DNA of 32,624 nucleotides from Candidatus Poseidoniales archaeon. GTDB lineage: Archaea; Thermoplasmatota; Poseidoniia; MGIII; CG-Epi1. The notes beneath the pieces were generated by a model. The model saw only the letters and a program-made list of their open reading frames with translations. It was not told the DNA's origin and ran no database searches. Where the stretch lies: positions 1 through 32,624 of the forward strand of contig JBJLCC010000037.1 of NCBI GenBank assembly GCA_045567855.1. Direction: 5' to 3'. Shown here piece after piece: positions 1-32,624 of this stretch (position 1 is the first letter of the stretch; each line of letters starts with the position of its first letter). Both the position numbers and the translations under genes were made by a program.

Positions 1-1
1 G

Positions 2-3000
2 ATGGCAATTCTCGTTGTCGCTTTATTTGCACTTAGCAGCTTTTCTGCTATGGTGTCAGCTAGCGATGATGTAGATGAAGAAAAAGAAATAACCTCGGGA
101 ATAACTCTTGGTGAAGCATTAGTCACAGAGTCTGAAGGAGAAATTCAAATTATGAGTGAATCTAATCCAGTCTCAGATTATGACGGCGGAGATCTGCCAA
201 TTGCTGTGAGTATGGCTGAGGGTAAATTTTCTCCAGTCAGGCAAGATTCTGGTGAGGCTAAAGTTCTCCTTATGGATGATGATGCAGAAAACTGGATGTC
301 AGGTCCATGGCTAGAGGCATCACATGTTGCTACTGCATTAAACGATGGTGGCTATTCTTATGATGTTTTCAGAGCTGGAGGTTGGGATGGTGTGACAAAA
401 GAGTTACCATCAGGTAACACAGGTCTATCTATCATTGATGATTATGAAGTTTTACTTTGGTATGGTGGATGGCACAACGGCCTTATTAGTTCTGGTGAGC
501 AAGCAATTGTTGAAGATTATCTAGACGGCGATTGTGGATCTGCAGATACTTTCTGTACAACAAATCGAAACATTATTGTTTTAACGCAGAAGGTTGATTG
601 GTTCGATTCACGCTCAGGTAATTTTGAAAATACGTACATGCATGCTGATACAGTCGGTTCAAGTTACATGGTTGTTGGAGGAACCTCTAACCCGATGAAA
701 GGAGTTTCAGGCTCTATTTTTGAAGGAAAGGAGTTTTCAACTGATACGGCTGGAGTTCATTACCTTGATAGGCCTTGTGGGATTAAACCAACGGGTCCTG
801 AAGCTGTAGGTGCATTTTGGTTTGACCAAAGAAAAGGTGCAGCAGATGGGCATGAATATCACGCAGTTCAGTTTCCATCCGAAACATATGCAGGCACACA
901 AACACACAAATCCTTTTTGTTTGCAGATGAGATAGGTGTCTTTGATAAGAGATCAGATAGAGCTGATTTCTTCGCATCAATTTTATCATGGATGGAAGTT
1001 ACACAAGAAAGTACTAAAAATGTAGACATTGGAATTGGAGGTTTAGATATTCCTAACCATGTCCAGTATTGGAGATCAATTGAAGCTATGGAACCGGTTG
1101 ACATTAGTGTCACAGTAACAAACTTTGGAATGTTACCTCAGAGTAGTACTGCTGTAAAGTTAAAATTAAAGAATCAATTTGGTCAAATTTTATTTGATAG
1201 CACATTTGATACACGTGCTTTCCCTTCTGGCCACCCTATGCACATTGAAGATTCTATGCAAAACGGGGATAGTATTGTCTTTACCTTTAATAAAACGAAC
1301 GACGCACATCAAAGAACATATGATGGTTTAGATCCTAATAAAGCTAGGGATGTTCTCTTTACTAGTGCAGGTATGGATGTTTTGACAGTTCAAGTGTTTC
1401 ATACAGGAGACCAAGGATCTCCAAATGATTTTATTCAGGCCGATGTTGGAGTAGGCAAGTGGATTGATACTTTAGAAGAAGCTGAAGATGAGATTGGAAA
1501 GACAGGAACTTTTGGAGATACTACAGATAATGGAGCCAATAGTTTTGAAGGTCAAAACATGCACAGAACAAGCAGTTATGATTGGAATGCAGATGGCTGT
1601 GGATATTTTGATAATGATGAAGAAACTTGTACTGCTAATAATCATGATGTGAATAAGACAGTTAACTCGGTTTACCACGAAGGTAAATCTTCTTTAGCCA
1701 TGTTTAATACGAGTGGTTGGTACAAAACAGGTGCAAATCCAAATATATGTGAATGGGGAGATGACTCATTGTCTGATTCCAATTGTCCTAAATTTGCTAT
1801 GCAGCCTAATCAAGATGATTACTATGTTTCACCAGCCATGGATTTGAGTGCTATGGAAGAAGTTGTAATCGGTATGCTATTCACAGGCTGTATGGAGTCT
1901 GGTGATTACTTCCGCATGCAAATATCAACAGATGGTGTACAATTTACTAACTTAATCAGTTATTCAGGTTTCTGTCCTGGAGAGGGATCATGGTATTTAT
2001 GGGGAGGTTCAAATCAGAAATATCAAGGATACGTATTAAGTGATAATTACTACGGAACTGATGAAACCGACACAGTATATTTCAGAATTCAAGCTGATGC
2101 AGACGGTGATCAAAATACGGAAGGCAGCAGGCCTTACGCAGGTTGGTTTATTGATGAAATTGTTTTCCGAGGAACTGAGAAAATTACCAGAGATGTGGCT
2201 GTCGGTGATGTCACCGTTGATAAAGATTTTGAAGTAAAGCCTGGTGGTGATTCATTATGGAGAGAAGCTAATGCAACAATAATCAACGCAGGTGAAACTT
2301 CATGGACAAGTTTGGGAGTAAGATTTACTGTAAGTAATTTGCAGGGTGAAGATGTTACCGATTTCTTAGATATGAGTGAAGGAACTATAAGTACATTAGA
2401 TGGTAATTCAATTTATGGAGACATAACTAAGAATGCAGATCAAAAAGATCTATTTACTGAGTTTAGGTGTCCAGGTGCAAATACTTACTTTTTAACAGTA
2501 GATGTTATTGTTCCATCAGGTAAAGATTTCTTCCCATGGAATAATTCCAAAACAGTATCATTCCGTGTGTTTGACAATTTCTTTTCAGATGACTTCGATA
2601 CGGGAGATAGATCAGACTATGAGTATACAGAAGTTGGACGGTTAGATACAGGCAGTCAATATAACCGATGGTTAATCCGTTCTGAAGGAAATAACGCTTA
2701 CAGCGGTCAATATGTGCTCCAGTATGCTAAGGAAGGAACTCATAATGATAATACTCCGACTACAATAGGTGGCCGTGACGACAGTTACATTACGCAAGAT
2801 CAGTATGATCGTGATGGTGAGGGTAGCAAGTGGCAACCTGATGTTAACGTAGATCTTCGAGCAGCTTTCAAGCCTTTAATTATGTACGCAATTAAATGGG
2901 ATTTGGCAGCAGGAGATAGGCTTGAAGTTCGAGCATCAACAGACTTTGATAGTGCACAAAAAATTGGTGGAACTGAAACCTGGACTGTTGTTAAGACTTA

Positions 3001-5278
3001 TGAAAATAATTGTGCCTGTCCGATGTTTAGTGAAGATAAAACTACTTGGATTTTGGAAGAATTGAGTCTTGAAGCCTTTGAAGGTTATCAAACTTGGATT
3101 GACTTCAGGGTAGTCACTGCTAACGGCGGAGGACAAGGAGTTCTTATCGATGATATAGCAGTGATTGGTAATGAATACAGAAATAATGTGGACATCGTAG
3201 ATGTTGATACTGTTAGGTATTCAGCATCAGGAGAAGAACATGATCTATCCGTTACTGTTAGAGGCATTGGTCTTGAAGATCAAAGTGGAGTTACAGTTGC
3301 AGCCAGGATTACTGATTCTAACGGCCTTCGTGTATGGCCAGCAGATAGAACATTTAATTTCTTTACAATTCCCGTTTCTCTTGCTAAAGGTGAAGATTTC
3401 ACAGTTGACCCTGATACAGCTGGAAGTGACTGGAAGTGGGGCTCAGATTTAGCTCCAGGAATTTACAGAATGCACATTCAAGCTTTGAGAGATGATAATG
3501 TTCAAGTACCTGATGAAAGTCCAGCTAATAACTTCAAAACAATAACTTTAGTTTTAGGTGCAGCTTTGCTTACTGGTGAACAGTGGACAATGGGAGATGG
3601 CTGGAGCGCAGGTTCCTACATATGGGATGGTTCAGATGATGGTTCCCTGACTTCTGAATTCTTCACAGTTTGGAATAGTAGGCCATTTTTGGTTGTTGAA
3701 GCTGAATATGAGTTAATTGATGCCAGCGTCAAAGCACAAGTGAGAGCAGGTAACACCGGACCTTGGTATGATGTTAAATGGCGAGCTGCAGATCAGTTGG
3801 CTTCTTTATACTCTATACCTTCAGCTAACTATACCCAGTTACCTTTGGCTTGGGAAGGTAGCAGTGCATTTGATAACTCAACTGCCCAGACTTTCTTTGC
3901 AGATTTAGGTGCAGTTGAAGAATTAGGGGATGGTTCAGGAAGTCTTCAAGATGCTTACATTGGAAGTGATATGCAAATTCGTTTGACTGGATACAGATCA
4001 GGTCCTAGTGCCTCAGGAATGTTCAAGGCATATTATCCATCAGTATTCGGTTTGGATGATTACTCAGTAGATTTGAAAGATATATCTCCTAAGACCCAGA
4101 ATGGTGAACCTTCATCTCTAACAGGAGACACTGTAAGTAGAACATATACCGTAAAAGTCAATAACTTTGGTGCTGCATCAGATTCTGGTGTTGTGGACTT
4201 TGTTTTGACTGCACCAGATAATTCCTTTGTTGAATTGTATGATGGAACTATGGCAATTATGGATTCTGTACTTCAAACAGGTAGAGACACTTATGTCGCA
4301 ATTAAGCCAATAAGTGGATCATGGGGTAACGGAAGAGATGACTTGTCCGGCGGTGATCAGACTGCATACATTAACTCAGATGGTCAAATAGGTTGGCCTA
4401 GTGGAAATGTGGACACCGGTCAACCAACTGGATGGGAAATAAGTAATCCTACTAAGACTTCGTGGAACTCTGTAGATGGAAAGCCTATGGAACCTAGTGC
4501 AGCTAATTTTGTAAGTCCAGGTCAAGTAATGACAGTAAATATTGATGTAAGTATAGGATATGCTCAATGGGCGCCTCCAGGTACTTACAGTATACAAGCT
4601 GATGCAAGATCTTGGTCCGACTACGACAACACTTTCACGAGTGGAGATTCTGATGGTCAAGCAACCATGATAATTGCAAAACCAGACCTTTCAATAGGTA
4701 GTGATGTAAGATATATTTCACACGCAACAGGTTACGGAGAATCAGGTGCAGGTTGGGTTAAGAAGACAGGATGTGTTAACAACCCAGCAGCTAATAACCC
4801 ATGTGAAACCGATGAATACTTCAGATTCATGTTCCAAGTAGAAAATACAGGAACTGAGACTGTAGGTACATTTAGAGTAGGTCTTCTTGATTTCGAAAGT
4901 AATCCACTTGGAGTACAAGTTGGTCTTTATTGGACTAGCTCAGGTTGGGCTATAGACAATACGAAGACGACAGCATATGGAGCTGAGATTGTACAATTAG
5001 GTAATAAGAAATATATTGCTTTCGGAGCATTAGCAAGTGAGTTAGGTATGTCTGCAGGTCCTGGTGATGATAGTACGGGATCTTATGACTTCTATCTTGC
5101 AGTTGATACAGAGGATACAGTTTCTGAATCCAACGAAAACAACAACAGATATCCTGTAACAGTTACAGCTGTCAAAGAAGTGAACACAGTTCCTTCCTTT
5201 GGATTGTCGTTGTTAAGTATGTCAATTAGCGGTCTCTTGGCTGCAATTGGAATTGCTCTAAGGCAAAAAGAAGAATAA
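2..5278 (+). CDS. Very large secreted/cell-surface multidomain protein with CARDB/Ig-like modules and a C-terminal membrane anchor; true start may lie upstream of the window
   Basis: 1758-aa ORF. Hydrophobic N-terminal signal-peptide core lacking a basic n-region. Acidic, Gly/Ser/Thr-rich. CARDB-like signature PDLSI...AVDTEDTVSESNENNN. C-terminus VPSFG + hydrophobic helix + RQKEE. Confidence 0.8.
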   Translation: MAILVVALFALSSFSAMVSASDDVDEEKEITSGITLGEALVTESEGEIQIMSESNPVSDYDGGDLPIAVSMAEGKFSPVRQDSGEAKVLLMDDDAENWMSGPWLEASHVATALNDGGYSYDVFRAGGWDGVTKELPSGNTGLSIIDDYEVLLWYGGWHNGLISSGEQAIVEDYLDGDCGSADTFCTTNRNIIVLTQKVDWFDSRSGNFENTYMHADTVGSSYMVVGGTSNPMKGVSGSIFEGKEFSTDTAGVHYLDRPCGIKPTGPEAVGAFWFDQRKGAADGHEYHAVQFPSETYAGTQTHKSFLFADEIGVFDKRSDRADFFASILSWMEVTQESTKNVDIGIGGLDIPNHVQYWRSIEAMEPVDISVTVTNFGMLPQSSTAVKLKLKNQFGQILFDSTFDTRAFPSGHPMHIEDSMQNGDSIVFTFNKTNDAHQRTYDGLDPNKARDVLFTSAGMDVLTVQVFHTGDQGSPNDFIQADVGVGKWIDTLEEAEDEIGKTGTFGDTTDNGANSFEGQNMHRTSSYDWNADGCGYFDNDEETCTANNHDVNKTVNSVYHEGKSSLAMFNTSGWYKTGANPNICEWGDDSLSDSNCPKFAMQPNQDDYYVSPAMDLSAMEEVVIGMLFTGCMESGDYFRMQISTDGVQFTNLISYSGFCPGEGSWYLWGGSNQKYQGYVLSDNYYGTDETDTVYFRIQADADGDQNTEGSRPYAGWFIDEIVFRGTEKITRDVAVGDVTVDKDFEVKPGGDSLWREANATIINAGETSWTSLGVRFTVSNLQGEDVTDFLDMSEGTISTLDGNSIYGDITKNADQKDLFTEFRCPGANTYFLTVDVIVPSGKDFFPWNNSKTVSFRVFDNFFSDDFDTGDRSDYEYTEVGRLDTGSQYNRWLIRSEGNNAYSGQYVLQYAKEGTHNDNTPTTIGGRDDSYITQDQYDRDGEGSKWQPDVNVDLRAAFKPLIMYAIKWDLAAGDRLEVRASTDFDSAQKIGGTETWTVVKTYENNCACPMFSEDKTTWILEELSLEAFEGYQTWIDFRVVTANGGGQGVLIDDIAVIGNEYRNNVDIVDVDTVRYSASGEEHDLSVTVRGIGLEDQSGVTVAARITDSNGLRVWPADRTFNFFTIPVSLAKGEDFTVDPDTAGSDWKWGSDLAPGIYRMHIQALRDDNVQVPDESPANNFKTITLVLGAALLTGEQWTMGDGWSAGSYIWDGSDDGSLTSEFFTVWNSRPFLVVEAEYELIDASVKAQVRAGNTGPWYDVKWRAADQLASLYSIPSANYTQLPLAWEGSSAFDNSTAQTFFADLGAVEELGDGSGSLQDAYIGSDMQIRLTGYRSGPSASGMFKAYYPSVFGLDDYSVDLKDISPKTQNGEPSSLTGDTVSRTYTVKVNNFGAASDSGVVDFVLTAPDNSFVELYDGTMAIMDSVLQTGRDTYVAIKPISGSWGNGRDDLSGGDQTAYINSDGQIGWPSGNVDTGQPTGWEISNPTKTSWNSVDGKPMEPSAANFVSPGQVMTVNIDVSIGYAQWAPPGTYSIQADARSWSDYDNTFTSGDSDGQATMIIAKPDLSIGSDVRYISHATGYGESGAGWVKKTGCVNNPAANNPCETDEYFRFMFQVENTGTETVGTFRVGLLDFESNPLGVQVGLYWTSSGWAIDNTKTTAYGAEIVQLGNKKYIAFGALASELGMSAGPGDDSTGSYDFYLAVDTEDTVSESNENNNRYPVTVTAVKEVNTVPSFGLSLLSMSISGLLAAIGIALRQKEE

Positions 5279-5293
5279 GGAATTAGTAAAATA

Positions 5294-5324
5294 GTAGTAA
5301 GGGAAGCTTGCTTCCCTTATCTAC
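5294..5324 (+). terminator. Strong hairpin downstream of the surface-protein gene (terminator or 3' stability element)
   Basis: GTAG-TAAGGGAAG-CTTG-CTTCCCTTA-T-CTAC: perfect 9-bp stem, CUUG loop, plus 4 bp beyond a 1-nt bulge; lies between convergent genes. Confidence 0.6.
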
Positions 5325-5364
5325 AATTATGTGTCTGTAATTCATAGCGTAAGCTAGATTTACA

Positions 5365-6294
5365 TTATGCAATAAAAGTATTAAATTCCCTGCAGAATAT
5401 GCAAGGTTCAGAACTTCCAGACGGTTCGCCGCATTTCGGACATGGAGTCAAGTCTTCGGGTTTTAGCATATTTTCTCTTATCTTTTCCATTCCATTAACT
5501 AAAGAATGCCTTGTTCCAGGTTGTTCCTTTTCTAATTTCATTAAAAGGTCCCTAAATGTATTCCTTTGGGCACCTCCAGAATGGGGGCAGTCGCCATCGT
5601 GAATTTCCATTTCTTTTAAGATTGAATAAAGATAAACCTCTTGTTCAGGAAGTCTTCGTAAAGGTAGTAAACGTGGAACAAATCCCTTTTGTACAAATTT
5701 ATGGGGTGCCATTCTAGATAATCTTGCAATATCGCCTCTAGCGTGGTTCATTAAAACAGTCTGTGCAAAATCATCAAGGTTATGTCCAAGGATCAAGCAA
5801 TCAACATTACTTCGCTTAGCCATCTGATTTAGGGACCTTCTTCTTAAAATACCGCAAGGTGAACAGGGAGAACCTTGAGGCGGTTTTTCAATCAAAAGTT
5901 CACCTAACGTTACTCCAATCAATTCTTTATATGAAAATATTTCTAATTCTATTCCTAGCTTATCACATTCATATGCTGCGCAATCTAATGATTTTGATCT
6001 GTAATTTGCAATTCCTTCGTCAACTGAAAGTCCAATTATATCAATATTTCTTTCACCAATATAAGATTTTAAAATATGCAGAGCTACGGTTGAATCCTTG
6101 CCACCTGAGAGGCCAATTCCTATTTTCTTAATTTGAATATTAGAATTTTTTATTAATAGATTAACTTGTTTTCGTAATTCTTTATTAGCATTCTTTTCAA
6201 ATGACTTAAAAAAACAGGATTTACACAATATTTCTCCGGAATATCGTCTACTTATGACTGGATCTTCCTTGCAATGATTGCAACCCATAAACAA
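5365..6294 (-). CDS. tRNA 2-thiolation enzyme, TtuA/NcsA/Ctu1 family (PP-loop ATPase)
   Basis: N-terminal CNHC...CKSC Zn site, SGGKDS PP-loop, CSPC, GHNLDD, CP, and C-terminal CPKC...CIFC. Confidence 0.9.
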   Translation of the reverse strand: MFMGCNHCKEDPVISRRYSGEILCKSCFFKSFEKNANKELRKQVNLLIKNSNIQIKKIGIGLSGGKDSTVALHILKSYIGERNIDIIGLSVDEGIANYRSKSLDCAAYECDKLGIELEIFSYKELIGVTLGELLIEKPPQGSPCSPCGILRRRSLNQMAKRSNVDCLILGHNLDDFAQTVLMNHARGDIARLSRMAPHKFVQKGFVPRLLPLRRLPEQEVYLYSILKEMEIHDGDCPHSGGAQRNTFRDLLMKLEKEQPGTRHSLVNGMEKIRENMLKPEDLTPCPKCGEPSGSSEPCIFCREFNTFIA

Positions 6295-6334
6295 TTATAA
6301 ACTATACTTTATAATAATTAAATGGCACCGAAAG

Positions 6335-6417
6335 TATGACACATAGTTGTCGCAGTTTTTGATTATTATTTTAAATTATGACGCATTAAAAGCGTCAAAA
6401 AGCATTAAGTTTATATA
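6335..6417 (+). promoter_or_regulatory. Promoter of the RHH-ftsZ operon with candidate operator repeats
   Basis: TATA-like TTTATATA at 6410-6417, ending 25 nt before ATG 6442. Inverted repeat TGACGC-N7-GCGTCA at 6379-6397. Direct repeat TATGAC(A/G)CAT at 6335 and 6377. Confidence 0.5.
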
Positions 6418-6441
6418 CTAGCTTGATTAGTTTGATGCAAC

Positions 6442-6837
6442 ATGGCCCCACTAGGACCTCTAACTTCTAAGAGATTGACTGTACGTTTAGATCCTGAAAG
6501 GGCCGCTAGAATTGAGTATTGGGCTTCCGAAAATCCTTTGAGAATTAAATCATATAATCAATTGGTCCAAGAAGCTCTTGATGAATATATCGATCGTAAT
6601 ACTCCCTCACCTAATGAAAAGATTCTCAATGTCAAAATACCTGAGAATACTAGTACAAGACTGCAAGCATTGCAAGATCATGGCTTTGGTTCTACAGACC
6701 ATATTGTTACAGAAGCTATTTCGAGCTATGCAATTACTAAATTAAAAGAACAAAAAGACTTTGAGTTTTTGGATAATGAGGCTAAAATGATGACAAATCG
6801 TCGAAAGATGGTTTTTTCAGATTATGGACGTGAATAA
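6442..6837 (+). CDS. Ribbon-helix-helix transcription regulator, CdrS-like by context, with two RHH modules
   Basis: RLTVRLDPERAARIE...SYNQLVQEALDEYI and ILNVKIPENTSTRLQAL...STDHIVTEAISSY each fit the RHH strand-helix-helix pattern; ends 2 nt upstream of ftsZ. Confidence 0.7.
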   Translation: MAPLGPLTSKRLTVRLDPERAARIEYWASENPLRIKSYNQLVQEALDEYIDRNTPSPNEKILNVKIPENTSTRLQALQDHGFGSTDHIVTEAISSYAITKLKEQKDFEFLDNEAKMMTNRRKMVFSDYGRE

Positions 6838-6839
6838 AA

Positions 6840-7886
6840 ATGATGGAAAGATTAGAAAGTTTTGATAGCAGTGACCTGATGGAATTTGTTACAGCTCCCC
6901 AAGTTAAATTAATTGGTACAGGAGGAGCCGGAAACAATATTCTAGATAGGCTGTATAGTAGGAGAGTTAAGGGTGTTGAAACAATTGCCTTGAACACAGA
7001 TGCTAACCATTTGAGTAAAAGTAAGGCTCATGTAAGAAAGGTAATTGGTGCTAAGATTACAGAGGGTAGAGGTGCAGGTGGCGATCCTTATATTGGTAAA
7101 AGATGTGCAGAAGATGATGAAGAGTCTATAAGAGATAAATTGAGTGGTGGAGATATTATATTCATTATAGCTGGAATGGGTGGAGGTACTGGAACAGGTA
7201 GCGCTCCAGTTATTGCCAAATACGCTAAAGAGACTGATGCGGTTGTAGTTGGTGTAGCTATTCTGCCATTCAAAGAAGAGGGTTCACCTAGGCGCAAGAT
7301 TGCCTTAGAAGGTTTATCAGAGCTAAAGAAGAATTGTGATTGCGTCATTGAGCTTGATAATGAGAAATTGAATGAGTTAACTGGAGGGGACTATCCTATT
7401 CAGAAAGCTTTTAGTGTAATGTCAGATTTAGTTTCTGGAATTGTTCAATCTTTATCTGAAGTAGTAACAGAGCCTTCCATGATAAATGTAGATTTCGCAG
7501 ACTTGAAAAAAATCATTGAGGCTGGAGGTACAGCCAAAGTGCTATACGGTGAATCCGATGGTTCCGATCCGGGTAGCGTTTTAGATTCCGTACTAGGCAA
7601 TCCTCTCTTGGGTAATAATTACAAGGGGGCAGAAGCTGTTCTTTTGCACATAGCTGCAGGTAGCGAATTTGCTATGAGTGATTGTCACGAAGTGTTGTCA
7701 GCTCTCAAGTATGATTTGGCTGAAGATGCCAATCTAATTTGGGGCCTTAGAACGGATGATACAATGTCAACTAGAGTTAAGGTAGTTATGCTTGTTTCAG
7801 CCATTCCAGAGAGTGAGCATGATTTGAGTACTGAAACTGATGATGAATTGAATTCTCTTGGTTCTTCAGTTCCAATGATTAACTAA
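6840..7886 (+). CDS. ftsZ: Cell division protein FtsZ (FtsZ2-like by context)
   Basis: GTGGAGNN, LNTD, GAGGDP, AGMGGGTGTG signature, PFKEEG, T7 loop INVDFAD. Confidence 0.97.
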   Translation: MMERLESFDSSDLMEFVTAPQVKLIGTGGAGNNILDRLYSRRVKGVETIALNTDANHLSKSKAHVRKVIGAKITEGRGAGGDPYIGKRCAEDDEESIRDKLSGGDIIFIIAGMGGGTGTGSAPVIAKYAKETDAVVVGVAILPFKEEGSPRRKIALEGLSELKKNCDCVIELDNEKLNELTGGDYPIQKAFSVMSDLVSGIVQSLSEVVTEPSMINVDFADLKKIIEAGGTAKVLYGESDGSDPGSVLDSVLGNPLLGNNYKGAEAVLLHIAAGSEFAMSDCHEVLSALKYDLAEDANLIWGLRTDDTMSTRVKVVMLVSAIPESEHDLSTETDDELNSLGSSVPMIN

Positions 7887-8427
7887 ATTCTTTATCAATG
7901 TCATAGAGTCTAAACGCAGATAGTACTAAGCTGTGTCTTATATTACCTTCATTGATATGCTTTTGAACATTTCTCTGACTAACAATTTCAACTTCGATAT
8001 CTTCTCCGGGGTCCAAATTTTGAGTGTCGACTTTTTCACAATTTTGAATTAAAATAGTGTGACATTTATTAGTTTGAAAAGCAGGATTGGGGTCTACATA
8101 TCCTAAATATTTAGGATCGATTCCAGCGTATCCAGTTTCTTCCTTAAGCTCTCTTACTCCCGCTTCAATTGGAGATTCGCCTTTTTCTATGGTTCCGCCA
8201 GGTATTTCTAATTCAAATTTTGAGGTTCCAAATCTATACTGTTTAACCATCACAAGCATTTGATCGGCAGTTACAGCAATAATATTAATCCAATCAGACC
8301 CATCTAATAGAACAAATTGGTGATGTCTACCAGTTCTCGGAGACTCGGCAGTTACCTCGCGCAAGTTAAATATTCTGAAATCTCCAGCCATTCTTTCAGA
8401 AATTGTTTTCCACTTTTTACTATTCAA
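7879..8427 (-). CDS. NUDIX hydrolase (ADP-ribose pyrophosphatase-like)
   Basis: Nudix box GGTIEKGESPIEAGVRELKEETG; QYRF...LEIPGG. Confidence 0.9.
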   Translation of the reverse strand: MNSKKWKTISERMAGDFRIFNLREVTAESPRTGRHHQFVLLDGSDWINIIAVTADQMLVMVKQYRFGTSKFELEIPGGTIEKGESPIEAGVRELKEETGYAGIDPKYLGYVDPNPAFQTNKCHTILIQNCEKVDTQNLDPGEDIEVEIVSQRNVQKHINEGNIRHSLVLSAFRLYDIDKEFS

Positions 8428-9320
8428 TTAATATTTACCATTTCAATTATAAAAATTAAATCCTCACCTGCTAAATCATGTCCCCCAGTTTCTCCATAAG
8501 CATCTTTGGCAGGTATTCTAACAGCTAAAGTTTGTCCCTCATACATTTCGACCATCTTATTATCAAAACCTGCTATCATTTGCCTACTACCGTTACAATT
8601 TTCGGAAGGATTTCCCTCTCCAAGACAACCTATGTTTGAAGCAGTTAACGGAGAATATCTGTTACTATCCGTTGTTCCATCTTTTCTATGTGGGTAATTT
8701 TTCCAAACATATTCCATGCTACTATCAAATAATTTAGCATCACTAGCTAAAATTCCAGTATAGTGAGCGTCTACGTTGTTACCTATTTTAGTTATATTGC
8801 CAAAATTATAGTCAGTATTTACATTCAATTTTACTTCGGCGCTCTTAGTGGGGTCACCGCCAGATGTAACTTCCAAATATGCATAAAGTAATCCTTCAGC
8901 CGAAGATGAAGTCTTAATGTTAATGATCATAGGCTTTTGGGTATCTTTGCCGAGAATCATAGTCCCAAATCCGTTCTCAATGCCAATAGTAAATCCCCCA
9001 TCATTCGACTTTGTAGAAATAGTGAAAGTATCTTTGACTGAGCCTGTGTTTCTGACCAGTAGCACGAAATCAGTTTCGCCCCCAGGTTCTGCATTATGAT
9101 TATTTGTAACAAGTTCAGCTTCTACACCATATGTAGGATTTAGTACAGTATCTTCGGTTTCTATCATCGAAGTTAAGTATAAACCACTACCAATCAAAAT
9201 AACAACAAGAAGTAAGGCAATGAGCGCGGGCTTTGAATCCGGTCTTGAAGAATCCAGCTTTCCGTCACGATAATTTGTGGGAGGTTTGGCTTTTTTATTT
9301 CGTCTTGCCCTTTTTGCCAT
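8424..9320 (-). CDS. Membrane-anchored FKBP-type peptidyl-prolyl isomerase with an Ig-like middle domain
   Basis: Basic N-terminus, one TM helix (ALIALLLVVILIGSGLYL), beta-rich domain (VRNTGSVKDTF), FKBP motifs HYTG...LFDSS, MIAGFD, IPAKDAYG, LIFIIE. Confidence 0.8.
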   Translation of the reverse strand: MAKRARRNKKAKPPTNYRDGKLDSSRPDSKPALIALLLVVILIGSGLYLTSMIETEDTVLNPTYGVEAELVTNNHNAEPGGETDFVLLVRNTGSVKDTFTISTKSNDGGFTIGIENGFGTMILGKDTQKPMIINIKTSSSAEGLLYAYLEVTSGGDPTKSAEVKLNVNTDYNFGNITKIGNNVDAHYTGILASDAKLFDSSMEYVWKNYPHRKDGTTDSNRYSPLTASNIGCLGEGNPSENCNGSRQMIAGFDNKMVEMYEGQTLAVRIPAKDAYGETGGHDLAGEDLIFIIEMVNIN

Positions 9321-9356
9321 GATTTATCTACGAAAATGCCTTAAAAAAGCTGATGG

Positions 9357-10271
9357 CTATTTTCTATGCTTAGATCTAAAGAAAAAAGCCTTCATTGTGT
9401 CCTTCCAAATATCCGGATTTTCTCTAATTCTTCGTATTGAATAAGGGTACCAATCTGGTCCATATGGTATGTAATATCTGACAGTGTAACCTTTTGAAAC
9501 TAGTTCATCTAAAGTTTTGTCAATTGGGACTCCAGACAGTGCTTGGAATTCACAATTATCCTTTGGAAAATTATTCTTTTCAATAAGTTTCTCGATACGT
9601 TCTATAATCCAAGTATCGTGTGTTGCAAAGCAAGAATATATATTTTTTTTAATCATCTTTTCAGCACATTCCACATAATTTTCCCGTATTCTGTTATAAT
9701 CTTGGATAGCAATATCCTTACTTTCCTTATATGCTCCTTTGCATAATCTAATGTTAGTGTTAGGGCCCTTGAGTAAATCTATATCATCGCTCGTGCGATA
9801 CATATATGCCTGTAAAACAGTTCCGCAATTAGAGTAATAGTTTACAGCCTTCTTACACATTTGTATAGTAGATTCTGTAACTTCAGAATCTTCCATGTCC
9901 ATTCTAACAAACGAGTTATACGTTTTAGCTTTATCTAGTATTACGCTAAGATTATCCCAGCAAAGACTTTCGTCAACTTTGAGTCCAATTGCAGTCAACT
10001 TCAATGAAATGTTACAATCAACTCCAGAGTTTGCAATACCATCTATTAAGTCACAATAGGAATTAGTTGTTTTTGTAATTCCTCTTCTATTTTTTACTTC
10101 TTCACCAAGTAGATCTAGAGTACCAACAAATCCCTTCTTGTTTAACTTTCTAACTAAATCAATCCCATCTTTTAATTTATCGCCTGCAACATATACTGAA
10201 GCAATTCGACCGATAACTATTTTGGGCATCCACGGAGCTGTGGCTAAAACGATTCGATTCAGAATACCCAT
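9357..10271 (-). CDS. Monofunctional proline dehydrogenase
   Basis: YVAG, LDLLGE, SLKLT, RMDMED, LQAY, RLCKGAY, ATHD, YIPYG.DWYPY..RRI.E.P motifs. Confidence 0.93.
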   Translation of the reverse strand: MGILNRIVLATAPWMPKIVIGRIASVYVAGDKLKDGIDLVRKLNKKGFVGTLDLLGEEVKNRRGITKTTNSYCDLIDGIANSGVDCNISLKLTAIGLKVDESLCWDNLSVILDKAKTYNSFVRMDMEDSEVTESTIQMCKKAVNYYSNCGTVLQAYMYRTSDDIDLLKGPNTNIRLCKGAYKESKDIAIQDYNRIRENYVECAEKMIKKNIYSCFATHDTWIIERIEKLIEKNNFPKDNCEFQALSGVPIDKTLDELVSKGYTVRYYIPYGPDWYPYSIRRIRENPDIWKDTMKAFFFRSKHRK

Positions 10272-10345
10272 TATTGCTAATGTAAAAGTGTGTTTATTAT
10301 TATAGTGTCCGAGACCGATTTATACAGCTCTGCTTAGCACAGATT

Positions 10346-11572
10346 ATGTCACCTTCGTCAGTTACATGTGTTAACGGAAAATTAGAAGTCCCGAATAACC
10401 CAATTATACCAGTAATAATCGGGGATGGAATCGGTTTAGATGTTACTCCTGTAGCCACCAAAGTTTTGGATGCAGCAGTTTCAAAAGCCTATTCTGGTGA
10501 AAAGTCTATTTCTTGGGAAGAAGTTCATGCAGGTGAAGCTGCTTTTGAGGAAACTGGTGAATGGCTTCCTGAATCTACCCTCGATTCTATTAGAAAGCAT
10601 TTGGTCGCTCTTAAAGGACCATTGACCACTCCTGTAGGAGGTGGATTTAGGAGTCTTAATGTAACATTAAGACAAAAATTAGATCTTTTTGCATGCGTTA
10701 GGCCAGTAGTTTGGTTTGAAGGAGTTCCTAGTCCTGTAAGGAATCCTGAGAAAGTGGATATGGTCATTTTCAGGGAAAATACTGAAGATATCTATGCAGG
10801 TATTGAGTGGCAAGCAGGAACAAAAGAAGTGGCTAAAGTTCTGAAATTTCTTGAAGAAGATATGGGAGTATCGCAAATTAGGTTTCCCGCAACAAGCTCT
10901 TTAGGTGTTAAGCCTGTTTCTAGTGAAGGAACCAAGAGACTTGTTAGAGCTTCGTTAAATTATGCAATTGATAATGATAAATCATCTGTTACCCTAGTTC
11001 ATAAAGGAAACATTATGAAATTCACTGAAGGTGGTTTCAGAGATTGGGGATATGAAATTTCACGAGAAGAATTTGGAGCTAATCCACTTGATGGAGGTCC
11101 TTGGCACATCTTTAAAAATCCAAAGACAGGTAAAGATATAATTGTTAAGGATGTAATTGCAGATGCAATGCTCCAGCAAATATTGACTCGGCCTTCAGAG
11201 TATGATGTTATAACAACATTAAACCTAAACGGGGATTACATTTCCGATGCCTTAGCAGCTCAAGTCGGAGGAATTGGTATAGCTCCAGGTGCAAACATAA
11301 ATTATGATTCAGGCCATGCCTTGTTTGAGGCTACTCACGGTACAGCTCCAAAATATGCAAGGCAGGATAAAGTAAATCCAGGTTCAGTTATTTTATCTGG
11401 TGAAATGCTTCTAAGATATTTAGGATGGAAAGAAGCCGCGGACTTGATAATTGATGGAATGCAGAAAACTATCGGAGATAAAACTGTTACATATGACTTT
11501 GAGAGGCTAATGGATGGCGCTAAATTATTGAAATGTAGTGAATTTGGTAATGCCATTATAGATAATTTGTGA
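10346..11572 (+). CDS. icd: NADP-dependent isocitrate dehydrogenase (E. coli-type)
   Basis: [50 protein letters not shown] (KY pair typical of NADP specificity), TYDFER. Confidence 0.97.
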
Positions 11573-12534
11573 ATCTTCAAGAAATAAAGAATATTGCTAC
11601 TTCTGAAGAGCTAATTGATAGAGCCTTGCGTAGAGCTTCGAAAGTTGAGGAAAAAGTAAGAAACCCAGACTATCGGGCTCGATTAACTGCAGTTAGAAAA
11701 ATACATTCCGTTGCAGATAACCTTGCTAATCCTATGATTAGTTATGTCAAGGCGTTTCCATCATTTGACATTATTCATCCATTTGATAGAGAAATAATAG
11801 ATCTTACAGTTGGAGTTGATATGCTTAAAAAATCTCTCGGAGCAATTGATTGGGCTAGGAAGGAGGTATTGATGATTTCTACAAAGTATGTTCCTAAGGC
11901 AAGGGCTCGAAAAAGTGCTGAGAATACTATGAAGATTATGAGTGAAGCTTACACTAAGATGACGAATGTTGTTAGGCAGATTTCTAAAAGTTTCGATTTT
12001 TTAATTTCAGCAAGATCAATATTTCGCAATCTTCCCAATGTAGACACAGAATCTTCGATAGCTGTATTTGCAGGAGCTCCAAATGTAGGTAAATCTAGCC
12101 TAATTGGTTCTGTCTCATCAGGTAAGCCTGAAGTCAAAAGCTATCCTTTTACAACTAAGGCAGTTTCATTGGGACACATAAAGAAAAAATATACAGTTTT
12201 ACAAGTAATGGATACTCCAGGCTTATTGGATCGTCCTGATTTAGAAAGAAATGGCATGGAGAAACAAGGAATAGCTGCTTTTGATTACCTGGAACCAATT
12301 ATTGTATTTTTAACTGATTTAAGTAACACTTCAGGATATTCTATAGAAATGCAGACTAATTTACGCGATGAGTTGAAATTAAGATATCCCAAATGTCAAT
12401 GGGTTGACGTATTTAGTAAGAAAGATTTAAACTTTGAAAATAAAGTGAGTTTTGATGGGGCAATTGAAGTTTCAGCCTACAAAGGCGAAGGTATTGACAA
12501 TTTTAAAAATAAATTATTAGATCTTATTCCTTAA
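11569..12534 (+). CDS. Nog1-family GTPase (OBG superfamily, ribosome biogenesis)
   Basis: N-terminal helical domain, [27 protein letters not shown]; GTG start overlaps the icd stop. Confidence 0.9.
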
Positions 12535-13957
12535 CTTTCATATCGTGAGTGTCTCCCACTACACTTTGTGTATAAGGCGACATTAGCTCAATGACCGATT
12601 TTTCATGGTATTCTTTTAACTTCATACATCCAGTATTACTTAATGCGGCCTTAATTTTACGAATGTCCTGTTTCAATTTTGGCTTTAGTCTTCCCCAATT
12701 TTCTACAGTCCCTTCTTCACCTTCAGCAAAGAATGTTTTCCTAGCGACATGTCCGTACCTATCTAGGTTCCTTGCACGAGCTGATCCTTCTCCCCATGTT
12801 GCAACATATTTGATGTCAGGTTCGTGTGTAGTCAATTGCATATTTGCATCATATTTTTCACCTTCGGCTTCATAAAAGTGATTGAAATATCCTCCCATCA
12901 TTACGGCATCAGCAATACTTAGAGCTATTATCATACTTCCCGCATCAGAAACACCTCCATCAATAATAATTGAAACGTATTTCCCAGTTTCTTTAAAGTA
13001 ATCAGTTCTGGCCTTTTCTACTTCCATCAAAGCTGTCATAGGAGCTCTGCCGGTTGCCTTTTCCCTTTGTGTCGTACAAATTGAACCAGATGACATTCCT
13101 ACTTTTACTACATCAGCTCCACTTTCCATTAGGAATTTAGCCCCTTCATAAGTGATTACATTACCTGCACAGATTGGTTTCCCTAGGTTCATTTTACTAT
13201 ATTCCCTCAAAACCTTAGAAGTAAATTCATTATATGCATCAGAAGTATCTATTACAAATATATCAGCTCCAGCTTCATCGCAGGTCTTTACACGCTTTTT
13301 CCAACCTTTATGTGTTGAGATTGCAGCACCTACTACAATATTTTCAACATCCTTTTTGAATGCTATTTTTACCAAACGACCCAAGTCATCAAGCACAATC
13401 AAATAATTATTATTCTCTAGTTCTTTCTTTGCTTGTTTAACAGTTATTTCAGCATTTTTTGTAAAAGGTAAATTTTCTACTTTAGTCATGATAGATAGGA
13501 CATTCTCAGCAGGAGTCTCATTACTTTCCAAGTACTTATCAAAATTAAATAATCCTAAGAATACATTGTTTCTGTCAGTTATAGGTATTTTTGAATGTCC
13601 ATGTTTTTCAACTAATCTTACTGCCTCATCTATAGTGGCATTATCTCTTACCGAAACAGGGTCTTCTACAAAACCCATCTCATAACCTTTAATTTTATCA
13701 ATAATATCAACTTGCTCCTTTATTGATAATCTTGCAGGAAGCACACCAAGCCCTCCTTCTTTGCCTAGTGCGAGAGCCATTTCATACCCCGTTACAGAGG
13801 TCATTGCCGCACTGAGAAATGGTATTCCCAAGCTAAGCTTCCCTAATTTAGATTTTAAATTAATGTTATTAAGATTACAATCCTTAGATGTATAATCAGT
13901 TAAAAGACTAAATTCACTAAAAGTTCGCCCGGCTTCTAATATTACTTTCTTAGCCAT
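12524..13957 (-). CDS. guaB: IMP dehydrogenase with CBS subdomain
   Basis: RTFSEFSLL, SAAM, CBS insert, AGNV, catalytic loop GMSSGSICTT, DGG, WGEGSARARN..RY flap. Confidence 0.9.
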   Translation of the reverse strand: MAKKVILEAGRTFSEFSLLTDYTSKDCNLNNINLKSKLGKLSLGIPFLSAAMTSVTGYEMALALGKEGGLGVLPARLSIKEQVDIIDKIKGYEMGFVEDPVSVRDNATIDEAVRLVEKHGHSKIPITDRNNVFLGLFNFDKYLESNETPAENVLSIMTKVENLPFTKNAEITVKQAKKELENNNYLIVLDDLGRLVKIAFKKDVENIVVGAAISTHKGWKKRVKTCDEAGADIFVIDTSDAYNEFTSKVLREYSKMNLGKPICAGNVITYEGAKFLMESGADVVKVGMSSGSICTTQREKATGRAPMTALMEVEKARTDYFKETGKYVSIIIDGGVSDAGSMIIALSIADAVMMGGYFNHFYEAEGEKYDANMQLTTHEPDIKYVATWGEGSARARNLDRYGHVARKTFFAEGEEGTVENWGRLKPKLKQDIRKIKAALSNTGCMKLKEYHEKSVIELMSPYTQSVVGDTHDMKVKE

Positions 13958-13990
13958 ATACTCCCTTTGTAAGGAGATTTATTAAACTAT

Positions 13991-15040
13991 CTAACTTACG
14001 TCATGTGAAGTATAAATTTCGTTTGTAGTAATAGTTACTCTCACGAAAGTAGTACACTTTGGTAGATCCTTTATTCTTCGGGCACCGACGTACGAGCATG
14101 CAGACCTTACTCCTCCGAGAATTGATTGTATAGTGTTTTCAATCTCACCTTTGTACGGGACTCTTACTTCTTTACCCTCAGGAGCTCGATGTTTAGCGAC
14201 TCCGCCAAAATAAGTGGTCATGGCTTTCTCCGAACTCATTCCATAGAAAATTTTACTTTTTGTTCCATCCTTATTTTCAATAAGTTCACCTCCAGATTCA
14301 GCATGGCCTGCTAACATACCTCCTAGCATTACAAAATCAGCTCCAGCTGCGAAAGCTTTTGCAATATCACCAGGTGAAGTACAACCTCCATCGGACATTA
14401 CGTGCCCTCCAAGGCCGTGTGCCGCGTCAGCACATTCTGAAATAGCTGACAGCTGAGGGTACCCAACTCCAGCTACCTTACGTGTGGTGCACACTGAGCC
14501 TGGGCCTATTCCCACCTTTACAATATCAGCTCCAGCTAAAACTAGAGCTTCAGTCATTTCCCTGGTGGCTACATTTCCAGCAATAATTATTTTATCATCA
14601 AATTCTTTTCTAACTTTCCTCACAAATTGGAGAAAGTCTTCTCTGTATCCATTAGCGACATCCAGGCATATATATTGCAATTTTTCATGTATAGCCATTT
14701 TTCTCCTTAGCAACTCCATACTTTCATCTGTAGATCCCGAAGTTATGGCAACATGATAGGGGTCCATTCCGTTTTCAATTGCCTTTTTTATCTCTTTAAC
14801 CGAATAAAACTTTTGTAAACAAGTAAGTAGTTTTTCTTTTTGTAGTTCACTTGCTATTTCAAATGTTCCTGTAGTGTCCATATTAGCAGCTACAACTGGT
14901 ATTCCTTTCCATTCACGTTTAGTATGTCTAAATTTGAATACTCTGGATAGTGAAACCTCTGAGCGAGATTTTAGTGTGCTTCTCTTTGGCCTAATCAGAA
15001 CATCTCTGAAGGTTAGCTTTAGGTCGTCATCTATTCTCAT
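13991..15040 (-). CDS. guaC: GMP reductase (E. coli/eukaryote type)
   Basis: MRIDDDLKLTFRDVLIRPKRSTLKSRS, AANMD, DVANGY, GIGPGSVCTTR, FYGMSS; no CBS domain. Confidence 0.95.
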   Translation of the reverse strand: MRIDDDLKLTFRDVLIRPKRSTLKSRSEVSLSRVFKFRHTKREWKGIPVVAANMDTTGTFEIASELQKEKLLTCLQKFYSVKEIKKAIENGMDPYHVAITSGSTDESMELLRRKMAIHEKLQYICLDVANGYREDFLQFVRKVRKEFDDKIIIAGNVATREMTEALVLAGADIVKVGIGPGSVCTTRKVAGVGYPQLSAISECADAAHGLGGHVMSDGGCTSPGDIAKAFAAGADFVMLGGMLAGHAESGGELIENKDGTKSKIFYGMSSEKAMTTYFGGVAKHRAPEGKEVRVPYKGEIENTIQSILGGVRSACSYVGARRIKDLPKCTTFVRVTITTNEIYTSHDVS

Positions 15041-15084
15041 CTTTCCCCTATTATGTTTGATTAAGCCCTATAAATTGTTTGCTC

Positions 15085-15603
15085 TTAATTTATATCCTCA
15101 GTTTCCATAACCATTACATCTTTTAGTTGCCTATATTTTTCATCGTAATCAAGACCATAACCAACTACAAATTCAGGAGGTATATTAAATCCTACATAAT
15201 CAACTTCAAAATCTAATTTAGCTACCTCTTTCTTGAATAAAGCAGTGGCTACAGCAACGGACTTAGGTCCCGAATTCCTTAGTCTATTGACTAGGAAATT
15301 GATTGTAAAGCCCGAGTCAATAATATCTTCTACGATGATAATATCCCTACCATCAATATTGGCTGAGATATCTTTTCTAAATTTTATGGTTCCAGTCGAT
15401 GAGTCACCCTCATAAGATCGTATCTTAACAAAATCTACCTCAATGTCTAAATCAATTTCTCTAAGTAAGTCCGCCATAAAGACATAACATCCATTTAGAA
15501 TACCTACAAATATGGGTTTTTTACCTTTATAATCTTTATTAATTTGTTTTCCTAAGGATTTTATACGCTTTTTAATTTCAGATTCAGAGATTAAGAGTTT
15601 CAT
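15085..15603 (-). CDS. hpt: Hypoxanthine(-guanine) phosphoribosyltransferase
   Basis: ILNG..VFMADL, RSY, IIVEDIIDSG.T PRPP motif, FVVGYGLDY.E.YR.L. Confidence 0.95.
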   Translation of the reverse strand: MKLLISESEIKKRIKSLGKQINKDYKGKKPIFVGILNGCYVFMADLLREIDLDIEVDFVKIRSYEGDSSTGTIKFRKDISANIDGRDIIIVEDIIDSGFTINFLVNRLRNSGPKSVAVATALFKKEVAKLDFEVDYVGFNIPPEFVVGYGLDYDEKYRQLKDVMVMETEDIN

Positions 15604-15605
15604 AA

Positions 15606-16139
15606 TTAATACTTCACTATTGAATGAACATTATATGGATTTAGTTTTTCACGACCTTTCAAAAATTCTAATTCAACTAAAACAGCTAACCCTTTGATAG
15701 TGCCCTTAATTTTCGAAATTAATTTGCAAGCAGCTTCAGCAGTTCCCCCCGTAGCTAGTAAATCGTCTACAATTAAGATATTTTGTCCTTCGTTTATCGC
15801 ATCTGTATGTATTTCTAAAGTGTCAGTTCCATATTCAAGCTCATATTCTACCTTTTCAGTATTCCATGGTAATTTACCTGGCTTTCTGATAGGCACAAAG
15901 GCTGCGTTAAGTTTGTCTGCTATCGGAGTTCCAAATATGAATCCTCTAGATTCGATGCCAACGACAACATCAATATTTAAATTCATGAATGGTTTTACCA
16001 TAGTATCAATTGATAAACGGAATAAGTCTATATTTGACAATACAGGAGTTATGTCTTTGAACACAATTCCTTTTTTTGGGAAGTCCTGTATATCTCTTAT
16101 ATTTTCTGCGATTGCTTTGATACTATTTTTTGAAGACAT
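15606..16139 (-). CDS. apt: Adenine phosphoribosyltransferase (start taken at ATG 16139; ORF track extends to 16175)
   Basis: DFPKKGIVFKDITP, ESRGFIFG, RKPGKLP, YELEYG, IVDDLLATGGT. Confidence 0.95.
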   Translation of the reverse strand: MSSKNSIKAIAENIRDIQDFPKKGIVFKDITPVLSNIDLFRLSIDTMVKPFMNLNIDVVVGIESRGFIFGTPIADKLNAAFVPIRKPGKLPWNTEKVEYELEYGTDTLEIHTDAINEGQNILIVDDLLATGGTAEAACKLISKIKGTIKGLAVLVELEFLKGREKLNPYNVHSIVKY

Positions 16140-16157
16140 AGTCTGTTTAATTGCATT

Positions 16158-16183
16158 TCCCCTGAGCTTAATCACCCAGGGGA
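16158..16183 (-). other. RNA hairpin between the NCS2 permease and apt
   Basis: Minus strand UCCCCUGGGU-GAUUAA-GCUCAGGGGA: 10-bp stem with two G-U pairs. Confidence 0.5.
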
Positions 16184-16207
16184 TTTAACTGCTTTTCGAT
16201 TATTTCC

Positions 16208-17740
16208 TTAGTTTATAAAATCTAGGATCCAATCAAATGTTGTCTGTTCTCCAGGTCCAAGATAGAACATTGTCATTAGAACAGTTATTGCCATCAAAAT
16301 TTGGTTGCTTAGAATTTCTTCGTATTTTCCAACAGCCAATTTGATTCCTACATAGGAAATTACTCCCCATGCGATACCGTCTGCAATCGAGTATGCGAAT
16401 GGCATCAAAGCAATAGTTAAGAAGGCTGGAATTGCGATTTCTATATCATCCCATTTGATGTCACCTACTCCACGCATCATCATTGCTCCAATTACCATTA
16501 GTGCAGGTGCTGTTGCGTAAGCTGGTATTGCTATAAAGACGTCAGAGAAGAAGACACCTAGTAAGAATAGGAATCCTACAACTACTGCAGTTAATCCAGT
16601 CTTACCACCTTCTTCTATTCCAGAAGCTGACTCGATATATGTTGTTACAGTACTTGTACCCATGACCGCACCGATTGTTGTTCCAGCTGCATCAGCCATA
16701 AAGGCTTCATCAGCATTTTCAAGTTCGTCATCATCATTTACTTTTCCTGCCATTCTTCCGACTCCATATAGAGTACCTGCAGTATCGAAAATATCAACAA
16801 AGAAGAAAGCAATTACTACCATTAGGAAAGATCCCCATCCTCCGTACGTAGAACCTTCAATTGGATCGCCTGCACTTCCTAAAGCACCGAACACAGCGCC
16901 TACTGTATCTGAAGGATTATCTGGTGATGAGAAAATTTCAGAAGGTGCATCAGAGCCAGGTACAATTGCCCATCCAATTATACTAACACCTAATATTCCA
17001 ATCATAATAGCGCCTTTTTGCTGTCTAGCCATTAAAGCACCCATTGCTATAAGTCCGATTAAAGCCCAGAATTGACCTGATTCATGAGTCCAGGCTCCTG
17101 CATTTGTAAAGTCAATTAAAGTTGCAGGATTGTCTACAATCCATCCGGCATTTTGCATTCCTATGATCGTAAGGAATAGTCCAATACCAGCCATTGTTGC
17201 AATTTTCAAATCTTTCGGAATTGCGTTAATCATTGCAGTTCGAGCGCCAGCGTAGGAAAGTCCAACAAATAGTAGACCTTCTACGAAAACTGCTGCAAGT
17301 GCAATGTCCCAGGGTACCCCCATTCCAAAACATACAGTGTACAAAAAGTATGCATTGAGCCCCATTCCTGGAGCAAGAGCAAAAGGCAAGTTTGCCCAAA
17401 GTCCCATTATAATACATGCAATAAAAGAAGCTACAGCTGTAGCAACTAATGCATCATTGAATGGGATTCCCGTTGCGAAACCTTCAAACTCAGGAGTTGA
17501 GGGATCATCTAAAAATGTTATGTCTCCTCCTGAAAGCATTAAAGGATTCACGATGAGGATATAAGCCATCGTAAGGAATGTTGTCACTCCTGCACGAATC
17601 TCACCCTCTACGGAACTACCGGCTTTACTGATACCAAAATAGTTATCAATTTGCCCCATAATCCCCTCGCTTGGAGTAGATGCTGGAGCTTCTGATACGT
17701 TGTTTTCGGTACCACTATTTTCTGTGTCGTCGTCACTCAT
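16208..17740 (-). CDS. NCS2/AzgA-family purine (adenine/guanine/hypoxanthine) permease (start taken at ATG 17740, preceded by SD-like AGGTG)
   Basis: EIRAGVTTFLTMAYIL.VNP, NLPFALAPGMGLNAYF, FDTAGT, GTSTVTTYIESASGIEEGGKTGLTA; many TM helices. Confidence 0.93.
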   Translation of the reverse strand: MSDDDTENSGTENNVSEAPASTPSEGIMGQIDNYFGISKAGSSVEGEIRAGVTTFLTMAYILIVNPLMLSGGDITFLDDPSTPEFEGFATGIPFNDALVATAVASFIACIIMGLWANLPFALAPGMGLNAYFLYTVCFGMGVPWDIALAAVFVEGLLFVGLSYAGARTAMINAIPKDLKIATMAGIGLFLTIIGMQNAGWIVDNPATLIDFTNAGAWTHESGQFWALIGLIAMGALMARQQKGAIMIGILGVSIIGWAIVPGSDAPSEIFSSPDNPSDTVGAVFGALGSAGDPIEGSTYGGWGSFLMVVIAFFFVDIFDTAGTLYGVGRMAGKVNDDDELENADEAFMADAAGTTIGAVMGTSTVTTYIESASGIEEGGKTGLTAVVVGFLFLLGVFFSDVFIAIPAYATAPALMVIGAMMMRGVGDIKWDDIEIAIPAFLTIALMPFAYSIADGIAWGVISYVGIKLAVGKYEEILSNQILMAITVLMTMFYLGPGEQTTFDWILDFIN

Positions 17741-17828
17741 AGGTTTACACCTAAACAACATTAAGTGAGGATTTCTTTTTAAATGTACCGGATGTTTCAG
17801 GAAATAAAACTTAGCCTTCTACACGGAT

Positions 17829-18671
17829 TTAAAGAGTCTCATAATCTGACTGTTTGAAGACTGAAACTTTGTTATTTTCGGCCCAAAGTTTCCATTTTCG
17901 ATATTCACTTTTTTTCATACCTTTTTTATGAAAGTAAATACCGTTAGATTTTCCGGCTTCAAGAGCTCTTATGAGCATATTTTCGGTTAAATGAGGTATT
18001 CCATAGTTTGCTACCATGTGGCCAAAAGATACCTTGTGAGATAGTGCAGCTTCAGTAAACCTTGGCGTATAGTGTCCACCACCAAAACCTAGAACGTTTA
18101 TGCCTTCTTTGATTTTAAATTCGAGAAGGGATTTAATTAGTACTCTTGCAGGTATCTCATCCTCCCATTGCTTTTCTGTAGATCCAATTTCTAGAAATAT
18201 AGTAGGAGTTTCTAGCAAAGGCCCGTGATGAGTGGCTTCAAAGCATACATCATATCCATTAAGCTGATTCTTCTTTATTTCTCTTAAGAGAGAGCTCATA
18301 ATATCAGAGGAAGCTGGCGTAACTTCTCCCTTAATTCCACCGTAATCTGCATCCCCCCAATTTCCGATAGGATGAACTGTTAAGCTAGGTTTTCCACTTG
18401 CAGCTTTATGCCTTGATAAAAAAATTATATTACTTATTTTCAAACTATTTTTTCTTTCAAATGCTTCATCAATTTTTTCTGCGTGAATATGTATCTTATT
18501 TATACTAATTAAATGAGTTCCTTCAACACAAAAGGGACCATGCGTTTTAGTAATTTTCCACATATCATTTCCATCAAATATTCCACATTTTTCCCATGGT
18601 GACATTTCCAATAATCTATCTCTTAAATTTATTGATGCTGAATCAGCTTTTGATGCAATAATTAGATTCAT
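17829..18671 (-). CDS. dtdA: Archaeal D-aminoacyl-tRNA deacylase (DTD2)
   Basis: [32 protein letters not shown] motifs. Confidence 0.92.
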
Positions 18672-20314
18672 AACCCTTCAACAAGTCCAACTTTTACATT
18701 TCTTTCTTTGGCTACTTGTTTTGCTCTCGAATATCCTGCATCTACATGCCTCATAACACCAGTACCAGGATCTGTTGTTAAAACTCTGCTAAGTCTCTCA
18801 TCGGCTTCCTTGGTTCCATCCGCAACGACTACCATTCCTGAGTGAAGTGAGTACCCCATTCCAACGCCACCACCGTGATGAAAGCTAACCCATGAAGCTC
18901 CTGATGCTGTATTCAGTAGGGCATTGAGTATTGGCCAATCGGCGACGGCGTCACTTCCGTCCTTCATGTCTTCAGTTTCTCTGTTAGGTGAAGCTACAGA
19001 TCCAGAATCAAGGTGATCTCTACCAATAACCAATGGAGCTTTTACTCTTCCAGTTTTTACCAATTCATTAAATGCAAGACCAGCCTTTTTTCTCTCTCCG
19101 TACCCAAGCCAGCAAATTCTTGCAGGTAGTCCCTGAAAACTAATTCTCTTTTGTGCCATATTTATCCATTTGGCAAGTGCTTTGTCTTCAGGAAATAATT
19201 CTAGCATAATCTTATCAGTTTCCAAGATGTCATTTGGGTCTCCGGATAAAGCTGCCCACCTGAATGGTCCTTTTCCTTCACAAAATAAAGGCCTAATATA
19301 TGCAGGGACAAATCCGGGGAAGTCAAATGCATTTTCGACTCCAGCCTCCTTAGCTCTTTCCCTTAAATTATTTCCGTAGTCAAAAGTGTATGAACCTCTA
19401 TCTTTCAATGTGAGCATGTGCTTAACATGCGTTCCCATACTTTCATAGCTTAGTGAAATGTATTTTTTCGGGTCCTCAATTCGTAACTTGTCTGCGTCTG
19501 AATTTGTTAGTTCATGTGGAATATATCCTATAAGTGGGTCGTGCGCAGAGGTCTGATCAGTCAACAAATCAGGAGTCACATTTCTTTCTATAAGTTTCGC
19601 TAACAAATCAATGATATTGGCTTTAACTGCGATTGATTTAGCTATATTATTTTCTTTCCATTTTAACGCAGTGTCTATTGCATAGTCAATATTATCAGTC
19701 ATTTCGTCACAATATTTTGTGTCCAATCGTTTTTGAATTCTTTCTTCATCCATTTCAGCAGCTAGAAAAGTACCTCCGTTCATAGTTGCAGCCAATGGTT
19801 GTGCACCACCCATGCCACCTAGTCCTCCTGTAACAACAAGTTTCCCTTCTAAAGTTCCATTGAAGTGTTGCCTAGCAGCTTCGGCAAATGTTTCAAAAGT
19901 TCCTTGTAGAATACCTTGTGAGCCAATGTAAATCCAAGATCCTGCAGTCATTTGCCCATACATCATTAGCCCTTCTTTTTCTAATTTATCGAAATGCTCC
20001 CAATTCGCCCAATTACCTACCAAGTTCGAATTTGCAATTAAAACTCGAGGTGCATCAGAATGTGTTTTAAAAATACCGACAGGTTTTCCACTTTGAACAA
20101 GCAAAGTTTCATCATTTTCCAAATCTTGAAGGGATTTAACAATTGCATTGTAACACTCAATATTTCGCGCAGCTTTTCCCCTACCTCCATAAACTATCAA
20201 ATCTTCGGGTCTTTCAGCAACTTCAGGATCTAAATTATTCATTAACATTCTAAGGGCAGCCTCTTGTAGCCAGCCTTTGCAACTAATTTCAGTCCCGTGT
20301 GGAGCTTTTACCAT
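18668..20314 (-). CDS. hutU: Urocanate hydratase
   Basis: [56 protein letters not shown]. Confidence 0.98.
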
Positions 20315-20389
20315 AACATATATTGTAACACCCTCTAAATTAAATATATTTCTACGAATATTTTAAAAAAACCCGGTTAGATTACAGAT

Positions 20390-20449
20390 AGCTGCTCCCG
20401 GCGGGCCCCCTCCCACCTCCCAACCTGTCGGTTGAGCGGCAACATTTTT
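20390..20449 (+). ncRNA. Candidate small structured RNA: GC-rich hairpin with C-rich loop
   Basis: GCUGCUC/GAGCGGC and CCGGCGGG/CCUGUCGG stems (15 bp, 3 G-U pairs, UU bulge), loop CCCCCUCCCACCUCCCAA. 38 of 50 nt G+C over 20391-20440. Upstream CGAATA-TTTTAAA (20355-20367), downstream T5. Confidence 0.5.
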
Positions 20450-20472
20450 AAATTCAATTTTAATTGGAACAT

Positions 20473-20616
20473 ATGATAAATCACAGAACGTATACAAATT
20501 TCATACGTTGCTCATGCGGATTTATAGGTGAATCAATCGAGGCGAGGCAACATAGAGAATGTCCTCAATGCCATTCTGTAGTTGAGGCATGCTGTGAAGG
20601 AAATAATTGTAATTAA
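20473..20616 (+). CDS. Small Cys-rich putative metal-binding protein (47 aa; below the ORF-track cutoff)
   Basis: Manual translation MINHRTYTNFIRCSCGFIGESIEARQHRECPQCHSVVEACCEGNNCN*. CxCG, CPxC and CC motifs; TATA-like TTTTAAA at 20446-20452; stop overlaps the sdhB stop. Confidence 0.65.
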   Translation: MINHRTYTNFIRCSCGFIGESIEARQHRECPQCHSVVEACCEGNNCN

Positions 20617-21347
20617 TTGGTTTTTCCAGTTAATTTTCTCCAAATCCATTTTAGAGGGTCGTAGTACTCGTCTGCAACTCTTTCCTTCATAGGTATTATT
20701 GCATTGTCAGTTATAGCAATATTTTCAGGACAGACTTCAGTACAACATTTGGTTATATTACACAATCCTATTCCATTATCATTCTTTATGGTTTCTAAAC
20801 GATTCCCTTGGTCTAATGGGTGCATTTCCAGCATTGCATTCCGCATCAAAAAACGAGGTCCTGCATATTCAGATTTCATATCGCTATCTCTTAAAACGTG
20901 GCAAACGTCTTGACAAAGGAAACATTCGATGCATTTTCTGAACTCTTGAACTCTATCTACGTCTTCCTGCAGCATTCTTGGATCGTCTGTATCTGGGTGT
21001 TGGTAGGGTAAAATTTTCTTGTTAACTTCATAGTTCCAAGAGACATCAGACACTAAGTCTTTAACTACAGGAAAGGCTTTCATTGGTTTAATAACTAAAG
21101 GTTCAGAAGGATCATAATCTGACATCCGAGTCATACACATAAGACTTGGAACTCCATTAACTTCAGCAGAACATGAACCACATTTTCCAGCTTTACAGTT
21201 CCATCTTACAGCTAAATCAGGTGCGTCATTAGCTTGAATCTCGTGAATTGCGTCAAGAACTACCATTCCAGGTCCACTCTCCATTTCAAATTCATGCATG
21301 AAGTAATCTTCTTTTTCACCCCTTTGAATAATTATTTTTCTCTTCAT
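20613..21347 (-). CDS. sdhB: Succinate dehydrogenase/fumarate reductase iron-sulfur subunit
   Basis: CKAGKCGSC...C, CIECFLCQDVC and CNITKCCTEVCP cluster motifs; SD GGAGG; ATGA overlap with sdhA. Confidence 0.95.
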   Translation of the reverse strand: MKRKIIIQRGEKEDYFMHEFEMESGPGMVVLDAIHEIQANDAPDLAVRWNCKAGKCGSCSAEVNGVPSLMCMTRMSDYDPSEPLVIKPMKAFPVVKDLVSDVSWNYEVNKKILPYQHPDTDDPRMLQEDVDRVQEFRKCIECFLCQDVCHVLRDSDMKSEYAGPRFLMRNAMLEMHPLDQGNRLETIKNDNGIGLCNITKCCTEVCPENIAITDNAIIPMKERVADEYYDPLKWIWRKLTGKTN

Positions 21348-23143
21348 ACAGCCTCCTTCATAACAAAGTCTTGCAATTCATCAGGCATAATTTTCTTGTC
21401 AGATTTCACAATATTTAAGCCATCCGGCCCTTTTCGAATTATTATATTCAAAGTCCCTAATTTTTCGTCATATTCAGGATAGTCTAGCCTTGTATGTCCT
21501 CCACGGCTTTCACGTCTTTCTTTGGCAGCTTCAGCTACGGCTAGAGAAGTTATTATCATATTTTTCATGTCCAGACATAGGTGCCAGCTTGGGTTGTAAG
21601 ATCGGTCTCCGGTTGCTTTTGCGTTTTCCACCCTTCTCCTCAAGTCTTTTAATTTTCCAATACCTTCGTTTAGTGATTCTTCTTCTCTCACAATTCCGGC
21701 ATGCATTTCCATAATGTCTTGCAGTTCTCGATGTAAATGATAAGGATTTTCAGTTTTTGCATCTGAAAAGCAATCTATAATTTCATTTGCAGCTTTCTTA
21801 AGCTTACTTTTACTAAACGATATTTCTTCAGTGTTAAGTGCGAAATTTGCAGCAGCTCTACCTGAGATGTTTCCAAAGACGAGTAAATCAGACAATGAAT
21901 TCCCCCCTAAACGATTTGCACCATGGAGTCCGGCGGCAGCTTCTCCTGCAGCATACATTCCTTTTAGGCTTGAGGCGCCAGTTTCCGCATCAACAGTTAT
22001 TCCACCCATCATGTAATGTGTAGTTGGTCCAACTTCCATTGGTTCTTCAGTAATGTCTAAATCACCAAGTTCTTTAAATTGGTGATACATCGAAGGTAAT
22101 TTTTTCTTTATGTAATCGGCATCTTGTCTGTTTGCTATGTCCAAAAATGCACCTCCGTGAGGACTGCCTCTTCCTTCTTTGACTTCTTTCATAATGGCTT
22201 TGGCAACTACATCTCTAGTTAGAAGTTCAGGAGGTCTCATTGCCCCCTCTTTACCTTTTAACCAGTCATTAGCTTCTTTTTCATCCTTAGCAGTTTCAGC
22301 AGCAAATGCTTCAGGAATATAATTGAACATAAATCTTTCGCCTTTATTGTTCAACAAGACTCCGCCTTCTCCTCTCACACCTTCGGTTACCAGCGTACCC
22401 TTAACACTTGGTGGCCACACCATTCCAGTAGGATGAAATTGTATGAATTCCATATCTTGTAGATCAGCCCCTGCCAAATATGCCAAAGAATGTCCATCTC
22501 CAGTGTATTCCCATGAGTTTGAAGTGACTCGGTAAGCCTTTCCAATGCCTCCAGTTGCTACAACTATGGCTTTTGCATGAATTGCAATTATTTCTCCATT
22601 ATTACGGTAATATGCAAGAGCACCTACAGCTTGATTATCTTCGGTAATTATGGTTGCAACAGTACATTCCATAAAAATATCTATATTATCTTGATGAATT
22701 ACTTTGTCTTGTACAGTTCTTATAATTTCTAATCCTGTACGATCACCAACGTGAGCCAATCTGGGATACCTATGGCCTCCAAAATTTCTTTGGTTAATCT
22801 TTCCATCTTTTGTGCGGTCAAAAACAGCACCCCACCGTTCTAGTTCTAAGATTCTTTCGGGAGCTTGCTCGGCATGTATTTTTGCCATTTTCCAATTATT
22901 TAGATGCTTTCCACCTTTAATCGTATCCCTAAAATGAACTTTCCAATTATCTCGTTCATCCGCATTTCCTAAAGCAGCAGCAGCTCCACCTTCAGCCATA
23001 ACTGTGTGGGCTTTACCAAGCAAAGATTTTGATACAAGGCAAACACTTGCCCCTTCATCAGATGCCGCAATTGCAGCTCTCATTCCTGCGGCACCTGCAC
23101 CTATGACAAGAACATCATATTTTTTTTCTTGAATATCTTCCAT
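21344..23143 (-). CDS. sdhA: Succinate dehydrogenase/fumarate reductase flavoprotein (start taken at ATG 23143, TAATG-coupled to the anchor gene; track start 23155)
   Basis: GAGAAG, AHTVMAEGG (covalent FAD His), QFHPTG, EGVRGEGG, HYMMGG, HGANRLGGNSL, RESRGGH. Confidence 0.95.
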   Translation of the reverse strand: MEDIQEKKYDVLVIGAGAAGMRAAIAASDEGASVCLVSKSLLGKAHTVMAEGGAAAALGNADERDNWKVHFRDTIKGGKHLNNWKMAKIHAEQAPERILELERWGAVFDRTKDGKINQRNFGGHRYPRLAHVGDRTGLEIIRTVQDKVIHQDNIDIFMECTVATIITEDNQAVGALAYYRNNGEIIAIHAKAIVVATGGIGKAYRVTSNSWEYTGDGHSLAYLAGADLQDMEFIQFHPTGMVWPPSVKGTLVTEGVRGEGGVLLNNKGERFMFNYIPEAFAAETAKDEKEANDWLKGKEGAMRPPELLTRDVVAKAIMKEVKEGRGSPHGGAFLDIANRQDADYIKKKLPSMYHQFKELGDLDITEEPMEVGPTTHYMMGGITVDAETGASSLKGMYAAGEAAAGLHGANRLGGNSLSDLLVFGNISGRAAANFALNTEEISFSKSKLKKAANEIIDCFSDAKTENPYHLHRELQDIMEMHAGIVREEESLNEGIGKLKDLRRRVENAKATGDRSYNPSWHLCLDMKNMIITSLAVAEAAKERRESRGGHTRLDYPEYDEKLGTLNIIIRKGPDGLNIVKSDKKIMPDELQDFVMKEAV

Positions 23144-23973
23144 TAAAGCACCCACTGAAATATTTCGTCATTTCCTAATAGCCCTAAGTAAATTCTAATA
23201 TAGAAATCAGCAATCATTATTGTAACTAATGATATCCAGAAGTACAATCCATGATGACGGTTTAGAGAATTTATCCACGAGTTACCTGTCTTCTTAACAT
23301 AATTAGTACATGAAATACAATCAACATTGCCTCCAACTAAATTTCTCAGTGAATGACATGAAGAAACATATAATGTTAAGAATAAAGCATCTATAGTTAG
23401 GATAAGACTTCCGAAGCCGACTCCTACGCTGCTTCCAAAAATGTAAGATTCAAATGCGTGGTACCAATGCAGTATGGCAAGTATTATTGCTAAATAAAGG
23501 AAATATCTGTGGGAGTTCATAATTATGAATGGAAGTGCATTTTCACCATTATAAGATTTAATTGGTTTATCGACTGCACAGCCTGCAGGATTTGCTAATA
23601 GTGATCTATAAAAAACTCTTCTACCATAGTAACAAGTTCCACGGAATCCTAAGGGTGCCCAAATGAATAAAAGTGTTGCAGGAAGTGGCCAAAAGCTGAG
23701 TATATCTGATGGAATGGCGTTAGGGCCCGGGGAAGAAATCGGACTTACGTAGTGAGCGCCGTTTTCATTGTAATAAATAAAGTCATTTTCATAATCGCCT
23801 ATAGTTCCATGCTCTATCAAAAGAACGGATATAGTATAAACTCCAAACAAGATTAATATGGTACCCATTACTAATGGTTGAATCCACCATTTATCTGTGC
23901 GGAAAGTTGCGAAAAACCCTTTTTTTTCCACAGGAACAAAGCAGGGCGGTATGTCCAGTGCGTCAGTACTCAA
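23143..23973 (-). CDS. SDH membrane anchor, Mycobacterium Sdh1 (Rv0249c)-like
   Basis: R.D.WW, Y.SP..SP, PLGFRGTCYY.R..FYR, N.HRYF, SCHS.R motifs; several TM helices; first gene of the sdh operon; TTG start. Confidence 0.8.
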   Translation of the reverse strand: MSTDALDIPPCFVPVEKKGFFATFRTDKWWIQPLVMGTILILFGVYTISVLLIEHGTIGDYENDFIYYNENGAHYVSPISSPGPNAIPSDILSFWPLPATLLFIWAPLGFRGTCYYGRRVFYRSLLANPAGCAVDKPIKSYNGENALPFIIMNSHRYFLYLAIILAILHWYHAFESYIFGSSVGVGFGSLILTIDALFLTLYVSSCHSLRNLVGGNVDCISCTNYVKKTGNSWINSLNRHHGLYFWISLVTIMIADFYIRIYLGLLGNDEIFQWVL

Positions 23974-24056
23974 TACTCTTACAGTTGCATATGGGTATTT
24001 TTAATATACTCATCAAGTGCCAATAGCTATTTTATCTATTAGATGTACTATGTTCT

Positions 24057-25637
24057 ATGAAATTACCTTTCATTATATCAATGATGTTTGTGACCCTTTC
24101 ATTTATGGGTTGTCTCGGGCCAGAGGATAAAAGAACGTTAATTGAAGAGGAAGATGTAGAAGTGACTAGGCTAATTGTTTCAGATGAGCAACTAAGTCAA
24201 TTTCCTTTTTCAGATAATCCTATTCGTAATTTCACAGTTATTACGCCAAGTGGTTCGACTGAGAGACTATGGGCAGTTTATGGCACAGAGTTAGCGGAGG
24301 ACCATAATTACGGAGGAAACTGTTGTGAGCACTACATTACCACAGATCAAGATGGAGTAATCTATAATTTAGGGGGAGAATGGCCATGGTGGAGTACAGA
24401 TAGGGGATTAACTTGGGATGAATATGTGCCTCCTGCATTCAATACAGATTTGGGCTGCGAAGAAGGTCAATTAGATCCGACATTTGATCCAGGACTCGGT
24501 GAAGGTTCAATAATTCAGGCACCTAACGGAGATATACTTGCAATGACCTGGTTTCCATATCCTAGTTTTGACGGGGCCGACCAATTTTACGCAATTCTTG
24601 GAAAAAAGACAGCACCTGATCAAATTGAATGGCAGTGGTGTTGGAATACTTTTGACAAAGAGCCATTTTATGACCGGTCTTGGCAGGTTCCAGTAGTCGG
24701 ACCAATAAATCCACCTCCTGAACATTCTACGAATTTATGCTCATCAAACTGTCCTTGGGCCAGCATGGTGGTTTCAAATTTTTGGAGTTATAATGAGCAA
24801 GGTTATCAGATAAGTGTTGACGGTCTGAATTATCGTCCTTTAGATATTCCTGATAGTGCTTCAAATGAATGTAATGCAGAATATGCTAGGTGTGGTCAAG
24901 ATCTAGAATTTGATTTACTATTCGAGGATTTAGGGCCAGAATGGGATTTTATGCAACCTCATAGAGAAATGAGAGCTTCACCTATACCAACAGGAGGACT
25001 ATTGTTTCCAAGATGGTTTAGTGACGGAAGTAATTTGTTCTTAGATACTGAACTAACCTGGCATAAGCATAATTTACCAAATGGTTCACTATTGCCTTCA
25101 AGAAATCTTGTAATAGATAGCTCCGGAGCATTACATAGTGTATCTTGTAATATACTAGATCCTGGAGCCAAAGGTTGCGATGGAACCTTCAACCTAACAC
25201 ACAGCGTAAGTTTCGATGGAGGTTATAATTGGACTGAGTATAATCATGGTTGGCCAGGATCTGCAGCAGTATCAGATAATACTTTCGAGTGGGATTTCCA
25301 GGCAGATGGCAATTTAGATTTGGCTGTAATTTCAATGAGAGTACAGAGTTCTAATTTTACGGGAGACGGTAGTCCTAGTGATGTAGATTTAGTTTTCCAT
25401 GTTCGAGATTACAGCCAAAGTATGGAAGCAGATTCAGTGACAATAATTGGTTTAGGCGATTTAGACTCAACTTCTGGAGCTGGGAATGACATAAGGTTTG
25501 ATTTTGCATCAATGGCAATTTTACCAGACGGCGGTGTTGTAGTTGCTTATCATGATAGTACCGATCCTAATGAGGATCCTATGTTTGCAATTGAGTTAGA
25601 ATTGCCGGAGAAATATTTTTATTCTATAGCAATTTAA
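24057..25637 (+). CDS. Putative lipoprotein with BNR/Asp-box repeats (sialidase-like beta-propeller)
   Basis: Lipobox-like SFMGC after a short signal peptide; Asp-boxes STDRGLTW, SVDGLNY, SFDGGYNW; acidic and Cys-rich. Confidence 0.65.
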   Translation: MKLPFIISMMFVTLSFMGCLGPEDKRTLIEEEDVEVTRLIVSDEQLSQFPFSDNPIRNFTVITPSGSTERLWAVYGTELAEDHNYGGNCCEHYITTDQDGVIYNLGGEWPWWSTDRGLTWDEYVPPAFNTDLGCEEGQLDPTFDPGLGEGSIIQAPNGDILAMTWFPYPSFDGADQFYAILGKKTAPDQIEWQWCWNTFDKEPFYDRSWQVPVVGPINPPPEHSTNLCSSNCPWASMVVSNFWSYNEQGYQISVDGLNYRPLDIPDSASNECNAEYARCGQDLEFDLLFEDLGPEWDFMQPHREMRASPIPTGGLLFPRWFSDGSNLFLDTELTWHKHNLPNGSLLPSRNLVIDSSGALHSVSCNILDPGAKGCDGTFNLTHSVSFDGGYNWTEYNHGWPGSAAVSDNTFEWDFQADGNLDLAVISMRVQSSNFTGDGSPSDVDLVFHVRDYSQSMEADSVTIIGLGDLDSTSGAGNDIRFDFASMAILPDGGVVVAYHDSTDPNEDPMFAIELELPEKYFYSIAI

Positions 25638-26409
25638 TTAATGAATTTATCTCTTTAGCTCGATTCCGTAGCGTTACTTCAGAAGTACCAAGCGTTTTAG
25701 CGATTTCAAGTTGACTTCTTCGTACCTTAGTCTTTTTGCATGCAAGGTATATTGAAGCCCCTAGAAGTGCAATGGGTGAAATACCTTGCCGATATTCACT
25801 GTTTTCAACAGATCTAATTATTTCCTTTGCTTCAGTCTCTACATTCTTTGGTAATGCTAATTTTTCTGTAAATTTAGGCAAAAAAGTTATACTGCTTGAA
25901 ATATTAATTTTAAGCTTTAATTTTCTTTTAATTAAACGGTGAAGCTTACTTAATTCATTTCTGTTCAAATTACAAAGATTTGCAATTTCATCTAAAGTTA
26001 TTGGCAAATTGCTTACTCTACATGCTGTAAATATTGAAGCTGCTGCTACCTTTTGTGTGCTTCTTCCTCTTACAATTCCTTTTTTAGATGAACTGGAAAA
26101 AATTTCTAATCCAGATTCCACAACTTTGTTATCAAGTTTTAGCAATTCAGATATTCGGTTTATCTCTTCAGAAGCTAAAAGAATATTCTTGCCTAGAGAA
26201 ACATTTGTCCTAATTTCATTTTGCCATTTCAGTACAGTTCCAGAGCTCGCAGTCACTTTAACTTCTTTAGATTTTGTTTTAGTTGTTTTTGCTGGCTTAT
26301 ATTTCATCCACTGTGGGCCGGAGTCAAAAATTAGACTACACGAACTGCACGACATGATTCCGTCACCTTCTGAAATTATTTTTTCATTGCTACATTCCGG
26401 ACATTTCAT
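25624..26409 (-). CDS. tfb: Transcription initiation factor B (short, divergent)
   Basis: Zn ribbon CPEC...CSSC, DSGPQW, cyclin repeats (RGRS...AASIF.ACR; GASIYLAC), HTH SQLEIA...SEVTLRNR. Confidence 0.92.
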   Translation of the reverse strand: MKCPECSNEKIISEGDGIMSCSSCSLIFDSGPQWMKYKPAKTTKTKSKEVKVTASSGTVLKWQNEIRTNVSLGKNILLASEEINRISELLKLDNKVVESGLEIFSSSSKKGIVRGRSTQKVAAASIFTACRVSNLPITLDEIANLCNLNRNELSKLHRLIKRKLKLKINISSSITFLPKFTEKLALPKNVETEAKEIIRSVENSEYRQGISPIALLGASIYLACKKTKVRRSQLEIAKTLGTSEVTLRNRAKEINSLIKLL

Positions 26410-26630
26410 TTTTTGTACACTTCCCTGCCAATAATTTTAGTTATTCGCATACCTTTGTTTGCAGCTATAGCTAGGTAAGGGTCACTTACAGGTCCAAAAA
26501 TGTTGACCACTCTTCCAATTACTCTTTTTTCATTATCATAAATTTTGGTGTTTTTTGGGACCTTCTTATCTGTATTCACAATTGCAAGATTTCTTGAGTT
26601 CAAATGTGATACCCGTCCAACACACTTCAT
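26406..26630 (-). CDS. gar1: H/ACA RNP component Gar1/Naf1 family
   Basis: IYD....IGRVVNIFGPVSDPY motif; 74 aa; directly upstream of tfb, a known euryarchaeal arrangement. Confidence 0.88.
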   Translation of the reverse strand: MKCVGRVSHLNSRNLAIVNTDKKVPKNTKIYDNEKRVIGRVVNIFGPVSDPYLAIAANKGMRITKIIGREVYKK

Positions 26631-26676
26631 TATTTTGCTTTTTTAAACTAGTATTTAAAGTTTATGTTTTTGTCAA

Positions 26677-27447
26677 TCACAAAAATTCCTTCCAAAAGAA
26701 GTTATCGTTCTTTGATAGTTCATATTTATTCCTCATAATCCTCTCATTCTTGACAGTTTCGATTTTTATATCATCATATTTTATGCTACTTAATGTTAGA
26801 AATTCAGCTTTAGCCATAGTAAAATCTATTTTCTGGCCACTGAGTCCTTTTTTAATGTCGTTAAGCTCTTTCCTTCCGTATGTTACGTCCGAAGCAGCTC
26901 CAATCATTTTTCTAACTTGGTGCCAAAGAAATGAGATTCCTCTAATTTCACACATAATTACTTTTCCTCTAGAAGTAACATTTATTTCTTTTACAGTCCT
27001 TCTTGTATCTACAATATCAGTATCTAAAACTCTCGCAAAATTTCTGAAATCGTGTTTCCCAACAAAGAGTTGCATTACCTCATTAAATAATTCCTGATTC
27101 TTTTCATTAAATACGTAATATCTGTATTCTCTTTCCTTAGCAATTCTAGGATTAAATTCTATTTTTACGTCAGAAAATCCAGTTATCCATATAGGATATT
27201 TTTCAAGTCTTTCAATAAATTCTCCGACATATTCTTTACATCTCCGATTTGAGATAGTAGTTATGATATTACATGTTGCATTTACGCCTCTATCTGTTCG
27301 ACTTGCGAATAAAGGATTTGAAGAACCCAGATTTTTGAGGATGTTCTTCACAACTCCCTCCACAGTTATTACGTCTGGCTGAATTTGAGATCCATGGAAG
27401 GCGCTACCGTGATATGCTATTCTAAATAAATTGGCAAACTTACTCAT
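26677..27447 (-). CDS. truA: tRNA pseudouridine(38-40) synthase
   Basis: YHGSAFHGSQIQPD..TVEG, SRTDRGV (catalytic Asp), GKHDFRNF, FLWHQVRKM. Confidence 0.93.
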   Translation of the reverse strand: MSKFANLFRIAYHGSAFHGSQIQPDVITVEGVVKNILKNLGSSNPLFASRTDRGVNATCNIITTISNRRCKEYVGEFIERLEKYPIWITGFSDVKIEFNPRIAKEREYRYYVFNEKNQELFNEVMQLFVGKHDFRNFARVLDTDIVDTRRTVKEINVTSRGKVIMCEIRGISFLWHQVRKMIGAASDVTYGRKELNDIKKGLSGQKIDFTMAKAEFLTLSSIKYDDIKIETVKNERIMRNKYELSKNDNFFWKEFL

Positions 27448-27450
27448 TAA

Positions 27451-28314
27451 CTAGATAATTTCTTCTAGAGTATCTCCAAGTTTGGAAGGATTATTAGTAA
27501 CATGTATTCCTGCTCTTTCCATTGCTTTCATCTTTTCTCTTGCTGTACCTTTTCCTCCAGAAATTATAGCTCCCGCATGTCCCATTCTTTTACCAGGCGG
27601 AGCAGTTCTTCCAGCTATAAAGCCGACAATTGGTTTTGAAACATATTCTTTAACATATTCAGATGCTAATTCTTCTGCAGTTCCGCCAATTTCTCCGATC
27701 ATTATCATGGATTTTGTTTGTGAATCATTCTCAAAAGCCTCTAAACAATCAATGAAATTTGTCCCGTTAACTGGATCGCCGCCGATACCAACACAGGTTG
27801 ATTGTCCTAATCCCTTCTCGGTTACTTGATTTACGGCTTCATATGTTAAAGTACCTGATCTTGATATTATACCAACATCTCCTTTTCTATGAATGTGACC
27901 TGGCATTATTCCTACTTTACTTACTCCCGGAGTTATCAGTCCAGGACAGTTTGGTCCAATCAATCTGGTATTAATAGGTTCTAAATACCTCTTAACCTTA
28001 ACCATGTCTAATGCAGGAATTCCTTCCGTTATTGCAACGATCAGCTCAATACCGGCATCTGCAGATTCCATGATTGCATCAGCTGCAAATTGCGGAGGTA
28101 CAAAAATACATGATACATTTGCTCCATTATCAACAGCGTCGCTTACAGTATCCCATATGGGAAGTCCAAGTGTCTCTTGACCGCCTTTACCAGGAGTTAC
28201 TCCCCCTATTACTTTAGTCCCATAATCTAACATTTGCTCAGTATGGAATTGTCCGTTTTTACCGGTAATACCCTGAACTATGATCTTACTCTTTGAATCT
28301 AACCAGATACTCAT
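27451..28314 (-). CDS. sucD: Succinyl-CoA synthetase alpha subunit
   Basis: [36 protein letters not shown] (phospho-His). Confidence 0.98.
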
Positions 28315-29480
28315 GATTTCCCTCCTACAGCACCTACAGATTTCCTTGCTCCGCTATCCATATCATCTGCAGTAATCAAGTCCAAACCTGATTCAGATAG
28401 CATCTTCTTGCCTAAATCAACATTAGTTCCTGCCAACCTAACAATCAAAGGGATATCTAATTCAATTTCTTTTGCTGCAGTTATAATTCCTTCAGCAATG
28501 AAATCACATCTCATTATTCCACCGAAGATATTTACAAAGATGGCTTTTACTTCAGTATCAGATAAAATAATCCGGAATCCTTCAGCAACTTGTTCAGCAG
28601 TTGCTCCACCTCCAACATCTAAGAAATTAGCAGGCTCGCCACCGTGCAATTTGATGATGTCCATTGTAGACATTGCTAAACCAGCACCATTTACCATACA
28701 ACCAATTTCTCCGTCTAATTTAATGTAGTTTAATCCAGCTTTCGTAGCTTGAGATTCAAGTGGTTCTTCTTCATCCAAGTCCCTTAATTTTTCAATGTCT
28801 GTATGTCTAAACAAGGCAGAACTGTCGAAATTTATCTTCGCATCGAGTGCAATTACATCATCATGAGAAGTTACTACTAGTGGGTTGATTTCAACTATCG
28901 AGCAATCAAGTTTCATAAACAATTCATATAAGGTGATAATAAATTTACAACAGGAGCTGATCTGCTTACCTTGAAGACCTAATCCAAATGCAATTTTTCT
29001 TGCTTGCCAATTTCCAATGCCTGTTATTGGGTCTGCGTAAACTTTCAGAATTTTTTCAGGCTCTTTAATTGCAATTTCTTCGATTTCGACTCCACCTTCT
29101 GTTGAAGCCATTACAACCGGTAAATCTCGTTCTCTATCTAGAACTATTCCTAAGTATAGTTCTTTTGCTATATCACATCCCTCCTCAACATAAACTTTCC
29201 TTACCATTACTCCGTCGGACGTGGTTTGTGGAGTTACTAATTTAGAACCAATTAATTTGTCAGCAGCTTCATAAACTTCATCAGTAGTTTTACAAAGGAT
29301 AATTCCCCCGCCTTTACCTCTTCCTCCAGCATGCACCTGAGCTTTTACAACCCATATGTTTCCTCCTAGTGTTTTGCATGCTTCTGCTGCCTCATTAGCA
29401 TTTGTTGCAAGAACACCTTCCAAAGTTTTAACATTATAATCCTTAAAAAGCTGTTTTGCTTGATACTCATGAATGTTCAT
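28311..29480 (-). CDS. sucC: Succinyl-CoA synthetase beta subunit
   Basis: [53 protein letters not shown]. Confidence 0.98.
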
Positions 29481-29580
29481 AATATATTACACACAGATTG
29501 GGGTTTAATACTCTAAGCCATAGTTTTTACTATGTAAAGATTTAAATAGAACTCAATCTGGCGCAAATAATAGGTTAATT

Positions 29581-30084
29581 ATGGCAAAGAAAAATCCAGC
29601 ACATATGTTTCGCGGAAAGAAGAGAGCTTACACACGCAAGGAATATATTGGCGGTGTTCCAGCTAGTCGCATAACACAGTTTGATGTTGGCGATAAAGTT
29701 GCAGATTTTTCAGTAGAAGTCACACTTTCAGCTAAAGAAGAATGCCTTGTGAGACATAATGCACTTGAGTCTGCAAGAGTTACAGCTAATCGTTACATAC
29801 AGACCCATGCAGGTAGAGATGGTTATCATCTCAAGGTACGTACTTATCCTCACCACGTTTTAAGACATAATAAAATTGCTCAAGGTGCAGGAGCGGATCG
29901 TGTTTCTATGGGTATGCGAAAGTCTTTCGGAAGAACAGTGGGTACTGCCGCTAGAGTCAAGTCCGGTCAAAAATTAATCACGCTTAGAACTTCTAATGAG
30001 TTTACTTCTGAAGCAAAAGAGGCTCTGCGCAAATCCTCCCATAAGCTTCCAACGCCTTGTAATATTGTGGTCAACCAAAAATAA
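29581..30084 (+). CDS. rpl10e: 50S ribosomal protein uL16 (L10e)
   Basis: AYTRKEYIGGVP, HNALESAR, YPHHVLR.NK...GAGADRVS.GMR.SFG, KLPTPC. Confidence 0.96.
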   Translation: MAKKNPAHMFRGKKRAYTRKEYIGGVPASRITQFDVGDKVADFSVEVTLSAKEECLVRHNALESARVTANRYIQTHAGRDGYHLKVRTYPHHVLRHNKIAQGAGADRVSMGMRKSFGRTVGTAARVKSGQKLITLRTSNEFTSEAKEALRKSSHKLPTPCNIVVNQK

Positions 30085-30335
30085 TGGCTGAATTAGTTAA
30101 AAAATTAAAATTACCGAAGCCAGATGGATTTCTTTATTTTGTAGAAGATGATTGTTCAGTTTGGAAGCATAAAGGAGGACATAAAGAATTGATTTCAGAG
30201 GGTTCAAGTGAAAGAGAGAAAGGTTATCTTTATTTTATTGATGTGAATGGCAATTTGGCACGAAGAATTAATCCCCAGGAACGAGATGTTGAAACTAAAG
30301 AATTATTTAAGCCAGGAACACAAACTGTCAAGTAA
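30084..30335 (+). CDS. Small hypothetical protein with a duplicated G(F/Y)LYF(V/I)(E/D) motif
   Basis: 83 aa; TAATG-coupled to rpl10e; internal repeat KPDGFLYFVEDD / REKGYLYFIDVN. Confidence 0.75.
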   Translation: MAELVKKLKLPKPDGFLYFVEDDCSVWKHKGGHKELISEGSSEREKGYLYFIDVNGNLARRINPQERDVETKELFKPGTQTVK

Positions 30336-30336
30336 T

Positions 30337-31035
30337 TCACCAAAACTTCCACCATGATTTTTTCATTGTAACTGTATCGTTTTCCATTTTTTTAGCCAGG
30401 TTAGGATTAACTTCAGACATTGCTTTCATTATTACCATATCCAAACTACGATATGCTATTTTTCCTGCAGGAGTAATACTCATTAGTTTTTGAAGTGTTT
30501 GTGTAGGAATCTCACTAACTAAATTGAGTCTGTCCTGGTCAAATTCAATGTTTGCTGAAGCTTCAATATCTTCCCCTGTAGCGTTTGATAAAAGACTAGA
30601 CAGATTAGTTTCGTTATCTTTTTCTTTTTCTCTGAACCATGTTGCAAAGCCAGATACAAAGACATATTCACTTATTACCCACTCGGATAAGCTTTTTAAC
30701 TCGAAATCTCGCTGAACCATTCCATTTTCATTCCAATATTTAGTTATATGAGTAATAAATTTTTTTTTAACAACTTCTTTCAGTATTTTAACTTCAGATT
30801 TACTTATTTTGATATTTTTGGCCATATCTTCGCTTATCCAGTCAGTTTTGCAACTAATGCGTAGCTCTTTATCCGTATTTTTTACAAAATATTTATCATA
30901 TTTGGGAATAGAAATAATGGTGGAAATATTATCTGCAGTTAGTCCGCTTTTTGATATACATTCTTCAATAGTTGGCTTTGAATCCAATATTGACAAAAAT
31001 AGTAATCCTAGGTTCTTTTCATTATTACTAATCAA
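30337..31035 (-). CDS. Hypothetical protein ending in KKSWWKFW
   Basis: 232-aa ORF overlapping the ipk stop by 4 nt; no family recognised. Confidence 0.7.
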   Translation of the reverse strand: MISNNEKNLGLLFLSILDSKPTIEECISKSGLTADNISTIISIPKYDKYFVKNTDKELRISCKTDWISEDMAKNIKISKSEVKILKEVVKKKFITHITKYWNENGMVQRDFELKSLSEWVISEYVFVSGFATWFREKEKDNETNLSSLLSNATGEDIEASANIEFDQDRLNLVSEIPTQTLQKLMSITPAGKIAYRSLDMVIMKAMSEVNPNLAKKMENDTVTMKKSWWKFW

Positions 31036-31811
31036 TAAATCACTCTTGTCCCTTTCGGCATATCGTTAATGCAGTTACCTAGATGATTTAGGCCACTTAT
31101 CCAGCATTCACTTTCCCTTGAAATCTCTAGTGCACATCTAATTTTGTTAAGCAGTCCTCCAGTTACATCAGGCCTATTGTCTTGACGCTGTATGGATACT
31201 TTCTCTATAAATTTTGAGTTAATCTCATCATATATCTCAAGTTCTTCTGAGTCCAAGTTTCCTTTGACTACACCCGGATAATCCATGACAAAAAAGGTTC
31301 TTTTAGGTTTGTACAATTTAGCTAATTTAAGCAATATAGTGTCTCCACTAAGTATCCGTACATCTTTTTCTTTTGTATCAACTATGTCACCAAATGTTAC
31401 AGGTATTTTTCCATCTGAAAGAATTTTATCAAATTTATATTTAGGAAAATCTAAAGGTTCATTTTCATTGCTTATCTTCATAGATAGTGAGGGGATAATA
31501 CTTTCACAATTGAGGCCTGTCTTAATTATAGCTTCACACAATATTTGGTTCAAATCTCTCATTTGCTTTCTAGCTTTTATGATGGCCTCTTTTTGTTCAT
31601 CAGTACCATCAAAACCGTTATCAATTTTATATTTTTTAGCAAGAGGATGAGCATACGATCCAGCGCCATGTACTATAATAATTTTTTTACTAGATTTGGA
31701 AATAATCTCAGCTATTTTATTTATGTTTTTTTTACGGCATTTTGGAGTTTGACTTTCTTTATCAGTAATTAGTGAACCTCCTAATTTCATCAAAATGAGA
31801 TCATTTGCCAT
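31032..31811 (-). CDS. ipk: Isopentenyl phosphate kinase (amino acid kinase family; archaeal mevalonate pathway)
   Basis: KLGGSLITDK, VHGAGSYAH (IPK His motif), PV.FGD, ILSGD, DVTGG...K. Confidence 0.88.
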   Translation of the reverse strand: MANDLILMKLGGSLITDKESQTPKCRKKNINKIAEIISKSSKKIIIVHGAGSYAHPLAKKYKIDNGFDGTDEQKEAIIKARKQMRDLNQILCEAIIKTGLNCESIIPSLSMKISNENEPLDFPKYKFDKILSDGKIPVTFGDIVDTKEKDVRILSGDTILLKLAKLYKPKRTFFVMDYPGVVKGNLDSEELEIYDEINSKFIEKVSIQRQDNRPDVTGGLLNKIRCALEISRESECWISGLNHLGNCINDMPKGTRVIY

Positions 31812-31877
31812 GACATTCTATAGGTTGGCACACAAAAAGGTACAGTGCGCAATTATATAGGGAATTTTGTAGCAGTT

Positions 31878-32624
31878 GTGGATAACAAAATTAAACTTGC
31901 TTTATTAGGTGCATTTTGCTATAATTTGACCCAAGGACTTTCTTTTACTTTAATAAGACTTCAAGCCAATTTTTTGGGAGATTTTCGTACATTGGGATTA
32001 GTCGTAGGCTTACCAAACTTCGCTTTGGTCGCAGGTTCAGCTTTCTGGGGGTACATTGCTGATAAATGGAGAAGTAGGAAAAATGTAGTGGTTCTTTGTT
32101 CCTTAGTTACTGCTTTGTTGTATCTTCCTATACCTTGGTTGGGCCCACTGGGATTGGTATTAGTTCGCACACTTCAGTCATTTTTTCTCGGAGGTATGGT
32201 CCAGATTGCCACCATGTTTTCAGAATTAGATTCCTCTGCCAGGGGTTCGTTTATGGGGAGATTGGAATCTGTTTTAGGCTTGGGATGGGGAGTAGGGGCT
32301 TTTGTTGGTGCCTATCTCGTCAGCGAGAATGAGTATGGTTTAGGAAGTGGACCGGTAGTATTTTCCTTTTTTTTTACGGCTTTTTTAGGATTAATTTCTG
32401 TAATTGGCTATATGTCCTCTACTGAGAGAAAAAGAGAAATAGTAAATATTCATGATGATTTTCTTTTTTATTTTAAAAAATTATCTAGATTGTTTATAAT
32501 TACGTTTATTTTATTCATGGGTTATATATTTTTCTTAACAATCTCTCCAGTTTATCTAACAGCCATTGCAGGATCAAGTAATAGAATGGGTTGGATTGTT
32601 TTGTGTAGTGGACTTATACATGCT
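31878..32624 (+). CDS. MFS transporter, truncated by the window end (absent from the ORF track)
   Basis: GTG at 31878, then (M)DNKIKLALLGAFCYNLTQGLSF...FWGYIADKWRSRK (MFS motif A)...LVRTLQS...ARGSFMG; frame open to the window end. Confidence 0.85.
   Translation, partial: MDNKIKLALLGAFCYNLTQGLSFTLIRLQANFLGDFRTLGLVVGLPNFALVAGSAFWGYIADKWRSRKNVVVLCSLVTALLYLPIPWLGPLGLVLVRTLQSFFLGGMVQIATMFSELDSSARGSFMGRLESVLGLGWGVGAFVGAYLVSENEYGLGSGPVVFSFFFTAFLGLISVIGYMSSTERKREIVNIHDDFLFYFKKLSRLFIITFILFMGYIFFLTISPVYLTAIAGSSNRMGWIVLCSGLIHA

Follow-up and report, generated by a model that had tools for sequence, protein, structure and literature searches.

A conserved hairpin beside hutU in planktonic Euryarchaeota as a candidate small RNA gene with an anti-Shine-Dalgarno-like loop

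We describe herein an element on the plus strand of a contig from a Candidatus Poseidoniales archaeon (32,624 nucleotides, all of which were analysed and are hereafter called the window) that is likely to be an independent small RNA gene. Comparison with relatives suggests that it is a previously uncatalogued, lineage-restricted archaeal small RNA, probably with a regulatory role. A sequence-only reading of the window had already proposed a stand-alone small RNA on this strand, and the proposal is borne out by a promoter-like box at the right distance, a step in conservation, a T-run, G-U pairs that suit the plus strand only, a single copy and the lack of an Rfam family. The mode of action is a more tentative matter. 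The whole explanation, that is, a stand-alone small RNA gene at 20390-20449 with masking of Shine-Dalgarno (SD) sequences as its most likely action, is given a little less than an even chance, and SD masking as a mechanism has at best that standing. Transcription of the element, the ends of its RNA, the pairing with mRNA and the ensuing repression are what we infer from the features collected in Table 1.

Table 1. Features of the element and of its surroundings (positions in the window)
Feature	Position	Strand	Basis or remark
BRE-like CGAATA	20355-20360	+	Part of a 20-nt conserved block, 20355-20374
TATA-like box TTTTAAAA	20361-20368	+	At -30 to -23 of G20391; putative promoter role
Predicted small RNA, ~55-60 nt	20390-20449	+	Predicted start to T-run; covariance-model match, conservation
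Hairpin 5' arm (GCUGCUC + CCGGCGGG)	20391-20405	+	Fold; pairing in alignment
18-nt C-rich loop CCCCCUCCCACCUCCCAA, core CUCCCACCUC	20406-20423	+	Core in 35/35 sequences; 16S 3' end GAUCACCUCCU
Hairpin 3' arm (CCUGUCGG, UU bulge, GAGCGGC)	20424-20440	+	Fold; pairing in alignment
Unpaired AACA tail and T5 run	20441-20449	+	Likely archaeal oligo-T termination signal; putative terminator role
hutU (urocanase), divergent neighbour	18668-20314	-	Pfam; synteny
47-aa Cys-rich micro-ORF, independent gene outside the RNA	20473-20616	+	tblastn in relatives

The element is an outlier in base composition. A recount of 20391-20440 agrees with the earlier claim of 38 G+C in 50 positions, which makes it the richest 50-mer of a window whose overall G+C content is 37.5%. 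Across the 973-kb genome (a MAG of 0.97 Mb, 68% complete, with 36.5% G+C), at least 36 G+C in 50 positions are reached by six loci, namely two tRNA genes, three low-complexity coding repeats and the hairpin element. The three other G+C-richest spots of the genome, at ~42530-42700 of contig C38, ~13650-13720 of C39 and ~4750-4870 of C45, are all coding and comprise APPQPVAPPPAAA tandem repeats, an RGG-rich stretch and a Gly/Cys-rich C-terminus.

Folding of a 66-nt piece of the plus strand gave a minimum free energy (MFE) structure that reproduces exactly the two stems, the UU bulge and the 18-nt loop described earlier: GCUGCUC pairs with GAGCGGC and, across the bulge, CCGGCGGG with CCUGUCGG, leaving CCCCCUCCCACCUCCCAA unpaired. 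The energy is -24.0 kcal/mol against -16.6 ± 2.7 for shuffled sequences (z = -2.69; 4 of 200 shuffles equal or better), and the MFE structure has an ensemble frequency of 0.76. This statistic alone is modest; its weight comes from the comparison with relatives. Among 35 model-aligned sequences, 31 of them distinct, standard pairs occupy 99.6% of the 465 stem cells. Ten of the 15 pairs are invariant, and in four only one partner varies (G-U to G-C, C-G to U-G). Pair 18-44, which closes the loop, is G-C in 21 sequences, G-U in six and A-U in two (one per genus-type), with two non-pairs. The sequence-only reading had looked to orthologous spacers for both conservation and covariation; the former is strong, with an identity of 0.93 within the genus, and the latter is thin, with one compensatory pair and shuffle controls not exceeded (38/500 by covariation score; 371/500), in an alignment that was fitted to the covariance model itself. 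Controls with slid partners were 26-66% paired, a drop to be expected of a structure derived from the same sequences. What appears more telling than either covariation or slid partners is the strand asymmetry of the G-U pairs. By arithmetic from the alignment, 94 G-U cells would become A-C mismatches in an RNA of the minus strand, which would be ~80% paired, and likewise in a DNA cruciform, and every sequence would carry three to four such mismatches in the conserved hairpin. The idea that G-U pairs favour a plus-strand RNA can thus be extended from the window to the whole alignment, all G-U pairs of which fit the plus strand only. Several relatives differ by a 7-nt indel in the loop, equal to one CCUCCCA unit, and a protein-coding reading is thereby excluded on either strand.

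A covariance model (R1), built from 22 sequences, matches 20388-20449 at 93 bits. R1 recovered the element from 18 of the 31 genomes of genus g1 and from all nine of its sister genus g2, with one copy per positive genome, and had no match in 110 genomes from elsewhere in the class (0/2 in g3, 0/2 in f2, 0/41 in f3 and 0/65 in f4). One genome, G023, has two matches, which are halves of one element split between contigs by a break. Such breaks exactly within the hairpin were seen at the end of C65 and the start of C16 in G023, and at the start of C173 in G005; the internal CCUCCCA repeat or strain variation is their probable cause, and they may explain some of the apparent absences in fragmented MAGs. 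In the genome of the window (G000) the element is single-copy, with no hairpin paralogue displaying the same motifs, and the one copy in each positive genome argues against a MITE or a genome-wide repeat, the latter of which the sequence-only reading had named as a finding that would undo its proposal. When the hutU-sdhB spacer was compared by BLASTN with 60 relatives, the segment alignable into the second genus was query 77-135, which is the element. Two pattern scans reached further. Seven further copies were confirmed by the covariance model among 80 loci listed from the metagenome scan, and in the scan of genome contigs the model kept 6 of 15 loci tested among the 80 matches listed, all of them archaeal; both scans were loose, and the matches listed were mostly chance ones in G+C-rich bacteria, so that a true environmental distribution is not to be read from them.

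The conservation profile looks like that of a gene. In the 18 g1 sequences, mean pairwise identity is 0.85 over the BRE/TATA block (20355-20374), falls to 0.55 in the 16-nt spacer (20375-20390), rises to 0.93 over 20391-20444 with the indel included, and drops to 0.43 beyond the T-run. Between g1 and g2, identity is 0.69 for the element and ~0.3 for its flanks. The step at 20390/20391 is what a transcription start at this point would be expected to leave.

One flank of the element is constant and the other is variable. Wherever an element locus extends far enough on the hutU side (27 of 27), hutU lies divergently ~75 nt from the 5' end of the element; the exceptions in synteny are G013, in which the contig with the element is too short and hutU is on another contig, and the second fragment of G023. 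The other side holds the 47-aa micro-ORF and sdhB in the window and in many relatives, sdhB directly in G018, G031, G017 and G026 (22-56 nt to the convergent sdhB stop), and an unrelated gene in three g2 genomes (G034, G036 and G032). From this pattern, the element is linked to the hutU promoter region. It has been lost in a subclade of g1 (G030, G014, G019, G028 and G004), and hence is dispensable in part of the genus. G030 and G004 have a hutU-sdhB spacer without the element, and hutU abuts sdhB in G019 and G028. In G004, the hairpin and part of its promoter seem to have been cleanly deleted from the spacer. In G019 and G028 (loci L191 and L192) ~15 nt separate the hutU start from the sdhB stop; with no spacer left, hutU would be co-transcribed with sdhAB there. 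The hutU frame of G014 (locus L190) has one in-frame TAA at about codon 18, which could reflect a pseudogene, a sequencing error or a strain variant. In the window, hutU is followed on its own strand (16208-20314) by an archaeal-type D-aminoacyl-tRNA deacylase (PF04414) and a xanthine/uracil-family permease, with no other hut genes; these neighbours place urocanase outside a classical hut operon here.

Both the CGAATA/TTTTAAA string at 20355-20367 and the T5 run at 20445-20449, which had been pointed out earlier, are present in the sequence. tRNA genes of the same genome have a TTTAAA-type box at about -32 to -25 of the mature 5' end, and the spacing of TTTTAAAA relative to G20391 matches these promoters. 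Part of the region is found again elsewhere: the 17-nt string TTTCTACGAATATTTT..., identical to 20348-20364 of the window, is repeated at ~7080-7130 of contig C46 in G000 (minus strand), beside a tRNA-Ala gene. The repeated string looks like a reused BRE/TATA promoter cassette. The single further occurrence of CGAATATTTT in the genome is at this place on C46, where the ATG of a gene for a signal-peptide protein follows 34 nt later, and this position supports a plus-oriented promoter of the same type with a start at ~20388-20391. The same 18-mer was seen at a second locus in G025, G011 and G001. At the other end, the GCAAC tail is nearly invariant, with AACA, AACU, AACC or AAU across homologues, and a run of three to six T lies 3' of GCAAC in nearly all homologues, G008 being without one. 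Archaeal RNA polymerase terminates at oligo-T.

Assembled contigs from four RNA-library runs were compared with the locus, and as contigs they carry no information on transcription, on strand, on transcript ends or on whether a single transcript is represented. In X4, 20162-20418 and 20389-20705 are covered at a depth of 3-8, including the promoter spacer and the 5' end of hutU; the two contigs share 30 nt (k-1) between 20389 and 20418, so that their ends there are graph branch points rather than RNA ends. X1 and X3 cover 20525-20781 only, and X7 has nothing. For both hutU and the micro-ORF, an apparent TATA-like box stands 25-35 nt ahead of the ATG, so that their mRNAs may have short leaders or none.

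The element was compared with known classes of RNA. No Rfam 15 family matched the window at its gathering score; the best sub-threshold matches over 20250-20700 had E values of 1.6-8.7 and were on the minus strand, and the only snoRNA-like one (E 2.8) is on that strand and outside the element. ARAGORN found no tRNA or tmRNA gene in the whole window. H/ACA guide RNAs have an ACA 3' of the hairpin, an internal pseudouridylation pocket and a K-turn or K-loop. This class was rejected on the grounds that the ACA of the tail is not conserved (AACA/AACU/AACC/AAU) and that the stem has only a 2-nt bulge. A C/D box sRNA was set aside in view of the absence of C (RUGAUGA) and D (CUGA) boxes from 20388-20449, a terminator of an upstream plus-strand gene because there is no such gene, and an origin or att site on anatomy. 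A G-quadruplex or i-motif (on the minus and plus DNA strands, respectively) was rejected as well, since the four G3 tracts seen in g1 are not kept in g2 and in G062-type loops.

Several regulatory RNAs resemble the element in part. Two of these, sRNA41 and sRNA154 of Methanosarcina mazei, are reportedly longer and form several hairpins. As far as they are described in PMC5867862, both mask ribosome-binding sites (RBSs), sRNA154 with its loop 2. From the same description, they resemble the element in being archaeal and intergenic, in carrying an anti-RBS in a hairpin loop and in having their own promoter, which is predicted here; repression by RBS masking, notably of internal operon cistrons, is a further likeness that is only proposed for the element (PMC5867862). 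They differ from it in coming from methanogens and in that their targets and their role in nitrogen regulation are experimentally supported, and the comparison is by description only. In bacteria, RoxS/RsaE and the cuckoo RNAs (CcsR, of Alphaproteobacteria) are said to pair with SD regions through C-rich unpaired motifs in hairpin loops. RoxS/RsaE of Bacillota control mRNAs of central metabolism, according to the portion of PMC5419742 consulted, and the element sits near sdhAB. Unlike these bacterial RNAs, the element is a single hairpin with one loop that holds an exact copy of the 16S anti-SD core instead of a CCCC run; membership in RoxS/RsaE was rejected on the lack of an Rfam match and on a host that is archaeal, not a member of Bacillota. 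Tan1, characterized by metatranscriptomic mapping of transcription start sites (TSSs), is described in PMC5069720 as an abundant 229-nt noncoding RNA of Marine Group II (Thalassoarchaea) with a complex structure. It is, like the element, a noncoding RNA of marine planktonic Euryarchaeota, and differs in being a complex 229-nt molecule as opposed to a 60-nt hairpin. Nothing like the latter appears in the text of that marine mdRNA-seq study as available to us, the supplementary TSS tables of which may bear on transcription (PMC5069720). A search of the literature found nothing comparable for the abundant uncultured planktonic Euryarchaeota.

The most distinctive part of the element is its loop, in which the two copies of CCUCCC and the one of CACCUCC claimed earlier were confirmed. 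The core CUCCCACCUC is unpaired in 35/35 sequences, and the CCUCCCA unit is present two or three times. Around the core, the loop reads CCCCC...CCAA in g1 and CAAC/UU...CCG or CAG in g2. GGAUCACCUCCU is the 3' end of every one of seven full-length 16S genes from the genus; this confirms that CACCUCC, as had been proposed, is the anti-SD core of 16S rRNA. CACCUC is shared with the 16S 3' end by the loops of all sequences, and CACCUCC by most. CACCUC(C) lies in the unpaired loop of both the MFE and the centroid fold, as an exposed anti-RBS of the sRNA41/sRNA154 type does. The likeness to the organism's own 16S 3' end nevertheless has limits: the identity amounts to only 6-7 nt, the 10-nt core CUCCCACCUC extends past the anti-SD, and the element is outside the rRNA operon.

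SD sites are used by a minority of genes in this genome. Across 681 ORF starts taken at the first ATG, SD 5-mers peak at -14 to -9, with 70 motif starts against ~2 per position elsewhere; usage was read from this positional profile, a naive test being uninformative on a background inflated by internal in-frame starts. As for the SD motifs that the sequence-only reading had assigned within the window, those before the listed starts of sdhB (AAGGAGGC) and sucD (GTAGGAGGG) are there, and no GGGTG or AGGTG was found upstream of the sdhA and permease starts.

We therefore prefer, at the strength given at the outset, the following course of events. Transcription would be initiated at ~20388-20391 from a BRE/TATA pair at 20355-20368 that is arranged back to back with the promoter of hutU, and would stop at the oligo-T run at 20445-20449. 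The product would be an RNA of ~55-60 nt that consists of a single hairpin, G+C-rich, 15 bp long and interrupted by a UU bulge, and of a short AAC(A)U-rich tail. The hairpin would hold a C-rich loop of 18-25 nt single-stranded, and the core of this loop would present a repeat of the organism's own 16S anti-SD core. Because of that repeat, pairing with SD regions is the most likely action: the loop may pair with the G-rich SD regions (GGAGGUG/GGGAGG) of the minority of mRNAs that are SD-led, mostly internal cistrons, and the pairing would then occlude binding of the 30S subunit and lower translation of the paired mRNAs.

Searches for targets were made from several directions. Loop duplexes of -12 kcal/mol or lower numbered 81 with translation initiation regions (-35 to +12 of 681 ORFs) and 79 with controls taken from inside genes, so that the former were no better, and contiguous pairing with the loop reached at most 8 nt in any such region. 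Of the exact 10-12-mer complements of the loop in G000, one was SD-like and preceded a short ORF on C40; the others fell at coding or antisense sites. Throughout 43 genomes of the family, the complement of the 10-mer core was at or below the frequency of its reversed control, and the recurrent ones (20 sites inspected) are mid-CDS and encode ...EVG.... Complementarity between the loop and 16S rRNA was 8 nt at most, and sdhB has an unchanged SD whether or not a genome carries the element. By itself, a 7-nt anti-SD mimic would confer little target specificity, and a generic mimic of 6-8 nt would need high abundance, as a global competitor, or the help of a protein. No Lsm/SmAP gene (PF01423) was found in G000, a genome that is 68% complete.

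These results bear on the other ways in which the element may work. An RNA may be made that acts via a protein without pairing to mRNA, its stem and C-rich loop serving as a binding or sequestering site, for example for a factor that recognizes the 16S 3' end or poly-C, or the RNA being a component of a small RNP. The failure of the target searches to reveal an mRNA preference would be accounted for in this manner, as would the 10 of 15 pairs that are invariant across two genera, the nearly invariant unpaired GCAAC tail, and a loop of two versus three repeat units, as found in multivalent protein-binding sites. Nevertheless, a simple hairpin constraint also predicts invariant G-C stems, and the locus (hutU, the Cys-rich microprotein, which is not always present, and sdhB) offers no candidate protein; we regard such a protein partner as unlikely, though worth bearing in mind. 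Rather improbable is a purely cis role in the control of hutU, by a promoter-associated transcript or a structured DNA or RNA that acts through competition, as a roadblock or as a site for a shared regulator, with no target in trans. The step in conservation is against it, as it is the transcribed hairpin that is conserved and not the DNA between the promoters (0.93 vs 0.55), and the sequence changes preserve RNA pairing for just one of the strands, a restriction that would not apply to a DNA site. On the other hand, the element is found divergently ~75 nt upstream of hutU in both genera, even in the three g2 genomes with an unrelated gene on the far side; the two A/T boxes stand back to back ~12 nt apart; and some genomes have hutU without the element, with the spacer deleted or hutU abutting sdhB. 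As the element is tied so strictly to the hutU promoter, a role in cis or in co-regulation retains some likelihood. A long shot is a strongly expressed anti-SD decoy, made from a tRNA-like promoter, that would compete with the 30S subunit for all SD sites and so balance the translation of SD-led (mostly internal-cistron) and leaderless mRNAs, its output perhaps being coupled to the hutU promoter. Were this so, the RNA would not regulate specific targets but would switch a streamlined planktonic archaeon between its two modes of initiation in a global, sequence-generic way, and its output might tie the switch to amino-acid catabolism via the divergent hutU promoter.

Two further possibilities would remove the element from the list of independent plus-strand RNAs. 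The sequence-only reading had offered the 5' leader of the downstream 47-aa micro-ORF as an alternative. The ORF does start 24 nt past the T-run in the window and in many relatives, and one RNA-library contig spans 20389-20705. Contigs, however, cannot demonstrate a single transcript; between the element and the ATG there are the T-run and a TATA-like TTTTTAAAT; and a leader should always accompany its ORF, an expectation that is contradicted by the presence/absence patterns. G018, G031, G017 and G026 keep the element with 22-56 nt to the sdhB stop and no room for the ORF, G014 has the ORF without the element, and the downstream gene is a different one in three g2 genomes. A leader is accordingly very doubtful. 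Searched by tblastn, the micro-ORF was found at 16 of 29 element loci, with 63-98% identity across g1 and ~71% in some g2 genomes, and it has been gained and lost independently of the hairpin. Its product (CxC...CPxC...CC...C) is zinc-ribbon-like, with no Pfam match, and the TATA-like TTTTTAAAT ~24 nt before its ATG suggests a leaderless mRNA. The second possibility is that the element works on the minus strand. There, with sdhB before it and hutU after it, it could terminate the sdhAB transcript or form a 3' structure of it, or could belong to a long hutU leader. That strand has a T7 run at 20363-20369 and folds at -26.3 kcal/mol; yet the structure is a different one and less exceptional (z = -1.77), the conserved hairpin would carry three to four A-C mismatches there in every sequence, 22 nt separate the T7 run from the hairpin, and the element is kept where sdhB is not adjacent. 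A minus-strand function thus seems highly improbable.

An independent plus-strand small RNA, with SD masking as its most likely action, is the reading that we carry forward. To our knowledge, archaeal riboregulation has been documented only in a handful of cultured methanogens, haloarchaea and Sulfolobales. A single-copy, near-invariant hairpin with an anti-SD loop and a predicted promoter would be a simple entry to post-transcriptional control in planktonic Euryarchaeota, and would bear on how archaea weigh SD-led against leaderless initiation.
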